DNA from: a candidate division FCPU426 bacterium
Lineage (GTDB): Bacteria; Oederibacteriota; JAAXVQ01; JAUVAV01
Direction of reading: 5' to 3'
DNA length: 64,000 nt
NCBI GenBank assembly: GCA_040756875.1
Contig: JBFLYH010000002.1
Location: 927,078 to 991,077 of the forward strand
In this document: piece by piece, positions 1 through 64,000 of the stretch
Layout: the number at the start of each line of letters is the position of its first letter
How positions within the stretch are numbered: the first letter of the stretch is position 1
The notes under the pieces: model-generated
What the model was told of the DNA's origin: nothing
Database searches by the model: none
Seen by the model: only the letters and a program-made list of their open reading frames with translations
Program-made: the position numbers and the translations under genes

Positions 1-1
1 G

Positions 2-649
2 GGAAAAATCGCCGCCACCGTGGCCCATGAAATCCGCAATCCGCTGACCGTGATCAGCACCAATCTGCAGCTGGTGCACGACAAACTGCCTTCCGACCAT
101 CCGGAACACGAACTGTACGCCACCATGCTGGCCAAGGTCCGCGGACTGGACCAAACCATCAAGGAAATGCTCGTGCTGGCGCGGCCGCTGCAGCTGAACC
201 CCCGGCCGCTGGCCTTGCCGGCGACGCTGGAACGGGTGCTGGTGTTCGTGGAGCGCAAGTTTGCGGCGCGCAATCTGAAAGTCAGCCTCGAGGTGCCGGA
301 ACAATTGCCTGCGGTGCTGCTGGACGAAGAGCAGGCGCAGCGCGTTTTTCTCAACTTGCTGCTGAATGCCTACCAATTCCTGCCCGAAGGCGGACGGATC
401 CGCGTTCACGGAGCGCACCAGGCCGGAGATCCTTGGGTCACCCTGAGTTTTTCCGACGACGGCCCGGGCATTGAATCCGCGCATCTGCCCCAGATTTTCG
501 AGCCTTTTTTCACCACCCGCACCGACGGCACGGGATTGGGGCTGTTCTTGGTGAAGCACATTTTGGAGGAGATGAACAGCTCCATTGAAGTCGCGAGCGC
601 CGTGAACGCCGGCACCGAGTTCCGCCTGCGCCTGCCGGTGGCCAAATAA
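2..649 (+). CDS. Sensor histidine kinase, C-terminal part (NtrB-like; 5' end lies outside the window)
   Basis: Frame is open from the window edge (GKIAATVAHEIRNPL). H-box HEIRNPL, N-box NLLLNA, DDGPGI, FEPFFTT and GTGLGL motifs. Confidence 0.93.
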   Translation, partial: GKIAATVAHEIRNPLTVISTNLQLVHDKLPSDHPEHELYATMLAKVRGLDQTIKEMLVLARPLQLNPRPLALPATLERVLVFVERKFAARNLKVSLEVPEQLPAVLLDEEQAQRVFLNLLLNAYQFLPEGGRIRVHGAHQAGDPWVTLSFSDDGPGIESAHLPQIFEPFFTTRTDGTGLGLFLVKHILEEMNSSIEVASAVNAGTEFRLRLPVAK

Positions 650-694
650 TCCCGCCCTATCTGAAGTAAATAATCCCTTCGCCAGATTGCATTT

Positions 695-793
695 GCCACA
701 GATTCACACAGTTGAACGCAGAATATGTTCCGGATATCTGGGATGAATCTTTTGACTCGAATTTCCCCGTGCGTATCAGCGTGCATCTGTGGC
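695..793. repeat. Miniature inverted-repeat (MITE/REP-like) element
   Basis: GCCACAGAT (695-703) and ATCTGTGGC (785-793) are exact reverse complements. Imperfect pairing continues inwards around an AT-richer core. Confidence 0.55.
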
Positions 794-835
794 TTCGTTC
801 TTATTGGATATCCTGTTGTGAATAAACGCCAGGGC

Positions 836-851
836 ATGGAACCAATTCCAT
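836..851. promoter_or_regulatory. Candidate enhancer-binding-protein site (UAS)
   Basis: Perfect palindrome ATGGAA-CCAA-TTCCAT about 120 bp upstream of a sigma54 motif. Related motifs at 24923 and 37239. Confidence 0.55.
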
Positions 852-965
852 AGCCAGCGGTCAAACCGGGGTTTCCATTCCCTAGCGCTGATTCCATACT
901 GGCAAGCAGCTCGCTTGAAAGGCTTTAATTGCAAGGACATTCAAGCAGTCGCGTCCGTCTGCAAA

Positions 966-982
966 TTGGCCCGCCTTTTGCA
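966..982 (+). promoter_or_regulatory. Sigma54 (-24/-12) promoter of the flgF operon
   Basis: TTGGCCCGCCTTTTGCA; GG 968-969, N10, GC 980-981. Confidence 0.7.
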
Positions 983-1024
983 TTTGTTTTTATCCACAGA
1001 GAACCGCATCCGTTGGAGGCCCGT

Positions 1025-1222
1025 ATGACGTTCACCACGCGCATGACCCAAATTCCCTGGTATGTGCATACCAGCGAACCCAGCTGGGTGTGGAAGCCGC
1101 CGCGCCGGGCCTGCAATTCCACCCGGCCTGTGCGCCGCCGGCCAAGCGCAGCCGAAGGGCGCGGCGCGGAGTGGAAGCAGGTGGCGCCGTGGCAGCGGCC
1201 CAAAAGGGAACGGGCGCGGTAA
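1025..1222 (+). CDS. Small basic Trp/Arg-rich hypothetical protein (65 aa)
   Basis: GGAGG RBS 5 nt before ATG 1025, directly downstream of the sigma54 motif, ending 25 nt before flgF. No recognisable domain. Confidence 0.4.
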   Translation: MTFTTRMTQIPWYVHTSEPSWVWKPPRRACNSTRPVRRRPSAAEGRGAEWKQVAPWQRPKRERAR

Positions 1223-1247
1223 GCGCGATTAAAGAGGAGGCAAACCG

Positions 1248-1937
1248 ATGATTACCGGCATTTACCAATCCGGCGCCGGACTGGCGACACTGCAGCAGAT
1301 GCAGGAAATCGTGGCGTACAACCTGGCCAATGTCTCGACCCGGGGATTCAAGCAGGAGGTGTGGAGCGTGAACCAGACCGAACCGACCTATCAGAACGTG
1401 ACACGCGAGCTGGATGCGCAGGCCGGGCCGCTGTCCAGCACTTCCACGCCGACGCACCTGGCGCTGGCCGGGGAAGGATACTTTACCGTGCTGACGCCGC
1501 AGGGGCCGGCTTACACCCGCAACGGACAATTCCACCTGGACCACCAGGGGCGATTGGTCACCCGCGAGGGGTTTGCAGTGCAGGGCCAGAATGGAGACGT
1601 GACGCCGGCCACTCCCGAGTTTACGGTCACGGCCGCTGGCGAAGTGGTCGTGAACGGCGAAATCACAGACCGCCTGCAGATCGTGAACGGCTCAGGCCCG
1701 GAACGCAGGCTGGGGCAGACCCTGGTCACTTGGAATTCAGCCGACCAGGTCCAGCCTCTACCGCCGGAAAAAGTGGAAGTGCTGCAGGGCATGCTCGAAG
1801 GCTCGAACGTGGACCTGGTGGAGAGCATGGTCAACTTGCTGTCCGTGGTGCGCATGTACGAAGCCAACCAGCAGGCCCTGCAGACCCAGGACAGCGCGCT
1901 GAGCCAGGCGTTGGAAGCGGGGAAGGTGCGGTTATAA
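1248..1937 (+). CDS. flgF: Flagellar basal-body rod protein FlgF
   Basis: YNLANVSTRGFK, YTRNGQF and LEGSNV motifs; lies upstream of flgG; GAGGAGG RBS. Confidence 0.85.
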   Translation: MITGIYQSGAGLATLQQMQEIVAYNLANVSTRGFKQEVWSVNQTEPTYQNVTRELDAQAGPLSSTSTPTHLALAGEGYFTVLTPQGPAYTRNGQFHLDHQGRLVTREGFAVQGQNGDVTPATPEFTVTAAGEVVVNGEITDRLQIVNGSGPERRLGQTLVTWNSADQVQPLPPEKVEVLQGMLEGSNVDLVESMVNLLSVVRMYEANQQALQTQDSALSQALEAGKVRL

Positions 1938-1947
1938 AGTGAGGAGC

Positions 1948-2070
1948 ATAGGACCGGTGCGCACGATTTCGAAAGACGGCTGCCATAGGGTGGGCAGCCT
2001 CGACTTGCGAAAAGGCATGAGTAAAAGTCCTTTTCGCAAACGCTTTCTCAATCATACGCACCGGTCCTAT
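1948..2070. repeat. Three-way-junction structured intergenic element, copy 1
   Basis: 14-bp perfect terminal inverted repeat (ATAGGACCGGTGCG/CGCACCGGTCCTAT) enclosing two hairpins. Core 1975-2043 matches 56686-56754 at 55 of 69 positions. Confidence 0.8.
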
Positions 2071-2107
2071 ACGAGAAAAGGAAAAATGGTTTAAAGGAGG
2101 AAAGAAA

Positions 2108-2881
2108 ATGTTGCGCACGCTGATGATTTCGGCCACGGGTATGAGCGCCCAACAAACGGCGCTGGACATTATTTCCCACAACCTGGCCAATGTGAACACC
2201 ACGGGGTTTAAAAGTTCGCAGGCCAATTTCGCGGACCTGTTTTACCAGCAGGTGGCTCCGGCCGAAGAAACGGACGCCGCTCAACCCGGCGGCGTGGGCT
2301 TGGGCGTCAGTCCGGCCCAGGTGGAGCGGAGTTTCACCCAGGGGCAGCTCCAAACCACGGGCAACACACTGGACCTGGCCGTGCAGGGGCAGGGGTTCTT
2401 CCAGGTGCTGCGGCCCGACGGCTCCCTGGGTTACACGCGCGACGGTTCCTTCAGCCTGAATGCCGAAGGCGTGTTGTGCACCGCGCAGGGTTGCCCGCTG
2501 GTGCCGGAAATCCGCGTGCCTGACGACACCTCCTCCATCCTGGTCGGCGCGGACGGCACGGTGAGCGTGCAGCGGGCCGGACAAAGCGGGGCGCAGGCCG
2601 TCGGCCAGCTGGAGCTGGCGGGTTTTATGAACCCCGGAGGCCTGGAGAACCTGGGACATAATTTGTATGCCTCGACCGTGGCTGCGGGCGATCCCATGGT
2701 AAACACACCCGGCCAGGACGGCTTGGGCTTGATGGTGCAGGGCAGCCTGGAGCGGTCCAACGTGAACCTGGTGGAGGAAATGGTGAATTTGATCCTGACG
2801 CAGAGGGCCTACGAGGTCAACACCAAATCCATTCAGGCCGCGGACGAGATGATGCGCATGACCAACAATCTGCGGAGGTAG
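2108..2881 (+). CDS. flgG: Flagellar distal rod protein FlgG
   Basis: SHNLANVNTTGFK, YTRDGSF, LERSNVNLVEEMVNLI and QRAYEVN motifs; 257 aa. Confidence 0.95.
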   Translation: MLRTLMISATGMSAQQTALDIISHNLANVNTTGFKSSQANFADLFYQQVAPAEETDAAQPGGVGLGVSPAQVERSFTQGQLQTTGNTLDLAVQGQGFFQVLRPDGSLGYTRDGSFSLNAEGVLCTAQGCPLVPEIRVPDDTSSILVGADGTVSVQRAGQSGAQAVGQLELAGFMNPGGLENLGHNLYASTVAAGDPMVNTPGQDGLGLMVQGSLERSNVNLVEEMVNLILTQRAYEVNTKSIQAADEMMRMTNNLRR

Positions 2882-2885
2882 TCCG

Positions 2886-3575
2886 ATGCGTCCGGCGGTT
2901 TTCATCATGCTGCTGATGCTCTTTGCTCCGGCGGCCGGAAGCGAAGCGGCCGAGAACGGGTTGGAGCAGCCGTTGGAACGCTGGCTGACCGAGCGCTTTC
3001 CGGAGTCCCGGTCGCGTTGGCAGGTGTGGGTTTTGGAAACCCGTCCCGAGGCCGTGCGGCCGGCCGACTGGTCGCAGTGGACGGTGAACGGCGAACCCCG
3101 GCCGAAAAAGATCATGCGCTTCACGCTGGCCGGGCCAGCGGGACAAACCGTGTGGGTGCAGGTGAGGGCCGTCCGCTTCGTGCGCGTGGCGGCGGCCAGG
3201 CAGGTGATCCGGCGCGGACAAACCCTGCAAACCGGGGATTGGCGCTGGGAGGAACGGAGCGCGGAGTACGCCCCCCAGGACAGTATCCGGGAAGAGGAGG
3301 CGCTGGCCGGCCAGCGCGCCGTGAAAGTCCTGGCCCGGGGGGAGATTATCACCCGGCATGCGCTGGAACCGGTTCCCGATGTCTTGAAAGGGCAGGCCTT
3401 GATCCTGCGGATCGTGGGACAGGGCGTGGTGCTCAATGCCGAGGCGCAAAGCCTGGGCGAAGGCCGGCTGGGGGAATGGATTGCCGTGAAACCGCTGGCT
3501 TCAGGCCAGACCATCCGCGCCCAGGTATTGGGTCCGGAATTGGCGCAAATCGCCCTGACACCGAGGCAGCCATGA
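2886..3575 (+). CDS. flgA: P-ring formation chaperone FlgA
   Basis: Signal peptide, SAF-like VAAARQVIRRGQ region, C-terminal G-x-LGEWIAV...SGQ; lies between flgG and flgH. Confidence 0.82.
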   Translation: MRPAVFIMLLMLFAPAAGSEAAENGLEQPLERWLTERFPESRSRWQVWVLETRPEAVRPADWSQWTVNGEPRPKKIMRFTLAGPAGQTVWVQVRAVRFVRVAAARQVIRRGQTLQTGDWRWEERSAEYAPQDSIREEEALAGQRAVKVLARGEIITRHALEPVPDVLKGQALILRIVGQGVVLNAEAQSLGEGRLGEWIAVKPLASGQTIRAQVLGPELAQIALTPRQP

Positions 3576-4174
3576 AAAACGGACGAAAAAGACGATTCCT
3601 TGCGGGTTTAAAATTGGCCTGCCTGCTGGCCGGATGCCTGTTCCTCCTGGTCCGGAGCGCGGCCGCAGAAACGCTGGCCGGCCCCAGCATGTACTCCAGC
3701 GCGCGCCAATATCAGCCCGGCGACGTTGTCACGGTGGTGGTGTCGGAAAGCGCGGAAGCACAGCAGAGCGCCTCCACCAGCCTGAACAAAGAAGCCAAAA
3801 TGGGCTACACCACCGGCGGTTTGCTGGGCACGCTGGCCCCCTCCGGCAATGTGGGCGTGACCGCGGGCCAGGAAGGCGGGGGGAACCTTTCGCGGCAGGG
3901 AGAGATGCGCGCCATGGTGGCCGCCACCGTGCGCGAAGTGATGCCCAACGGCAATTTGCGCCTGTCCGGCAGCCAGCAGATCGAATTTGACAGCGGCACC
4001 CAAATCATCCGGGTGGAAGGCGTGGCGCGGCCGCGCGACGTCAATTCGCAGAACGAGGTTTATTCCTACCGCCTGGCCGACGCCCGCATCACCTACAGCG
4101 GGGAAGGCGCGCTGCACGAAAAAGCGCGCACCGGTTTCCTGACGCGGTTGCTGGATATCCTGTGGATATTTTGA
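3572..4174 (+). CDS. flgH: Flagellar L-ring protein FlgH
   Basis: GDVVTVVVSE, VMPNGNL and LADARITYSG motifs. ATG 3572 overlaps the flgA stop; the track's longer ORF from 3017 is overextended. Confidence 0.92.
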   Translation: MKNGRKRRFLAGLKLACLLAGCLFLLVRSAAAETLAGPSMYSSARQYQPGDVVTVVVSESAEAQQSASTSLNKEAKMGYTTGGLLGTLAPSGNVGVTAGQEGGGNLSRQGEMRAMVAATVREVMPNGNLRLSGSQQIEFDSGTQIIRVEGVARPRDVNSQNEVYSYRLADARITYSGEGALHEKARTGFLTRLLDILWIF

Positions 4175-4188
4175 CGGGAGCGAAAAAG

Positions 4189-5316
4189 ATGCCCAAGCCA
4201 TTTCTGAGAAAAACGTCCGGCCCGGCCCTGTGGATGGGCCTGGGGATTGCCCTCTGCTGCTGGACGCAGGCCGTTGCCGTCGAGGTCAAGCTGGGTGACA
4301 TGGTCCGCATCCAAGGCCTGCGGGAAAACCAGGTGCTGGGTTACGGCGTGGTGGTGGGCCTGCAGGGCACGGGCGACAGCCGCGGCTCCTGGCTGACGTC
4401 CCGCTCCCTGGCGAACATGCTGGAAAAATTCGGGCTCAACTTCACGGAGCGCGAACTGCTCACGCGCAACGCGGCGGCGGTGATGGTGACCGCCACGCTC
4501 AATCCCTTCGTGCGCGAGGGCGACCGGGTGGATGTGAACATCGCTTCCGTGGGCGACGCCAAAAGCCTGCAGGGCGGCACGCTGCTGCTGACCTCCCTGG
4601 CCGCGGGCAACCAAAAAACCTACGCCTCGGCCCAGGGCCCGGTCTCGGTGGGCGGGTATTACACCGGCACTTCCCGGCAGTCCATCCAGAAAAACATCAC
4701 CACTGTGGGCGTGATTCCCGGCGGCGCCATCGTCGAGCAGGCGGTGGATGCGGTGTTTCTCAAGGAAAACCGCTTTATTTTCAACCTGGAGCGGACGGAT
4801 TTCGTCCTGGCCAACCAGGTGGTGACCCAGCTGGTAAAAAAGTTCGGCCTGGGGACGGCCCGCACCGTGAACGGCACGGACATCGAGATTTCCATTCCCG
4901 ACGCTTTTCAGCCCAATCCCGTGGGCTTCATCGCCGAGGCGTTGCAGCTCACTGTGGAGGTTCCCGAGGCCGCCCGCGTGGTCATTGACGAGCGCACGGG
5001 CACCGTGGTGATCGGCGGCGAAGTCCGCATCTCCAAGGCCGCGGTGTCCCACGGCGGCCTGCACATCGCCATTTCCGGCGAAACCAAAATTTCCCAGCCC
5101 TTGCCCCTGACCCTGGGGCACACCGTGGTGGCTGAAGAACTGTCCCTGCGCGCAGACGAACGCGAGCGCGGTTTGATGGTGTTGCCCGAAGGCACCACCA
5201 TCGAGGAACTGGTGCGGGCGCTCAATGCCGTTGGCACGCTGCCGAGGGATACGGTCGTGATTCTGGAGAATCTCAAAGCCTTGGGTGCTTTGCACGCCCA
5301 GGTGCTGGTGCGGTAG
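4189..5316 (+). CDS. flgI: Flagellar P-ring protein FlgI
   Basis: GYGVVVGLQGTGD, NAAAVMVTA, GDAKSLQGGTL and VVIDERTGTVVIG motifs. Confidence 0.96.
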   Translation: MPKPFLRKTSGPALWMGLGIALCCWTQAVAVEVKLGDMVRIQGLRENQVLGYGVVVGLQGTGDSRGSWLTSRSLANMLEKFGLNFTERELLTRNAAAVMVTATLNPFVREGDRVDVNIASVGDAKSLQGGTLLLTSLAAGNQKTYASAQGPVSVGGYYTGTSRQSIQKNITTVGVIPGGAIVEQAVDAVFLKENRFIFNLERTDFVLANQVVTQLVKKFGLGTARTVNGTDIEISIPDAFQPNPVGFIAEALQLTVEVPEAARVVIDERTGTVVIGGEVRISKAAVSHGGLHIAISGETKISQPLPLTLGHTVVAEELSLRADERERGLMVLPEGTTIEELVRALNAVGTLPRDTVVILENLKALGALHAQVLVR

Positions 5317-5439
5317 GAGTTTCCGCCGCGCTCTTTGGTTCCATGGGGGCCCTCCAGGGGGGTCTGGAGAGCTCCGCGTTCCTGAAGCGGGGACGGGCCG
5401 CTGCGGCCCGGCCCCGCAACAGGAAGGGAAAGGAAGCGT

Positions 5440-5736
5440 GTGGACTTCAGCCTGCAACTGCCCATCCTGAGCATACCTCCCGCTAGCCCGGGCCTGCAGG
5501 AAAACGCGGCCCCCCAGGCGGCTGACCGGACCACGCAAGCGTGCCAATCCTTTGCTTCGCTGCTGATTTCCGAGATTTTCTCCTCCCTGTCCAAAACCAC
5601 CCAGGCAGCCGGCAGTCAGCAGGAAGAGTGGATCTGGTCCCTAATGTCCCAAACTCTGGCTGATACCTGGAGCAAACAGGAATCCCTGGAAATCGTGGAG
5701 GCTTTGAAAAATCAAGTCCAGGGGCAAAATCCGTGA
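5440..5736 (+). CDS. flgJ: Short FlgJ-like rod-capping protein (no muramidase domain)
   Basis: Follows flgI; QACQSFASLLISEIFSSL resembles the rod-binding helix; 98 aa; GTG start. Confidence 0.55.
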   Translation: MDFSLQLPILSIPPASPGLQENAAPQAADRTTQACQSFASLLISEIFSSLSKTTQAAGSQQEEWIWSLMSQTLADTWSKQESLEIVEALKNQVQGQNP

Positions 5737-5770
5737 GAATTTCAAGGCTTTTATTCGCCCGGAACGCATT

Positions 5771-5797
5771 TAAGTTTTTGGGAATTCGGACCGATGA
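5771..5797 (+). promoter_or_regulatory. Sigma28 promoter of the flgM operon
   Basis: TAAG-N15-ACCGATGA versus consensus TAAA-N15-GCCGATAA, about 60 bp upstream of flgM. Confidence 0.65.
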
Positions 5798-5856
5798 ACA
5801 ACATGAACCCAGATTAGGTTTAGATGAGGGTAAGACCCAGAGAGGAGGCGGCAGAC

Positions 5857-6360
5857 ATGGATATCCAAGGCATACCGTCGGCATATCAGCCTGCGCCTTC
5901 GGAAAACACGAGCACAACGCGTATCCAACGCCCGGCGCCAACACCCGCGCCTGCGCCCGCAAAAGCAGCGGAGACGAAAATACCCACGCCGGCGCCGGTT
6001 GCGGACAGAGAGCTGGAATCCATCACCCAGCAAATGGACCAACTGCGGCAGTTGAGCCAAAACCGCAACGCGGTTTCGGAGATCAACCAAACGCTGAGCC
6101 AGATGCGCCAGGATTTAAAAAGCGCCAGCCAGGAACGGCTGCAGGAATTCTTCGGTACCATCAACGGCGAGGGTTCGGCCTGGCAAAACCTGACCTTGCA
6201 GGAAAAGGCCTATGAAATCAACCAGCTAAAGGACAAAATCCGCTCCCTGGAACTGGAACGGACGGCGCTGGTGCAGAATATGCGCGAACAGATACAAAGC
6301 GGCACTTACCGGGTTTCCGGCACGGAAATCCTGAAGGGCATGCTTGAGGAATATTTTTAG
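5857..6360 (+). CDS. flgM: Anti-sigma28 factor FlgM (elongated, 167 aa)
   Basis: C-terminal VQNMREQIQSGTYRVS..EILKGML motif typical of FlgM; lies before flgN; GAGGAGG RBS. Confidence 0.72.
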   Translation: MDIQGIPSAYQPAPSENTSTTRIQRPAPTPAPAPAKAAETKIPTPAPVADRELESITQQMDQLRQLSQNRNAVSEINQTLSQMRQDLKSASQERLQEFFGTINGEGSAWQNLTLQEKAYEINQLKDKIRSLELERTALVQNMREQIQSGTYRVSGTEILKGMLEEYF

Positions 6361-6439
6361 GCGGCCGTCCCCCTGAAGCGCGGCCGGCTGTCCGGACCCA
6401 AGCGTTTTTAAGGACCCATTTCAAGCGGCCGGTGACCCT

Positions 6440-6937
6440 ATGGAACTCCTGTGGGCGCAACTCCTTAATGTGATGGCCGGGCTGGAGCGCCAAGCGAAGG
6501 ATTTGACCGCCTTGGCCTGCAGCCTGAGGGAATCGCTGCTCAAGGAGGAAGTGCGCAAAATCGGCGAGTGGGTGCTGGAACAGGAACAGGAAATGCAGCG
6601 CTTTCACGATCTGGAGCGCGAGCGGGAGGCCCTGGTCCATGCCTTGGGACAGGGCTTGGGGCTTGACCCGGAATATGTGACGGCGACCGTCCTGTTGGAC
6701 CACGTGCCGCCCGCGCAGCGGGCCGAGTATAGGGCGCGCCTGGAAACCCTGAAGCGGGCGGTTGAAACCCTGAAACAGGAACAGGCGGTCAATCAAAAAT
6801 TGCTGCGGCGTTCCCAGGAATTCGTCCATTGGCTGGTGCAATACCTGATAACGCCCGAGGGGGCGGCGCCGATGTACGACCGCCAGGGCGCCAGCCAGCA
6901 GCGGAGTTATTATCATTTTGTGAACCAGGCGTTGTAG
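6440..6937 (+). CDS. flgN: Flagellar export chaperone FlgN
   Basis: Helical 165 aa with N..LL and C-terminal MYDRQG motif; between flgM and flgK. Confidence 0.8.
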   Translation: MELLWAQLLNVMAGLERQAKDLTALACSLRESLLKEEVRKIGEWVLEQEQEMQRFHDLEREREALVHALGQGLGLDPEYVTATVLLDHVPPAQRAEYRARLETLKRAVETLKQEQAVNQKLLRRSQEFVHWLVQYLITPEGAAPMYDRQGASQQRSYYHFVNQAL

Positions 6938-6974
6938 CAGCCGGCAAACCCCGCGGGGAAAGGACCGGGATTTC

Positions 6975-8393
6975 ATGTTTTACTCCACCTTTTTCGGCAT
7001 TGAAATCGGGAAACGGGCGCTGGAATCGCAGCAGATGGCGCAAACCGTGGTTTCCCACAACATCGCCAACGCCGCCACCGCCGGCTACTCCCGACAGTTG
7101 GTGTCGCTGGCCGCGACCGATCCGCTGAACATGGCGTCCCTGAACCGGCAGCAGACGCCGGGCCAGCTGGGCACGGGCGTCAATGTCAGCAGCATTTTAA
7201 GAGTGCGGGACATGATGCTCGAGGGGCAGATTCAGCGGGAAACCGGCGTGGGTGCGGCCTGGGACACCAAGAAGAGTTATCTTGGTCAGGTCGAGCAGAT
7301 CGTCCAGGAACCCACGGACCAGGGGTTGAGCCAGTCCCTGGAGGATTTTTGGGCTGCCTGGCAGGAACTGTCCGTTTATCCGGACGATATCGCGGTCCGC
7401 AATGTGCTGTTGTCCCGCGCCGAAACCGTGGTAAATCAGCTGCAATCCATGGATGCGGACCTGGAGGCCCTGCAACGCCAGGCGGACCAGGCCTTCCGGA
7501 GTCATGTCGAGCGGATCAATGAATTGGGCAGCCAGATCCGCGACCTGAACGTCCAGATCAACCAGTCCCTGGGCATGGAGACGCCGCCGAACGATTTGCT
7601 GGACAAGCGGGATGGCTTGCTGCGGGAGTTGTCCGAGCTGACGGATTTCGAAGGGCACGAAATGACCAACGGCTTGTACGCGGTCACCATCAACGGGCAC
7701 ACGCTGGTGCAGGACAATATCTTCGTGCCCCTGCAGGTGGTGGACGACCCCATGAACAACAATTACGCCATGGCCCAGTGGAGCGACGACGGCTCGACCC
7801 TGGTCTATCGGGAAGGCAAACTGGCCGGGCTGACGGAAGTCCGCGACACCTACCTGCCGGGGTACCGCAGCAGTCTCAATGACCTGGCCCTGGGGCTCAT
7901 GAACAGCATCAATCCCGTGCACGCGGCCGGCTACGCCCTGAATGCGGCCGCGCCTTCGGGACAGGTGTTTTTCACGGGCATTGACCTTCAGACCATGGCC
8001 GTGAACCCGATACTGACAGCCGACCCCACGCAGCTGGCGGCAGCCACCCAGGCGTCTGCGCCTGGCGACGGGTCCAATGCCCTGGCCATTGCCCAGCTGC
8101 AATCAGCGCTGATTTTGTCCGGCGGGACCCAGACCGCCGGGGAGTTCTATCAGGAATGGATCGCGCAGGTGGGATTGGACAGCGAGGAGAGCCAGGTAAG
8201 GCTGGACACCCAGAATCTCCTGGTTTCAGGGCTGGAACAGCAGCAGGAATCGCTCGTGGGCGTGAACCTGGACGAGGAGATGACCAACCTGATGCGCTAT
8301 CAGGACGCGTATCAGGCCGCGATCCGGGTGGTCAGCGCCATGGATGAGATGCTGAACCAGCTGATCAATCAGATGGGGCTGGTCGGGCGCTAA
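6975..8393 (+). CDS. flgK: Hook-associated protein FlgK
   Basis: SHNIANAATAGYSRQ, PNDLLDKRD and GVNLDEEMTNLMRYQ motifs. Confidence 0.96.
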   Translation: MFYSTFFGIEIGKRALESQQMAQTVVSHNIANAATAGYSRQLVSLAATDPLNMASLNRQQTPGQLGTGVNVSSILRVRDMMLEGQIQRETGVGAAWDTKKSYLGQVEQIVQEPTDQGLSQSLEDFWAAWQELSVYPDDIAVRNVLLSRAETVVNQLQSMDADLEALQRQADQAFRSHVERINELGSQIRDLNVQINQSLGMETPPNDLLDKRDGLLRELSELTDFEGHEMTNGLYAVTINGHTLVQDNIFVPLQVVDDPMNNNYAMAQWSDDGSTLVYREGKLAGLTEVRDTYLPGYRSSLNDLALGLMNSINPVHAAGYALNAAAPSGQVFFTGIDLQTMAVNPILTADPTQLAAATQASAPGDGSNALAIAQLQSALILSGGTQTAGEFYQEWIAQVGLDSEESQVRLDTQNLLVSGLEQQQESLVGVNLDEEMTNLMRYQDAYQAAIRVVSAMDEMLNQLINQMGLVGR

Positions 8394-8418
8394 TTCCGCC
8401 TGACCCCGGGAGGGAACC

Positions 8419-9330
8419 GTGAGGATTTCCACGAATCTTGTCTCCAACCAAATCATCGAGAACCTCAACGTCGATCTGGAGCGCCTGACAGCCCTCAACA
8501 ACCAGACGTCGACCGGACGGCGCATTCAGCGGCCGTCCGACGACCCCCTGGGCGCGCAGCGCGTAACCTCGGTGGGCGAAGCCATCTCGCGGCTCGAGCA
8601 ATACCAGCGCAATTCCACCTACGTCACCAACTGGATTAATGCGACCGAAAGCGCCCTGACCGGCGTGAACGACGCCCTGCGGCGGGCCAATTCCCTGGCC
8701 GTGCGGGGCGCCAACGACGCCACCCTCACCCAGACCGAACTGGACGCGCTGGCCTCGGAAGTGAACGGCATTTTGGAAAATATTTACCAGTTGAGCAATA
8801 CCACCCTGGAAGGCCGGTATCTGTTCAGCGGCTACCAGACCGCCACCTCGTCCTACCAGGCGGTCATGGCCGGCACGGAGATCGCCAGCGTCAATTACAC
8901 GGGCGATGCGGGTGTGGACCAGGTTGAGATCGACCAGGGCCAGACCGTGAACAAGAACCTGCCGGGCAGCGTGGTTTTTCAGCCGGCAGCCGGCATCGAC
9001 GTGTTCGCCACGCTGGTCGCGCTGCGCGACGACCTGCGGGCCGGAAACCAGGCGGCCGTGGCCGCTGCCATTGCCACGACCGAAACCGCGCGGCAGCAGG
9101 TGGCTGACCAGGTCTCGATCCTGGGCAACAAGACCAACCAGCTGGAGGGGGTGGGCGAAAACCTGGCCACCAAAAAAAACGGGTTGGTCAATCTCGAATC
9201 CCAGCTGGCGGACGTGGACATGCCTTCGGCCATCGTGGAACTGAAGACCGCCGAGAACATTTACACCGCGGCATTGGAAAGCAGTGCCCGGATCATGAAT
9301 CTGCCTAAATTGATGGATTTTCTGGGGTAA
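8419..9330 (+). CDS. flgL: Hook-associated protein FlgL
   Basis: MRIST..., STGRRIQRPSDDP and GRYLFSG motifs. Confidence 0.95.
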   Translation: MRISTNLVSNQIIENLNVDLERLTALNNQTSTGRRIQRPSDDPLGAQRVTSVGEAISRLEQYQRNSTYVTNWINATESALTGVNDALRRANSLAVRGANDATLTQTELDALASEVNGILENIYQLSNTTLEGRYLFSGYQTATSSYQAVMAGTEIASVNYTGDAGVDQVEIDQGQTVNKNLPGSVVFQPAAGIDVFATLVALRDDLRAGNQAAVAAAIATTETARQQVADQVSILGNKTNQLEGVGENLATKKNGLVNLESQLADVDMPSAIVELKTAENIYTAALESSARIMNLPKLMDFLG

Positions 9331-9424
9331 AGCATTCCCGCGGCCGCTGGCAGCCGCGGATATCCGCAGGCGACCCTCCGCCCTCCGGACCGGGCGGGGG
9401 CCGAGGCTGCAAAAGCGAGGGCGC

Positions 9425-9928
9425 ATGATACGCATTGAGTCGCGGCATTTCGGAACGCTGGAAGTCGAGGAGGGGAAAATATTGCGCTTTCCCCGCGGGC
9501 TGGTGGGATTCGCGGACGCCACTTCTTTTTGCCTGCTGAGCCACCTGGAAGCGGCCCCCTACCAATGGCTGCAAGGCGTCACCCGGCCGGACCTGGCGTT
9601 TATCGTGGTGCCTATGGCGTTCATCGATCCCGCCTACCAGCTGGACCTGGGTGAAACGGAACGGCAAATCCTGCGCCTGAACCCCGGGGAGCAGCCGCTG
9701 GTGCTGGGCATCGTGACCATACCCGAGGATCCCCTGGATGCCATGGTCAATAAACTGGCGCCGCTGGTTTTAAATGAAAACACCCGCCTGGGACACCAGG
9801 TGATCAATGAATCATCGGGGTACCGCACCCGGCACGTGATCCGGGAGGAACTGGGGCCTCGCGCCAGGGAGGGCGAAAACCATGTTGGTGCTTACCCGCA
9901 AGAAAAAGCAGTCATTGATGCTCGGTGA
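9425..9928 (+). CDS. fliW: Flagellar assembly factor FliW
   Basis: SRHFG, FPRGLVGF, WLQ..(T)RPDLAF and N.LAPLVLN motifs; adjacent to csrA. Confidence 0.93.
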   Translation: MIRIESRHFGTLEVEEGKILRFPRGLVGFADATSFCLLSHLEAAPYQWLQGVTRPDLAFIVVPMAFIDPAYQLDLGETERQILRLNPGEQPLVLGIVTIPEDPLDAMVNKLAPLVLNENTRLGHQVINESSGYRTRHVIREELGPRAREGENHVGAYPQEKAVIDAR

Positions 9929-10124
9929 CGATATCGAAATCCAGGTGCTGGAGGTCAACGGCGAGCAGGTGCGCCTGGGCATCCAGGCGCCCGCGGCCTT
10001 GCGCATTCTCCGGCGCGAGCTGTACGCGGATGTCCAGGAAAAGAACCTGGAAGCCGCCATTAAATCGTCGCCCCAGGCGCTGACGGCGCATTTAAGAAAA
10101 CACCCGGAAGAGCCGAAGGCATAA
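9882..10124 (+). CDS. csrA: Translational regulator CsrA
   Basis: MLVLTRKKKQSLMLGDDIEIQVL...VRLGIQAP...RRELY, with the C-terminal N..A extension of FliW-partnered CsrAs. Confidence 0.96.
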   Translation: MLVLTRKKKQSLMLGDDIEIQVLEVNGEQVRLGIQAPAALRILRRELYADVQEKNLEAAIKSSPQALTAHLRKHPEEPKA

Positions 10125-10222
10125 AGAGGAACGGTCTTAAACACCCCAACCGCATGCAGACCCGGCCTGCGACCGGCCGGCGGAGGCGAGGGACTGCAGG
10201 GCGGCCACCGGTGATTAAGATA

Positions 10223-10255
10223 CGGCAGGGATGCCGGATCATTCATCAAGGAGGA
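10223..10255 (+). promoter_or_regulatory. CsrA-binding sites in the flagellin mRNA leader
   Basis: Hairpin CGGCA-GGGA-TGCCG (10223-10236) plus CAAGGAGGA overlapping the RBS; same layout as the Bacillus hag leader. Confidence 0.75.
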
Positions 10256-10262
10256 TCTTGTC

Positions 10263-11090
10263 ATGGGATTTGCAATCAACCACAACGTCGCTTCGGTCAA
10301 CACCCTGGGGTCGTTGGACAAAACGACCTCGGCCATCAGCAAGTCGATGCAGAAGCTCTCCACGGGCTTGCGCATTGTCAAAGCCGGTGACGACGCTTCC
10401 GGCCTGGTGATCAGCGAGCGCATGCGCGCGCAGATTACCAGCTTGGAAACGGCGAAACTGAACGCCAACGAAGGCATCTCCATGTTGACCACTGCCGAAG
10501 GCGCGCTGAATGAAATCAGCAGCATTCTGCAGCGGATGCGCACCCTGGCTGTCCGCGCTTCGCAGGACGTGACCTTGGGCGCCACGGAACTGGGCGAGAT
10601 GGACGCGGAAGACGCCGACCTCGCGTTGGAAATCGACCGCATCACTTCGTACGTGGAATTCAACGGGAAGAAGCTGTTCGACGGCACCTTGAGCGGCGCC
10701 CTGCACGTGGGCCCGAACGAGACGCCGGCTGAGGACGAAATCGCCGTGACCGTCGCGGCCATGGATGCCACTTCGCTGGGCGTGAACGCCAATGACCTCA
10801 CCACCAACGCCACAGCCCTGGCGGCCATCACGGCCATCGACACCGCCATCGACACTGTCACCGACATCCGCGGCGACCTGGGCGTGACCATGAACCGGCT
10901 GGAACACACCGTGGCCAACCTCGACGTCATGATCGAGAACACCACGGCGTCGGAAAGCCGCATTCGCGATGTGGATATGGCAGTCGAGATATCGAACTTC
11001 ACTCGGCTCCAGATCCTGCAGCAGTCCACGACATCCATGTTGGCGCAAGCCAACGCGCAACCCCAAGCAGTTCTGCAGTTGCTGCAATAA
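10263..11090 (+). CDS. fliC: Flagellin (short, 275 aa, D0/D1 only)
   Basis: INHN..., KLSTGLRI..AGDDASGL, AEGALNE, SRIRDVDMA and MLAQANAQPQAVLQLL motifs. Confidence 0.97.
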   Translation: MGFAINHNVASVNTLGSLDKTTSAISKSMQKLSTGLRIVKAGDDASGLVISERMRAQITSLETAKLNANEGISMLTTAEGALNEISSILQRMRTLAVRASQDVTLGATELGEMDAEDADLALEIDRITSYVEFNGKKLFDGTLSGALHVGPNETPAEDEIAVTVAAMDATSLGVNANDLTTNATALAAITAIDTAIDTVTDIRGDLGVTMNRLEHTVANLDVMIENTTASESRIRDVDMAVEISNFTRLQILQQSTTSMLAQANAQPQAVLQLLQ

Positions 11091-11104
11091 CGGACGCAGG
11101 TAGG

Positions 11105-11137
11105 AAAAGGGCTGTCCTCAGGAGGGCAGCCCTTTTT
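11105..11137 (+). terminator. Rho-independent terminator after fliC (possibly bidirectional)
   Basis: AAAAGGGCTGTCCT-CAGG-AGGGCAGCCCTTTTT. Confidence 0.9.
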
Positions 11138-11359
11138 CTTTACCTGTTAACTTCCCATTTAACTCCTCCAGACGCCCGGACGATACTTTCCCCAGCTCGG
11201 CCGGGGGGCCCAGCGCAACTACACCCAACACGACACGAGAAAAACATTCTGCGACACCGGTTTTCACGACACCGTCCGCCGCTGGCTCCCCTCCGGCTTC
11301 GGGCCGGGAAGGAGAGTAAAATCTCCCGCGTCCCCGGCCGACCACACCGAGGTGTCAGG

Positions 11360-12097
11360 ATGACGGTTCTGTCCAACACCGCAAGGAATCCCAACCTGGT
11401 CCAGGCTGAGACGCTGCAAGCCTGCACGATATGTGGAGGTCGAACCTTCGCGCAGCAGGAAGTGCTGTGGCCGGATTTGATCCGGGCCTGGGACCTGAAT
11501 CCGGAAGAAACCCGCCTGATCAACCGCCAGCAAGGGTATCTCTGCCAAACCTGCGGCGCCAATCTGCGTTCCATGACCTTGGCCGGCGCCTTAATGGAAT
11601 GCTTTGATTGGTACGGGACTTTGGACGTTTTCATCACATCGCCGCAAGCGCGCCAGGCGCGGTTTCTGGAGATCAATCCGGCTGGAAGCCTGCACCAGTA
11701 TCTGAAGCGGCTGCCCCAATGCCAGTGCCTGGCTTTTCCCCAGACGGACATGCAGGCCCTGGACTTGCCCGACGACGGGGTTGATTATGTGGTGCATTCC
11801 GACACGCTGGAACACGTGCCTGACCCGGTACAGGGCCTGCGGGAATGCCGCAGGGTGCTCCGTCCCAACGGCTGCCTGCTGTTTACCATTCCCATCGTGC
11901 CCACCCGCTTGACCCGGCGCCGCGACGGCCTGGCACCCTGCAGCCACGGCAGCGCCCAGGACCAGCCGGAGGATTACCGCGTCATTACGGAATATGGAGC
12001 TGATTTTTACCTGGAGTTGATCCAGGCGGGCTGGAAAAAGATATCGCTGTACTCGCTGGGCACGGTCGCGTCCCTGGCGGTGATCGGAATCAAGTAA
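11360..12097 (+). CDS. Class I SAM-dependent methyltransferase with N-terminal CxxC/CxxC
   Basis: CTICG...CQTCG, DMQALD, TLEHVPD and RVLRPNG motifs. Confidence 0.8.
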   Translation: MTVLSNTARNPNLVQAETLQACTICGGRTFAQQEVLWPDLIRAWDLNPEETRLINRQQGYLCQTCGANLRSMTLAGALMECFDWYGTLDVFITSPQARQARFLEINPAGSLHQYLKRLPQCQCLAFPQTDMQALDLPDDGVDYVVHSDTLEHVPDPVQGLRECRRVLRPNGCLLFTIPIVPTRLTRRRDGLAPCSHGSAQDQPEDYRVITEYGADFYLELIQAGWKKISLYSLGTVASLAVIGIK

Positions 12098-12109
12098 GGA
12101 GCGAACGCA

Positions 12110-15100
12110 ATGGCGGATCTTCCCTTCACGGGCGAACGGTACGTGGCCCGGCTCGGCACGGCGGAAATCAGCTACGAGCATTGGCACCGCTACCTTTTTG
12201 CCGCCGAGGCGGCGGCCGGCAAACGGGTGCTGGACATCGCCTGCGGCGAAGGGTACGGCAGCGCCTGGCTGGCCCGGAACGCGGCCCGGGTGGTGGGCGT
12301 GGATATCGATCCGCAGGCCGTTGCCTATGCGCGGGAGCGGTATCCGCGCGGCAACCTGTCTTTCTGCGTTGGCAGCGTGGATGCCGTTCCGGTGACCGAA
12401 GACCACAGCCTGGATCTCATCGTCTGCTTTGAGACCATCGAACATGTTGAGGCCGAAAAGCAGGAGGGGTTCATGCGCGAGGCCAAGCGCCTGCTGGCGC
12501 CCGGCGGCAGCCTGATGATTTCCACGCCCAATAAAAAAATCTATACCGATCTGCCCCAGCATCAAAACCCGTTTCACGTCAGCGAATTCTACTATGAGGA
12601 GTTTAAAAAGTTCATCGCAGCCCATTTTAAGCAGGCGGTGTATTTCGGGCAGAAAGTATACCCCGCTTCCGTGATCTGGCCGCTCGAGCAAGCGGCCGGC
12701 GCTGCCTCGCGGTATGCCCTGCAATGGTCCGAGGGCGCGTTCTCGCCCGTGCAGGCGCCGCTGGCCGACATGTATGATCTGGCCTGGTGCACGGATGACG
12801 GCGAATTGTCCGTCCGGGAGTCGCTGCTGGTGGACTTGAACGAGCGCTGGATCCGCGAGTGCCATGAGCAGATGCAGAATGTGAACCAAGCGTTGATGAA
12901 AAGCCGGCAGCAGCTCGAACTCCAGGCGAAGAAAATCGATATTTTGCAGCGCACGAACAACGCTTTGACCAGGCAGTTGGGCGCCGCGTCCGAAAAAAGC
13001 CCGGGCGCTTCGGCGGCTGAGAAATTCACCGTCAGCATCGTCATTCCGGTCTTCAACCGGGTGGAGTACACCCGGGCGTGCCTGGATGCTTTGGTCGCCA
13101 CCACGCCAAACGAAGGAGTGGAGCTGATCGTGGTGGACAATGCCTCCACCGACGCCACGCCCGAGCTGTGCCAGGCCTTGAGCGGCGACGTGCGCGTGAT
13201 CCGGAACGCCGAAAACCTCGGCTTCGTGCGCGCCTGCAACCAGGGCGCGGCCGTGGCCCGGGGGAAATACCTGCTGTTTTTGAACAACGACACCGTGCCC
13301 CAGTCCGGCTGGCTCGACGCGCTGCTGCGGCCGGCTGAAACGGACGAGCGCGTGGCAGCGGTCGGCGCCAAATTGGTGTATCCGGACGGGCGGTTGCAGG
13401 AAGCCGGCGGGATCATTTTCAACGACGGCAGCGGCTGGAATTTTGGGCGCCTGGATGACCCGGCCAAACCCGCTTACCAGGAGCTGGTCGAAGTGGATTA
13501 CTGCTCCGGGGCCTGCCTGCTGGTGCGGCGCCGGGCGTTCGAACAGGTGGACGGATTCGACCTGCGCTACGCGCCGGCGTATTATGAAGATACGGATCTG
13601 TGTTTTTCGCTGCGCGAGCAGGGGTACAAAGTGATGTATTGCCCCGGGGCGCTGGTCGTGCACTGCGAGGGCGCCACCGCGGGAACGGACCTGGGCGCCG
13701 GGTTCAAGCGCTACCAGGTCATCAACCGGAAAAAGTTCGTCGAAAAATGGCGGGATCAGTTGCAGGCCCAGGACCCGCCGCCCTCCCTGACCCGCCGGAC
13801 GCCGGTGACCGCGGACCGCAGGCGGCTGCGATCGGCCGCGGTCGAAGCGCCGTCCGTCGCCTTGTCCGCGGACCGTGCGCCGGCCATCCTGGTCATTGAT
13901 CCGATCCTGCCGTGCTATGACCGCGCCTCCGGAAGCCTGCGCTTGTTCAATGTCCTTAAACTCATGCTGGCTTTGGGCTGGCGCGTCACGTACCTGGCCC
14001 GCAACGGCCTGCGCCAGGAGACGTACAAGCGGGAACTGGAGGCCATGGGCATCGAAGTGTATGCCACGGATCCCGAGAAAATGGCCAAGCAGGGATGTCC
14101 TGTCGATGCGCCGGTCATTCCCCTGGAGCAGATCCTGCGCGCCCGCCGCTTCGATGTGGCCTGGCTGTCGTTTTACCACATTGCCGAGGACTATTTGCCG
14201 GACATCCGGCGGCATTCGCCGGAGACCCGGATCGTGATCGATACGGTCGACGTGCATTTCCTGCGCGAACAGCGCCAGGCTGAATTGCAGAAGGACGACA
14301 AGCTCCGGCTGTCCGCCCGGCAGACCCGCGAACGCGAGCTGGCCATTTATGCGCAGGCCGAGGCGTTGATTACGGTCACGGCCGCGGACCGGGAGATCCT
14401 GGCGCCGGTGGTGCCGGGCAAGCCGATCCATGTGGTTCCCAACATTCACGACATCAAACCCAGGAAAAACGGGTACGCCCAGCGCCAGGGGCTGCTCTTT
14501 GTGGGCAACTTCAACCATCCGCCCAATGCGGATGCGGTCCGGTATTTCTGCCAGGACGTGTTCCCGAAAATCCAGGCCGCCCTTCCGGACGTGCAGCTGC
14601 AGGTCGTGGGCGCCCATCCGCCCGAGGACGTCCAGCGCCTGCAAACGGAGCGGATCACGGTCACGGGCTATGTCATGGACACCCAGCCGTATATCGAGTC
14701 GTGCCGGGTGTCCATTGCGCCTTTGCGTTTCGGCGCGGGTATGAAGGGAAAAGTAGGCGAAGCCCTGGCCGGCGGCCTGCCAGTGGTGACGACCAGCATG
14801 GGAGCGGAAGGGATGGGCGTGGAGCATGATCGGCAGCTTTTGGTGGCGGATGACGCGGAGGGTTTCGCCCAGGCGGTGATCAGGCTGTATTCAGACCCGG
14901 CCCTGTGGGAACGGCTTTCCCAAGCCGGGCAAGACTTTATGCAGCGCCAATACGCGCCCGACGCCATTAAAGACCAGTTGGCAACCGTGCTGCAGGCAAT
15001 CCGTCCGCCGCGCAGCCAGAAGCAAAGCGCCGTCGTGGAGGAGCCCGCGAAAAAGGACGATGTCAGCATGGTGATGCTGACCCGGAATCAGCAGGAATAC

Positions 15101-15892
15101 ACCCGGAAGTGCCTGGAGAGCATTTTTAAGCACACCCAACAGCCGTATGAAATCATCGTGGTGGACAACGGGTCCACGGACGGCACGCCGGAATTTATCC
15201 GCGGCCTGGCCCCGCAGCGGCCCGAGGCCTGCCGCAGGCTGGAATTGATCGCCAATGCCGAAAACCGGGGATTTGCCGTGGCCAACAACCAGGGGCTGGC
15301 TGCCGGACGCGGCGCGTTCCGGATTTTGCTCAATAATGACGTGGTGGTGACGCCGGGATGGCTGGAGCGGATGCTGGCGGTGTTCCAACGCTCAGCGGCC
15401 ATCGGCCTGGTGGGGCCCATGTCCAACTGCGTCTCCGGCCCCCAGCAGGTGCCTGCACCGGGGTACCAGACGGAAACCCTGGAGGGGCTGGACAACTACG
15501 CCCGGCTGTTCGCCCGGCAGCGTAGCGGACGGGCGCGGCCAAGCTGGCGGGTGGTGGGGTTCTGCATGCTGATCCGGGAGCAGGTGATCGAAAAGATCGG
15601 CGGACTTGACCCGCGTTTTGGGTTGGGAAATTTCGAGGACGACGATTTCTCACTGCGGGCCTCGCTGGCCGGGTTCGAGTCCTGGATCGCCGAGGATTGC
15701 TTTGTGCACCATTTTGGCAGCCGGACGTTCAGCGGCGAACGGATTGACTACCGCCAGAGCCTGCAGTCGAATTGGGAGATCTTCAAGCGGAAGTGGAACC
15801 TGCCGCCCGAGACGCCGTTTGGGGGCGTGGTGGACCTGGCACCGACGCTGAAGCAGGCTTTTCAGCCGAAGCATTACTGCGCCCTGGCGTAA
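12110..15892 (+). CDS. Multidomain methyltransferase - coiled coil - GT2 - GT4-like - GT2 glycosyltransferase
   Basis: VLDIACGEGYG; two VVDNxSTD / LNND / (Y/F)ED.D GT-A domains; GT-B region with FVGNFNHPPN.DA, APLRFGAGMKGK and GLPVVTT. Confidence 0.9.
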   Translation: MADLPFTGERYVARLGTAEISYEHWHRYLFAAEAAAGKRVLDIACGEGYGSAWLARNAARVVGVDIDPQAVAYARERYPRGNLSFCVGSVDAVPVTEDHSLDLIVCFETIEHVEAEKQEGFMREAKRLLAPGGSLMISTPNKKIYTDLPQHQNPFHVSEFYYEEFKKFIAAHFKQAVYFGQKVYPASVIWPLEQAAGAASRYALQWSEGAFSPVQAPLADMYDLAWCTDDGELSVRESLLVDLNERWIRECHEQMQNVNQALMKSRQQLELQAKKIDILQRTNNALTRQLGAASEKSPGASAAEKFTVSIVIPVFNRVEYTRACLDALVATTPNEGVELIVVDNASTDATPELCQALSGDVRVIRNAENLGFVRACNQGAAVARGKYLLFLNNDTVPQSGWLDALLRPAETDERVAAVGAKLVYPDGRLQEAGGIIFNDGSGWNFGRLDDPAKPAYQELVEVDYCSGACLLVRRRAFEQVDGFDLRYAPAYYEDTDLCFSLREQGYKVMYCPGALVVHCEGATAGTDLGAGFKRYQVINRKKFVEKWRDQLQAQDPPPSLTRRTPVTADRRRLRSAAVEAPSVALSADRAPAILVIDPILPCYDRASGSLRLFNVLKLMLALGWRVTYLARNGLRQETYKRELEAMGIEVYATDPEKMAKQGCPVDAPVIPLEQILRARRFDVAWLSFYHIAEDYLPDIRRHSPETRIVIDTVDVHFLREQRQAELQKDDKLRLSARQTRERELAIYAQAEALITVTAADREILAPVVPGKPIHVVPNIHDIKPRKNGYAQRQGLLFVGNFNHPPNADAVRYFCQDVFPKIQAALPDVQLQVVGAHPPEDVQRLQTERITVTGYVMDTQPYIESCRVSIAPLRFGAGMKGKVGEALAGGLPVVTTSMGAEGMGVEHDRQLLVADDAEGFAQAVIRLYSDPALWERLSQAGQDFMQRQYAPDAIKDQLATVLQAIRPPRSQKQSAVVEEPAKKDDVSMVMLTRNQQEYTRKCLESIFKHTQQPYEIIVVDNGSTDGTPEFIRGLAPQRPEACRRLELIANAENRGFAVANNQGLAAGRGAFRILLNNDVVVTPGWLERMLAVFQRSAAIGLVGPMSNCVSGPQQVPAPGYQTETLEGLDNYARLFARQRSGRARPSWRVVGFCMLIREQVIEKIGGLDPRFGLGNFEDDDFSLRASLAGFESWIAEDCFVHHFGSRTFSGERIDYRQSLQSNWEIFKRKWNLPPETPFGGVVDLAPTLKQAFQPKHYCALA

Positions 15893-15941
15893 CCGGAACA
15901 GAACGCGGTGAATAAAGCGGCATTTTAACGGGGAGAAACCC

Positions 15942-18653
15942 ATGACGAAAAAAAGGCATTACCCTCCGCAAGGCGGGACCGTAACAGCCGTGCGGCCCGG
16001 AGAAGCCGTGCGCCCGTGCACCCTGGCCTTGTGCATGATCGTGCGCAATGAGGAGAAAATGCTGCCAGGCTGTTTGCGCAGCATCCGGCCGGCGGTCGAT
16101 GAAATCATCGTGGTCGACACGGGCTCCACGGACCGTACCCGCGAACTCGCCCGACAAGAGGGCGCCCGGGTGATCGAGCACCCCTGGCAAGACGACTTTG
16201 CCGAGGCGCGGAACGTCTCGATCGCAAACGCCCGGAGCGATTATATCCTGTGGCTGGATGCCGACGACCGGGTGGATGCCGGGGAAATGGAGAAAATCCG
16301 GAAGCTGAAGAAACAACTGTCCCCGGGAAAAGACCAGGCGTTTTTTATGATGGTCGAGGACGAGTCAATCGGGAACGAGCGGATCCATTTCACCCAGCTG
16401 CGGCTGTTTCCCAACCTGCCCCAGGCCCGCTTTGAATCGCGCGTGCATGAACAAATCGAGGCCAACCTAACCAAAGCCGGAGTGAAGCTGGCCACCCTGC
16501 CCATTACGGTCCGCCACACGGGCAATCACGATCTGGAGGACCTGCAGCGGAAAGCCGGCCGCAACCTGGCGATCATTGAGGATGAGCTGGCGCGCCATCC
16601 GGATGACCCGGTAATGCATTTTCACGCCGGGCGGTCGTTGTCCGTGCTGGAGCGCGAGGCCGAAGCCGTCACGCATTTGCAAAGCGCCATGGAACATACG
16701 CCGCTCGTCAACGACGATCATTCGATCTATCTGGAAGCCGGATTGCTGCTCGGTCGCTGCTTCAATGAATTGGGCAATCCCGCGGCCGCTGAGCGCGTGC
16801 TGAGAGAGCTGGTGTCCATCAACGATCAAAAAGCGCTGGCGTATTTGTATCTGGGCGAGAGCCTGATGCGCCAGGGGCGGCAGGCCGAAGCCGCGGCGGT
16901 CCTGGAACGCATGCAGCAGCTGCCAATGAAGGCGGGTTTCACCCCGGTCAATCTGGAACAGGTGCATTTCCAGCAGTACTTTATGCTGGGCATGGCCTAT
17001 CAAAAGCAGGGGCTTTGGGACCAGGCCGAAGCGGCCTTTCTCAAAACCCTGGGCTCCCACCCCCATGTCGCCAAAAGCCTGCATACGCTCGGCCAGATGC
17101 ACTTGTCGCGCCACCGCTACGAGCAGGCAACGGAATACCTGCGGCAAGCCCTGGATGTCGACGGAGAAAACAGCGCGATCTGGTCCGATTTGGGAGTGGC
17201 ATACCTGCATACGGGAAAGCTGGTGGAAGCCGAAGCTGCATTTCTCAAAGCGCTGGAGCGGAATCCGGACCAGGTGGAGGCCATGACCAACCTGGGGTAT
17301 CTGTACCTGGGCCGAAAGGACCTGAACCGGGCGGAACCAACGCTGCAGCGCGCCCTGCGCATGGATCCCGAGGGGATCGATATTCAGTTGGCCCTGGCCC
17401 AAATTAAAGCGCTGAAACAGGATTGGCAAGGCGTGATTGCCGCCTGCGAAAGCCTGCTGTTGGCGGTCGGATTAAGCGCGTCCCGACAGCTCGACGACCT
17501 GGCCGATCTGGCGCGGTTGTACGCGGAAATCGCCCGGGCGTTTTATAACCGGAACCAGCGCCCGGCCGCGCGTCAGGCCTATCAAATCGCGTTCTTGATC
17601 CATCCCTTGCCAGAGGTGATCAAGGCCTGGATGCCGCTGGCTAAATCCCTCGGAAAAATGGAGGAAAGCCTGGAAACCATCCAATGGGCGCTGTCCTGGC
17701 ATGCCCAGGAGCCTGAAGTGATACGGGATATCCAGGCCGCGTTGGCGGAATCCGAGGAAAGGGGAGCACTCCCAACGGATGCGGCAGCGCCTTCGCCGGC
17801 GCAATCCCTGCCAACCGTGCTTCGTTCGCGGGCCGAATATGAGCAGTATGTGCAATACCATGTGGCGGAGCAGGAACGCGCCGATCAGGCGGCCGCCGAG
17901 GGCGGCAGGAACCAGAAGGAATGGCTGTTGCAGGGTTATTGCGAAGTGTGCGCCGCGCCCCGCGCGTTTGCCCTGGATTGGCAGTCCAGCAACCGCCAGG
18001 TTCCCAATTACCGCGAGCGGCTGGTTTGCCCGGGCTGCGGGTTGAACAACCGTCAACGCATCATGCTGGCCAGCCTCAAGCAGCGCCTCCACCAGGCGCC
18101 TGGCCGGGCGCCCCGCGTTTATATGTACGAACAAGTGACCCCTTTTTACCGCGCAGCGCAAAGCGTGCTGACGCAGGCCGAAGTGACGGGCAGCGAATAC
18201 TTGGGCGAAGCCCAGACCCCCGGAGCGCGGGTGAAAGGCATCCGTCACGAGGACGCCCTGCGGCTCAGCTTCGGCGATGACCAGCTGGATCTCGTGGTTT
18301 CCAACGATGTGTATGAGCACGTGCCGGACATCCTGGCTGCGCTGCGCGAAGCCTGCCGGGTGCTGCGGCCCGGAGGGGCATTGCTGTTTTCCATTCCTTT
18401 CCACCAAGAGCTGGAAAAAACCCGCCCCCGCGCCGTGCGGGAGGATGGCAAGGTCGTGCACCTGCTGCCACCGCAATTTCACGACGATCCGGTCGGCGAC
18501 GGCGGCTGCCTGGTGTTCTATGACTTCGGCTGGGACATTTTGGAGCTGTGCCTTGAGGCGGGGTTCAGCCGGAGCCGGGCCGAAGCGCATTACGATCCGA
18601 GCCGCGGCTATTTAGGCGCGGGCGGACAGCTGTTATTCGTGGCTGAAAAATAA
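15942..18653 (+). CDS. GT2 glycosyltransferase - TPR - methyltransferase fusion (probable flagellin glycosyltransferase)
   Basis: LCMIVRNEE, VVDTGSTD, WLDADD and RVHEQ; several TPR repeats; C-terminal CEVC...CPGC, VYEHVPD and RVLRPGG. Confidence 0.88.
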   Translation: MTKKRHYPPQGGTVTAVRPGEAVRPCTLALCMIVRNEEKMLPGCLRSIRPAVDEIIVVDTGSTDRTRELARQEGARVIEHPWQDDFAEARNVSIANARSDYILWLDADDRVDAGEMEKIRKLKKQLSPGKDQAFFMMVEDESIGNERIHFTQLRLFPNLPQARFESRVHEQIEANLTKAGVKLATLPITVRHTGNHDLEDLQRKAGRNLAIIEDELARHPDDPVMHFHAGRSLSVLEREAEAVTHLQSAMEHTPLVNDDHSIYLEAGLLLGRCFNELGNPAAAERVLRELVSINDQKALAYLYLGESLMRQGRQAEAAAVLERMQQLPMKAGFTPVNLEQVHFQQYFMLGMAYQKQGLWDQAEAAFLKTLGSHPHVAKSLHTLGQMHLSRHRYEQATEYLRQALDVDGENSAIWSDLGVAYLHTGKLVEAEAAFLKALERNPDQVEAMTNLGYLYLGRKDLNRAEPTLQRALRMDPEGIDIQLALAQIKALKQDWQGVIAACESLLLAVGLSASRQLDDLADLARLYAEIARAFYNRNQRPAARQAYQIAFLIHPLPEVIKAWMPLAKSLGKMEESLETIQWALSWHAQEPEVIRDIQAALAESEERGALPTDAAAPSPAQSLPTVLRSRAEYEQYVQYHVAEQERADQAAAEGGRNQKEWLLQGYCEVCAAPRAFALDWQSSNRQVPNYRERLVCPGCGLNNRQRIMLASLKQRLHQAPGRAPRVYMYEQVTPFYRAAQSVLTQAEVTGSEYLGEAQTPGARVKGIRHEDALRLSFGDDQLDLVVSNDVYEHVPDILAALREACRVLRPGGALLFSIPFHQELEKTRPRAVREDGKVVHLLPPQFHDDPVGDGGCLVFYDFGWDILELCLEAGFSRSRAEAHYDPSRGYLGAGGQLLFVAEK

Positions 18654-18849
18654 CAGGGTGCTGAAAAATCCGGATAGGTTCCGCTAGCACCCTGTACTGG
18701 CCCTCCAGATAGATATAAGGCTGGTAGGGTCAGCACCTGACGGTTACCCCATGATAAATCACTGATTTGTCATGGGGTATTCCATGCGACGCAATCGAAC
18801 AAGTCCGCTCTGCGGACTTGTTCATCAGCATGTTAGGGAGGCGGACGCG

Positions 18850-19827
18850 ATGCCTGAAATCCTGCAACCGGGAATACCCTTTGTCAGACCGCCCGAGCGT
18901 TCGCTCGCGCAGCAGATCAAGGAACTGACCGAAGCCGTGGAGTTGTATAAAAACCTGCTGCGAAAAGCCCGCCAGGAACAAGCGCGGAACGGAGCCATGC
19001 AGGCGTTCCCTCCGGGGCATTTCTATTCGCCCATCCCGGATTTGAATGAGGTCAAAGCGCACGCAGGCGAAATCTTCAACATTTCCCGCCGCGAACTTCC
19101 GGGCCTGGACCTGCGCGAGCAGGGGCAAGTGGCCCTGCTGGCAGCCCTGGCGCCGTATTACCAGGAGCTGCCGTTCGGGGAGACCGCCCAGGCCGGTCTG
19201 CGTTATTTTTATCAAAACCCGGCTTACAGCTACACAGACGGAATATTTCTTTATTGCCTGCTCCGGCACCTGCGTCCCAAGCGGGTGATTGAAGTAGGTT
19301 CCGGATATTCGTCCTGCGTCACCCTGGACACCAATGAGCGTTTTTTCGAGAACCAAATCGCCTGCACCTTCATCGAGCCGTATCCCGAACTGCTGCACTC
19401 CCTGCTCAAGCCCGGGGACCGGGAACGCGTTGAGATACTGCCCCTGCCGCTGCAGCGCGTGCCGCCGGACCGGTTTAAAGCGCTTGCAGCCGGAGATGTT
19501 CTGTTCATTGATTCCACCCATGTTTCCAAAGTGCACAGCGACGTCAATTACATCCTGTTCGAAATCCTGCCCGCGCTGGCGCCCGGGGTTTACATCCATT
19601 TTCACGACGTTTTTTACCCCTTTGAATATCCGGCGGAATGGATCTTCGAGGGCCGGGCCTGGAATGAGGATTATATGCTGCGGGCTTTTTTGCTTTTCAA
19701 TTCCGCATTTCGCATCGAACTGTTCAGCACGTTTTTAGGCCATTTTCACGCGGAGTATTTCCGGCAGCATATGCCGTTGTGCGAACGGAATTTTGGCGGC
19801 AACCTCTGGTTGAGCAAGCAAACGTGA
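18850..19827 (+). CDS. Class I SAM-dependent methyltransferase (Methyltransf_24-like)
   Basis: FPPGHFYSPIP, IEVGSGYS, LFIDSTH and HFHD motifs; AGGGAGG RBS before ATG 18850. Confidence 0.85.
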   Translation: MPEILQPGIPFVRPPERSLAQQIKELTEAVELYKNLLRKARQEQARNGAMQAFPPGHFYSPIPDLNEVKAHAGEIFNISRRELPGLDLREQGQVALLAALAPYYQELPFGETAQAGLRYFYQNPAYSYTDGIFLYCLLRHLRPKRVIEVGSGYSSCVTLDTNERFFENQIACTFIEPYPELLHSLLKPGDRERVEILPLPLQRVPPDRFKALAAGDVLFIDSTHVSKVHSDVNYILFEILPALAPGVYIHFHDVFYPFEYPAEWIFEGRAWNEDYMLRAFLLFNSAFRIELFSTFLGHFHAEYFRQHMPLCERNFGGNLWLSKQT

Positions 19828-19971
19828 CCTGGCCCGGCCGGCAGTCCTCTCCAGGCTCGAAACAGCCTTCAAAATCAATTCTTAATCAGCGCCTGACCCC
19901 ATCCGGGGACGGGATAAATATGTCAAAAAAGAACAGCTGATAAACCTTATATTTTAAGGATATTCACGGAT

Positions 19972-19999
19972 TAAAGAAAAAGCCTCCTTGGCACGATTA
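19972..19999 (+). promoter_or_regulatory. Probable sigma28 promoter of fliD
   Basis: TAAA-N16-CACGATTA in an AT-rich intergenic region. Confidence 0.5.
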
Positions 20000-20034
20000 T
20001 CCTTATAGCAGACGGTTTCATGCGAGGTGCCCCC

Positions 20035-21855
20035 ATGAGTTCGAATTCAATCTATATCTCCGGTTTGGCCTCAGGCATCGATACAGAAAGCATGATCACC
20101 AAGCTGATGGAGCTGGAACGCAGGCCGCAGCTGATGGTGCAGCAAAAGGTGAATCTGCTTACCGCCAAGCAGGGCGTGTACAGCTCGTTGAAAACCAAGC
20201 TGGCTGCCCTGGAAAGCGCGGTCCAAACCCTCAACGAAGCGGGCAATCTCTTTTTTCGGCAGAAAATCGCCTCCAGTTCGGACACGGCCGTAGCCAGCGC
20301 CGCGGTCACAGGGTCCAATCCGGCCCAGGGCAGCTATCAGCTGCAGGTGACCCAGCTGGCTTCGGCCGCGATGGTTACCGGCACGGCGCTGTATACCGGC
20401 GCCGACGCCCAGGCGTTGCCGGCCAGCCTGGCCAGCAGCGCCAGCATCGCGGCGCCCAGTCAGACCGTGGATCCCTCCCAAGCCCTCAGCACCCAGGCCG
20501 CATTCATGGCCGTGACGCCCGACAGCCTGGGGACCATCGAAATCAACGGCCGCACTGTCGCCTGGGACGACAACATGTCGCTCAACGAAATCATCGGCAG
20601 GATCAACAGCTCGGGCGCGGGCGTGACCGCGGCGTTTGACGCGGTCGCGCAGACCATCAGCCTGGTAACCCAGGAGACCGGCGCCACGGCCAGCCTGACG
20701 GTTTCCGAGAGCGCGGGCAACCTGTGGGAGGCCCTACAGATCACGCCCGGCACGGCCAGCGGCTCGGACGCCCAGTCGCCGTCCTTGACCGAGCCCCTGG
20801 GAGACGCGGCCGCCAATCTGGACATTGCGGTGACCAGCGGCACCTTTACCCTGAACGGCGTGGTTTTCTACGTAGACGCGGCCACGGACACCCTGCAGAC
20901 CGTGCTCAACCGCATCAACGCATCCAGCGCCGGGGTGAACGCCGGCTATGACGAAGAGACGGGCGCTGTCTCCCTGGTGCAGACAGAGACCGGCTCAGGG
21001 GCGGAGATCGTGCTGGGCGCGTCAGGCGACAGTAGCAACCTGCTGTATGCCCTCAAACTGTCCGGCAACAATCCTCCGGTCGGAGGCGCCGGCGATACTT
21101 ACCAGGGCACGGATGCCATGGTGAGCGTGAACGGTGGAACAGCCCAAGCCTACAGCAGCAACACCCTCGCCGGCGTCATTCCCGGGGTTAAAGTGACGCT
21201 CACTGGCACAGGCAGCACCACGGTGAGCGTGTCCGCCGACACGGACGCCATGCTCGGGAGCATCAAGGATTTCGTGGAAAAATACAACGCCGTGATTTCC
21301 TATATCCATTCGAAAACCAACGAAAAGCGCGCCGAAGACCCCTCGACGATTGCGGAGCTGATGCAGGGCACATGGGTGTCGGACCCGCTCTTCCTCGAGA
21401 CCAAAGACCAACTGACCCAGATCGTGGGCAGCGCGGTCAGCGGCCTTCCGGGCGACATGAACCAATTGGCCCAATTGGGCATCACCACCACTTCGGATGA
21501 TTTCGGCAAAAAACCCCTGCTGGAACTGGACGAAAACGATCTGCGCGAGGCGCTGCTGGCCGATCCGGACGGCGTAGCCGGCGTGTTCAACACCACGGAC
21601 ACCGGGATCATGACCCAGCTGGCGGCCAAACTCGAAAACATGACGGACATCGTAAGCGGCAGCTTCGTGCTGGAAGACCAGGCGCTGACCGAGCAAATGG
21701 ATGTTTTGAACAAGCAAATCCAGGCCATGGAGGAACGTCTCGTCAAGCGGGAATCGATCATGCGCAACCAATTCACGCAGATGGAGACCGCCGTGGCCAG
21801 ACTGAATGCCATGGGTTCGCAACTGGCCGGCTTGCTCACCATTACCAATAACTGA
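20035..21855 (+). CDS. fliD: Flagellar filament cap FliD
   Basis: ISGLASGIDT...LME.ER, VTQLA, FVEKYN and QFTQME motifs. Confidence 0.95.
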   Translation: MSSNSIYISGLASGIDTESMITKLMELERRPQLMVQQKVNLLTAKQGVYSSLKTKLAALESAVQTLNEAGNLFFRQKIASSSDTAVASAAVTGSNPAQGSYQLQVTQLASAAMVTGTALYTGADAQALPASLASSASIAAPSQTVDPSQALSTQAAFMAVTPDSLGTIEINGRTVAWDDNMSLNEIIGRINSSGAGVTAAFDAVAQTISLVTQETGATASLTVSESAGNLWEALQITPGTASGSDAQSPSLTEPLGDAAANLDIAVTSGTFTLNGVVFYVDAATDTLQTVLNRINASSAGVNAGYDEETGAVSLVQTETGSGAEIVLGASGDSSNLLYALKLSGNNPPVGGAGDTYQGTDAMVSVNGGTAQAYSSNTLAGVIPGVKVTLTGTGSTTVSVSADTDAMLGSIKDFVEKYNAVISYIHSKTNEKRAEDPSTIAELMQGTWVSDPLFLETKDQLTQIVGSAVSGLPGDMNQLAQLGITTTSDDFGKKPLLELDENDLREALLADPDGVAGVFNTTDTGIMTQLAAKLENMTDIVSGSFVLEDQALTEQMDVLNKQIQAMEERLVKRESIMRNQFTQMETAVARLNAMGSQLAGLLTITNN

Positions 21856-21922
21856 GCGAATGCCAGGAAGTGCCATTCCGGGGCGGCGCAGCCGCCCGGG
21901 CTAAGACAAGGAGGTCTTTGCC

Positions 21923-22372
21923 ATGACTGAAGCCGTGTTGAACATGATGACGATGTTTCCGCCCCTGGCGCCGCCGCTGCAAGCGGTGCGGTTGGCCGCC
22001 GAGGATCCTTTCCAGATATCCTACCAGGAAAGCAGGGTGTTCACGGCCAGCAGGGAGGAGCTTGTGCTCATGCTCTACGACGGAGCCCTGAAGTTCACCA
22101 ACCGGGGCTTGGAGGCATTGCGAAACGGCGACCGGCCGGCTATGAATTACAACCTGCTGCGGGCGCAAAAAATCGTCCATTACCTCGATATGTCCCTGAA
22201 TATGCAGCAGGGCGAGGAAGTCGCTAAAAATTTGGCGCGTTTGTACGATTTTATCAAACGGCGCTTGGGCGAGTGCCAGCGGTCGCAGGAAAGGGAACCG
22301 GGCGAAGAGGCCTTGAGCATCCTCAAGCATATGCGGGAAACTTGGCAGCAAGCATTTGAGCTGAAACGATAA
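21923..22372 (+). CDS. fliS: Flagellin chaperone FliS
   Basis: TAS.EELVLMLYDGALKF, SLNMQQGEEVAKNL..LY and RETW motifs. Confidence 0.95.
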   Translation: MTEAVLNMMTMFPPLAPPLQAVRLAAEDPFQISYQESRVFTASREELVLMLYDGALKFTNRGLEALRNGDRPAMNYNLLRAQKIVHYLDMSLNMQQGEEVAKNLARLYDFIKRRLGECQRSQEREPGEEALSILKHMRETWQQAFELKR

Positions 22373-22472
22373 GCTGGAAACGGCGGATAAAAGCACAAAC
22401 GACCCGTGAAGAACGCCGAGAGGCGAAAGGCGAGAGCGAATTTCTCTTGCGGCGGGGGCACGCAGGGGAGCT

Positions 22473-22500
22473 GGGGGCGCAGGGCACTGCGCCCCCTTTT
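22473..22500 (+). terminator. Rho-independent terminator between fliS and the HDOD gene
   Basis: GGGGGCGCAG-GGCA-CTGCGCCCCC-TTTT. Confidence 0.8.
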
Positions 22501-22626
22501 CATTTGGGGGCGGCTTTTTTGCATGAAAAAACCGGAAAGGCGGTCTAATTTCACGAGGCCCCTCAATATCACGCCCGGCTTGGTCGAAACTGAAACCGAA
22601 TCCTTGTTCGCTTTGGGAGCGCGACT

Positions 22627-23523
22627 GTGAAGGAAAACAAACTGAAACAGGTCATCCACAGCATCGGCGAAATTCCCACGCTGCCCAGCGTAGTGGCGCG
22701 GGTCATGCAGGTGCTGAGCGATCCGTATTCCTCGGCCTCGGATTTGACGGAAATCATCTCCGTGGACCAGGCCATGACGTTCCGCATCCTGAAGATGGCC
22801 AATTCCGCCTATTACGGATTTCCCCGCGCCGTGGCCACAGTGACCGAAGCCATCGTGCTGCTGGGGTTCACCACGGTCCGCAACCTGATCCTGACCACCA
22901 TGATGTACAACTTTGACCAGATGTGGACGCCCCGGGCTTCCCAGCCGAAGCCGGTCGGAAGCCAGGCCCTTTTCAACCAGCGGCAGGCCTGGAAGCACGC
23001 CGTGGCCACCGCCATCATGACCCGGGAACTGCTCACCAGCCAGCGAATGTCAGCCCAGGAGAATTTCGGTTTCCTGGCGGGATTGATGCACGATGTCGGC
23101 AAGGTTCTGTTTTACCATTACTTTCTGGCGGATTACGCGATGGTTCTGCGTCAGGAATCCGGGGACCAGCGGAGCCTGCTGCAGCGGGAAGTGGAGGTAA
23201 TGGGCGCCCACCACGGCCAGGTTGGCGCCTGGATGGTGGACCGGTGGAATTTGCCGGCTGAAATCGTCACGCCCATTGCCTGCCACCACGCCCCCGAAGA
23301 GGCCAAGGAGCAAAAGGCCCTGACCCAGGTGCTGTACATGGCCAACCGCTTGGCGCACGCCACCTTGCAGGACGAAACCGAGGCCGAAGGCCTGCGCCGC
23401 CCCTCCCAGCCGGGAACGATGCAAATTTGGGAACAGCTCGGGCTTTCGACGGAACAGATCCAGAACATGGAAAAATCCCTGCTGCGTGAGCTGCAGGAGA
23501 TCGAAAAATTCATGCAGGTATAA
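22627..23523 (+). CDS. HDOD domain protein
   Basis: IPTLP, D.AMTFRILKMANSAYYG, WKHA, AGLMHDVGK and WNLP motifs. Confidence 0.93.
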   Translation: MKENKLKQVIHSIGEIPTLPSVVARVMQVLSDPYSSASDLTEIISVDQAMTFRILKMANSAYYGFPRAVATVTEAIVLLGFTTVRNLILTTMMYNFDQMWTPRASQPKPVGSQALFNQRQAWKHAVATAIMTRELLTSQRMSAQENFGFLAGLMHDVGKVLFYHYFLADYAMVLRQESGDQRSLLQREVEVMGAHHGQVGAWMVDRWNLPAEIVTPIACHHAPEEAKEQKALTQVLYMANRLAHATLQDETEAEGLRRPSQPGTMQIWEQLGLSTEQIQNMEKSLLRELQEIEKFMQV

Positions 23524-23592
23524 GGGCCGATTGACGGCTTGGCTGGGGCATCCTCTTTGCGCCCCGGCCCATTAAACCCGGACGCAGGAACC

Positions 23593-24900
23593 ATGGAACC
23601 GACCACACCAGCGACTCCAGGCGGCGAACCGGCTTCCCCGGCGAGGGAAGTCGAGGAACTGCGCCAATATCTTGAGATTCAGGAAAAAATCAACCGCGGC
23701 CTGCGGACCTTTATCGCGGAAATGACGATTGTCTTCCGGTTCATCGAGACCGTCAGCACGTTCCATTCGCAGGAGCGCATCCTGAACCTGCTGATGGACG
23801 TCATGCATGAATTGTGCGGCTACGACGCGGCCGCCCTGTTTTTGGCGGGGTCCTGGGCGCCCAAGATCGCTTTTCACGCGGAAGAGCTGGAGCAGTACCG
23901 CCAGAAACTGGAGCTGGACGACCGGATTTACGACTGGGTGGAGCGGCAGGGGCATGCCGTGGTGGTGCCGGACAGTTTCCGGCGCCAGGATCAATCCGGA
24001 AACGATAAGTGGTCGTACATGATTGCGCCCCTTTCCACCTCCACCGAGCGGCTGGGACGGATCGAAATGCTGTTCCGGCGATCCCAGGGCGCGTTCACCC
24101 AGCAAACCTTCAGCATTATCAACGTGCTGCTCAAACACGCCGGCGTGATCCTGGCGAACGAGCGCGTGTATACCAAGGAGCGCGCCACCGCCAAGAAATA
24201 CATCGAACTGGACATGCTCAAGCAGGACGTGGTCAACACCACCACCCATGAGATCAAAACCCCGCTTACGATCATCCAGGCCGCGGCCATGCTGCTGCAG
24301 CGCAATCCCCGCCTGCCCAAGGAAGAACGCGCGGAACTGCTCGACAAGGTCATTTACCAGTGCGCGCGCATCAACGACATCGTCACCGAGCTGTTCGAAA
24401 CCGCCCAGGTCGAAGACAGCGCCCCGCGCCTGAATCCCGAGCCCGTTTCCCTCAGCGAACTCACGCAGACCGTGCTGCGGGAGATCCACTACCAGCCCGC
24501 GCTGATCGCCTTTCGCCTGGAATTGCCCGAGCAACTGCCCCTGGTTCACGCGGACCGCCCCAGCCTGCACAAGGTGGTCCGTAACCTGATCGAAAACGCG
24601 GTCAAGTATTCACCCAAGGGCGGCGACATTGTGGTGTCCGCGGATGCTGACAGCGACACGGTCCGCTGGCGGATCGAAGACCACGGCCTGGGCATTTCCG
24701 AGGCGGATTTGCCCCGGATATTCACCAAGTTTTTCCGCGCCGGCGACGTCAATACCCGCACGATCCGGGGCATGGGTTTCGGCTTGTATTTGGTTAAAAA
24801 AAACGTGGAATTGAACCAGGGGACCATCCAGGTTCAAAGCACCATGGGTCAGGGATCGACTTTTACCCTGGAATTTCCCCGCTGGCAGCCCAAGGAATGA
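23593..24900 (+). CDS. Cytoplasmic histidine kinase with GAF-like N-terminus
   Basis: HEIKTPLT, NLIENAVKY, DHGLGI and GMGFGL motifs; no transmembrane segment. Confidence 0.9.
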   Translation: MEPTTPATPGGEPASPAREVEELRQYLEIQEKINRGLRTFIAEMTIVFRFIETVSTFHSQERILNLLMDVMHELCGYDAAALFLAGSWAPKIAFHAEELEQYRQKLELDDRIYDWVERQGHAVVVPDSFRRQDQSGNDKWSYMIAPLSTSTERLGRIEMLFRRSQGAFTQQTFSIINVLLKHAGVILANERVYTKERATAKKYIELDMLKQDVVNTTTHEIKTPLTIIQAAAMLLQRNPRLPKEERAELLDKVIYQCARINDIVTELFETAQVEDSAPRLNPEPVSLSELTQTVLREIHYQPALIAFRLELPEQLPLVHADRPSLHKVVRNLIENAVKYSPKGGDIVVSADADSDTVRWRIEDHGLGISEADLPRIFTKFFRAGDVNTRTIRGMGFGLYLVKKNVELNQGTIQVQSTMGQGSTFTLEFPRWQPKE

Positions 24901-24922
24901 ACAGAGGCAGGGGCTTCACACC

Positions 24923-24961
24923 GGAAATCAATTCCATAGTCCTGGCCTCAGAGGTATGGAA
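24923..24961. promoter_or_regulatory. Candidate UAS for the sigma54 activator
   Basis: GGAAATCAATTCCATA-N16-TATGGAA. Confidence 0.6.
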
Positions 24962-25088
24962 AATAAACCCCACTTGCCAGATTGAAAAGCCCGGATCGAT
25001 CGTCTTCGCCACCCGCCTGAAAATCCATTGTAAATAAAGGGCATTTCGGGGGATTTTACAGGTTCTTTCCCGGAAAACCTCCTGCAGC

Positions 25089-25104
25089 TGGCATGTTCCT
25101 TGCA
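25089..25104 (+). promoter_or_regulatory. Sigma54 promoter of the flgB operon
   Basis: TGGCAT-GTTCC-TTGCA, near-perfect -24/-12 consensus. Confidence 0.85.
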
Positions 25105-25141
25105 TTTTTGCCTCTTGCCGAACTTTGAGCAAGGAGATGCC

Positions 25142-25579
25142 ATGGCTGACTATCCGGAACTGGCTGCTAATCTGGAAACGCTTATCGATCACCTGACCGA
25201 ACTGCAGGAACTGGAGGAAGCCAGGCAGGTCCAGACCCCGGATGAGCTGGCCGCGACCCTGCCCGCCTACCTGACAGCCAAGCAGGCTATGTTGGACCGC
25301 GTTTCGCAGCTGACCCAGAACGGCTGGCTGGCCGCGGCCGAGGAAAGGCTGGGCCGGCTGGAACCGGCGGACACGGCGGCCTATTTTCAAACCCTGTGGG
25401 ACAGGATGAAAGCCCTGCTGGAGGACGTGCGCCGCCTTCACGATGAAAATTTAAACACGCTGAAGCATCACTCGGAGGAGCTGGGCAAAACCGTGCAAGC
25501 CCTGGGGAAGACTTTGAATTACTTGCGGGCGTACCCCCTGAACCCGCAGCAGTCCGTGCGGGTAAATATTCTGGGATAG
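25142..25579 (+). CDS. Helical hypothetical protein, possibly a FliT/FlgN-like chaperone
   Basis: AGGAG RBS; 145 aa, amphipathic helices; first gene of the flgB operon. Confidence 0.6.
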   Translation: MADYPELAANLETLIDHLTELQELEEARQVQTPDELAATLPAYLTAKQAMLDRVSQLTQNGWLAAAEERLGRLEPADTAAYFQTLWDRMKALLEDVRRLHDENLNTLKHHSEELGKTVQALGKTLNYLRAYPLNPQQSVRVNILG

Positions 25580-25589
25580 CGAGGGTGCC

Positions 25590-25952
25590 ATGAGCCTGAC
25601 GCCGGAAATCTCCTGGTTGGAAAAAATGAACGACGTGATGGATATCCTGTGGATACAGCAGCGGGCCCTGGCGCAAAACATCGCCAACGTCAACACGCCC
25701 GGCTTTATCCGCCAGACTGTGGATTTCGCCGCGGAGCTCAAGGAAGCTCTGGGCGACCCGTCGCGGCCGCCGTCCGAGATTGAAATCCAGGACGACTTGA
25801 AGGCATCAGCGCGGGTTGACGGCAATTCCGTGAATCTGGAGCGCGAGATGGTCGAGCTGGCCGAGGTGACGCAGACGTACGGCAGCCTGGCGCGCCTGAC
25901 GGCGAAAAATTTGAGCATGGCCCGGATCGTGATCACGGGCGGAAAGGGATAG
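25590..25952 (+). CDS. flgB: Rod protein FlgB
   Basis: AQNIANVNTPGF and R.DGNSVNLEREM motifs. Confidence 0.94.
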   Translation: MSLTPEISWLEKMNDVMDILWIQQRALAQNIANVNTPGFIRQTVDFAAELKEALGDPSRPPSEIEIQDDLKASARVDGNSVNLEREMVELAEVTQTYGSLARLTAKNLSMARIVITGGKG

Positions 25953-25954
25953 CC

Positions 25955-26359
25955 ATGAACCTGTTTCCGGAAATGTCCGTCAGCGCCAGCGGCTTGACTG
26001 CCGAGCGCACCCGGCTGGAGGTGATCGCGCGCAACCTGGCCAACGCGAACACCACCAAGACCGCGGACGGCGGCGTGTTCAGGCGCCAGCTGGTGGAATT
26101 GGTGGCCCAGCCCCAGGGGCTGATGGCCGAGGAGGCGGCCGGGGTGCAGGTGGCCGGCATCGTGGAAGACCCGTCGCCTTTGAAGCAGGTCTACTCCCCC
26201 GGACACCCGGACGCGGATGAGAACGGCTATCTCACGCTGCCCAACGTGGATGTCATGCTGGAAATGGTGGACATGCTGGGCGCGGCGCGCGCCTATGAAG
26301 CCAACGTGAGCCTGCTGCAAAGCGCCAAGGAAATGGCGCGGCAGGCGCTGAGCATTTAA
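25955..26359 (+). CDS. flgC: Rod protein FlgC
   Basis: SASGLTAER.RL, NLANANTT, PGHPDAD..GY and PNVD..EM motifs. Confidence 0.96.
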   Translation: MNLFPEMSVSASGLTAERTRLEVIARNLANANTTKTADGGVFRRQLVELVAQPQGLMAEEAAGVQVAGIVEDPSPLKQVYSPGHPDADENGYLTLPNVDVMLEMVDMLGAARAYEANVSLLQSAKEMARQALSI

Positions 26360-26370
26360 AGGAGGGCCCC

Positions 26371-26685
26371 GTGAGCATCGAAGGAATCAATGGATTCCGG
26401 CCGCTGGACCTCACGCCTTCGCTGCCGCCGGTGGCGCCGGCCAGCGCGTTTCCGGTCCAGGCACCGTCCTCCTTTACGCAAGTCCTGACCGAAGGCTTGG
26501 CCGCCCTGGACCGCCAGCAAAGCGACCTGCAAAGCATCTCGCAGCGCTTTTTGGAAGGCCAGGGGCCGGCCTTGCACGAAATCATGCTCCAGGCCGAGGA
26601 AACCAAATTGAATTTGGAGTTCGTGGTGCAGTTGCGGAATAAAGTGGTGGAAGCGTACCAGGAGATCATGCGGCTGCAGGTTTAG
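26371..26685 (+). CDS. fliE: Hook-basal body protein FliE
   Basis: C-terminal VQLRNKVVEAYQEIMRLQV. Confidence 0.95.
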   Translation: MSIEGINGFRPLDLTPSLPPVAPASAFPVQAPSSFTQVLTEGLAALDRQQSDLQSISQRFLEGQGPALHEIMLQAEETKLNLEFVVQLRNKVVEAYQEIMRLQV

Positions 26686-26710
26686 GCCGCCGGGGTCATC
26701 CGTCGGGAGG

Positions 26711-28225
26711 ATGAGCATGGCGCAAACGTGGAACGACCGCCTCAAAGCCCTGCAGCAGGGCTGGCAGCGGCTCACGCTGAATCAGAAAATGCTGGTGCTC
26801 CTGGCCGGCGTCACGCTGGCCGCGGTGGCGGCCGGCATGGCTTATTTTGGCACGCGGCCGGAATACGCCGTGCTTTACAACAACCTGGCCGCGCAGGACG
26901 CCAGCGAAGTGGTGGATAAGCTGCGGGAGCGCAAGGTGCCGTTCCGCCTGGGCGGGGGCGGAACCCAGGTCGAGGTGCCGGCGCCGCAGGTGTACGAACT
27001 GCGGATCGAGCTGGCCGGCCAGGGATTGCCGCGCGGCGAAGGCGTGGGCTTCGAAATATTCGACAAGCTGTCGCTCGGCGTGACCAACGAGGTGCAGCGC
27101 ATCAATTACCTGCGCGCCCTCCAAAGCGAACTGGAGCGGACCATCGAAGCCCTGGAACCCATCCAGAAAGCCCGCGTCCATCTGGTGCTGCCCCAGGAGG
27201 AGATGTGGTTCGAGGAGGATTTTAATCCCAGCGCCTCGGTCATGGTCAGGCTGAAGGGGCCCGGAACCCTCAACGCCCAGCAGGTCGAAAGCATCCGCCA
27301 CCTCCTGGCCAGCGCGGTCCGGGGGCTGGTGCCCGAACGGGTGACGGTCGTGGACACGCAGGGCAAGGTGTTGTCCGCAGGCGCGGACAATGACGCGGCC
27401 TTCGGCCTCAGCGACCGCCAGATCGCCTACCGCCAGAAAATCGAGAGCAACCTCAAGGCGCAGGCCGAGAGCCTGCTGGTGGAGATCCTCGGCCCGGGCC
27501 GGGCCGCGGTCCGGGTGCAGGCGGAAATGGATTTCAACCAGATCGTCAAGGAGCGCGAGTATTTCGAGCCCGTGGTCGGCCAAAAGGGGCTTGTGCGCAG
27601 CGAACAGCAGAACTCCGCGCAGACCGGCGAAGGCGCGCCTGCTCCGGCCGGTCCGGCCGGCACGGCCTCCAATCTGCAGGGATATCCGCCCTCCGGCGTT
27701 TCCACCGCCGGGAACGGCAGCAAAAAGAGCGAACGCATCATCCAGTATGAAATGAACCGCACGCACGAGCGGGTCACTTCGGCCGCGGGCACGATCAAGC
27801 GGCTGTCGGTCGGCGTGTTCATCGACGGAAACCAGACGCCCGAGCGCTTGAGCGACATGCAGAGCGTGCTGGTGCGGGCCCTGGGCATCGACCCGGAGCG
27901 CGGGGACCTGATCGAAGTCCGTGCGCTTCCTTTTGACCGGAAGGACACAAAGGAAGAACAGCAACTGCTGGAAAAATCGCAACGGGAAAAATTCTGGCTG
28001 ACGCTGCTGTCCTCCTGGGTGCCGCGGGGCGTGTTGTTTGCCGTGGCCGTCGCGGTGTTGCTGGCGGGCCTGGGCGTCCTGCGCAAGCAGGCGAGTTTGC
28101 CGCCCAATATGGGCGGCAACGGCCGCCCGGAGGATGTGAGCAGGCTGGAGCCGGATCGGGTGATGGAGATCATCCGCCAGCATCCCGCGGAAACCAGCCA
28201 GATCTTAAAACAGTGGCTCTCGTAG
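26711..28225 (+). CDS. fliF: MS-ring protein FliF
   Basis: Two TM segments; GFEIFDK, RALQSELERTI, ARVHLVLP and SASV motifs. Confidence 0.96.
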   Translation: MSMAQTWNDRLKALQQGWQRLTLNQKMLVLLAGVTLAAVAAGMAYFGTRPEYAVLYNNLAAQDASEVVDKLRERKVPFRLGGGGTQVEVPAPQVYELRIELAGQGLPRGEGVGFEIFDKLSLGVTNEVQRINYLRALQSELERTIEALEPIQKARVHLVLPQEEMWFEEDFNPSASVMVRLKGPGTLNAQQVESIRHLLASAVRGLVPERVTVVDTQGKVLSAGADNDAAFGLSDRQIAYRQKIESNLKAQAESLLVEILGPGRAAVRVQAEMDFNQIVKEREYFEPVVGQKGLVRSEQQNSAQTGEGAPAPAGPAGTASNLQGYPPSGVSTAGNGSKKSERIIQYEMNRTHERVTSAAGTIKRLSVGVFIDGNQTPERLSDMQSVLVRALGIDPERGDLIEVRALPFDRKDTKEEQQLLEKSQREKFWLTLLSSWVPRGVLFAVAVAVLLAGLGVLRKQASLPPNMGGNGRPEDVSRLEPDRVMEIIRQHPAETSQILKQWLS

Positions 28226-28259
28226 GCGCGCGGGCCGCATTCGGAACGGTGAGGGCAGC

Positions 28260-29285
28260 ATGCCGCTGAACGAAGAACAGACCAAAGTCAATTTGAAGAA
28301 GGTCGCGATTCTGCTGACCCTGCTGGGCCGAGACGCCGCCCAGGAGATCATCCGCCATTTTTCGACGCAAGACATCGAGCGCATCGGCAAAGAGATGGCC
28401 AAAGGCAAGGAAATCAGCCGCGCCGAGCAGGAACAGGTGCTGCAGGATTTCCTGGCGGCGCTCAAGGACCGCAATTTTCCCCTCAAGAGCGGGATGGAAT
28501 ACGTGGAACAGGTGCTGGCGCCGGCCCTGGACCCGGACCGCGCCCAGCGTTTTCTGCGCAAGATCCACAGCCCTCGGCAAATCGCGCCTTTCGAGGAACT
28601 GCAGGAAGTGGAGCCCGAGCATCTGGTGGCCGCGGTGAAGGGCGAACATCCCCAGACCGTCGCCCTGGTGCTGGCCTCTTTACCCCGCGACCTCTCCGCC
28701 AAGGTGCTCAGGCAATTGCCGCAAGCGCTGCAGTCGGAGATCGTACGGCGGATCGCGCTGCTGGACCGCCAATCGCCGGATTTAAGCACCGTGCGGGAGA
28801 TCGAACAGCGCCTGTCGGCGCGCATCAAGCAGGAGATGGAAAAGCCCGAAATGATCCGGTTGGGAGGGGCCCAAACCACGGCGGACCTCTTCAACCTGCT
28901 GGAAAAAGACCTGGCCCATCAGTTGCTCGAAGGGCTGGAGGCCAAGCACGAGGACCTGGCCGCCCAGATCAAGGTCAAGATGGTGCGCTTCGACGATTTG
29001 ACCAAGCTGACCGACATGGAAATCCAGCGCCTGCTCAAGGAAGTCGAAACCCAGGACCTGGCGCTGGCGTGCGTGAAGCTCGACCCGCAGTTGTCGGACA
29101 TGATCTTCCGCAACATGTCCCACCGCGGCGCGGAAATGCTCAAGGACGACATCGAGGTCATGCAGAACGTCAAACCCGAATCTGTGCGGGCCTCGCGGCA
29201 AAAAATCGCCGATGTCATGAGGCGGCTGGACGAGGAAGGCACGATCATCCTCAACAAGCAGAACCTGGAGGACAACCTTGTCTAA
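28260..29285 (+). CDS. fliG: Motor switch protein FliG
   Basis: KVAILL..LG, EHPQTVALVL and NMS.RGAEMLKDD motifs. Confidence 0.95.
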   Translation: MPLNEEQTKVNLKKVAILLTLLGRDAAQEIIRHFSTQDIERIGKEMAKGKEISRAEQEQVLQDFLAALKDRNFPLKSGMEYVEQVLAPALDPDRAQRFLRKIHSPRQIAPFEELQEVEPEHLVAAVKGEHPQTVALVLASLPRDLSAKVLRQLPQALQSEIVRRIALLDRQSPDLSTVREIEQRLSARIKQEMEKPEMIRLGGAQTTADLFNLLEKDLAHQLLEGLEAKHEDLAAQIKVKMVRFDDLTKLTDMEIQRLLKEVETQDLALACVKLDPQLSDMIFRNMSHRGAEMLKDDIEVMQNVKPESVRASRQKIADVMRRLDEEGTIILNKQNLEDNLV

Positions 29286-31221
29286 GATTTTGAAAGCGCC
29301 CTCTGTCAGCGCCGAAGAGCGTCTGGTGCCGGTAGGTGGAGCCTGGCGGCTAGCGGGCCACGAAGCCGGGTCCGCCGCCCAGGCCGCGCCGGCCGAGGCC
29401 GTGGAAGCGGCGGCCAGCGCGCGCGCGCGGGAAAAGGAAGCTTTTGCGCGGGGGTTGCGCGCCGGACGCGAAGAAGCCCGGGCCGCCGCCTGCGCCGAGG
29501 ACGAGGCCGTCCGGGCGGTCCTGCAGCGGTTGGAGGACGAGCTGGCCGGATACTGCCGCCGGATCGAAATCAAGGCCGGCGATCTGGTGGCGGCCATGGT
29601 GCGGCGGATCGTGGGCGCCGCCGGCGGGCTTTCGCCCGAAGTCATCCAGCACAACCTGCGCAAGCTGCTGTCCAAGCCGCATGCGCCCGGCGAAATGCTC
29701 ACGGTGCGCCTGCATCCCGAAGACTACCGCCGCCTCGCCCCGCAGGGGGAGACGGCCCTTAAAAACCTCAAGCTGCAGCCCGATCCGGAAGTGGAGCGGG
29801 GCGGGTGCCTGATGGAGAGCCAGTTCGGCCTGCTTGACGCGCGGCTGGACACGCAACTGGAGGAGCTGGAGGGCGCTTTGCGCGCGCAGCTGGCGGCCGG
29901 ACATTCGCTGACCCAGGCCGCCGCCGGCGTGGAAGGAACGCCCGAAGTCCGGGCCGAAGGCCGGGTGACCAAAATCGTGGGCACGGTGATCGAATCCCAG
30001 GGCCCCAACGTGACCGTCGGCGAACAGTGCGACATCGCGCATCCTGCGGACGGCTCCCTGCACGCCGCGGAAGTCATCGGCTTCCGCGACGCCCAGGTGC
30101 TGCTGATGCCCTTGGGAGACGCCCGGGGGCTGGGGCCGGGACACCGGGTGATCGCCCGCGGGCGGCCGTTTACGCTGCAGGTCGGCCCCAAACTGCTGGG
30201 CCGCGTGATCAATGCCATGGGGCAGGCCATCGACGGGCGGGGCGCCCTGGAAGGCAGCGAGGCGGTCAGCCTGCACGCCCAGCCCAACAACCCCATGCAG
30301 CGCCTGCCCGTGTCCGCGCCGCTGTATACCGGCATCCGCGCCATCGACGGATTGCTGACCTGCGCCAAAGGCGGGCGCATGGGCATTTTCGCCGGCAGCG
30401 GGTTGGGAAAAAGCGTGCTGCTGGGCATGATGGCCCGCCGGACCCAGGCGGACGTCAATGTGATCGCCCTGATCGGCGAACGCGGCCGGGAGGTGCGCGA
30501 ATTCGTGGAGCGCGATCTGGGCGAGGAAGGCCTGCCCCGGTCCGTGGTGGTGGCGGTGACGTCGGATGAGTCGCCGGTGCTGCGGATCCGGGGAGCGCAG
30601 CTGGCCGCAAGCCTGGCCGAATATTTCGCGCGCCAGGGCCGCGACGTGCAATTCATGATGGATTCGGTCACGCGTTTCGCCATGGCGCAGCGCGAGGTGG
30701 GCCTGGCGGCCGGCGAGCCGCCCACGACCAAGGGGTATCCGCCTTCGACGTTCGCCGCGCTGCCCAAGCTGCTGGAACGGTCCGGGAATTTCGCGGACCA
30801 GGGCACCATTACGGGTTTTTACACGGTGCTGGTCGAAGGCGACGATCACGACGAACCCGTGGCCGACCACGTGCGCAGCATCCTGGACGGCCACATCATC
30901 CTTTCGCGGGCGTTGGCAAGCCAAAACCATTTTCCGGCCATCGACGTGCTGCGCAGCATCAGCCGGCTGAGCAAGCAGGTATGCAGCCCCGAGCAGATGG
31001 CCTGGGCCGGGCGGGTGCGCGACCTGCTTGCCACCTATTACGAAGCCCAGGATTTGATCAACATCGGGGCTTATGTAGCCGGCAGCAATCCCCAGATCGA
31101 CTTGGCCTTGCGTGCGATTGGCGACCTCAAGCGGTTTTTACGCCAGGGACTGGAAGAGAGCGTGCAGCCCGAAGCCATGTGGGGCACGTTGGAAGACATT
31201 CTCAACCGCCTCGGCGGTTGA
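29278..31221 (+). CDS. fliI: Fused FliH-FliI export ATPase (single 647-aa ORF)
   Basis: N-terminal ~200 aa FliH-like (GxxxG/AxxxA helix, VRLHPED, ERGGCLMES..G.LDARL), continuous with FliI (Walker A FAGSGLGKS, LIGERGREV, MDSVTRFA, GEPPTTKGYPP). Confidence 0.9.
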   Translation: MSKILKAPSVSAEERLVPVGGAWRLAGHEAGSAAQAAPAEAVEAAASARAREKEAFARGLRAGREEARAAACAEDEAVRAVLQRLEDELAGYCRRIEIKAGDLVAAMVRRIVGAAGGLSPEVIQHNLRKLLSKPHAPGEMLTVRLHPEDYRRLAPQGETALKNLKLQPDPEVERGGCLMESQFGLLDARLDTQLEELEGALRAQLAAGHSLTQAAAGVEGTPEVRAEGRVTKIVGTVIESQGPNVTVGEQCDIAHPADGSLHAAEVIGFRDAQVLLMPLGDARGLGPGHRVIARGRPFTLQVGPKLLGRVINAMGQAIDGRGALEGSEAVSLHAQPNNPMQRLPVSAPLYTGIRAIDGLLTCAKGGRMGIFAGSGLGKSVLLGMMARRTQADVNVIALIGERGREVREFVERDLGEEGLPRSVVVAVTSDESPVLRIRGAQLAASLAEYFARQGRDVQFMMDSVTRFAMAQREVGLAAGEPPTTKGYPPSTFAALPKLLERSGNFADQGTITGFYTVLVEGDDHDEPVADHVRSILDGHIILSRALASQNHFPAIDVLRSISRLSKQVCSPEQMAWAGRVRDLLATYYEAQDLINIGAYVAGSNPQIDLALRAIGDLKRFLRQGLEESVQPEAMWGTLEDILNRLGG

Positions 31222-31238
31222 TTCCCGGGGGGGACAAC

Positions 31239-31688
31239 ATGCATCAGTTCCATTTTGGCCTTGAAACCCTGTTGCGCATCCGCCGGCGCCAGCTGGAGCA
31301 GGCGCAGGAGGAATTTGTCCGGCAGCAACAGGCCGTGATCCGGTGCGAAAGCGAACTTGAGCGGCAACACGCGGACCAGGCGCATCTGGAGGAGGAAGTG
31401 CGCGCCAGCGAAGGCCGGGAGGTGGAAGTGGCCCGCGCCCGCAATTACCGTGAGTACGGGCGCAGGCTTGCGGCCCGTCTGCTCGAAACACAGGAGCGGC
31501 TGTCCGCCGCGAAAGCGGAATTGGAAAAGCGCCGCCTACAGTGGATGGAAGCCCAGCAGACGGTCAAAACCCTGGAAGCGCTGCGCGAACGGCGCTACAC
31601 GGAATATCTCAAGGAAGCCCGCCGCGAAGAGCAAAACTGGCTGGATGAAGTGGCGCTGGCGTTCCGCAAAGCATTGCCCAAACACTGA
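31239..31688 (+). CDS. fliJ: Export protein FliJ
   Basis: MHQFHFGLETLL.IR start, coiled coil, EEQ..LDE end; follows fliI. Confidence 0.88.
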   Translation: MHQFHFGLETLLRIRRRQLEQAQEEFVRQQQAVIRCESELERQHADQAHLEEEVRASEGREVEVARARNYREYGRRLAARLLETQERLSAAKAELEKRRLQWMEAQQTVKTLEALRERRYTEYLKEARREEQNWLDEVALAFRKALPKH

Positions 31689-31730
31689 CGAACCGACCGG
31701 CCGCGACCAGGCCGTAAAAAGGAGCTGCAG

Positions 31731-33095
31731 ATGGAAACCATGCCTTTGACGTCCTCCCTGCCCGCCACAGCGGGCGAAGCCCAATGGTTGGCCGGCCTGC
31801 TGTCCGAGGCTCAATCCGAAGCCACGGACGATCCGGGAGATCCCGAATTCGCGGCCGCGCTGCTGGCCAGCCTGCCCGCCGCCCTGCCCCAGGCCGGCGA
31901 GACGTTGCCGGCTTCGATATGGGCCGACATGCCGGCTGAAGCGGATTTGGCCCGTTTATTGGGGAACGAAGCGCTTGTGCCCGAAGGCGCCGCCAAAGAA
32001 ACCCCTGCGCCTGCCGTGGGGCTGCAACCCGTCCTGCCGCCTGATCAGATGATTTGGCTGCCTACAACGGAATCCGCTGCCGTTGACGCCGCCGCCGGGG
32101 CATCTAGCGGGAACGAATCCGCAGTCGAAGCACCTGCAATTGCGGTCATGGCGGAGGTTGAATCCATAGCCAACGGCATGGCGGCGGACACCGCGGAGCA
32201 GGCGGTGGCGGATTCGACCCCGCGCCGCGTGCGGCCGGGATTGCGCATTTATGCGGATGCGTTTCCGCCGGGCTGGGAAACGCTGCTTGAGGAAAATCCG
32301 CCGGCCAAACCGGCCGCCCAGAATCCGGTAATGCCGGAGGTGCAGTCGGCGCGGGAATCCGGGGGCGCGGCCGTCGAAGCGGCGGAACCGCCTGCGCCCG
32401 CGCGCGAATCTTTCAAAACGTACGCCAGCCCGAAGGCCGAAGAGGGGAAGAACTTTGAACGCATGCCTGCGGCTGCGGCCGGCGCAGACGCGGAATCCAA
32501 AACGCGGGCCGAAAACGGACAAACCCGCGCTATCACGCCTTCGGATCCCGAACCGGCCCCCAATGACGATGCCATGGAAGTGAACACGGCCTGGAAAACC
32601 GAAGTCACAGTTTCAGGGCGGGCGGCAGGCCGGGAAGCGGCGGCTTCGCCGGTCCAGACATTGTCCCGCCTGAGCGAATTGGAGAAACAGCTGTCGATTC
32701 GGGAATTCACCACCCAGACGGCGGCCGGTATCCGCCGGGGAGAGGAACGCATCAGCGTGGATCTGCATCCGCCGGAACTCGGAAGGGTGCGGGTGGTGGT
32801 GGAAAGCCGCGGCGAACAGGTGCACGCCCAATTGACTTTGCAGGATGCGGGTGTGGGTGAATTTTTCCAGGACCGCCTGGAAGGGATCAGGCGGCAGTTG
32901 TCCGAGGCCGGCATCAAGCTCGGACAGTTGACCGTGGAAGTCAGGCAGCAATTTGCCAGCGGCACGCAAAACGGATCGGGAAGCCGGGAGCAAGACTACT
33001 CCGCGGCCGAGGAAAGAGTCCCGGCCCCTGCGGCCCGGACAGCGGCCCGCCCGGCGCGGCTGGCGCCCGGCCAGAAAGTGAACATGCTGATGTGA
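31731..33095 (+). CDS. fliK: Hook-length control protein FliK
   Basis: Low-complexity Ala/Pro/Glu body; C-terminal LHPPELGRV domain. Confidence 0.88.
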   Translation: METMPLTSSLPATAGEAQWLAGLLSEAQSEATDDPGDPEFAAALLASLPAALPQAGETLPASIWADMPAEADLARLLGNEALVPEGAAKETPAPAVGLQPVLPPDQMIWLPTTESAAVDAAAGASSGNESAVEAPAIAVMAEVESIANGMAADTAEQAVADSTPRRVRPGLRIYADAFPPGWETLLEENPPAKPAAQNPVMPEVQSARESGGAAVEAAEPPAPARESFKTYASPKAEEGKNFERMPAAAAGADAESKTRAENGQTRAITPSDPEPAPNDDAMEVNTAWKTEVTVSGRAAGREAAASPVQTLSRLSELEKQLSIREFTTQTAAGIRRGEERISVDLHPPELGRVRVVVESRGEQVHAQLTLQDAGVGEFFQDRLEGIRRQLSEAGIKLGQLTVEVRQQFASGTQNGSGSREQDYSAAEERVPAPAARTAARPARLAPGQKVNMLM

Positions 33096-33167
33096 CGCCG
33101 GAACCAGCGTCCTGGCTGGGTTAAGGCCGGATCAACGAGGACGATACTCAAAATGGAGGATACCGAC

Positions 33168-33527
33168 ATGAGTGTAGATGCCATAGGTTCGTTGGGAAAA
33201 ACCGATTTTCTGAATCTGCTGGCCACGCAACTGCGCTACCAGGATCCGTTGAACCCGCTGGAAAGCAACGAATTCATCTCCCAGTTGGCGCAATTCTCTG
33301 CCCTGGAGACCGCGGACAACACCCGGACCGCGGTGGAGCAGATGTCCAAGCAGGAGAGCCGGCAATTTGCGACCCAGTTGTTGGGAAAAAACGTGGCCGG
33401 CGTGGCGAGCGAAACGCAGACGTTTTTCAGCGGAACCGTGACCGGCGTGGCGCTGACCGGCGACGAGCCGGTGGTTTACGTGGACGGAGTGGCTGTCAAA
33501 CTGACGGATATTCTCACCATCGCCTAG
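33168..33527 (+). CDS. flgD: Hook capping protein FlgD (short form)
   Basis: [17 protein letters not shown]...SQLAQFS.LE; GGAGGA RBS. Confidence 0.94.
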
Positions 33528-33547
33528 GGGCGAGAAGGAGCGGTACC

Positions 33548-34771
33548 ATGTTACGTTCTCTCTTTACGGGCATTTCGGGATTGATCAACCATCAGACGCG
33601 CATGGACGTGGTGGGCAACAACATCGCCAACGTCAACACCACGGGGTACAAGAGCAGCCGTGTCACGTTCGGGGACATGATGTCCCAGACCCTTTCGGGC
33701 GCCAGCCCGGCCCAGGGCGGACGGGGAGGCACCAACCCCAAGCAGGTCGGCCTGGGCGTGAACCTGGCCACCATCGACAGCGTCCACATCCAGGGCGCCT
33801 TGCAAAGCACCGGGGTCATGACTGACATGTCGATCCAGGGCGACGGCTTCTTCATCCTCGGCGACGGCACGACCAACCGGTACACCCGCGACGGCAGCTT
33901 CGGCTTGGACGAAGTGGGATTTCTGGTGGAACCGGCCAACGGCCTGAAAGTGCAGGGCTGGACCGCGGTGAACGGCGTGCTGGACACCTCGCAGCCCATC
34001 GGCGACCTGCAGATTCCGGTGGCCGCGGAAATGACCGCCCTGGCCACAGCCAATGCGCAACTAGCCGGCAACCTGGACGCCGGCGCCGCGGTGGGCGATA
34101 CCTACAGCAACACGTTCATCGTCTATGACTCGCTGGGAGCCAGCCACAGCGTGAACATCACGTATACGAAGACAGCGGTGAACACCTGGGATTGGGTAGC
34201 ATCGGGCACGGGCATCGTGGTCGGTCCGGGCGTCAACCAGGGTCAGCTGACCTTCAACCCGGACGGGTCCCTGAATACCCAGAGCGGAAACCTGTCCATC
34301 GTCACGACCAACGGCTCCACCACGCCCCTGGCCATTGCGCCGAGTTTTGCGGACGTCACCCAGTTGAGCGACGTCAACACGGTCAACCTGTTCGGGCAGG
34401 ACGGCTACGCGCCCGGAACGCTGGTTTCCTTCAACATCAGCAACAGCGGCATCATCACCGGCGTGTTCGACAACGGCATCAACCAAACCCTGGGCCAGGT
34501 GGCCCTGGCGCGCTTCACCAACAACAGCGGTCTGGTGAAGGAAGGGGAGAACCTGTGGACGGAATCCGTCAACAGCGGCGTGGCCCAGGTCGGCACCGCC
34601 AACTCCGGGGCCCGAGGCGGCGTGGCGGCCGGCTCTCTGGAAATGTCCAATGTCAGCCTGGCGCAGGAATTCAGCGACATGATCATCACGCAGCGCGGGT
34701 TCCAGGCCAATTCCAGGATCATCACCACGTCGGACGAGATTTTACAGGAGTTGATCAATCTGAAGAGATGA
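33548..34771 (+). CDS. flgE: Flagellar hook protein FlgE
   Basis: GNNIANVNTTGYK, YTRDGSF and LEMSNV.LAQEF..MIITQRGFQAN motifs. Confidence 0.97.
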   Translation: MLRSLFTGISGLINHQTRMDVVGNNIANVNTTGYKSSRVTFGDMMSQTLSGASPAQGGRGGTNPKQVGLGVNLATIDSVHIQGALQSTGVMTDMSIQGDGFFILGDGTTNRYTRDGSFGLDEVGFLVEPANGLKVQGWTAVNGVLDTSQPIGDLQIPVAAEMTALATANAQLAGNLDAGAAVGDTYSNTFIVYDSLGASHSVNITYTKTAVNTWDWVASGTGIVVGPGVNQGQLTFNPDGSLNTQSGNLSIVTTNGSTTPLAIAPSFADVTQLSDVNTVNLFGQDGYAPGTLVSFNISNSGIITGVFDNGINQTLGQVALARFTNNSGLVKEGENLWTESVNSGVAQVGTANSGARGGVAAGSLEMSNVSLAQEFSDMIITQRGFQANSRIITTSDEILQELINLKR

Positions 34772-34804
34772 TCAGGCGCCACGGGGTTAATCCGGTGATT
34801 CGCA

Positions 34805-34836
34805 GCGCAGGGAACAGGTCCGCTTGTTCCCTGCGC
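34805..34836 (+). other. Strong hairpin after flgE (mRNA stabiliser or weak terminator)
   Basis: GCGCAGGGAACAGG-TCCG-CTTGTTCCCTGCGC with no U-tract. Confidence 0.55.
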
Positions 34837-34888
34837 GCGATATGCAGGTGATGAATCCTGCGGCTATGAAAAAGGCAGGTGCGCATCC

Positions 34889-35113
34889 ATGATCGAGCTG
34901 ACCAAGTTGAACGGCGACCGGTTTTACCTGAACGAAAACTGGATCGAAACCGTGGAAGCCCTGCCGGATACCACCATCACGCTGCGCTCCGGCAACAAGG
35001 TGGTGGTGCTGGAGAAGATGGACGATGTTTTCGAAAAGATGCTCGACTGGCAGGTTATTCGCGACAAAGTCGGCAAACGCAGCCCGTTGAATCCCGCTTC
35101 CCACCGGCGCTGA
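34889..35113 (+). CDS. flbD: FlbD/SwrD family flagellar protein
   Basis: MIELTKLNG..FYLN...IETVE..PDTTITL.SG; between flgE and motA. Confidence 0.93.
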   Translation: MIELTKLNGDRFYLNENWIETVEALPDTTITLRSGNKVVVLEKMDDVFEKMLDWQVIRDKVGKRSPLNPASHRR

Positions 35114-35171
35114 ACGTCCCGCAACCAACCGCTTCCCACCGGCGCCCGGGAAAGAAAGTAGCATCAGGCGT

Positions 35172-35960
35172 ATGGATCTGGCAACTGTCGGCGGACTCAT
35201 CCTGGCATGGGGATCAGTCATTTCGCTGATCTATATCGAGGGCGGCAACCTGGCCAGCTTGTGGAATTTCGGCGCCATGGTGCTGGTCGTGGGCGGCACC
35301 ATCGGCGCTACGGTCATCGGCTCCAAAATGGAGGACATCCTTAACCTGCCCAGCGTCATTCTCAAGGCGGTTTTGACCAAAACCGTGGAAGTGGGAAAAA
35401 CCATCGGCATGCTGGTCGATCTGTCGCGCACAGTGCGCAAGGAGGGGCTCCTTTCCCTGGAGCGGGCGAGCGAGAACATTCAGGACGCTTTTTTTAAGAA
35501 AGCCATACAGATCGTGGTGGACGGCTTGGACGCGGAACAAGTCCGCAACATCCTGGAAACCGATCTGGACCTGCTCGAGGAACGGCACAAACGCAGCCAG
35601 AAGATCTTCGCCACCTTGGGCGGGTTCGCCCCCACCTTGGGCATCATCGGCACCGTGCTGGGGCTGGTGCACATGCTGGCCAACATCTCTTCGCCCGACA
35701 CGATGGGACCAGCCATCGCCGCGGCGTTCATCGCCACGCTCTACGGCGTGAGCACGGCCAACCTGCTCTATTTGCCGATCGGCAACAAGCTCAAACGCGG
35801 CAGCGAGGAGGAGACGCTCGAACGCCGCATCATCCTGGAAGGCATCATCTCCATCCAGGCGGGCGACAACCCCCGGATCCTGGAGGAGAAGCTGTTGAGT
35901 TTCCTGCCGCCCAAACTGAGAGTTCAGGTGGCCAGCAAGCTCAAGGAGACCAAAAAATGA
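35172..35960 (+). CDS. motA: Stator protein MotA
   Basis: RKEGLLSLE, APTLGIIGTVLGL, A.IATLYG and GDNPR motifs. Confidence 0.96.
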   Translation: MDLATVGGLILAWGSVISLIYIEGGNLASLWNFGAMVLVVGGTIGATVIGSKMEDILNLPSVILKAVLTKTVEVGKTIGMLVDLSRTVRKEGLLSLERASENIQDAFFKKAIQIVVDGLDAEQVRNILETDLDLLEERHKRSQKIFATLGGFAPTLGIIGTVLGLVHMLANISSPDTMGPAIAAAFIATLYGVSTANLLYLPIGNKLKRGSEEETLERRIILEGIISIQAGDNPRILEEKLLSFLPPKLRVQVASKLKETKK

Positions 35961-36772
35961 GCGGGCGCAAGCACAAGGAAGAGGAAGAAAACCAGGAGCG
36001 CTGGCTTTTGACCTATGCGGACATGATCACGCTGCTGGTGGCCTTCTTCATGATGATGTATTCCATGTCCGTGCTCAACCTGGAAAAATTCAAGGCTGCG
36101 GCCATGGGCATCCGCTCCGGGTTCAACAGCCCGGCCATGGGGCTCAAGCACACGGGCGACTCGCTGCTGGAGAAAGGCGCCAGCACGCAGGTCCAGCCGA
36201 AGATCGAACTGCCCGTGGAGCCGCCGCCTTCCATGCGGACCGAAACCAGGCCGCCGCAACCGGCGCCTTCGGCGCGGCGGCAGGGCGTGCCGCCGCAGCC
36301 GACCCGCTCGGAGCGCGTGCAGCGCCTGGTCGCGGAGCTGAACCGCAGCCTGACCGGCGTGACCCGGGGCAGCGCGGCGCGGGTAACCGCGGAAAAATCG
36401 GGCGTAGCCATCGAATTGATGGGAGACCTGATCTTTTTTCCCACTGGCAGCGCCGAGCTCAGCGCGGAAGCCAGGAACATCCTTTTGGCTGTCAGCGGCG
36501 CCTTGCGGCCCCTGCCGAACGAGATTTCAGTGGAAGGCTATACAGGACATTTCGAAGCCGCGCCTTCAAACCCATTTACCAGCAGTTGGGAGTTGTCCGC
36601 GGCCCGCGCCGTGGCGGTGATTAAGTTCCTGACGGAAAAGACCAATATCAGTCCGGGCCGGATTTCCCTGACCGGTTACGGGCAATACCGCACGCGCCCC
36701 GTCGGCCCGGCGGCTGTTCCGCGGCCGAATATGCCTAATGATTTGGTGCGGATATTTATTTATCAGGATTGA
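35957..36772 (+). CDS. motB: Stator protein MotB
   Basis: ERWLLTYADMITLL (ion-binding Asp intact), F..GSA.L and WELSAARA; OmpA-like domain degenerate. Confidence 0.92.
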   Translation: MSGRKHKEEEENQERWLLTYADMITLLVAFFMMMYSMSVLNLEKFKAAAMGIRSGFNSPAMGLKHTGDSLLEKGASTQVQPKIELPVEPPPSMRTETRPPQPAPSARRQGVPPQPTRSERVQRLVAELNRSLTGVTRGSAARVTAEKSGVAIELMGDLIFFPTGSAELSAEARNILLAVSGALRPLPNEISVEGYTGHFEAAPSNPFTSSWELSAARAVAVIKFLTEKTNISPGRISLTGYGQYRTRPVGPAAVPRPNMPNDLVRIFIYQD

Positions 36773-36795
36773 TCCGTAATCCGGCAACCGGAGTC

Positions 36796-36823
36796 TAAAG
36801 TCGCATAAGTTAACAGCCGATAC
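36796..36823 (+). promoter_or_regulatory. Sigma28 promoter upstream of the repeat array
   Basis: TAAA-N16-GCCGATAC, the best match to the FliA/SigD consensus seen in the window. Confidence 0.75.
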
Positions 36824-36842
36824 TTGCTCAAGAAAAAGATGG

Positions 36843-37171
36843 CGGCTTGCGCCGCAAAAGATTCATCCCCTTCGCCATGCGCAACAGTTGGCAATGAAGC
36901 CAGGCGGAGGATGCCAGGCTCGGGGATGATATAAACAAGTTTTACGGCTTGCGCCGCAAAAGATACATCCCCTTCGCCATTGGCAATTGTTGGTTGTGAG
37001 TGCCGGCGAAAATTGACGGGCTCGGGGATGACATTCACAGGTTTTGCGGCTTGCGCCGCAAAAGATTCATCCCCTTCGCCATGCGCAACAGTTGGCAATG
37101 AAGCCAGGCGGAGGATGCCAGGCTCGGGGATGATATAAACAAGTTTTACGGCTTGCGCCGCAAAAGATTCA
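36843..37171. repeat. 102-bp tandem repeat, 3.2 units (A-B-A-partial)
   Basis: Units start at 36843, 36945, 37047 and 37149 (CGGCTTGCGCCGCAAAAGAT). Units 1 and 3 are identical; unit 2 is diverged mainly in its centre. Confidence 0.97.
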
Positions 37172-37182
37172 CCTCACGGGGT

Positions 37183-37216
37183 ACAGGGGCTTGGGAAACC
37201 AAGCCCCTGTTTTTTT
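37183..37216 (+). terminator. Rho-independent terminator
   Basis: ACAGGGGCTTGG-GAAA-CCAAGCCCCTGT-TTTTTT. Confidence 0.93.
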
Positions 37217-37238
37217 ACGCCTGTTTGGATGAACCGCC

Positions 37239-37277
37239 TGGAAGTATTTCCATACTTTGGGTTCATCCACTATGGAA
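37239..37277. promoter_or_regulatory. Candidate UAS for the sigma54 activator
   Basis: TGGAAGTATTTCCATA-N16-TATGGAA. Confidence 0.6.
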
Positions 37278-37405
37278 CCACCTACCTAGTTCTCTCCAGT
37301 CTGTGGAGCGGATGCCGCAGTCTGTCTGCAGGGAAAAAAAGCCTCAATAATTAAGCCGATATGAAATGCATTCCGCCCTTTATGGCGCCGGCTGGCCGCG
37401 AGGAT

Positions 37406-37421
37406 TGGCATGGGGTTTGCT
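37406..37421 (+). promoter_or_regulatory. Sigma54 promoter of the fliL operon
   Basis: TGGCAT-GGGGT-TTGCT. Confidence 0.85.
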
Positions 37422-37468
37422 TTCCATAGGTGAGGAGTTCACTACCTAATAGGCGGGCGAGGGAAACC

Positions 37469-38074
37469 ATGGACAAAGACAAAAATGCAAGCACTGCGAC
37501 AAACGACCCATCCCAGCAGATTAAATTGTTGCTTATCGTGGTTTTGGTGGCTGCGGTGATCGCGCCGCTGATCTCGAGCCTGGTGGTTGTCGGTTCACTG
37601 GGCGGAAAGTTGTCAAGCATAGCAGCCAAGCAAGAACCCGAGAAAGAGGAAAGCGGCGAAGAAGGTGGAGAAAGGAACGCCGAGGCGCAAAAGCCCATTA
37701 TATTTTATGAACCCATGGAGTTCCTGGTCAATTTGGCGGATACCGAGGCCAATCACTACTTGAAAACCACCGTCAGTCTGGGCGCCCGGATCGAGGAGTC
37801 CGAGGAAAAAAGCGAGGGTAAGAAAAAAGGCGGGCATGGCGGCGGACACGGCGCCAAACAGGCCGGCCCGCAGCCGGCTTTGTTCCAGACCATTAAAGCC
37901 CGCGAACCCATGATCCGCGACCTCATTATTTCGGTGATTTCCGCCTATCCCATGGCGGTGTTGGTGTCCGTGCAGGGCAAACGGGAGCTGAAGGAGGCAC
38001 TGAGCGCCCGCCTGCAACAGGAATTGGGGACCAGCGAACTGACCGTGTATTTCACATCCTTTACCCTGCAATAG
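37469..38074 (+). CDS. fliL: Basal-body protein FliL
   Basis: Single N-terminal TM; FLVNLAD, P.IRD.II, GK.ELK and VYFTSFTLQ motifs. Confidence 0.93.
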   Translation: MDKDKNASTATNDPSQQIKLLLIVVLVAAVIAPLISSLVVVGSLGGKLSSIAAKQEPEKEESGEEGGERNAEAQKPIIFYEPMEFLVNLADTEANHYLKTTVSLGARIEESEEKSEGKKKGGHGGGHGAKQAGPQPALFQTIKAREPMIRDLIISVISAYPMAVLVSVQGKRELKEALSARLQQELGTSELTVYFTSFTLQ

Positions 38075-38089
38075 AGCGGAGCCAAACGC

Positions 38090-39058
38090 ATGGCCAAGAC
38101 GAAAAGCAACGGGGACAAGAACGGCAAGACGCCGGAAAACGCCCCGGAACTCCCCGTCGGCGTCCGGCGGTACGATTTCCGGGTGGCCCGCAAGCTCAGC
38201 GGCAGCCAGCGGATGTGGCTGGGGGCGCTGCATTCGCGGTTGGCTGCGGTCATGACCAAGCAGCTGGGCGAACGCTTCCGCTGCGAGTGCGATTGCGCCT
38301 TTTTGGGGCTGGAGCAAATCCAGGGCGCCAGTTTTCCCCTTCCGGACACGGGGCCCGTGGTCACGGCCGAAATCAGCCTGCCGACCGGCACGACCCGCAT
38401 GTATTTTCTCTGGCCGCGGGAAATGATGTTCTTTTTCCTGGAGCGGCTGCTGGGCGGGTCGGGCGACGAGCTTTTCCTGGACAAAGAGCTTTCCGAATTC
38501 GAGCAGTCCGTGCTGCGGCACCTGTGCCAGGAGGTGGCGCAATGGCTGCACGCGGCCTCCGAGGCCGGCCGCATTCCGGCTGGCAGTTGCAACAGTGTGC
38601 GCGAAGGCCAGGATTCATTTGCGGAGCTGCTGCCGTACGAAATTTTGCTGACGGCCAGCTTGAATCTGAAGCTTGGAACCCGGCAAGGCAAGCTGCTGTT
38701 CATCTACCCTTATGCGCTGGTTAAATCCTGGGTCGACGAGACCGCTCCCTCCCCCGAGACCGCGGTTCCCGAGGCCCCGCCGGCGCCGACGGATCCCGCG
38801 GCAGCCGGCCTGGTTCCCGGACTGGCCCAGGCGCCCCTGCCTGTGCAGGTGCGCCTGGGTCAAACCCGGATCAAAGTGGGCGACTTCGTCAACCTGGCGG
38901 TCGGCGATTGCGTGCAACTCAACCACAGCATTCAGGAACCCTGCGAAGTCTATATCGGTGAAAAGCCGAAATTCAAGGGGCACTTGGGCCTGATCGGTCG
39001 GCAATTGGGAGTCAAACTGACCGGTTCTATCGAGGCCAATACCACGACAACCCACTGA
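38090..39058 (+). CDS. fliM: Motor switch protein FliM (lacks N-terminal CheY-binding peptide)
   Basis: YDFR, LLGG.G, LSEFE and a C-terminal SpoA domain (LAVGD); follows fliL. Confidence 0.85.
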   Translation: MAKTKSNGDKNGKTPENAPELPVGVRRYDFRVARKLSGSQRMWLGALHSRLAAVMTKQLGERFRCECDCAFLGLEQIQGASFPLPDTGPVVTAEISLPTGTTRMYFLWPREMMFFFLERLLGGSGDELFLDKELSEFEQSVLRHLCQEVAQWLHAASEAGRIPAGSCNSVREGQDSFAELLPYEILLTASLNLKLGTRQGKLLFIYPYALVKSWVDETAPSPETAVPEAPPAPTDPAAAGLVPGLAQAPLPVQVRLGQTRIKVGDFVNLAVGDCVQLNHSIQEPCEVYIGEKPKFKGHLGLIGRQLGVKLTGSIEANTTTTH

Positions 39059-39068
39059 GGAGGACGTC

Positions 39069-39617
39069 ATGGAGGGTCAGACGCACGAGCAGAGCGAAGC
39101 CGCGGCGGTATCCGAAATCGCGGCTCAAATATTGGACCAGCAGGCGGCCCCAGCAAACGGCGAAACCCCCCCGGAAGAAAGTCCGGAGAGCGCGGCCGCT
39201 GCGTCCGGGGAGGCGGCTTCCGAATCGGAACCCTTGCCGGATTTCCCGCCCGAGCCGAAACCCGCCGCCGTGAAACGCCCGCAGCGGGAGCGGTTCATGG
39301 CCCGGGTCGCGGCCGGCGACGAGAGCGTCCAGCGCGCCAAGTTCACGCCGCTGGCATCGGAACCGGGCGAGGAAGCCTTGGGCAAAATCGATTACCTGCG
39401 GGATGTGGATTTGGAGGCCAGCGTGGAATTGGGCAACGCCGTGCTGACCGTGGACAACATCCTCCACCTGCAGACCGGATCGCTGGTGGAACTGCAGCAG
39501 ACGGTCGGGGATCCGGTGCGGTTGCTGATTAACGGCAATCCCTACGCCCTGGGCGAAGTCGTGGTGATCGGCGATAAATTCGGCGTGCGGCTGACCAAAC
39601 TGCTGCAGGCCAGCTGA
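39069..39617 (+). CDS. fliN: Motor switch protein FliN
   Basis: DV.LEASVELG, GSLVEL and GEVVVIGDKFGVRLT motifs. Confidence 0.93.
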   Translation: MEGQTHEQSEAAAVSEIAAQILDQQAAPANGETPPEESPESAAAASGEAASESEPLPDFPPEPKPAAVKRPQRERFMARVAAGDESVQRAKFTPLASEPGEEALGKIDYLRDVDLEASVELGNAVLTVDNILHLQTGSLVELQQTVGDPVRLLINGNPYALGEVVVIGDKFGVRLTKLLQAS

Positions 39618-39628
39618 AGGGGCGCGCG

Positions 39629-40036
39629 ATGGAATCCACTCTGGCTGATTTCTGGGGCAATACCGGCGCGGCGCTGGCTCCGGTTCCGGCTGCGGGCAAC
39701 GCCTCGGCGGGCACGTTTATCTGGTCGCTGTTGTTTGTCATTGTCCTGCTGTTGCTGCTGGCCTGGGGCGCGCGCTGGCTGCTGCGCCTCGCGCCCTCCG
39801 GAACGAGGACCGAGCCCCGTCTGCTGCTCAGCAGCCGCTTGGGCGCCCAGACCTTGGTCCTGTGGGCCGAAGGGGAACAGGTGTATTGCGCACTTTATCG
39901 GGGAAAGCAGGTTGAATTCGCCACGGCCGTTCCCCTGGTGAAAGCCGCGTCGCCGGCGCCGGCATTGGCCGGCGCGGGTTTTTCCCGCCTCGGCGAATGG
40001 CTGGCCAAAAGCCGGGGCGCAAGGAGAAATCCATGA
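39629..40036 (+). CDS. fliO: FliO-like export accessory protein
   Basis: One TM helix (SLLFVIVLLLLLAW); between fliN and fliP; divergent. Confidence 0.65.
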   Translation: MESTLADFWGNTGAALAPVPAAGNASAGTFIWSLLFVIVLLLLLAWGARWLLRLAPSGTRTEPRLLLSSRLGAQTLVLWAEGEQVYCALYRGKQVEFATAVPLVKAASPAPALAGAGFSRLGEWLAKSRGARRNP

Positions 40037-40806
40037 GGCATGCGGTTTTCGCCGGAGTGCTGGCCCTGCTCCTGCTGAGCGCGCCCGCGGCGCGGGCGCA
40101 GGCGACCTTTCAGCTCAGCTTCGGGCAGAGCGGCGGGACCACCGCCCTGTCCCTGAACGCCTCGGAACCGGACCGCAAGGACCTGAGCGGATTGCTGCAG
40201 ATTCTGATCCTGATGACCGCCATCACCCTGGCGCCCGCGCTGCTGGTGTTGTGCACTTCATTCACCCGGATCCTGATCGTCTTGAGCTTTTTACGGCAGG
40301 CGCTGGGCACGCAGCATATTCCCCCCAATCAAATCCTGGTCGCCCTGGCGCTGTTTCTGACTGCCTGCAACATGATGCCGGTCTGGCAATCCATCGAAAA
40401 CGGGGTGGTGAAGCCCTACCAGGCCGGGCAGATATCCTGGCAACAGGTGATCGAACAAGGCCCGCAACCGCTCAAGGAATTCATGCTGAAGCAGACGCGC
40501 CCCAAGGATCTGGCGCTTTTTCTCAAAATGGCGCGGCAGCCCCGGCCGCAGCGGCCCCAGGATGTCTCCTTTTTCATCCTGGTCCCGGCGTTCATCGTCG
40601 GGGAGCTGAAAGTGGCTTTTCAAATCGGCTTCCTGTTGTATCTGCCGTTTCTGGTGGTGGACATGGTGGTGGCCAGCATTTTGCTGTCCATGGGCATGAT
40701 GATGCTGCCGCCGGTCATGGTCTCTCTGCCTTTTAAGTTGCTGCTCTTCGTGCTGGTGGACGGCTGGAATTTGCTGCTGGGATCGTTGTTGAGAAGTTTT
40801 CAGTGA
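40033..40806 (+). CDS. fliP: Export gate protein FliP
   Basis: TSFTRILIVL, PPNQIL, PAF...ELK.AFQIGF and MGMMMLPP motifs. Confidence 0.97.
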   Translation: MRHAVFAGVLALLLLSAPAARAQATFQLSFGQSGGTTALSLNASEPDRKDLSGLLQILILMTAITLAPALLVLCTSFTRILIVLSFLRQALGTQHIPPNQILVALALFLTACNMMPVWQSIENGVVKPYQAGQISWQQVIEQGPQPLKEFMLKQTRPKDLALFLKMARQPRPQRPQDVSFFILVPAFIVGELKVAFQIGFLLYLPFLVVDMVVASILLSMGMMMLPPVMVSLPFKLLLFVLVDGWNLLLGSLLRSFQ

Positions 40807-40872
40807 GTGGCAGGCGCTCCGCCCGGAAGGGCGGGGAGGCGACGGACGGCCGGGCTGATCGAGAGGTGCGGT

Positions 40873-41142
40873 ATGAACGAACTGGTGATCATGAAAGTGG
40901 CGCGCGACGCCCTGGTGGTGGTGACCATGGTCTCCGCTCCGGCGCTGGGTCTGGGCCTGGTGGTCGGGTTGGCGGTGAGCATTTTTCAGGCCGTCACTTC
41001 GATCCAGGAGATGACCCTGGCCATTATTCCGAAAATATTGGCGGTATTCATTGCGTTGCTGATTTTCGGGCCGTGGTGCATGCGGTTGCTGACGGAGTTC
41101 ACGTACCAGCTGCTGGCCAATCTTCCTGATTACTTGAAGTGA
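40873..41142 (+). CDS. fliQ: Export gate protein FliQ
   Basis: VGL.VSIFQAVTSIQEMTL.IIPK; GAGGT RBS. Confidence 0.95.
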   Translation: MNELVIMKVARDALVVVTMVSAPALGLGLVVGLAVSIFQAVTSIQEMTLAIIPKILAVFIALLIFGPWCMRLLTEFTYQLLANLPDYLK

Positions 41143-41183
41143 CGGGGGCCGCGGAGAGAGCGTTTAAAAAAGGGAAAGGACCC

Positions 41184-41957
41184 ATGGAAGCGTTGATTCC
41201 TCTTACGCAAGGGTATCTTCTGGGCCTGGGCCGGGTTCTGGCCCTGGTCATGGTGGCGCCGGTGATCGGCGGACCCATGGTGCCCGGCCGCGTGAAAATC
41301 ATGTTGGCCCTGGCTTTGACTACGGTCTGCGCAGGAGGGAGCACGCTGCCTGCCGCGCCCGCCGGTTTGTCCTGGCTGGCCCTGGCCTTGCTGCTCGCCA
41401 AGGAGACGGCCGTGGGGCTGGGGCTGGGTTTTACCCTGGTGCTGGCTTTGGCCGCGATTCAGGCGGCCGGGGATCTGCTGGGATTCCAGATGCTCTTTTC
41501 GCTGGGCAACACTTTTTTTCCGCTGACCGAAGAGCAGAGCAGTCTGACGGGAAACTGGTTTTACCTGCTGGGGCTCATGGTGTTTCTCAGCCTGGACGGG
41601 CACCATTGGCTGATTCGCGCTCTGGCCGCGAGTTTTCGTGCGGTTCCGGTATGGTCCATGCCGGGCGGCGGAGGCGACGTGGCCTGGTGGCTGCAACAAA
41701 GCGGGCGCTTGTTCGTGCTGGGGCTGCAGATGTCCCTGCCCGTTCTGGCGGCTCTGGTCATCACCAACCTGTCGCTGGGCATGATCGCGAAAACCATGCC
41801 GCAACTCAACATTTTCATCGTGGGCATGCCGGTGCAGGTGTGGGTGGCGTTTCTGTTGATCCTGCTGGCCCTGCCGCCGCTCTTGGGGGCCGAGGCCGAG
41901 GTGTTCAAGGGCTGGGCCCGCGAAACCGCAGGCTGGATCAGACAGCTGGCACCATAA
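41184..41957 (+). CDS. fliR: Export gate protein FliR
   Basis: Multi-TM; AG..LGFQM, LDGHH and PQLNIF.VGMP motifs. Confidence 0.94.
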   Translation: MEALIPLTQGYLLGLGRVLALVMVAPVIGGPMVPGRVKIMLALALTTVCAGGSTLPAAPAGLSWLALALLLAKETAVGLGLGFTLVLALAAIQAAGDLLGFQMLFSLGNTFFPLTEEQSSLTGNWFYLLGLMVFLSLDGHHWLIRALAASFRAVPVWSMPGGGGDVAWWLQQSGRLFVLGLQMSLPVLAALVITNLSLGMIAKTMPQLNIFIVGMPVQVWVAFLLILLALPPLLGAEAEVFKGWARETAGWIRQLAP

Positions 41958-41966
41958 TTTGAATTC

Positions 41967-41994
41967 GTAGGGGCGTTTAATTGAACGCCCCTAC
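41967..41994. repeat. GTAG-type REP palindrome
   Basis: GTAGGGGCGTT-TAATTG-AACGCCCCTAC; degenerate copy at 53710-53737. Confidence 0.75.
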
Positions 41995-42006
41995 AAAGGT
42001 TGCTCC

Positions 42007-43074
42007 ATGGCTGACTCCAACAAAACCGAACCGTGTACGCCGAAGAAACGGCGTGACGCGCGCGAGCGCGGAGAGGTTGCCCGCAGCGTCGAACTGTCCG
42101 CAGCCATCAACCTTCTGACCGGGTTTGCGTTGAGCGCGCTGCTGGCCGGCTATTTCGGCCGGCAGTCGCAGCAGATGTTCGAGTCCACGGCCGCCGCCAT
42201 CACGCAGGGGGCGCTGAACGAAGCCGCTCTCACCGCCTGTCTGCGCGGGGCGGGGCAGAACGCCCTGGGGTGCCTGCTGCCCGTGTTGGCCGTCGTGCTG
42301 ATCGTCACGCTCCTGACCGGATACCTGCAGGTGGGCTTTCATATGACGCCCAAGGTGCTCAATCTCAACCTAAACAAGCTCAACCCGATCATGGGTGCCA
42401 AGCGCTTGTTCAGCCTGCGCCCCTGGGTGGAATTGATCAAATCCCTGCTGAAGCTGGGGGTGGCGGGAATCATCGTCTGGCTGACCGTGAAGGAATACTG
42501 GCCGCGGATGCTGCCGCTCCTGGCCGGCCCCCTCTCCGCCTCGCTCCTGCTTGTGGGCAGCCTGTTGTGGTCCATTTTTTGGAAACTGGGGCTGTTTTTC
42601 CTGCTGATCGGCGCGGCTGACTTTGCGTGGCAGCGGTTCGACTTTGAAAGAAAGATGCGCATGACCAAACAGGAAGTGCGCGACGAATACCGCCAGAACG
42701 AAGGCGACGCCCAGGTCCGCTCTTTGCGGCGGAGCCGGCACCGCCGCCTGAGCCAGAACCGGCTGGCTGTGGCCGTGGCCAAGGCTGACGTCGTCACCAC
42801 CAACCCCACCCATTACGCCGTGGCCTTGCGCTATGAGCAACGGCGCATGCGGGCGCCCAAAGTAGTGGCCAAGGGCGAGCGGCTGTGGGCCAAGATGATC
42901 GTGCGTCTGGCGCGGCGCCACCAGGTCCCGGTGGTGGAGAACAAAGTCCTGACGCGCGCGTTGTTCAAATCCGTGGAGGTCGGGCGCGAGATTCCGCCGT
43001 CCCTGTACCGCGCGGTGGCCGAATTGCTGGCCATGATTTACCGCTTGCGTTCCGCGAGAAGGAACCGCCCATGA
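42007..43074 (+). CDS. flhB: Export protein FlhB
   Basis: KTE..TPKK, MTKQEVRDE and the NPTH autocleavage motif. Confidence 0.97.
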   Translation: MADSNKTEPCTPKKRRDARERGEVARSVELSAAINLLTGFALSALLAGYFGRQSQQMFESTAAAITQGALNEAALTACLRGAGQNALGCLLPVLAVVLIVTLLTGYLQVGFHMTPKVLNLNLNKLNPIMGAKRLFSLRPWVELIKSLLKLGVAGIIVWLTVKEYWPRMLPLLAGPLSASLLLVGSLLWSIFWKLGLFFLLIGAADFAWQRFDFERKMRMTKQEVRDEYRQNEGDAQVRSLRRSRHRRLSQNRLAVAVAKADVVTTNPTHYAVALRYEQRRMRAPKVVAKGERLWAKMIVRLARRHQVPVVENKVLTRALFKSVEVGREIPPSLYRAVAELLAMIYRLRSARRNRP

Positions 43075-45149
43075 GCGCGCCGCGTCCTGCCTGGCTGGGC
43101 CGCGTGGGGGAGATGAGCGTGGTCGGGGGCATTATCCTGCTCCTGGTCATCATGGTCATCCCCATGCCCACCAGCCTGCTTTCCCTGCTGCTGGTGGTCA
43201 ATCTCAGCCTGGCCCTGGTAATCCTGATGGTGTCGGTGTACATCGGCAAGCCGCTGGAATTTTCCTCCTTCCCCTCGCTGTTGCTGATCATGACCCTGTT
43301 CGATCTGACCCTCCACATTGCCTCGACCCGCAAGATCCTCACCGAAAGCAACGCCGGCGAAGTGATCCGCGGGTTCGGCGAGGTCATGACCGGCGGCAAC
43401 CCCGGGGTGGGGCTGGTCCTGTTCGTCATTATCACCATCGTGCAGTTCGTGGTCATTACCAAGGGCGCGGAGCGCATTTCCGAAGTTTCCGCCCGGTTTA
43501 CCCTGGACGCCATGCCGGGCAAGCAGATGTCCATCGATGCGGACCTCAACGCCGGCCTAATCAGCAACGAGGAAGCCAAGGCCCGCCGCGCCGAGATCGG
43601 CGAGGAGGCCAATTTTTACGGGGCCATGGACGGGGCCAGCAAATTCGTGAAGGGAAACGTGATCGCGGCGTTCGTGATCATCGTCATCAACATCGTGGGC
43701 GGGCTTCTGGTCGGCTTGTTCAAGCAGAAAATGGCCTGGGGCGAAATCTTCTACACCTACACGTTGCTCACCATCGGCGAAGGCCTGGTCATCATCCTGC
43801 CTTCTTTCCTGGTGGCCGTGGCTTCGGCCATCATCATCACGCGGGCCGCCTCGCGTTCGAATCTGGGCGCGGACTCCCTGCGCCAGATCGTGGCCAAGCC
43901 GCAGGCCCTGATGATCGTGGCGGCGGCCACGTTCCTTTTCGGGTTTGCAGGTTTGTTCACGGAATTGCCGGTGCTGCCCTTCTGGATCATGTCCGCCCTG
44001 TTAGGCGGCGGCGCCCGGCTCGTGCAGACCTGGCAGCGGCAAGAGGACGAGGCCGCTGCCGCGCAGCAGGCAACCAAGCCGGAAGAGCCGGCTGAATTTG
44101 TGGCGCCCTTTCTGCTCGTGCCTCCGGTGGAACTCGAACTGGGGCACGGTTTGCTGGGCCTGGTGGACGCCGAACGGCAGAACGGGTTGCTGCACCGGAT
44201 CCGCATGATCCGCCAGAACCTCGCCGTGGAACTGGGCGTCGTGGTGCCTCCCATCCGCGTCAAAGACAACATCAAGCTGCCGACCAACGGCTACGCCATC
44301 CGCATCAAGGGCGTGGAGCGGGCCCTGGCGGAGATCTATCCGGGCCATTACCTGGCGCTGGCCAGCGGCGGCCAGGCGGCCGGACAGCAGCTCCCGGGCA
44401 TCAAGACCAAGGAGCCGACGTTCCAGCTGGACGCGGTCTGGGTCACCGAAGGCTGGAAGGATCGGGCGGAGCTCGCGGGGTACACAGTGGTGGACGCGGC
44501 CACCGTGCTGGTCACCAATTTGATGGAAGTCCTGCGCGCCCACGCGCACGAGATCCTGGGCCGCCAGGAGGTGCAGGTGCTGATCGACCATCTGCGCCCC
44601 ACCAATCCGGCCGTGATCGAGGAACTGCTGCCCAACGTACTGTCCGCCGGCGAAGTGCAGCAGGTGCTTAGAAATCTCCTGCGCGAGCGGGTGCCCATCC
44701 GCGATTTGGTGACCATCCTGGAGACCTTGTCCCAGGCGGCGCGCATGACCAAGGATGCCGATTTGCTGACCGAACAGGTCCGCCTGGCGCTGGGCAGCAC
44801 CATTTGCCAGCAGTTCCAGAGCGACAAGAATTTGCTGTCGGTCGTCACCGTGGATCCGGCGATCGAGCGCCTGATCGCAGACTCCACCCAAAACACGGCC
44901 CACGGGTACACCTACAGCGTAGAGCCGGGAATTCTGCAGAAACTGTACACCCAGCTGACGCAGCTCATGGGCCGGATCATGCCCAGGCTCAAGCAGCCGG
45001 TGGTACTGTGCTCGCCGCAGGTGCGGATGCATTTCAAGCGCATGACGGAAAGGGTGTTTCCGCAGCTGGTCGTGCTGTCCTACAACGAGATACCGCAGCA
45101 GATGAAAGTGCAGTCGCTGGGCATGCTGGAGATGCCGGCGGGCGCTTAA
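43071..45149 (+). CDS. flhA: Export protein FlhA
   Basis: FS.FPSLLL, RFTLDAMPGKQMSIDADL and FYGAMDGASKFVKG motifs; ATG overlaps the flhB stop. Confidence 0.97.
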   Translation: MSAPRPAWLGRVGEMSVVGGIILLLVIMVIPMPTSLLSLLLVVNLSLALVILMVSVYIGKPLEFSSFPSLLLIMTLFDLTLHIASTRKILTESNAGEVIRGFGEVMTGGNPGVGLVLFVIITIVQFVVITKGAERISEVSARFTLDAMPGKQMSIDADLNAGLISNEEAKARRAEIGEEANFYGAMDGASKFVKGNVIAAFVIIVINIVGGLLVGLFKQKMAWGEIFYTYTLLTIGEGLVIILPSFLVAVASAIIITRAASRSNLGADSLRQIVAKPQALMIVAAATFLFGFAGLFTELPVLPFWIMSALLGGGARLVQTWQRQEDEAAAAQQATKPEEPAEFVAPFLLVPPVELELGHGLLGLVDAERQNGLLHRIRMIRQNLAVELGVVVPPIRVKDNIKLPTNGYAIRIKGVERALAEIYPGHYLALASGGQAAGQQLPGIKTKEPTFQLDAVWVTEGWKDRAELAGYTVVDAATVLVTNLMEVLRAHAHEILGRQEVQVLIDHLRPTNPAVIEELLPNVLSAGEVQQVLRNLLRERVPIRDLVTILETLSQAARMTKDADLLTEQVRLALGSTICQQFQSDKNLLSVVTVDPAIERLIADSTQNTAHGYTYSVEPGILQKLYTQLTQLMGRIMPRLKQPVVLCSPQVRMHFKRMTERVFPQLVVLSYNEIPQQMKVQSLGMLEMPAGA

Positions 45150-45174
45150 GCCGGGGGAGAAACGCGGGGGTTCC

Positions 45175-46662
45175 ATGGAACGGACGAAACGCCTGAAGAT
45201 CGTGGCCATCGACGACGAGCCGGAGATTTGCTGGCTGTTGACCCGCATTCTCGAGGAGGAGGGGCACCTGCCGCTGGTGGCGGACAACGGCCCCGAAGGC
45301 CTGGAGCTCGTCCGGCGGGAAAATCCGGACCTGGTCTTCCTGGATTTGCGCCTCCCGGGCATGGACGGCCTGGAAGTGCTGCGCCAGATCCGCGAGTTCG
45401 ACCAGGACCTGATGGTCATCATCCTTTCGGCCTTTGAAAGCTTCGAGGCTGCGGTGCAGTCCATGAAGCTGGGCTCGTACGATTTTTTAACCAAGCCGAT
45501 CAACGTGGAGGAGATGAAGATCACCCTTAAAAACGCCCTGCGCACCAAGCGCCTGCTCAGCGAAGTGAGCCATCTGCGGCGCCGCATGGCGCAGAGCGAG
45601 GAAGCCAGCCAGCTGATCGGCTCCTGCCCGGCCATGCAGCAGCTTATCAAGCAGATCGACCTGGTGAGCCAGCACAACATCTCCGTGCTCATTCTGGGCG
45701 AAAGCGGAACGGGCAAGGAACTGGTCGCCCGGGCCGTGCATTTTAAAAGCGGACGCCGGGAAGAGCCCCTGGTGTGCATCGACTGCTCGACCATTCCCGA
45801 AAACCTGATCGAGAGCGAACTCTTCGGCTACGAGCGGGGCGCGTTCACGGGCGCGGGGGAGCGCAAAATCGGACGGCTGGAAATGGCCAACCGCGGCACC
45901 CTGTTTCTGGACGAGATCGGCAATATGTCGCCCGCCCTGCAGATCAAGCTGCTTCGCGTCATCCAGGAGCGCACGCTGGTGCGCCTGGGCGGCAAGACTG
46001 CCGTGGCCATCGACATCCGCCTGATCACGGCCACCAACCAGGACCTGCGCCAGGGCATCAGCGCGGGCACGTTCCGGGAGGACCTGTATTACCGCCTGAA
46101 TGAATACGCGCTGGAGCTGCCGTCCCTGCGGGAGCGGGGCGAAGACATCCGGTTGCTCGCCAAGTATTTCCTCGACAAGTTCAACCGCGAGTTCGGCAAG
46201 TCCATCCGCGGCCTGAACCCCGCGGCCCTGGCCTGCCTGGAGGGATATCCCTGGCCGGGAAACGTGCGGGAGTTGCAGGCGGTCATGAAGCGCGCCGCGA
46301 TTCTGGCCACGGACGCCGTCCAACCGGAACACCTGCCCGAAGCCGTGACCGGACGCAACACCGCCAGCCGTCCGTCGGCGCTGCTGATTCAGACCGATTT
46401 GAACGAGATCCGCCCGATCAAAGAGGTGTCGCGGGAAGTCGTGGCCCAGATCGAACGCGAATTAATCCAGCGAGCGCTGGAACGCAGCGGAGGCAACAAA
46501 CTCAAAACCGCGCGCTGGCTGGGCATCGACTACAAGACGCTGTTCAACAAACTCAAGCAGTACCGGATAGACAACAGCGGTTGGGAGCAGGCTCCGCTCG
46601 TGCCGACGGAGGCCTGGCAACCCACGGGGCTCGACGCCGCCCCCGGAGGGGGACAGCCATGA
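45175..46662 (+). CDS. Sigma54-dependent response regulator (NtrC family), probable flagellar class activator
   Basis: Receiver (IDDE, LDLRLPGMDG), GESGTGKE, GAFTGA, FLDEIG, WPGNVREL and Fis-type HTH. Confidence 0.95.
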   Translation: MERTKRLKIVAIDDEPEICWLLTRILEEEGHLPLVADNGPEGLELVRRENPDLVFLDLRLPGMDGLEVLRQIREFDQDLMVIILSAFESFEAAVQSMKLGSYDFLTKPINVEEMKITLKNALRTKRLLSEVSHLRRRMAQSEEASQLIGSCPAMQQLIKQIDLVSQHNISVLILGESGTGKELVARAVHFKSGRREEPLVCIDCSTIPENLIESELFGYERGAFTGAGERKIGRLEMANRGTLFLDEIGNMSPALQIKLLRVIQERTLVRLGGKTAVAIDIRLITATNQDLRQGISAGTFREDLYYRLNEYALELPSLRERGEDIRLLAKYFLDKFNREFGKSIRGLNPAALACLEGYPWPGNVRELQAVMKRAAILATDAVQPEHLPEAVTGRNTASRPSALLIQTDLNEIRPIKEVSREVVAQIERELIQRALERSGGNKLKTARWLGIDYKTLFNKLKQYRIDNSGWEQAPLVPTEAWQPTGLDAAPGGGQP

Positions 46663-47054
46663 ACTGGATTTGGAATTTGTGGCGCGTGGCCATTTACTGG
46701 GGCTTGGCCCTGGTTCTGGGTTGGTGCGCGCTTTTCGGCGGCACGGTGCTGGGCTTTCTCGGGCGGGCGGCGGAAGCCATGCTTCTGCTCGGCGGCATCG
46801 CGCTGGCGGTTGTGGCCCTGGTCAACCGGTGCTGGCATCTGGCGGCGAAACCTGCTTCGATTGAACCCAAGCCTCCGGCCGCAGGGGGTGCGAAGTCCCC
46901 GGCCGTAGCGGGTGCGAAGTCCCCGGCCGTAGCGGGTGCGAAGTCCCCGGCCATAGCGGGGGCGAAGTCCCCGGCGGTCACGGGTGCTAAGCCTCAGGCG
47001 GCAACCGCCGCCAAAACGCCGGCGCTGGCCGGAACCGGACAGAAGGGAGTGTAA
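46659..47054 (+). CDS. Small two-TM hypothetical protein with a GAKSPAV(A) repeat tail
   Basis: ATG overlaps the upstream stop; two hydrophobic helices; ends 3 nt before fliA. Confidence 0.6.
   Translation: MNWIWNLWRVAIYWGLALVLGWCALFGGTVLGFLGRAAEAMLLLGGIALAVVALVNRCWHLAAKPASIEPKPPAAGGAKSPAVAGAKSPAVAGAKSPAIAGAKSPAVTGAKPQAATAAKTPALAGTGQKGV
46886..46993. repeat. 24-bp coding tandem repeat (~4.5 copies)
   Basis: GGGTGCGAAGTCCCCGGCCGTAGC-type units at 46886, 46910, 46934, 46958 and a partial at 46982. Confidence 0.92.
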
Positions 47055-47057
47055 CGC

Positions 47058-47834
47058 ATGCAGGCCGAAGAACGGCGCGATTGGGACGCGTATCAAAAAC
47101 AGGGAGACCGGCAGGCCCATGCCCGGTTGTGCGAACGTTACCTCCCTGACGTGCGCCGGCTGGTCGGCCGCATGGCCATCTACCTGGGAGACGGTGTCTT
47201 GGACCGGGAGGACCTGATCCAGGCCGGCGTGATCGGGCTGATCCAGGCGATCGACCTGTACGATCCCGAACAATCCGTGCCGTTTATTGATTACGCGCGC
47301 AAGCGCATCCGCGGCGCGGTGTACGACGAGCTGCGGGCCCTGGACGGGTACTCTTCCCGCTCCCGGCGCCAGCAGCAGAGCCTGGAACGCATCCGGAACG
47401 TGCTGCAGCAGAAACTGCTGCGGATGCCGAGCGAGGAGGAAATCGCGGAGGAGATGGGCGTCAGCCTGGACCAGCTTCACCAGCTGCAGGCCAGTCTGCC
47501 GGCCATCCACACCGAGCCGCTGGACGCGGACCATGCCGAGGAGTTAGGCGTGCAGCACGGCCCGGGCAAGATCCGCAACTGGATTCCCGGCGCGGACGGG
47601 TGGTCCATGGCGGAAAAGTTTCAATTCGTCGCCCAGCGGATCGAGACGCTGCCCGAACGGGCCCAGATCGTGCTCGGCTTGTACTATCGCGACGGTCTGA
47701 CTTTGCGCGAAATCGCCGAGGTTCTGGACCTGACCGAAGCCCGGATCTGCCAGATTCACTCTGCGGCCCTGGAGGTGCTGGAACAGCAGCTCCAGGACCT
47801 GAGCGGCGCTTTCGTGTCGGAGCTGACGAAATGA
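47058..47834 (+). CDS. fliA: Flagellar sigma factor FliA (sigma28)
   Basis: DLIQAG.IGL, YA..RIRGA.YDELR.LD and LTLREIAEVLDLTEARICQIH motifs. Confidence 0.95.
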   Translation: MQAEERRDWDAYQKQGDRQAHARLCERYLPDVRRLVGRMAIYLGDGVLDREDLIQAGVIGLIQAIDLYDPEQSVPFIDYARKRIRGAVYDELRALDGYSSRSRRQQQSLERIRNVLQQKLLRMPSEEEIAEEMGVSLDQLHQLQASLPAIHTEPLDADHAEELGVQHGPGKIRNWIPGADGWSMAEKFQFVAQRIETLPERAQIVLGLYYRDGLTLREIAEVLDLTEARICQIHSAALEVLEQQLQDLSGAFVSELTK

Positions 47835-47844
47835 GGTGACGGCC

Positions 47845-48162
47845 ATGGTGGAACCTCTGGACGCCCAAAATTTATTCAGCCGGACTCCCCTGGTGGAGAA
47901 GACCGCGGCCGCCCAACGGGACCAGGCCGCGCACCTCAATCTTCCGGCCCGGCAGATGGAAAAGGACGCGCAACACATGCCCGGCGGAGTGGAAATGCAC
48001 CGCCAGGTGCAGAAGACAGAAGACCGGGACCCGGGCCGGTCCGGCCAGGGAAACCGTTCCGGAAGCCATGGGACCCAGGCGGATGCGCCCTCGCCGATCG
48101 AGGTGACCGAGGTGCAGGAAGAGGCTGAGACGCCGGCGCATGAGCTGGACATTACGATTTAA
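47845..48162 (+). CDS. Hypothetical protein
   Basis: GAGGT RBS; tightly follows fliA; hydrophilic, ending HELDITI. Confidence 0.6.
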   Translation: MVEPLDAQNLFSRTPLVEKTAAAQRDQAAHLNLPARQMEKDAQHMPGGVEMHRQVQKTEDRDPGRSGQGNRSGSHGTQADAPSPIEVTEVQEEAETPAHELDITI

Positions 48163-48231
48163 GGGAGACACCGTCCCCAAGCGGCGCGGGATGCGGCGAA
48201 GGACGATGCCATGCGGAGGACGGAGGTGGAT

Positions 48232-48951
48232 ATGCCTCACAGGACGGAACGTTCTGAAACCATGCGGATCGAGCAGGTGTTTTCGCCCCACAGCCTGCTG
48301 CGCCTGATTTACTTGGACCAGCACCGGCCCGTGCAATTCAAGGCGCGCGTGGTCGGCGGCGAATCCGGCCGCCTGGAGTTGGAGTTGCCGGAAGGATGGT
48401 GGCGGCTGCGCGCCGAAGGCGCCAGGACGCAGACCGTTCGCCTCATGCGCCTTTTTCAAGGCGGGCTTTACACGCAGGAAGCCGTCATCCGCGAAGAGCG
48501 CCCCCAGGGCTCCCACCTGGTGGTGGAACTGACCGGGGAGCTTCAACGCAGCCAGCGCAGGCAATTCTACCGCGTGCCCGTGGGAACCACGCTGCAGGCG
48601 GAGGAAATGCCGGCCCGGGGCGGAACGGCCGGGGAGGCATTGCAGATGACGCTGGAGGACATCAGCGCCGGGGGCGCGGGCCTCGTGGTGCCGGTGTTTC
48701 TGGCGCCCGGCAACCGCCTGCGCCTGAAAAAGGCGCCCGCGCTGCCGGGCGGATTGGAAGCGCACTGGCCCGCGGAGCTGGAGGTGGTTTGGTGCCGGGT
48801 GCGGCGGCCGCACGGCTTCCGCGTGGGCGCGCGCTTTGTATTCGCCACGGACCTGGAACAGGAAACCCTGGCGCGGATGATAAACCGCTTGCAGCTTAAA
48901 CGGCGCGCTGCTTATTACCACGTTTCTCTGGACGACACCTGGGCGGCCTAG
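48232..48951 (+). CDS. PilZ-domain (YcgR-like) c-di-GMP-binding flagellar brake
   Basis: QRRQFYR (RxxxR) and DISAGG (D/NxSxxG) motifs; start may instead be 48262. Confidence 0.87.
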   Translation: MPHRTERSETMRIEQVFSPHSLLRLIYLDQHRPVQFKARVVGGESGRLELELPEGWWRLRAEGARTQTVRLMRLFQGGLYTQEAVIREERPQGSHLVVELTGELQRSQRRQFYRVPVGTTLQAEEMPARGGTAGEALQMTLEDISAGGAGLVVPVFLAPGNRLRLKKAPALPGGLEAHWPAELEVVWCRVRRPHGFRVGARFVFATDLEQETLARMINRLQLKRRAAYYHVSLDDTWAA

Positions 48952-49010
48952 CCGCCCGGGTCTCGGGATGCCAGGAAGGTTGCGGGATATTTCGCAGGGA
49001 GGGAAGGCCA

Positions 49011-49865
49011 ATGACAGTAAAAACCATCAATCTGGAAGAAGTGCAGGCCAAAGTCCAGAACGTTTTTCCCATGCCGCAGATCCTGGCCAAAATCATGCGG
49101 GTGGTCAACGATCCCACGGCCAGCGCCGCCACGCTGGAGCAGATCTTCAAATACGAACCCAGTTTCACGCTGAAGATCCTGACCCTGGCCAATTCGGCTT
49201 ACTACGGTTCCCCTGGAAAAATCACGAACATCCGGGCCGCGATCACGCTGCTGGGGTTCAACCTGATCAAAAGCATCGCCATCCACGCCAGCGTCAATGA
49301 GTTTTTCAATTTCGGCACCACCAATTCCATTTTTTCCGGGTACGAATTGTGGAAGCACTCGGTGGGTGTCGGCGTCTGCGCCAAAATGATATCCCGCCGG
49401 TTGAAACTCGGCAATGCCGAGGATTTTTTCACTTTGGGAATTCTGCACGACGTGGGCCTGATCATCGAGTATCAATTCTACCGGGAACCCTTTCTGGCGG
49501 TCATGGCCCGCCTGCAGGGGCGGGTGGCCTCCCTGCTGGAAACGGAACAGGAAATGCTGGGTACGGATCATGCGGCGCTGAGCCAGCTTATATGCGACAA
49601 ATGGAATCTGCCCAAAACCATGGGGCAGGCTTTGCGGTACCATCATGATCCCCTGGAAGCGCCCGCGTCCGTGCAGGCCCAGGCGTGCGCCTTGTACGTG
49701 GCCAATGAAATCGTGAAGCAAAAACAATACGGATTTTTTTACCCCACGCCGGCGGGGTTGGACGCCCGCGCCCAGGAATTGCTGAAAATCAGCGCGGACG
49801 ACTTGGAAGTGCTGGCCGAGGATTTCGATCAGGAAATCCAGGAAATGACCCGGATGCTGGAATAG
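49011..49865 (+). CDS. HDOD domain protein
   Basis: KILTLANSAYYG, LWKHS, GILHDVG and WNLP motifs. Confidence 0.93.
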   Translation: MTVKTINLEEVQAKVQNVFPMPQILAKIMRVVNDPTASAATLEQIFKYEPSFTLKILTLANSAYYGSPGKITNIRAAITLLGFNLIKSIAIHASVNEFFNFGTTNSIFSGYELWKHSVGVGVCAKMISRRLKLGNAEDFFTLGILHDVGLIIEYQFYREPFLAVMARLQGRVASLLETEQEMLGTDHAALSQLICDKWNLPKTMGQALRYHHDPLEAPASVQAQACALYVANEIVKQKQYGFFYPTPAGLDARAQELLKISADDLEVLAEDFDQEIQEMTRMLE

Positions 49866-49878
49866 AAAGGATCGACGT

Positions 49879-50898
49879 ATGCACGGCCCTATGACCAACC
49901 CCCCATTTTCCCAAAGCGGCGGGTCCGCTCCGCCCTCGTTTTTGGCGGACCGCAACGCCCTGCCGGCGGAGGACGTGGAACACCTGATGAAGAAACTCAG
50001 CGCCCGCATCCGGCAGCTCCGGAGCGAGATCGAATCGCGGCAGGAGGAGAACGAACGTATCATCGCCGAAAACCTGAAGCAAAACGAGGAGTTGCGGCTG
50101 CTGAACCAGGGGCTGGATCAGGTCGTGCAGGAGCGGACCCGGGAACTGGAGGCCTCCAAGCACACACTGGAGACGCAGAACCAGGAGCTCCAGGAGCTGA
50201 GCGAAAGCAAAGAGGCCATGATGCACATGATCGTGCATGATTTGAAGAATCCCCTGACCACGGTGATGGGGGCGCTGACGCTCTCGTTGCATCCGCGCTT
50301 CGAATTGCCTGAAGACCTGCGGGGTCTGATGAAGGACGCCAATGTCCGCGCCATCCAGTTGCGCGCCATGATCGACGACATTCTGGTCATCAGCCAGATG
50401 CGGTCGCGCGAATTCCAGCCGCAAACCGCACCGACCGAGCTCAACAGCCTCATCCAGCAGAGCCTGCAGCTGATGAACGCCACTAAAAGCGTCAAACCCC
50501 TGCAGCTTATATTTCATCCGGCGTCCGACGATGTCATCGCGGCCATTGATTATCAAATGATCGAACGCGTGGTCAACAATCTTATCAACAACGCCATGAA
50601 GTATGCGCCGGCGGGAAGCGAAATCGTCCTCGATCTGGAACGTGCCGGTGCCTGGGCCAAAGTCAGCGTGGCCAACCAGGGCGAAGCCATCCCTCCCAAC
50701 TGCCACGGAAAAATATTCGAGCTGTTCGGCCGCGCCAAACCTCAGGACCGGTCCATTCAGGGCACGGGCCTGGGGCTGGCATTTTGCAAGCTGGCGGTTG
50801 AGGCCCACGGCGGCACGATCAGCGTTGAATCGCCGCTCCCGGGCTCTGAGCGCGGCGCACGCTTCACGCTCACCCTGCCCCTGGCGGTCCAGCCCTAG
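49879..50898 (+). CDS. Cytoplasmic histidine kinase with coiled-coil N-terminus
   Basis: HDLKNPLT, NLINNAMKY and GTGLGLAFC motifs; G1 box reads NQGEAI. Confidence 0.9.
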   Translation: MHGPMTNPPFSQSGGSAPPSFLADRNALPAEDVEHLMKKLSARIRQLRSEIESRQEENERIIAENLKQNEELRLLNQGLDQVVQERTRELEASKHTLETQNQELQELSESKEAMMHMIVHDLKNPLTTVMGALTLSLHPRFELPEDLRGLMKDANVRAIQLRAMIDDILVISQMRSREFQPQTAPTELNSLIQQSLQLMNATKSVKPLQLIFHPASDDVIAAIDYQMIERVVNNLINNAMKYAPAGSEIVLDLERAGAWAKVSVANQGEAIPPNCHGKIFELFGRAKPQDRSIQGTGLGLAFCKLAVEAHGGTISVESPLPGSERGARFTLTLPLAVQP

Positions 50899-50998
50899 CC
50901 CCTGTTTTGCCTCTTTCGCCAAGGTCCCGCAGCTTGCCGCGGGGAGGTTGTCCACTTTAGGGGCCTTTTCACCGGTTCCATGTTATATAATGATGCGC

Positions 50999-52447
50999 AT
51001 GCGACGCCTCCTCCCTCTGTTGCTGTTATTGCCCCTGGCGGGCTGCGCTCTGCTACCCACGCAGGAAGGACCGCCTCCGCGCGAAATAGCACGGCCGCCT
51101 CTCCCGAATTGCTCCCAGGCCATGGATGATCCCCAATACTGGAGCAACAAATACCTGTTCCAGGACCAAATGCTGCTGACGCCCGAACAAATTTCCGCTT
51201 TAAACCGGCAAAATTTCAACCGGGGGCTCCTCACCGACGTGTTTTCGGGGGAGTTGTGGCGGATGCCGGCGTGGGAGTCCGCCTGGGGCGAATTGAACCA
51301 GGCGGAAGACAGCAACGAAAATCCATCGCTTCCGGGCCGGGGTCTGCAAGGATATACCCTCTATACCTATTTAAAAGACGAAACCGAGCGCATCAAACGC
51401 AGGCCGCGCTGGGCCGAGGATGGCCAGCCGGTGCCGGATGAGCGTTTCGCAGAACTGGACCGCAACCTCAACTTGTACGGGCTGCGGGAGAACAATCCGG
51501 TGCGCTACGGGCTGACCCGGCGCCGGACCGACGTACGGTATTACCCCACGGACCAAGTCATTGCCGGCCAGCGCTGGGAAACGGATTTCGACATTGTGCA
51601 GGTGTCTTCCGTGCCGGCTTTCCAGCCGGTGGCGATTTTACATACCAGCCAGGACCAGGAATGGGTGTTCGCGGTCACGGCCTATTGCCGCGGCTGGATT
51701 AAGCGCTGCGACGTGGTGGAGGGCTGCGCACCCAGCGTCCTGCGCGCGTTCAGCCAGCCTTCGCAGTTCGTAGTGGTCACCGGTCATGCCGTGGAAGCGC
51801 TGGAAGCTCCGGGAAATACCGCAGTGGCCGAACGGCTTTACCTGGGGACCGTCTGTCCGCTGCTGGAGCGGACAGAGGCATACTACGTGCTTGCCTTGCC
51901 CGGAAGCGTGTCAGCCGGGCAGCCCAAAATCCGGAAAGCTTATTTGCCCCGGAGCGCGGACGTGAGCGAGTCGTTCCTGGCTTTCACGCCCCGCACGCTC
52001 TGGCAACTGGTCTTCAAACTGCTTCATCAGCCCTACAGCTGGGGCGGCAGGGGCGAATACCGGGATTGTTCCCAGTTGATCATGGACGTGTTCGCGGCCA
52101 TGGGCCTTAATCTGCCGCGCAATTCCTCAGCGCAATCCCTGGTGGGCGTGCAGCGGCTGTCAATGCCGGCCGGCCTGTCGGCCGAAGAACGCAGCCGGCA
52201 GCTGGACCGCCTGAACCAGCCGGCGCTGTTGCAGTTTCCCGGACACATCATGCTGTATCTGGGCCGGGACAATGGCCGTCATTATGTCATCCACGACATT
52301 TGGTCTTTCCGGCGCGGGCAGGTCTCAGGCAAAGACCGCAAGGTCATTATCGGCCAGGTGGTGGTTTCGGACCTGTCCCTGGGCGAGGGCAGCAGCAAAG
52401 GGTCACTCCTGGAGCGGATCACGACCGTTAACCTGCTGCAGCCGTAA
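50999..52447 (+). CDS. NlpC/P60 peptidoglycan endopeptidase lipoprotein with SH3-like domains
   Basis: Lipobox LAGC; PYSWGG...DCS...LPRNS...GHIMLYLG catalytic motifs. Confidence 0.88.
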   Translation: MRRLLPLLLLLPLAGCALLPTQEGPPPREIARPPLPNCSQAMDDPQYWSNKYLFQDQMLLTPEQISALNRQNFNRGLLTDVFSGELWRMPAWESAWGELNQAEDSNENPSLPGRGLQGYTLYTYLKDETERIKRRPRWAEDGQPVPDERFAELDRNLNLYGLRENNPVRYGLTRRRTDVRYYPTDQVIAGQRWETDFDIVQVSSVPAFQPVAILHTSQDQEWVFAVTAYCRGWIKRCDVVEGCAPSVLRAFSQPSQFVVVTGHAVEALEAPGNTAVAERLYLGTVCPLLERTEAYYVLALPGSVSAGQPKIRKAYLPRSADVSESFLAFTPRTLWQLVFKLLHQPYSWGGRGEYRDCSQLIMDVFAAMGLNLPRNSSAQSLVGVQRLSMPAGLSAEERSRQLDRLNQPALLQFPGHIMLYLGRDNGRHYVIHDIWSFRRGQVSGKDRKVIIGQVVVSDLSLGEGSSKGSLLERITTVNLLQP

Positions 52448-52574
52448 CCTGAATACTACATTATATATAGCAGGGGGCCGCTGAGCGGTTTCCGGTCCGG
52501 ATTAATACCGCGGGGTTGAAACTTTTACCGCCTATAGGGGTCTATGACATTGTTGTTAGGCAACCCATCCGGGA

Positions 52575-52602
52575 TTGACAAATTCTTTTTTTTTACATAA
52601 AG
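52575..52602 (+). promoter_or_regulatory. Probable sigma70 promoter of the moxR-bat operon
   Basis: TTGACA-N16-TAAAGT. Confidence 0.5.
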
Positions 52603-52702
52603 TGAGCAAAAATCGCCTGAATTCCGCAAGTCTTCCCAAGGGACATCCCCGGCAGCATACGCCAGGATTCACGCCCCCGCGAAGGGGGACCAGGAGGCTG
52701 TT

Positions 52703-53692
52703 ATGGACAAAGACATCCGTGCATTGACCGAAAAAGTCAAAAAGGAGAGCGTGCTTACCGAAACCATCCGCCAGGAGGTGGGCCGCGTCATCGTCGGCCA
52801 GAGCCAGCTGGTGGACGGCCTGCTCATCGGCCTTTTGGCCGACGGGCATGTGCTGCTGGAAGGCGTGCCCGGCCTGGCCAAGACCCTGACCATCCGCACC
52901 CTGGCCCAGTGCCTGGACGCCCACTTCCAGCGGCTGCAATTCACGCCGGACCTCCTGCCCGCGGACCTGATCGGGACCATGATCTACAATCCGCGCGGCG
53001 AGGGCTTTACGGTCAAAAAGGGGCCGGTCTTCGCCAATCTTATCCTGGCCGACGAAATCAACCGCGCCCCTGCCAAGGTTCAAAGCGCCCTGCTCGAAGC
53101 CATGCAGGAGCGCCAGGTCACGATCAGCGACAAGACCTACCCGCTGGAGCAGCCGTTCCTGGTCATGGCCACCCAGAACCCGATCGAGCAGCAGGGAACC
53201 TACCCCCTGCCCGAAGCCCAGGTGGACCGCTTCCTGTTGAAAATCAAAATCGGCTATCCCAGCCGCGAGGAAGAAAAGGAAATCCTGCGCCGCATGACCG
53301 GCGGCGAGCCGCCGCAGGTGCGGCAAACCGTCAGCGTCAAGGATCTGCTCAAGGCGCGCAAACTGGTTGAGCAGATTTACGTGGACGAGAAGATGCAGAA
53401 TTACATCGTGGACCTGGTGTTCGCCACGCGCGAGCCCGAGGCCGCGGGCTTGAAGGAGCTCAAGCCCCTGATCGCCTATGGCGCTTCGCCGCGCGCCACG
53501 CTCGGCTTGACCACGGCGGCCAAGGCCCTGGCCTTCCTGTCCGGCCGCGGGTTCATCACCCCCGAGGACGTGAAGACCGTGGGGCCGGACGTGCTTCGGC
53601 ACCGCATCATCGTCACCTATGAGGCCGAGGCCGAGCAGATTACCTCCGAAAACGTGGTGCAGTCCGTGTTTGACGGAGTCGAAGTTCCATAG
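52703..53692 (+). CDS. moxR: MoxR family AAA+ ATPase
   Basis: LLEGVPGLAKT, QFTPDLLP, ADEINRAPAKVQSALLEAMQE, ATQNPIE and LPEAQ.DRF motifs. Confidence 0.96.
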   Translation: MDKDIRALTEKVKKESVLTETIRQEVGRVIVGQSQLVDGLLIGLLADGHVLLEGVPGLAKTLTIRTLAQCLDAHFQRLQFTPDLLPADLIGTMIYNPRGEGFTVKKGPVFANLILADEINRAPAKVQSALLEAMQERQVTISDKTYPLEQPFLVMATQNPIEQQGTYPLPEAQVDRFLLKIKIGYPSREEEKEILRRMTGGEPPQVRQTVSVKDLLKARKLVEQIYVDEKMQNYIVDLVFATREPEAAGLKELKPLIAYGASPRATLGLTTAAKALAFLSGRGFITPEDVKTVGPDVLRHRIIVTYEAEAEQITSENVVQSVFDGVEVP

Positions 53693-53709
53693 CAGCGATC
53701 AGTGGAATG

Positions 53710-53737
53710 GCAGGGGCGTTCAAGTGAACGACCCTAC
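53710..53737. repeat. Degenerate GTAG-type REP palindrome
   Basis: GCAGGGGCGTTCAAGTGAACGACCCTAC, similar to 41967-41994. Confidence 0.6.
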
Positions 53738-53769
53738 GCAATAATCCGAAAAGGTAAAAAGACAATACC

Positions 53770-54648
53770 ATGCTGCCTGCAGAGATCATCGCCAAAATCC
53801 GCCGCCTGGAGATCCGCACCGGCCGGCTGGTGAACGAAATATTCGCCGGCCAGTACGAGAGCGTGTTCAAGGGGCGGGGCATGGAATTCGACGAAGTCCG
53901 GGAGTACCTGCCGGGCGACGACATCCGCTCCATCGACTGGAACGTCACCGCGCGCACCGGCCACCCCTACATCAAGAAGTACGTCGAAGAGCGCGAGCTG
54001 AACATCATGCTCCTGGTCGACTTGTCGGCCTCGCAGCGCTTCGGAACCCGCGGCCGCGCCAAATCCGACCTGACCGCGGAGCTGGCCGGCGTGCTGGCCT
54101 ACGCGGCCCTGAAAAACAACGACCGGGTCGGCGCGGTCCTGTTCGGCAGCCGGGTGGAGAAATTCATCCCGCCGGCCAAGGGCGCCACCCAGCTTTCCCG
54201 CATCCTGCGCGACATCCTCTACACCGAACCCGGGCAGCCGGGAACGGACTTCAATCCCGCCCTGGAATACCTCAACGAAATCATGAAGCGCAAGAGCATC
54301 GTGTTCCTCCTGTCGGATTTCCACGCGCCGGACCATGGCCGCGCCCTGGGCGCGACCAACCGCCGCCACGACGTGATCGCCGTGGAGATCCGCGATCCCG
54401 GCGAGGCTGCCCTGCCCGCGGTGCCTTACCTTGCCCTGCAGGATCTGGAGCAGGGCACGAGCCGCCTGGTGCCCGCCGGTTCGGCCGCTTTCCGGCGCGC
54501 CTACGAGGAACACCGGCGGCTGCAGGATGAAGCCCGGCGTTCCACCTGGAAGCGCCTGGGCGTGGACCACATCGAGGTGAGGACCGACCGCTCCTATGTG
54601 GAGCCCTTGATCAACTTTTTCCGTATGCGCGCCCGGCGGTTCCACTGA
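53770..54648 (+). CDS. DUF58 (vWA-like) protein
   Basis: GRGMEFDEVREY.PGDDIRSIDWNVTAR, EERE, D.S.S and SDF motifs. Confidence 0.95.
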   Translation: MLPAEIIAKIRRLEIRTGRLVNEIFAGQYESVFKGRGMEFDEVREYLPGDDIRSIDWNVTARTGHPYIKKYVEERELNIMLLVDLSASQRFGTRGRAKSDLTAELAGVLAYAALKNNDRVGAVLFGSRVEKFIPPAKGATQLSRILRDILYTEPGQPGTDFNPALEYLNEIMKRKSIVFLLSDFHAPDHGRALGATNRRHDVIAVEIRDPGEAALPAVPYLALQDLEQGTSRLVPAGSAAFRRAYEEHRRLQDEARRSTWKRLGVDHIEVRTDRSYVEPLINFFRMRARRFH

Positions 54649-54670
54649 GCCGGCGCGAAGGCAAGGACCA

Positions 54671-55678
54671 ATGACGCGAGCCGCCGTTTTTCACATTTGC
54701 CTTCTGGGCCTGGCGCTGGCTTTCAGCCGGCCGGGGCTGGCTTTGGACGTTCGTTTCGGCGATCCGGCGGGCACCACGCCCGCGGCCAGCAGCGCCCTGC
54801 TGCCGCCGCTGACCTGCAAACTGCAGACACTGACGCCCAAACCGCGCCAGGGAGAGCCGGTTCAATTCAGCCTCACTTTGCAGCTCCAGCCCGGCGTGGT
54901 GGCGGACTCGGGCACGACCCTGACCAGCCTGGGCGAGTGGGAAGTGCTGGGCGTGGAGCGCGGGCCGGCGCAGGACCAGGAAGAAAAGCGCGTGCGCCAG
55001 GACCGGCTGACCCTGGTCACCTTTGCCAGCGGCAAAGTGGAAGTTCCGGCCTGGATCCAGACCTTCCGGCTGGCCGACGGCCAGCCCGGCGAATTCCGGA
55101 CCGCGCCCTTGACCGTGAACGTGGAGCCCGTGCCGCACCACTCCGGAGACCGGCCGGGTGAAATCCGCGGCTTGAAGCCGCAGCGCGGCCTGTTTGTCGC
55201 CTGGCCGTGGCTGTTGGCCGCCGCGCTCGCCTCGCTGGCCGTGGCGGCCGGATGGTGGTGGAGCCAGCGGCAAAAACCCGGCGCGCTGCCGTTCGCTGCG
55301 CCCAGCCGTCCGCCGGCCGAAGTCGCGCGGGAGCAGTTGGAGCGTCTGCGGCAGGCGGATTGGCCCGGCCAGGGTAACTTTAAAGCTTACTACGTCGAAT
55401 TGTCGGCCATCTTGCGCTTGTATGTGGAAGGATGCTTTCAAGTGCCGGCGCTCGATCAAACCACGCCCGAGCTGCTCAAGGCTCTGAAACACGCGCGCGC
55501 CAAACTGCCGGACATCAATGCCAGCCGCGAGGTGTTGAACCGCAGCGACCTTGTGAAATTCGCCAAGTGGCTGCCCACGGCCGCCGAAGCCCAGGCGGAC
55601 TGGCAGGCGGTCTGGGATATGGTTGAGCGCACGGAACCCAAGCCCGAGCCGGCGGAGGAACCCCATGCAGCTGGCTAA
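54671..55678 (+). CDS. Bat-operon membrane protein (BatD-like N-terminus)
   Basis: Signal peptide, TM helix, KAYY..LS.ILR.Y, QTT.E and DLVKFAK motifs; between DUF58 and batA. Confidence 0.8.
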   Translation: MTRAAVFHICLLGLALAFSRPGLALDVRFGDPAGTTPAASSALLPPLTCKLQTLTPKPRQGEPVQFSLTLQLQPGVVADSGTTLTSLGEWEVLGVERGPAQDQEEKRVRQDRLTLVTFASGKVEVPAWIQTFRLADGQPGEFRTAPLTVNVEPVPHHSGDRPGEIRGLKPQRGLFVAWPWLLAAALASLAVAAGWWWSQRQKPGALPFAAPSRPPAEVAREQLERLRQADWPGQGNFKAYYVELSAILRLYVEGCFQVPALDQTTPELLKALKHARAKLPDINASREVLNRSDLVKFAKWLPTAAEAQADWQAVWDMVERTEPKPEPAEEPHAAG

Positions 55679-56654
55679 TCCGTGGTGGCTGCTCCTGCTT
55701 CTGCCCGTGGCCGGACTAGCCTGGCTGCTGTGGCTGCGCAGCCGGCGGCCCGAGGGCTTCAAGTACGCGGAGCTGTCCTCCTGGCGAAAACTGGGCCCAG
55801 CGCAGGCCTTCGGCCCCGATGAGGCGATCTTCGCGCTTTTTATTCTCGGTTTGTGCCTGCTGGTCATGGCCCTGGCCAGGCCCCAAGCCGGCGTGAAAAC
55901 CGAGGAAGTCACGGGCCGGGGCGTGGACATCATGCTTTGCCTGGACACCTCGGGCTCCATGCGGGCCGTGGATTTCCAGCCGCAGAACCGGCTGGGTGCG
56001 GCCAAGGAAACGGCCATCCAGTTCATCCAGGCCCGGCCGCGCGACCGCCTGGGTCTGGTGGTGTTCGGCGGCGCAGCCCAGACTGTCTGCCCGCTGACCG
56101 CGGACAAAAAGGCGCTGCTGGATTTCATGCGGCAGGTGCGGATCGACATGACCGGCGTGGACGGCACGGCGCTCGGATCGGCCGTGGCCCTGGCTGCGGA
56201 CCGGCTGCGTTCCTCGAAAGCGGCCAGCAAGGTGATATTGCTTTTGACCGACGGCCGCAACAACACAGGGTCGGTTTCGCCGCTGACTGCAGCTAAAGCC
56301 GCGGCTGCGCTGGGGATCAAGATTTATGCGGTCGGCGCCGGGTCGCCCGGCGGCGGGCTGATTCCGGTCCAGGACCCGGTTTTCGGCACGCGCTACGCCC
56401 GCATGGAGCAGGACTTGGATGAGGACACATTGCGCGCCCTGGCCGCGGAAACCGGAGGCAGTTATTTCCGGGCCAAGGACAGCGAGGGACTCAAACGGAT
56501 TTTCGAGCGCATCAATCACATGGAAAAAAGCGATTACCAGATCAAGGCCTTCACCCATTACCGGGACTTGTATTTCAACTGGCTGGCCGCTGGCTGGTTG
56601 CTGCTGGCCGCGGCCCTGGGTCTGCGTTACGCGGTTTTCAGGCGGTTGCCGTAG
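55665..56654 (+). CDS. batA: BatA vWA-domain protein
   Basis: N-terminal ANPWWLLLL, ALARP, MIDAS DTSGSM, GTALG and LLTDG.NN motifs. Confidence 0.9.
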   Translation: MQLANPWWLLLLLPVAGLAWLLWLRSRRPEGFKYAELSSWRKLGPAQAFGPDEAIFALFILGLCLLVMALARPQAGVKTEEVTGRGVDIMLCLDTSGSMRAVDFQPQNRLGAAKETAIQFIQARPRDRLGLVVFGGAAQTVCPLTADKKALLDFMRQVRIDMTGVDGTALGSAVALAADRLRSSKAASKVILLLTDGRNNTGSVSPLTAAKAAAALGIKIYAVGAGSPGGGLIPVQDPVFGTRYARMEQDLDEDTLRALAAETGGSYFRAKDSEGLKRIFERINHMEKSDYQIKAFTHYRDLYFNWLAAGWLLLAAALGLRYAVFRRLP

Positions 56655-56660
56655 AGAAGG

Positions 56661-56779
56661 GGGGATGGCGGCCTTTCACCCGCGGGACGGCGGCCATTGG
56701 GTAGGCCGCCTCGGCTTGCGAAAAACGATGCCTACCAGTGTTTTTCGCAAACGCCCGCTGGCGAAAGGCCGCCATCCCC
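56661..56779. repeat. Three-way-junction structured intergenic element, copy 2
   Basis: 17-bp perfect terminal inverted repeat (GGGGATGGCGGCCTTTC/GAAAGGCCGCCATCCCC) enclosing the same 69-nt two-hairpin core as 1975-2043. Confidence 0.8.
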
Positions 56780-56813
56780 ATGAAGATAAGTTGTAAAACA
56801 CACTAAGGGATTG

Positions 56814-58604
<1,791 letters not shown>

Positions 58605-58617
58605 GCAAGAGGACAGC

Positions 58618-60498
58618 ATGAGAAGAGGGATAGCCAGACTGGGGTTGGCGGCAGTGGTTTTGGCCCTGCCGCATGCCGCCCTGGCCCAGGACATTACCAT
58701 TCAGGCGGATGTGAATCCCAAGCAGGCGGCGGTCGGTCAGCCGCTGCGCTTGGTGGTCTCCATTTCAGGCCAAGCCAACCTGCAGGGAGGGCCCCAGCTG
58801 CCGGATCTTTCGGATTTTCAGGTCTACAACGGCGGGCAGTCCACCAATTTTTCCTGGGTCAATGGCCAGGTGTCTTCTTCCCTGAATTATACCTATGTGC
58901 TGGTTCCAAAACACTCCGGCCAGTTCACCATCGGTCCGGTGCAAATTACGCATGCAGGCCAGACCTATGCCACCCAGCCCATGACTGTGAGCGTGGGAGC
59001 GGCAGCCAGTGCGCCGCCTGCGGCCAGCGCACCCCCGGCCGGCGCGCCGCAGGCGGCCAATGCGCCCCAGGCCAGCGCGCCGCCCATCCAGACCGAGCGC
59101 AACCGCGGCGCGGCCTTCGTGACCACCAGCGTGGACCGCAAGCACGTTTATGTCAACGAGCCGGTGATCCTTTCCTTCCGCTTCTACACCCGCGTGCCGA
59201 TTTTATCGCAGCCCCAATACCAGCCGGCGGATACCAACGGCTTCTGGGCCGAGGACCTTCCGCCCCAGCGCCAATACACTCAGATCGTCAATGGCAACGA
59301 CTACCGGGTCATTGAAATCCGCACCTTGCTGTTTCCGACCACAGCCGGGTCTCTGACCATCGGCCCGGCCAAATTGATCGTACAGATGGAAAACTTTCAG
59401 CGCCGCATGGCCGATCCCTTTGCCGATGATTTTTTCCGCAACTTTTTCTCCCGCGGACAGACCGCGGAACTGCAATCCGAGCCGATTACCGTTCAGGTCA
59501 AATCCATCCCCCAGGAGGGGCGGCCGTCCAATTTTACGGGTGCGGTCGGGAAGTGGTCCCTGTCCGCCAAACTGGACCGCAGGGAAGCCAAAGTCAACGA
59601 CGCCGTGACCCTGGAGGTGCGCATTTTCGGAGAAGGCAACGTCAAGTCCGTGGGCAAGCTCGAGCTCCCGCCCCTGACCGGATTCAAGGTGTACGAAACC
59701 ATTTCATCCTCGGAGGTGCAGAAACAGGGAGACCAGGTGCGCGGCGTCAAGATCTACCGAACCCTGCTGCGGCCTGAAGTCACGGGCGTGCTCGCGATCC
59801 CTGAACTCGCCTACAGCTATTTCGATCCCCAGTCCGGCACGTTCGAGCAAATCCGGGTGCCGAGCCTGAGCCTCAAGGTGCTGCCCGGCGAGCCGGCGGC
59901 GGCCGGGCAGGCCGCAGCCGTGTTCGCGCCCGGCGCGTCGGCTGCGCCGGCGGAAGGCGTGAAGCTGATGGCGCAGGACATCCGTTATCTGAAAACCAGC
60001 CTGCCGCTCGCGCCCCGGGCCCAGCCCCTGGCCGGGTGGTTCTGGCTGCTTGGCTTCGGGCTTCCGCCCCTGATGCTGGCCGGCTTATGGAGCTGGCATC
60101 GCTGGCAGGACCGGCTGGCGGCTGATCCCCGGTTTGCGCGGCGCCTGAGCGCCGACAAAAGCGCGCGCCAGGCCCTGCGCCAGGCGCATCGCTCGCGCCA
60201 GCGCCGCGACGCCAAGACGTTCTATGCGCAGCTTATTCAGGCGGTCAACGGGTATTTGGCCGACCATCTCGGCCTCTCCCGCGCGGGCGTCACGCAGCGC
60301 GAATTGCTGCAGCTCCTGCGCCAGCGCCGGGCCCAGGAAGCGCTTCTGTCCGGACTGACCCGTTTGTGGGAGGAATGCGATTACGCCCGCTTTGCACCCG
60401 GCGCCTCTGACCCTGCCGCCATGGAAGCGCACGAGCGCCAGGCCGAATCCCTGCTGGCACAATTGGGACGGATTCTTTCCCGGGAGACAAAAGCATGA
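58618..60498 (+). CDS. batD: BatD family protein
   Basis: Signal peptide, repeated Ig-like BatD modules (G.FTIGP, FTGAVG, GEGN, YFDP) and a C-terminal TM. Confidence 0.88.
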   Translation: MRRGIARLGLAAVVLALPHAALAQDITIQADVNPKQAAVGQPLRLVVSISGQANLQGGPQLPDLSDFQVYNGGQSTNFSWVNGQVSSSLNYTYVLVPKHSGQFTIGPVQITHAGQTYATQPMTVSVGAAASAPPAASAPPAGAPQAANAPQASAPPIQTERNRGAAFVTTSVDRKHVYVNEPVILSFRFYTRVPILSQPQYQPADTNGFWAEDLPPQRQYTQIVNGNDYRVIEIRTLLFPTTAGSLTIGPAKLIVQMENFQRRMADPFADDFFRNFFSRGQTAELQSEPITVQVKSIPQEGRPSNFTGAVGKWSLSAKLDRREAKVNDAVTLEVRIFGEGNVKSVGKLELPPLTGFKVYETISSSEVQKQGDQVRGVKIYRTLLRPEVTGVLAIPELAYSYFDPQSGTFEQIRVPSLSLKVLPGEPAAAGQAAAVFAPGASAAPAEGVKLMAQDIRYLKTSLPLAPRAQPLAGWFWLLGFGLPPLMLAGLWSWHRWQDRLAADPRFARRLSADKSARQALRQAHRSRQRRDAKTFYAQLIQAVNGYLADHLGLSRAGVTQRELLQLLRQRRAQEALLSGLTRLWEECDYARFAPGASDPAAMEAHERQAESLLAQLGRILSRETKA

Positions 60499-61247
60499 AA
60501 CCCAGCGCCCTGATCTGTTTGTTGTGGCTGGCGCCGGGCCTGGTTTGGGCCGCGGCTGCGACCGATCCCGCGGCCGCAGCGCGCGCGGCTTATGACGCCG
60601 GCAATTACGTTCAGGCGGCGGAAGAATACCGGGCGCTGGAAGGGCGTGGTTTCGGGAGTGCGGCCCTGTATTACGACTGGGGCAACGCCGAATACAAGGC
60701 CGGGCATCTGGGCCGCGCCATTGCCCTTTACCGCCGGGCCGAGAAGCTTGGGCCGTGGGACGAGGATGTGCGCTTCAATCTGGATTACGCCCGCAAGCAG
60801 GTCAAGCGGCCCGAGGATCCCAACGGCCCGCTCACCCGCTGGTTGTTGTCCGTTTACCGGAGTCTGCCCGGCCCGACCCTGCTGGCCGCAGCCTGGGCCA
60901 TCTACCTGCTGTTGTCGGCCCTGGCGGCGGTCTTGATCGTGCGCCGCGGCCAGGGCGCGCTCTGGCGCTGGCTGGCCCTGGCTGCCACTGGTTTATTCCT
61001 GATCGCCGCCGGCTGGGCCTCCCTGCGGCTGCTCGATGAGAAACAGGCTGCCATTGGGGTGATTGTCACCAACCAGGCCGAGGCCCGCAACGGCCCGGCC
61101 GCGGACTTCGACGTGGGCTTCAAGATTCCCGAAGGCCGTGAAGTGCGCGTCTTGGGGCACGAGGCCGGCTGGGTGGCCGTGGGCCTGGCGCCCGAGGGGT
61201 ATAAGGGCTGGGTCAAATCCGAAGATATTTGGGAAGACGGGGAATGA
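60495..61247 (+). CDS. batE: BatE family TPR + SH3b protein
   Basis: TPR (LYYDWGNAEYK.G.LGRAI..Y), two TMs and a C-terminal SH3-like EG..V...GWV. Confidence 0.85.
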   Translation: MKPSALICLLWLAPGLVWAAAATDPAAAARAAYDAGNYVQAAEEYRALEGRGFGSAALYYDWGNAEYKAGHLGRAIALYRRAEKLGPWDEDVRFNLDYARKQVKRPEDPNGPLTRWLLSVYRSLPGPTLLAAAWAIYLLLSALAAVLIVRRGQGALWRWLALAATGLFLIAAGWASLRLLDEKQAAIGVIVTNQAEARNGPAADFDVGFKIPEGREVRVLGHEAGWVAVGLAPEGYKGWVKSEDIWEDGE

Positions 61248-61801
61248 ACCGACCAGACTGGCCGAACCCTTATCGGTTGCTCGCGCATCCTGCTTTCATC
61301 CTGGCTTCGGCCGCGCTGATGGTCATTGCTTACAGTTGCATGACCCACGGCTTCGCCCGCCATGCCCTGGATCACATCCTGGCCTTTCAGCTCTCCTTCA
61401 CCCCCGCCCGGGCGCTGCGGGCGATTGCGGAGTGGGGCCTGCCGGGCGTCCAGGCGTATATGGCCAGCATGTGGCTGGATTTTATTTTTCCGCTGGGCTA
61501 CGGGCTGTTCATTTCGGGCCTGTTGGCCAGGACGCTGATCCGCGGCGGCGAACAAGCGAATGCCCGCACCCTGCGGCTGGCGGCGCTGCCCTGGACGGCC
61601 GTGGGCTGCGATTACCTGGAAAACGTGCTGCACCTGTGGATGCTTTCCCGCGGCTGGCCCAGCGAGTGGCTGCCCCTGCTCGCGGCTTCCATAGCCGCGG
61701 CCATCAAGTGGGGGATCATGGCTTTCGTGATCCTGGCCCTGCTCGCCACCTGGGGCCGGCGGCTGATTGAGCGTTTTTTCCCTATGGCCTCCCGTCCCTG
61801 A
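61244..61801 (+). CDS. Hypothetical four-TM membrane protein
   Basis: Hydrophobic helices; LDFIFP..Y and DYLEN motifs; ATG overlaps the batE stop. Confidence 0.75.
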   Translation: MNRPDWPNPYRLLAHPAFILASAALMVIAYSCMTHGFARHALDHILAFQLSFTPARALRAIAEWGLPGVQAYMASMWLDFIFPLGYGLFISGLLARTLIRGGEQANARTLRLAALPWTAVGCDYLENVLHLWMLSRGWPSEWLPLLAASIAAAIKWGIMAFVILALLATWGRRLIERFFPMASRP

Positions 61802-61843
61802 TTTTTTCCTGGTTATTTCGTTGTTCGTCTGTCCCGGTTGTCC

Positions 61844-61871
61844 TTGACAGCTCCCCAGCCGCTGCTATAAT
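61844..61871 (+). promoter_or_regulatory. Consensus sigma70 promoter
   Basis: TTGACA-N16-TATAAT with a TG extended -10. Confidence 0.8.
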
Positions 61872-61918
61872 CTGGGCCAACGCGGTTTTCTCATCAAGGG
61901 TCCAAAGGAGTCCTGGCC

Positions 61919-62086
61919 ATGAAAGGCAATTCTGCTTGCGGTGGGTGGTACTTCATCGCCATGATCGGCGCGGCGGTTTATTTCGTCCAGCAATCCGCCA
62001 CGTTCTGGGGCGGCGTGCTTGGCGTGTTGAAAGCCCTGGTCTGGCCCGCGTTCCTGATTTATCGCCTACTGGTCTACCTCGCGTAA
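61919..62086 (+). CDS. 55-aa two-helix membrane protein (not in the ORF track)
   Basis: AAAGGAG RBS; MKGNSACGGWYFIAMIGAAVYFVQQSATFWGGVLGVLKALVWPAFLIYRLLVYLA; has its own promoter; GC3-rich codons. Confidence 0.8.
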   Translation: MKGNSACGGWYFIAMIGAAVYFVQQSATFWGGVLGVLKALVWPAFLIYRLLVYLA

Positions 62087-62166
62087 CCGGCTGTCTTCCT
62101 ATTATATAGCGGAAGCCTCCGAACCCCGCGGGCCGGCGTTTTGGCTGGAAACGCGGCTTTCCTTGA

Positions 62167-62195
62167 TTGACTTTCCCTGGCGCCTTGCGTATATT
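62167..62195 (+). promoter_or_regulatory. Probable sigma70 promoter
   Basis: TTGACT-N17-TATATT. Confidence 0.6.
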
Positions 62196-62265
62196 TAACC
62201 CCCAAAGCCAGCCGAGTTCTGGTTTGTTTGTCCGGCTGGTATTTGGGAAGAAGGAGGCGCCTGTC

Positions 62266-63657
62266 ATGATCAAATACGACCACCACCATCACACTCTCAA
62301 GCGGGATGAATTCCGCTATCAGCTGCAGGAAGTCAAGGAACCCAATCTGTACCGCGACATCTATACCTATGAAATGCCGCCCCTGCTGTGCTTCAACCAC
62401 CGCATATCGCCTCTGATGCCGGCCGAGGATATTTGGATCACAGACACGACTTTCCGCGACGGGCAGCAGGCGCTGCCGCCCTTTACGCCGGACCAGATCG
62501 TCCACCTCTACGACCTGCTGCACAAACTGTCCGGGCCGCGGGGCCTGATCCGCCAATCCGAGTTCTTTTTGTATACCGACAAGGACAAGGAAGCAGTGCG
62601 GCGCTGTCTGGAGCGCGGCTACGAGTTTCCCGAAGTCACGGGCTGGATCCGCGCCAAGAAGGAAGACCTCAGCCTGGTCAAGGAAATCGGCATCAAGGAA
62701 ACGGGCATTTTGACCTCGGCCTCTGACTATCATATTTTCAACAAACTGAAAATGACCCGGCGCCAGGCCCTGGACAGCTACCTGGAGATCGTACGCGCCG
62801 CGCTGGAGATGGGCGTGATTCCGCGCTGCCACTTGGAGGACATCACCCGGGCGGATTTCTACGGCTTCGTCATCCCCTTTGCCCAGGAGCTCATGAAGCT
62901 TTCGCGGGAAGCCGGCGTGCCGGTCAAGATCCGGGCCTGCGACACCCTGGGGTACGGCGTGAGCATTCCGGGCGTCATGCTGCCGCGCAACGTGAACGGC
63001 ATCATCTACGGCCTCAAAGAATATGCCGGCGTGCCTTCGGAGCTGATGGAGTGGCACGGCCACAACGATTTCTACCGCGCGCTGAGCAATTCCGTGGCCG
63101 CCTGGCTGTACGGCTGCTCGGCTGCGAACGGCACCCTGCTCGGCATCGGCGAACGCACGGGCAACACGGCCATCGAGGCCCTGATCATCGAATACATCGG
63201 CCTGCGCGGGGAATTGGCGGGCGTGGATACGTCCGTGATCACCGAGGTGGCCGAGTACTTCGAAAAGGAACTCAAATACGTCATACCGCACAACCAGCCG
63301 CTGGTGGGCAAGAACTTCAACGTCACCCGGGCCGGGATCCATGCGGACGGGCTGATGAAGGACCAGGAAATCTATAATATCTTCGACACGGAAAAACTGT
63401 TAAAGCGGCCGGTGGACATCGGCATCACGGACAAATCCGGCGCGGCCGGCATCGCCTACTGGCTCAACGCGCGCCTCAAGATCCCCGAGGCGCACAAAGT
63501 GCAAAAGAACGATCCGGGCGTCATAGCCATCAAGGATTGGGTGGACCTGGAATATAAAAACGGGCGCATTACCGGCATTTCCGACGAGGAAATGTGGGAA
63601 CAGGCCCGCATCCACTTTTCCGAGTGGGTGGGTTACGCCCAGAATGACAGGCGGTAG
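62266..63657 (+). CDS. Probable Re-citrate synthase (DRE-TIM metallolyase, isopropylmalate/homocitrate synthase family)
   Basis: ITDTTFRDGQQ, SASDYHI, CDTLG, HGHND, GIGERTGN and AGIHADG motifs; lies upstream of icd; AAGGAGG RBS. Confidence 0.82.
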   Translation: MIKYDHHHHTLKRDEFRYQLQEVKEPNLYRDIYTYEMPPLLCFNHRISPLMPAEDIWITDTTFRDGQQALPPFTPDQIVHLYDLLHKLSGPRGLIRQSEFFLYTDKDKEAVRRCLERGYEFPEVTGWIRAKKEDLSLVKEIGIKETGILTSASDYHIFNKLKMTRRQALDSYLEIVRAALEMGVIPRCHLEDITRADFYGFVIPFAQELMKLSREAGVPVKIRACDTLGYGVSIPGVMLPRNVNGIIYGLKEYAGVPSELMEWHGHNDFYRALSNSVAAWLYGCSAANGTLLGIGERTGNTAIEALIIEYIGLRGELAGVDTSVITEVAEYFEKELKYVIPHNQPLVGKNFNVTRAGIHADGLMKDQEIYNIFDTEKLLKRPVDIGITDKSGAAGIAYWLNARLKIPEAHKVQKNDPGVIAIKDWVDLEYKNGRITGISDEEMWEQARIHFSEWVGYAQNDRR

Positions 63658-63663
63658 CGTCCC

Positions 63664-64000
63664 ATGTCCAAGCTGACGTACACCCCGCCTGCCTCCGGCG
63701 AAACGATCGCCTGGCAGGACGGGCGCCTGCAGGTGCCGGACCGGCCCATCGTCGCTTTCGTCGAGGGCGACGGCATCGGCCCGGACATCTGGCGCGCCAG
63801 CCGGCAGGTGCTGGACGCGGCCGTGGAAGCCGTATACCAGGGCCGGCGGCGGATCCACTGGCTGGAAGTACTGTGCGGCGAGAAAGCCGTGGCCGCCGGC
63901 CATTCCGCGCTGCCCGAGGAAACCCTGGAAGCCATCCGCCGCTACCGCGTGGCCATCAAGGGGCCGCTGACCACTCCGGTCGGAGGCGGGTTCCGTTCCC
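63664..64000 (+). CDS. icd: NADP-dependent isocitrate dehydrogenase, N-terminal part (truncated by the window end)
   Basis: [20 protein letters not shown]...[16 protein letters not shown]. Confidence 0.93.

Follow-up and report, generated by a model that had tools for sequence, protein, structure and literature searches.

Two unrelated operons, flgF-flgG and batA-batB, carry a similar folded element directly behind a stop codon. What kind of element is this, and what keeps its fold? The question arises from a 64,000-nucleotide stretch of the genome of a candidate division FCPU426 bacterium (called the window, at its full length). The original prediction, made from this sequence, described a conserved three-way-junction element present twice, and suggested a ribozyme, a processing site, a protein-binding motif or a Y-shaped REP. 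We followed the element through the genome and its relatives. The family belongs to the non-autonomous transposons known as MITEs, and the two window copies are probably old relics of it.

Fold and context of the two window copies

The cores of the two copies (1975-2043 and 56686-56754) align without gaps and are identical at 55 of 69 positions, as had been reported, and the six stem differences read from the aligned sequences form three compensated pairs. The copies begin 10 nt (copy 1) and 6 nt (copy 2) after a stop codon, which agrees with the predicted 6-10 nt. The upstream FlgF-like and BatA-like genes both lie on the + strand, in line with the same orientation claimed for the copies in the flgF-flgG and batA-batB operons. 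The features are as follows.

1948-2070, + strand: copy 1, a putative relic without ends (outer stem and Y core), at the flgF-flgG junction; covariance-model score 101 bits
1948-1968, + strand: copy 1, 5' arm of the outer stem P1, pairing with 2050-2070; 21 bp, with two A-C mismatches on the + strand
2050-2070, + strand: copy 1, 3' arm of P1
1969-1975, + strand: copy 1, 2x2 internal loop and P2; TC opposite TC at 2048-2049 (tandem GA/GA on the - strand)
1971-1975 paired with 2043-2047, + strand: copy 1, helix P2, 5 bp
1978-1999, + strand: copy 1, hairpin H1; 7 bp, 8-nt loop
2005-2039, + strand: copy 1, hairpin H2; 11 bp, 13-nt loop; A-tract/T-tract stem, similar to the inward portion of the terminal inverted repeat (TIR)
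56661-56779, + strand: copy 2, a putative relic without ends, at the batA-batB junction; covariance-model score 94 bits
56661-56679 paired with 56761-56779, + strand: copy 2, P1, 19 bp
56682-56686 paired with 56754-56758, + strand: copy 2, P2; the 2x2 loop is CC/TG instead of TC/TC
56689-56710, + strand: copy 2, hairpin H1
56716-56750, + strand: copy 2, hairpin H2
1248-1937, + strand: upstream host gene, FlgF-like; FlgEFG subfamily above cut-off, flgF model best yet below cut-off
2108-2881, + strand: downstream host gene flgG; TIGR02488 above cut-off
55665-56654, + strand: upstream host gene for a BatA-like VWA protein; BatA model best, below cut-off
56820-58604, + strand: downstream host gene for a BatB-like VWA and TPR protein; BatB model best, below cut-off

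From the outside inwards, the fold consists of P1 (21 or 19 bp), the 2x2 loop, a 5-bp helix, and the three-way junction with H1 (7 bp) and H2 (11 bp). The three-way junction had been recognized correctly, while the second short helix and the 2x2 loop between closing stem and junction had been overlooked. The perfect closing stems of 14 and 17 bp are the initial pairs of stems whose full lengths are 21 and 19 bp. These stems look unrelated in sequence between the two window copies, as had been noted, but by eye they grade into one another when the whole family is compared. The 123 nt first given as the extent of the element cover the relic; the intact element is larger.

Against 200 dinucleotide shuffles, the folding z-scores on the strand first read were -8.3 (copy 1) and -8.8 (copy 2), and those on the opposite strand were -12.0 and -10.5. 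No shuffle (0/200) folded as well as either copy. Scans of both copies found no promoter or terminator. TIR remnants in the flanks were not significant for copy 1 (p 0.14 left, 0.07 right) or for copy 2 (p 0.998 left, 0.13 right). Other repeats in the window are three units of 102-nt period after a flagellar gene (36842-37171), a 24-nt coding tandem repeat (46845-47036), and a run of glutamine codons in the BatB-like gene (58207-58371).

A family of MITEs with a common interior

The element is present not twice but in 13 copies across the genome, 11 of them found by BLAST and a profile and two more by covariance models. All 13 are intergenic, and the adjoining genes are functionally unrelated. 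The first covariance model had matches in 7 of 99 genomes of the phylum, namely 6 of the 11 in the bacterial family and one from a sister family. Among relatives, G006 had 27 matches, including young near-identical subfamilies, followed by G007 (8), G004 (3), G001 (2) and G009 (1). A second covariance model matched 3 of 41 genomes. Nothing convincing was found for the core beyond the phylum. A pattern scan of GTDB gave nine loci, six in the bacterial family and three outside it scoring 17 bits or less; a metagenome scan gave none; viral scans gave four loci (three tested with the model, all negative) and none; plasmids and phages gave only short chance hits; and none of 151 genomes of another phylum carried the core. 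The family is narrow and spans one order of an uncultured phylum. Two longer variants (G000:C2:25797-25901 and C2:728025-728182) have one or more extra hairpins, placed either at the junction or within the loop of H1, and one added hairpin is common to both. At one locus in G006 (L066, contig C205), the left stem arm and the right half come from different subfamilies, and the locus is a recombinant or an assembly chimera.

The borders of the element could be read from the flanks of near-identical copies in G006, where about 185 bp are bounded by a 15-bp inverted repeat. This TIR, GAAACCTCTGAAAAA, defines what we call shell A. Its target duplication is 5 bp, AT-rich and mostly A-N3-T. An exact 5-bp duplication flanks 10 of 16 two-ended shell-A elements, compared with 0.72 after shuffling of partners, and 4 of the 7 that bear the core; one of these four is the intact copy of the genome under study, at G000:C1:1258902-1259088. 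A further row that a string match had marked as core-bearing is a false positive and is not among the seven. Intact members are intergenic, often directly behind a stop codon. In G057 and G058 this TIR is also found at the ends of a 130-bp family whose interior is different (23 loci), and 15 of 20 two-ended copies of that family have a 5-bp duplication. Single elements in other genomes have the TIR too. Because the TIR comes with a 5-bp target duplication and also bounds the 130-bp family, the Y-core family belongs to the MITEs: it is short, non-coding, multi-copy and intergenic, with TIRs and a target duplication.

The same core occurs between other ends. The TIR of shell B starts with CAGG, and a 4-bp YTAR-like duplication was seen in 7 of 12 elements of this shell overall. 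Among the six core-bearing shell-B elements with both ends, the duplication is exact in one by script and in two by eye after a 1-nt shift, has one mismatch in two, and is absent in one. Elements in shells A and B are non-coding, 181-187 bp long and of fixed geometry, the TIRs lying 37-38 nt to the left and 49-52 nt to the right of the model. The core is also found in shell D, which is 305-316 bp long with TGT..ACA ends and no evident duplication (G007, G009), and in a REP-like shell in G006. A tree of the cores, with 13 of 23 inner branches unsettled, is too weak to order the history of the shells.

Several related elements do not contain the Y core. The window itself includes a member of another MITE family (18654-18832), with shell-B ends and several A-tract/T-tract hairpins. 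It has about 26 loci in the genome, with 4-bp YTAR-like duplications and no replication bias (12/29). The 130-bp shell-A MITEs of G057 and G058 (L356, L357, L369, L374-L393) have a three-hairpin design that parallels this shell-B family, and several of them are lengthened to 175-283 bp by additional hairpin modules within their loops. Shell-A or shell-B ends also surround REP-type hairpin pairs (G000:C1:551760-551919, C1:1286556 onward, L180, L189, L361).

An autonomous element with shell-A ends was sought in several collections. None was seen in 33 loci of a viral scan, in 25 loci of a metagenome scan, among the 13 hits from a scan of another phylum (401 genomes), in the 40 loci read in the phylum (where 22 of 99 genomes have shell-A ends), or at five further DUF772 loci. 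The genome has no match to DDE_Tnp_1, DUF772 or IS110. IS5-family (NF033581) and IS1182 (NF033551) elements in the phylum or on plasmids have ends similar in style. Those of IS5 share an ACCTC..AAAA pattern with shell A, and those of IS1182 resemble shell B, which has 4-bp YTAR-like duplications, with no exact TIR match in either case. The assignment of shell A to the IS5/IS1182 group is one of resemblance only, since the ends are not the same sequence and the look-alike IS5 ends have 4-bp duplications as opposed to 5 bp in shell A. Unlike these families, the Y-core element has no transposase gene.

RAYT/HUH transposases had been proposed as possible neighbours of further copies. There were no core matches within about 1.5 kb of 30 Y1 loci (of 45 Y1-family matches), and none in 55 transposase or reverse transcriptase (RT) loci. 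The two Y1 genes and three RT genes of the genome are far from all copies. Among the neighbour proteins (64 of 100 listed ORFs scanned), there was no transposase and no recurring family. Two of the RT genes (692 and 439 aa) are adjacent in an AT-rich island (G000:C3:159953-163344) that resembles a two-RT defence system; the third is at C1:1275501-1276904.

Within the genome, the copies form a decay series from intact through those with the left end only (p 0.002) and those with both ends degenerate (p 0.04, 0.01) to those with no ends, and about 8 of the 13 have no TIR remnant by eye or score. Internal deletions of the core are seen in G006, and many copies of the family no longer contain it. 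At the orthologous flgF-flgG junction, none of the three relatives that have the gene carries the core, and at batA-batB none of the nine shown does (one interrupted by a contig end); these relatives are too distant to fix the exact insertion borders. Because neither window copy has detectable ends, we infer their MITE origin from the family.

What keeps the fold

The original prediction named covariation among further copies as the test of structural selection. Covariation is indeed present, and it holds up in alignments of 26-57 sequences. In alignments fitted to the model, 92.4% of cells pair in 57 distinct rows, with double changes in 24 of 31 pairs, and 92.3% pair in 26 diverse rows, with double changes in 23 of 31. 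An unfitted 19-row alignment gave 92.3% paired and double changes in 18 of 31. None of 500 shuffles reached the observed covariation, and slid controls drop to 38-52%. Constraint differs along the element. In a comparison of 23 representatives drawn from 44 full-length copies, the identity of P1 is only 33-41%, although 75-87% of it is paired. Identity is 76% in the H1 stem, 79% in the H2 stem, 84% in the first junction, 71% in the 2x2 loop, and 52-54% in the hairpin loops, which contain a few near-invariant bases. The claim of conserved unpaired bases holds for some of them. The interior is best read as a constrained module: about 20 bp paired irrespective of sequence, then the 2x2 loop, a 5-bp helix and two hairpins whose sequence is conserved.

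Weak signs suggest that the strand opposite the mRNA is the one favoured for folding. Of 49 rows with both sides, 28 have the TC/TC loop, which is a tandem GA on the opposite strand; none has GA/GA on the strand first read. Stem mismatches in 11 copies of the genome are A-C in 12 cases and G-T in 2 (p 0.013), as against 6 and 11 in 110 control hairpins; this genome-only test was picked after the data were seen. Over all groups the ratio is 36:34 raw and 40:32 by distinct events (p 0.41), and thus there is no significant wobble-pair strand preference over all copies. The opposite strand is lower in folding energy in 36 of 47 copies as DNA and in 29 of 47 as RNA.

We put the probability at about 0.55 for the account as a whole, namely old MITE relics with a constrained interior, a DDE transposase acting in trans, and constraint on the strand opposite the mRNA. 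The MITE link alone is very likely. The window copies would be old relics of a MITE of about 185 bp, moved in trans by an IS5/IS1182-group DDE transposase that is probably encoded elsewhere or long lost. After insertion the ends would decay or be deleted, while the stem and Y core would outlast them and finally collapse to a plain hairpin. The constraint would work mainly to the benefit of the element and would most probably act through the DNA strand opposite the mRNA, folded as a single strand; this is the weakest step of the account, and template switching may help to keep the arms matched. For the flagellar and bat operons the element would have no fixed role. Several findings stand against this account. 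The search for an autonomous shell-A element was negative, and the genome lacks a DDE_Tnp_1 or DUF772 match. Loss of both ends in about 8 of 13 copies, each time anew, is unparsimonious. A single MITE lineage gives no simple account of the core in REP-like and TGT..ACA shells. The strand signal is not general, and copy 2 itself lacks the TC/TC loop. The sense bias in operons described below is unexpected under a DNA-only model.

The stem and Y core might instead be mobile themselves, as a REP-like single-strand module read by its structure by an HUH transposase or an unknown nuclease, landing in palindromes (several kinds of MITE shell included) or behind genes; the TIR shells would then be hosts or later carriers. 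We consider this unlikely, even though the same core is found in four shells and alone, and shell-A ends elsewhere hold other folded cargo, including CGTC-type REP pairs. REP dimers are likewise always within a 41-bp palindrome with a similar A-tract in the accessible text of PMC3733652, and the tandem GA and wobble signs fall on one strand. All 13 copies in the genome have the same orientation to replication, but 82% of genes are on the leading strand, so that P is 0.076 for 13/13 if copies merely follow genes. In G007 only 3 of 8 copies are leading, and the replication-strand rule was rejected as a general one. Shells A and B keep equal spacing around the core, as expected if the whole element descends jointly. 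No empty parent shell was seen, and 54-bp short forms look like deletions. Moreover, the stem ends of the 47 copies listed have no GTAG/CGTC tag and no fixed border, and the negative results around transposase and RT loci and among neighbour proteins also speak against a mobile core. Among the options first suggested, a mobile repeat comes closest, but as a MITE with TIRs and target duplication rather than a REP with a neighbouring HUH transposase.

It is less probable again that the host keeps a sense-strand RNA fold between cistrons, as a stabilizer or an RNase III site of the kind proposed for Neisseria Correia/NEMIS. A stem of 16-24 bp suits RNase III, and rnc is present in the genome. Where the flanking genes point the same way, 23 of 29 copies have the sense orientation (p 0.002; 10:1 in the genome and, by hand tally, 13:5 in relatives), leaving 6 of 29 antisense. 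An unrelated MITE family in the genome is also gene-skewed (11:3, hand tally), and the bias alone is therefore not special. The mismatches of the genome favour the other strand. MITE transcripts can influence the fate of mRNA, according to the accessible parts of PMC10969869 and PMC2229807.

Comparison with the congeneric G001, which is 64% identical to the genome at fourfold sites (10,669 sites, 57 genes), bears on this possibility in both directions. Two or three sites are shared, with the core in one species and a collapsed hairpin in the other. At one junction, G001 has an intact copy and the genome has a collapsed P1-like hairpin (G000:C3:366494-366535, L335). At ftsA-ftsZ, the genome has an intact copy and G001 an H1-like relic. 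At batA-batB, G001 has a small hairpin. At no shared site is the core intact in both species. The surviving cores at putative shared sites match the consensus at 35/37, 42/47 and 41/47 positions, with fewer differences than under neutral decay (P 0.01, 0.05, 0.11). If the insertions are shared with G001, decay of the surviving cores is somewhat below the neutral expectation. All four G001 junctions examined (L278, L283, L288, L107) also hold other REP-like repeats. Since these junctions are hot spots for insertion, we infer rather than prove common ancestry of the shared sites. The lone hairpin at L335 has 13-14 bp matching the outer stem of the family, and looks like a collapsed relic.

That the fold is under no selection is quite improbable. 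Similarity would then reflect descent, and template switching, which can create or maintain stems (bioRxiv 10.1101/2021.04.15.439925, in its accessible part), would keep the stems matched and mimic compensatory change. One subfamily has indeed turned the 2x2 loop into perfect pairing, neither strand has an overall G-T excess, and the core is often deleted. However, the 2x2 loop should then vanish everywhere, yet TC/TC persists across shells. The difference between the outer stem (33-41%) and the hairpin stems and junction bases (76-84%) would be left unexplained, as would the near-invariant unpaired bases.

A new ribozyme, riboswitch or small RNA can be dismissed almost entirely, despite the three-way junction, covariation and conserved unpaired bases: neither the window nor seven loci matched any Rfam model at gathering score (best relaxed match E 0.9), both copies lack a promoter or terminator, the neighbour genes are unrelated, and TIRs with target duplications account for the spread. 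A ribozyme or a required mRNA site, as first suggested, is unsupported given the absence of an Rfam match, the orthologous junctions without the core, the antisense copies and the frequent deletion of the core.

Comparison with known elements, and meaning

The Y fold is undescribed in the sources searched, and in kind it is explained as a MITE. Bacterial MITEs such as Correia/NEMIS, ERIC, YPAL/RU-2, RUP and QMITE2 are, in the accessible text of PMC2229807 and PMC10969869, 70-300 bp long and without coding capacity, with TIRs of 15-30 bp. They also share with the Y-core family a target duplication that is lost as copies age, insertion into AT-rich intergenic sites beside genes, and stable folds; they are moved in trans, as the Y-core family is predicted to be. 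The Y-core family differs in its interior, where a long stem of its own encloses a covarying three-way junction. This interior is common to elements with different TIRs and duplication lengths, and another difference is that many copies persist without ends. No shared covarying interior is described in the accessible text of these two papers, and the main texts of the open-access literature gave no description of this element or of such an interior.

The CGTC-1 REP dimers of Halothiobacillus neapolitanus lie in 41-bp palindromes, and in the accessible text of PMC3733652 these shells have no reported target duplication. Like the Y core, they are a folded module regularly found inside an A-tract/T-tract palindrome. 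The Y core, however, is untagged (GTAG/CGTC) with a variable outer stem, while in REP elements the stems are the conserved part. REP/REPIN elements with RAYT and IS200/IS605 elements are also gene-less, intergenic and strongly folded, with a possible strand preference. Neither is known to make a target duplication. REP/REPIN identity was rejected, as there is no GTAG/CGTC tag at the hairpin foot and no copy flanks a Y1/RAYT gene. An IS200/IS605 origin was rejected on the 5-bp duplication, the lack of a fixed border or of a Y1 gene near the core, and a lagging-strand link that is not general (13/13 here vs 3/8 in G007). Known ribozyme, riboswitch and small RNA families were rejected because no Rfam model scored above gathering.

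Interest is limited by the narrowness of the family. For RNA-motif discovery, the family is a warning that a decayed transposon can yield covariation, conserved junction bases and sense orientation. MITE interiors tend to be regarded as passive padding between the TIRs. In the present case, each of two interior designs was seen with a pair of TIR types that differ in their duplications: the Y core with shells A and B, and the three-hairpin 130-bp design with shell A (G057/G058) and with shell B in this genome. What is unusual is the retention of one fold between different ends. Together with the strong covariation of the Y core, the two designs offer a testable case of interior constraint and end swapping. 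A bolder and rather doubtful idea is that the 20-bp stem of any sequence and the Y core form a structure-read single-strand module, exchanged between or needed by several transposon ends (5-bp, 4-bp, TGT..ACA and REP-like) and also landing alone. If that were true, an unrecognized protein would read a tandem-GA three-way junction, and the interiors of MITEs would be functional, exchangeable parts.

Follow-up and report, generated by a model that had tools for sequence, protein, structure and literature searches.

The motB–fliL spacer

The window (the whole 64-kb stretch of DNA that was analysed) is one large flagellar cluster, in which nearly all of the genes identified with Pfam lie on the plus strand. 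Its first block consists of flgF, flgG, flgA, flgI, flgM, flgN, flgK, flgL, fliW, csrA and fliC, and its second of genes for glycosyl- and methyltransferases, fliD, fliS, and genes for an HDOD protein and a kinase. The third block follows a sigma54 promoter at 25089 and contains a putative flgB, flgC, fliE, fliF, fliG, fliH/I, fliJ, fliK, flgD, flgE, flbD, motA and motB (Pfam searches upstream of motB recovered fliK, flgD, flgE, flbD and motA). After a spacer of 657 nt, the cluster resumes with fliL, fliM, fliN, fliO, fliP, fliQ, fliR, flhB and flhA, followed by the gene for a sigma54-activator response regulator and then by fliA (47058–47834). This spacer is the site of a sigma28-type promoter motif, a tandem repeat array and an intrinsic terminator (Table 1), and every element listed in an earlier, sequence-only reading of the DNA was found where that reading had placed it.

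Table 1. Features of the motB–fliL region, in window coordinates.
Feature	Coordinates	Strand	Description
motB	35957–36772	+	Last gene of the flgB-to-motB flagellar operon; Pfam MotB_plug 2e-19, OmpA 2.4e-13
Sigma28-type promoter motif	36796–36823	+	TAAAGTCG-N12-GCCGATAC; sequence motif, with a putative transcription start near 36830
Junction hairpin H1	36838–36859	+	GC stem, loop TTGC, 5′ TTTT arm missing; folds as a hairpin
Repeat unit A1 (102 nt)	36843–36944	+	Tandem Repeats Finder; closed domain 36864–36928 (CATCCCC...GGGGATG); GGA-loop hairpin 36898–36920
Repeat unit B (102 nt)	36945–37046	+	Diverged centre; closed domain 36966–37030; without GGA hairpin
Repeat unit A2	37047–37148	+	Identical to A1; GGA-loop hairpin 37102–37124
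Partial fourth unit	37149–37171	+	Hairpin H4 plus AAAAGATTCA; Tandem Repeats Finder and alignment
Intrinsic terminator	37183–37216	+	12-pair stem 37183–37210 with 8 G-C pairs, GAAA loop, T run (7 T) to 37216
Sigma54 promoter of the fliL operon	37406–37420	+	TGGCATGGGGTTTGC, TGGCAT-N5-TTGC; neighbour, outside the element

The promoter motif begins 23 nt past the motB stop codon (TGA, 36770–36772): TAAA occupies 36796–36799 and is separated by a 16-nt spacer from GCCGATAC at 36816–36823, an arrangement that can also be written TAAAGT-N14-GCCGATAC. Tandem Repeats Finder placed an array at 36843–37171, with a period of 102, 3.2 copies and 80% matches, and so confirmed the A-B-A-partial series of 102-bp units that had been described from the sequence. 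The array starts 20 nt after the motif and ends 12 nt before the terminator. Open reading frames across it had no protein-family match in Pfam, in keeping with the earlier remark that no protein gene follows the motif.

Units A1 and A2 belong to an identical run of 123 nt (36842–36964 and 37046–37168), and their 100% identity implies that the last duplication was very recent, as in a neutral VNTR. Between units A and B, 23 of 102 positions are different, 17 of them inside a single 40-nt window (permutation p = 0.004), which bears out the variable unit centre of the sequence-only reading. Near-invariant between A and B are the junction hairpin (H), the linker AAAAGAUWCAUCCCCUUCGCCAU, the stem that closes the unit domain and GGCUCGGGGAUGA. 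Such clustering of divergence speaks for constraint, although gene conversion could give the same pattern. The junction palindrome TTTTRCGGC-TTGC-GCCGCAAAA, also noticed earlier, was recovered in three exact copies (36940, 37042 and 37144), with a fourth at ~36838 that lacks the TTTT arm.

Copy number was assessed from the depth of Logan contigs of one sequencing run, which may be the source of the assembly and is therefore not independent of it; the runs listed for 36600–37500 were three DNA runs from one groundwater study, with no RNA run among them, and one of the three contains the array stretch. Depth was 59.2 in the left flank, 105.6 in the 123-nt A piece, 44.5 in the 141-nt B piece and 55.4 in the right flank. 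This ratio of about 2:1:1 for A, B and flank indicates that the A-B-A order is real and disposes of an assembly duplication, which the sequence-only reading had named as an alternative. Head-to-tail copies, one identical pair and a 2:1:1 depth are what was found here of the marks of a VNTR.

The terminator, with the 12-bp stem and U-tract that had been claimed for it, is the sole plus-strand terminator-like site between 34500 and 38500. With no other plus-strand terminator between 34500 and 37183, it closes the flgB–motB operon, and the array is hence the 3′ UTR of that operon whether or not the promoter fires. To call the promoter, array and terminator a "stand-alone" unit, as had been done, was thus an overstatement, the terminator being common to the array and the operon. 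The closest relative (56% MotB identity) also has a terminator, with a 14-pair stem, 72 nt past its motB. Individual units had no convincing promoters within the array, and the only terminator-like calls for them were weak minus-strand ones at the junction hairpins. Downstream, the separate sigma54 promoter attributed to fliL was confirmed (TGGCAT-N5-TTGC at 37406). The fliL ATG common to relatives is at 37469; upstream of fliL, relatives carry the same sigma54 promoter and TTCCATAG/CTATGGAA palindromes, with gene starts of the form ATGGA(C/T)AA(A/G)...

Promoter motif, predicted fold and searches for relatives

The pattern TAAA-N14-16-GCCGAT has one match in the window, the site after motB that had been described as the best FliA-type promoter there; at least one match occurred in 15 of 100 shuffles, and the window expectation for this shorter pattern is 0.17. 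The longer TAAAGT-N12-14-GCCGAT, a pattern picked after the site had been seen, matched once in the window versus none in 100 shuffles. Across the 3.2-Mb genome, TAAA-N14-16-GCCGATA has four matches, the post-motB site among them. Each of the remaining three stands 92–146 nt upstream of a long ORF, encoding respectively a ClpB-like ATPase, FtsH and the response regulator/kinase at the head of an operon with FlgM-like and FliA-like genes. As a control, 630 permuted −10 heptamers gave 1341 matches genome-wide (mean 2.1 per heptamer); 12% of these had promoter-like placement, and three or more such placements arose in only 3 of the 630 permutations. The placements and this control together imply that the motif is a sign of genuine promoters in this organism.

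Looser forms also precede motility genes, and TAAAGT and GCCGAT of the post-motB site recur among them: TAAAGTATCCGGTAATTTGCCGATG (TAAAGT...GCCGATG) lies 59 nt before cheA (recognised by Pfam CheA domains) and TAAGTTTTTGGGAATTCGGACCGATG (TAAGTT...ACCGATG) 27 nt before flgM. The spacer after motB is 16 nt, versus 14–15 nt in the five other sites examined. Judging from these sequence patterns, we consider that the post-motB motif probably fires as a promoter.

Two sigma factors are candidates for using it. The genome encodes two proteins that exceed the NCBIfam cut-off for FliA/WhiG, and a FlgM-like gene accompanies each of them; they are 37% identical to one another, and the one in the flagellar cluster scores 192.7 bits, the paralogue (encoded at ~718.6–719.4 kb of its contig) 250 bits. 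The operon of the paralogue encodes a response regulator/kinase, a FlgM-like protein, a sigma54 activator, the sigma factor and a CheY-like receiver, and has a perfect TAAAGTTT-N11-GCCGATAA at its head. The interpretation given in the sequence-only reading is supported in part: the layout of promoter motif, array and terminator is real and the sigma28-type motif is good, but dependence on FliA is ambiguous, because there are two paralogues, each with a FlgM-like partner, and because the GCCGATA form of the −10 element elsewhere precedes non-flagellar genes.

Each unit is predicted to fold into hairpin H (a GC stem with U/A extensions) plus a domain of ~65 nt closed by CAUCCCC/GGGGAUG. The whole 387-nt RNA has a fold z of −4.6, with none of 100 shuffles as stable. 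Unit A alone reaches −36.3 kcal/mol (z = −2.2), and unit B alone, at z = −0.24, is no better than shuffles. Pairing can also form across junctions, between GGGGAUG of one unit and CAUCCCC of the next across H, and is used once in the full-length fold. The longer pairing proposed for each unit, CATCCCC-TTCGCC...GGCGRA...GGGGATG, survives only in its closing CATCCCC/GGGGATG stem, whereas the TTCGCC/GGCGRA part is absent from the minimum-energy fold of either unit. That pairing was kept in the diverged unit B, as had also been claimed, comes down to a single U-A to U-G change: compensatory double changes affect none of the 29 consensus pairs across the three units, and the covariation term is unfavourable (+2.11). 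Invariant stems are uninformative on covariation, and the interior of the unit differs between A and B.

In BLAST searches of its own genome, the array found itself and six short chance matches (15–24 nt, E ≥ 0.08), and the junction palindrome was confined to the array within those 3.2 Mb. The unit thus occupies one locus and is not dispersed, which answers the REP/BIME alternative raised in the sequence-only reading. The same genome has six other non-coding tandem arrays with a period of at least 30, which suggests that intergenic tandem duplication is an ongoing, probably neutral, process here.

Searches further afield gave nothing that resembled the array. BLAST of the 657-nt spacer against 60 relatives returned only two 23-nt matches (E = 0.006). 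A covariance model built on hairpin H plus the closing stem and run on 100 relatives reached E ≤ 1 in 13 foreign genomes, all at 24.8 bits or less and the best inside a 923-aa ORF; with filters off, the same model scored at most 10.3 bits at seven motB–fliL or fliL loci of relatives. When 185,579 species genomes were scanned for an exact 19-mer, four unrelated single matches turned up, roughly as many as chance would give; they belong to Burkholderiaceae, Nitrosopumilaceae, Chloroflexia and Acidobacteriaceae, and none of them is array-like beyond the pattern itself. Plasmid and phage records held no match to the array. The check for a known RNA family suggested earlier yielded nothing meaningful: Rfam 15, searched at E up to 10, gave five chance-level matches, the best being sX12 on the terminator (23 bits versus a gathering threshold of 106).

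The nearest flagellated relatives (~55% MotB identity) have a motB–fliL spacer of ~300–350 nt with TTCCATAG/CTATGGAA palindromes and the sigma54 promoter, and no array. Metagenome contigs supplied three relatives of MotB (56, 48 and 37% identity), and the spacers of the closest two likewise have no array. The genus has one other species, whose 100%-complete genome contains no match to FliL or FlhA. Given this, and with flagellated relatives so distant, absence of the array in relatives says little about selection. When RNA–RNA duplexes were predicted with 47 translation start regions from the window, the best energies overlapped those of shuffled controls. The Hfq family PF17209 had no match in the 100%-complete host genome, and control genomes matched. 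Base pairing of the Hfq type is thus unsupported as well.

Explanations for the array

The block may be a small regulatory RNA; it could equally be a young, harmless duplication of DNA. Our preferred reading, held tentatively and short of calling it probable, is a young, lineage-specific non-coding RNA locus inside the 3′ end of the flgB–motB operon. The array would be transcribed by read-through from motB, since no terminator intervenes, and a FliA/WhiG-type sigma factor would make a separate RNA of ~385 nt from near 36830. Each RNA would display H, the linker and GGCUCGGGGAUGA three to four times. We propose that such an RNA might act as a multi-site decoy, titrating a ligand that would recognise the conserved repeated module, because a near-invariant module is shared by A and B and shown three to four times. 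Were CsrA the ligand, a minority possibility, only the two A-unit GGA loops could bind it.

What favours the non-coding RNA reading is a rare promoter motif that otherwise sits at real promoter positions, with related motifs before cheA and flgM, together with the clustered A/B divergence, the full-RNA fold (z = −4.6), the depth-backed A-B-A order and the precedent of sigma28-dependent UTR-derived sRNAs in E. coli (PMC10578931). The reading is weakened by the failure to find a homologue, by covariation at 0 of 29 pairs, by the identity of A1 and A2 and by a unit B fold at shuffle level, and further by the six other arrays, the 16-nt spacer, a terminator that the motB operon needs anyway and the possibility of gene conversion.

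Much of this weakening evidence is what would be expected of a neutral minisatellite, an explanation that is somewhat less plausible to us and that deserves serious weight. It holds that tandem duplication in the 3′ UTR produced an array without trans function, next to a sigma28-like motif that is fortuitous or inconsequential, and that the hairpins at most protect the 3′ end of motB mRNA, like REP-type stem-loops. The identity of A1 and A2 over 123 nt, the 0 of 29 consensus pairs that covary, the lack of a homologue in any collection searched, the six other non-coding tandem arrays (period ≥ 30) and a terminator that belongs to the flgB–motB operon in any case all agree with it, as do the atypical 16-nt promoter spacer and the ~2 chance matches per permuted heptamer genome-wide (mean 2.1). 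Against it, a sigma28 match would be unlikely to fall by chance within this one 657-nt spacer, correctly oriented and 20 nt ahead of the array (window expectation 0.17 for the shorter pattern, intergenic DNA being a small share of the window), and the A/B differences are bunched together instead of evenly spread (p = 0.004).

A bolder extension of the non-coding RNA reading strikes us as unlikely. It would make the array a modular decoy RNA, expressed late in the flagellar programme under sigma28, in a lineage with FliW and CsrA and without Hfq: either the first RNA antagonist of a FliW-type CsrA, by way of two GGA hairpins like that of the fliC leader, or a sponge whose target factor would bind the GC hairpin/linker module repeated four times. 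If the RNA is real and regulatory, sigma28-dependent flagellar riboregulation would extend beyond enterobacteria to an uncultured groundwater lineage without Hfq, and such an RNA would have been born by tandem duplication inside an operon 3′ UTR. If it binds CsrA, the textbook split between FliW-controlled and sRNA-controlled CsrA systems would be blurred. If it is instead a neutral minisatellite, it urges caution, as duplication between a stray promoter motif and an operon terminator can mimic a promoter-repeat-terminator layout.

The CsrA sponge put forward in the sequence-only reading is quite unlikely on our assessment. On this view the RNA would sequester CsrA at a late stage of assembly, in parallel with FliW, through A-unit hairpins (GGCG-GAGGA-UGCC) that imitate the site in the fliC leader. 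The genes for CsrA and FliW are present directly upstream of fliC (CsrA: PF02599, 82.3 bits at 9882–10124, and over the cut-off of the NCBIfam CsrA model). The resemblance on which the proposal drew is genuine: GGCGGAGGATGCC is found in both A units and GGCAGGGATGCC in the fliC leader, where GGCAGGGAUGCC lies in a predicted hairpin (GGCA-GGGA-UGCC) and AAGGAGGA at the ribosome-binding site. This two-site arrangement of leader hairpin and ribosome-binding site is classic for CsrA, as in B. subtilis hag. GGAs in the A-unit loops are predicted to be unpaired (probability ~1), and each A unit has a second GGAUG 15 nt further downstream. Yet the 387 nt contain eight GGAs, where shuffles average 8.1 (sd 2.3) and 1187 of 2000 have at least eight, and they are exposed in only two loops, those of the A units, which account for four, with three fully paired and one in the terminator loop. 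The three GGGGAUG copies are fully paired (unpaired probability 0.00), Rfam gave no CsrB/Rsm match, and the GGA hairpin belongs to the central part that varies between units and does not survive in B, where three pairs are broken. We rate the sponge low because the element that is repeated and conserved is not a CsrA site.

Very unlikely, too, is a structured leader or attenuator, in which regulated transcription past the terminator would let the sigma28-type promoter feed the fliL operon and add late-class input to the sigma54 promoter. Promoter motif, array, terminator and fliL are co-linear on the plus strand, and in E. coli the fliL operon receives middle-class as well as sigma28 input. 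However, the terminator is strong (12 pairs, 7 T), no upstream segment was seen by eye to compete with either of its arms beyond 4–6 pairs, and relatives drive fliL from the sigma54 promoter alone, without such a leader.

We give slightly less credence still to the array acting as DNA, with four perfect 22-bp palindromes (TTTTGCGGC-N4-GCCGCAAAA), 102 bp apart and 240–570 bp ahead of the sigma54 promoter of fliL, serving as operators for a dimeric regulator. This perfect palindrome is found only at the array in this genome, its 102-bp spacing is near a whole number of helical turns, and two sigma54 activators are encoded nearby or elsewhere; but the GC palindrome is absent from relatives, whose own fliL activator palindromes (TTCCATAG/CTATGGAA) are present here separately, downstream of the terminator.

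Least credible is a small or repeat protein, either a 31-aa ORF from the ATG at 36839 or a minus-strand open frame (111-aa ORF, 36763–37098): 102 is divisible by 3 and one minus-strand frame is stop-free across all units, but Pfam has no match to these ORFs, the ATG at 36839 has no ribosome-binding site, the minus frame has no ATG, is antisense to the whole cluster and has A/B differences that mostly change the amino acid, and by our own estimate one open frame of six over two 34-codon unit types is not unusual.

Comparison with known systems

Several kinds of repeat array were considered and rejected. ToxI RNAs of type III toxin–antitoxin systems also have a promoter, tandem repeats and a terminator; their repeats are ~36 nt, with the toxin gene directly after. 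The units here are 102 nt, the ORFs at 37153–37350 and 37229–37354 belong to no Pfam family, and the gene that follows, fliL, has a separate sigma54 promoter. CRISPR repeats are 23–50 nt and lie between unrelated unique spacers; here, A1 and A2 have one and the same variable centre, and the centres of A and B agree at ~23 of 40 positions. Inspection by eye revealed neither the adenine-specific A/B differences of a diversity-generating retroelement (template/variable repeat) nor the cores of an integron attC array, the consensus of which is GTTRRRY/RYYYAAC. With REP/BIME elements the array shares GC-rich palindromic hairpins in a 3′ UTR before a terminator, which could stabilise the upstream mRNA; REP/BIME and MITE elements are dispersed in multiple copies, unlike the unit and palindrome after motB.

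Like CsrB, CsrC and RsmX-Y-Z, the locus combines a promoter motif, repeated hairpin modules and a terminator in a genome with CsrA, and has two AGGA loops. Unlike them, it has GGAs at chance density, a conserved element other than the GGA hairpin and no Rfam match, and its host has FliW, a protein antagonist of CsrA.

A close parallel lies in the sigma28-dependent UTR-derived flagellar sRNAs of E. coli, as set out in a 2023 paper (PMC10578931). Like these, the candidate would be a short UTR RNA of a flagellar or neighbouring gene, with a sigma28-type motif and the terminator of its host operon; UhpU of E. coli, too, has a sigma28 promoter to itself within a 3′ region (PMC10578931). The motB array differs in having no sequence or Rfam relation to the E. 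coli sRNAs and in being built of tandem 102-nt modules. Hfq, a keyword of the E. coli paper (PMC10578931), has no gene that we could find in the host of the array. This kind of RNA has its precedent in E. coli; the tandem-module build and an Hfq-less host with FliW and CsrA are what set the motB array apart.

A second sigma28 module and the distribution of flagella

Away from the flagellar cluster, on contig C2 of the source genome, lies a second, non-flagellar sigma28 module (see table). The perfect promoter motif at its head, TAAAGTTT-N11-GCCGATAA, is followed in order by genes for a response-regulator/histidine-kinase hybrid, an FlgM-like protein (107 aa), a sigma54 activator, a sigma factor of the FliA/WhiG type and a CheY-like receiver. 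This sigma factor is 272 aa long, scores 250 bits in NCBIfam and shares 37% identity with its counterpart in the flagellar cluster, FliA. GCCGATAA also occurs upstream of genes for a ClpB-like ATPase (C1:994992) and of ftsH (C2:707411), and this element, common to all three, hints at a sigma28-type proteostasis regulon.

Flagella are patchy within the family: FliL was matched in three of ten genomes from it. The genus has just one other species, and in its 100% complete genome neither FliL (as a protein query) nor FlhA (PF00771) found a match.

Features of the flagellar cluster

Directly 5′ of the fliC leader, with its predicted hairpin and the AAGGAGGA at its ribosome-binding site, lies fliW-csrA, and this arrangement is the textbook layout of a FliW/CsrA/flagellin partner switch. 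The DNA 5′ of fliC showed no −10 element of the GCCGATA type. The second GCCGATAT, upstream of fliL, has only AAAA at −35 distance and is probably a chance match within an AT-rich bend region. The 647-aa frame could represent a FliH-FliI fusion or two genes sharing a frame with no stop between them. The flgE-flbD hairpin may act as an mRNA-stabilising or processing stem 3′ of the hook gene.

Other tandem repeats in the genome

The coding 24-bp repeat encodes PAVAGAKS-type repeats within a small membrane-like ORF (ATG at window 46660, to 47054), which has the gene for the sigma54 activator on one side and fliA on the other. Among the non-coding arrays, the two that lie close together on contig C1 (67 bp × 2.9 and 65 bp × 3.5) show 98–99% identity and have a unit that contains the palindrome GTTCACCCTAGG...CCTAGGGTGAAC.

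Locations of the features discussed (C1 and C2, contigs of the source genome)
Feature	Location	Description
fliC leader	window 10128-10262	predicted hairpin GGCA-GGGA-UGCC; AAGGAGGA at ribosome-binding site
Single 647-aa open frame	window 29278-31221	FliH domain, residues 77-196; FliI ATPase domains, 230-639
flgE-flbD spacer, 117 nt	window 34772-34888	strong hairpin GCAGGGAACAGGTCCGCTTGTTCCCTGC, without T run
Second GCCGATAT	window 37355-37362	between conserved activator palindromes and fliL sigma54 promoter
Coding tandem repeat	window 46875-46991	24 bp, 4.9 copies
Second sigma28 module	C2, about 718,600-722,600 (locus L039, 4122-7952)	minus strand; non-flagellar
Two non-coding tandem arrays close together	C1:1116584-1117108	67 bp × 2.9 and 65 bp × 3.5
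Further non-coding tandem arrays	C1:898558, C1:1040900, C1:1273194, C2:447647
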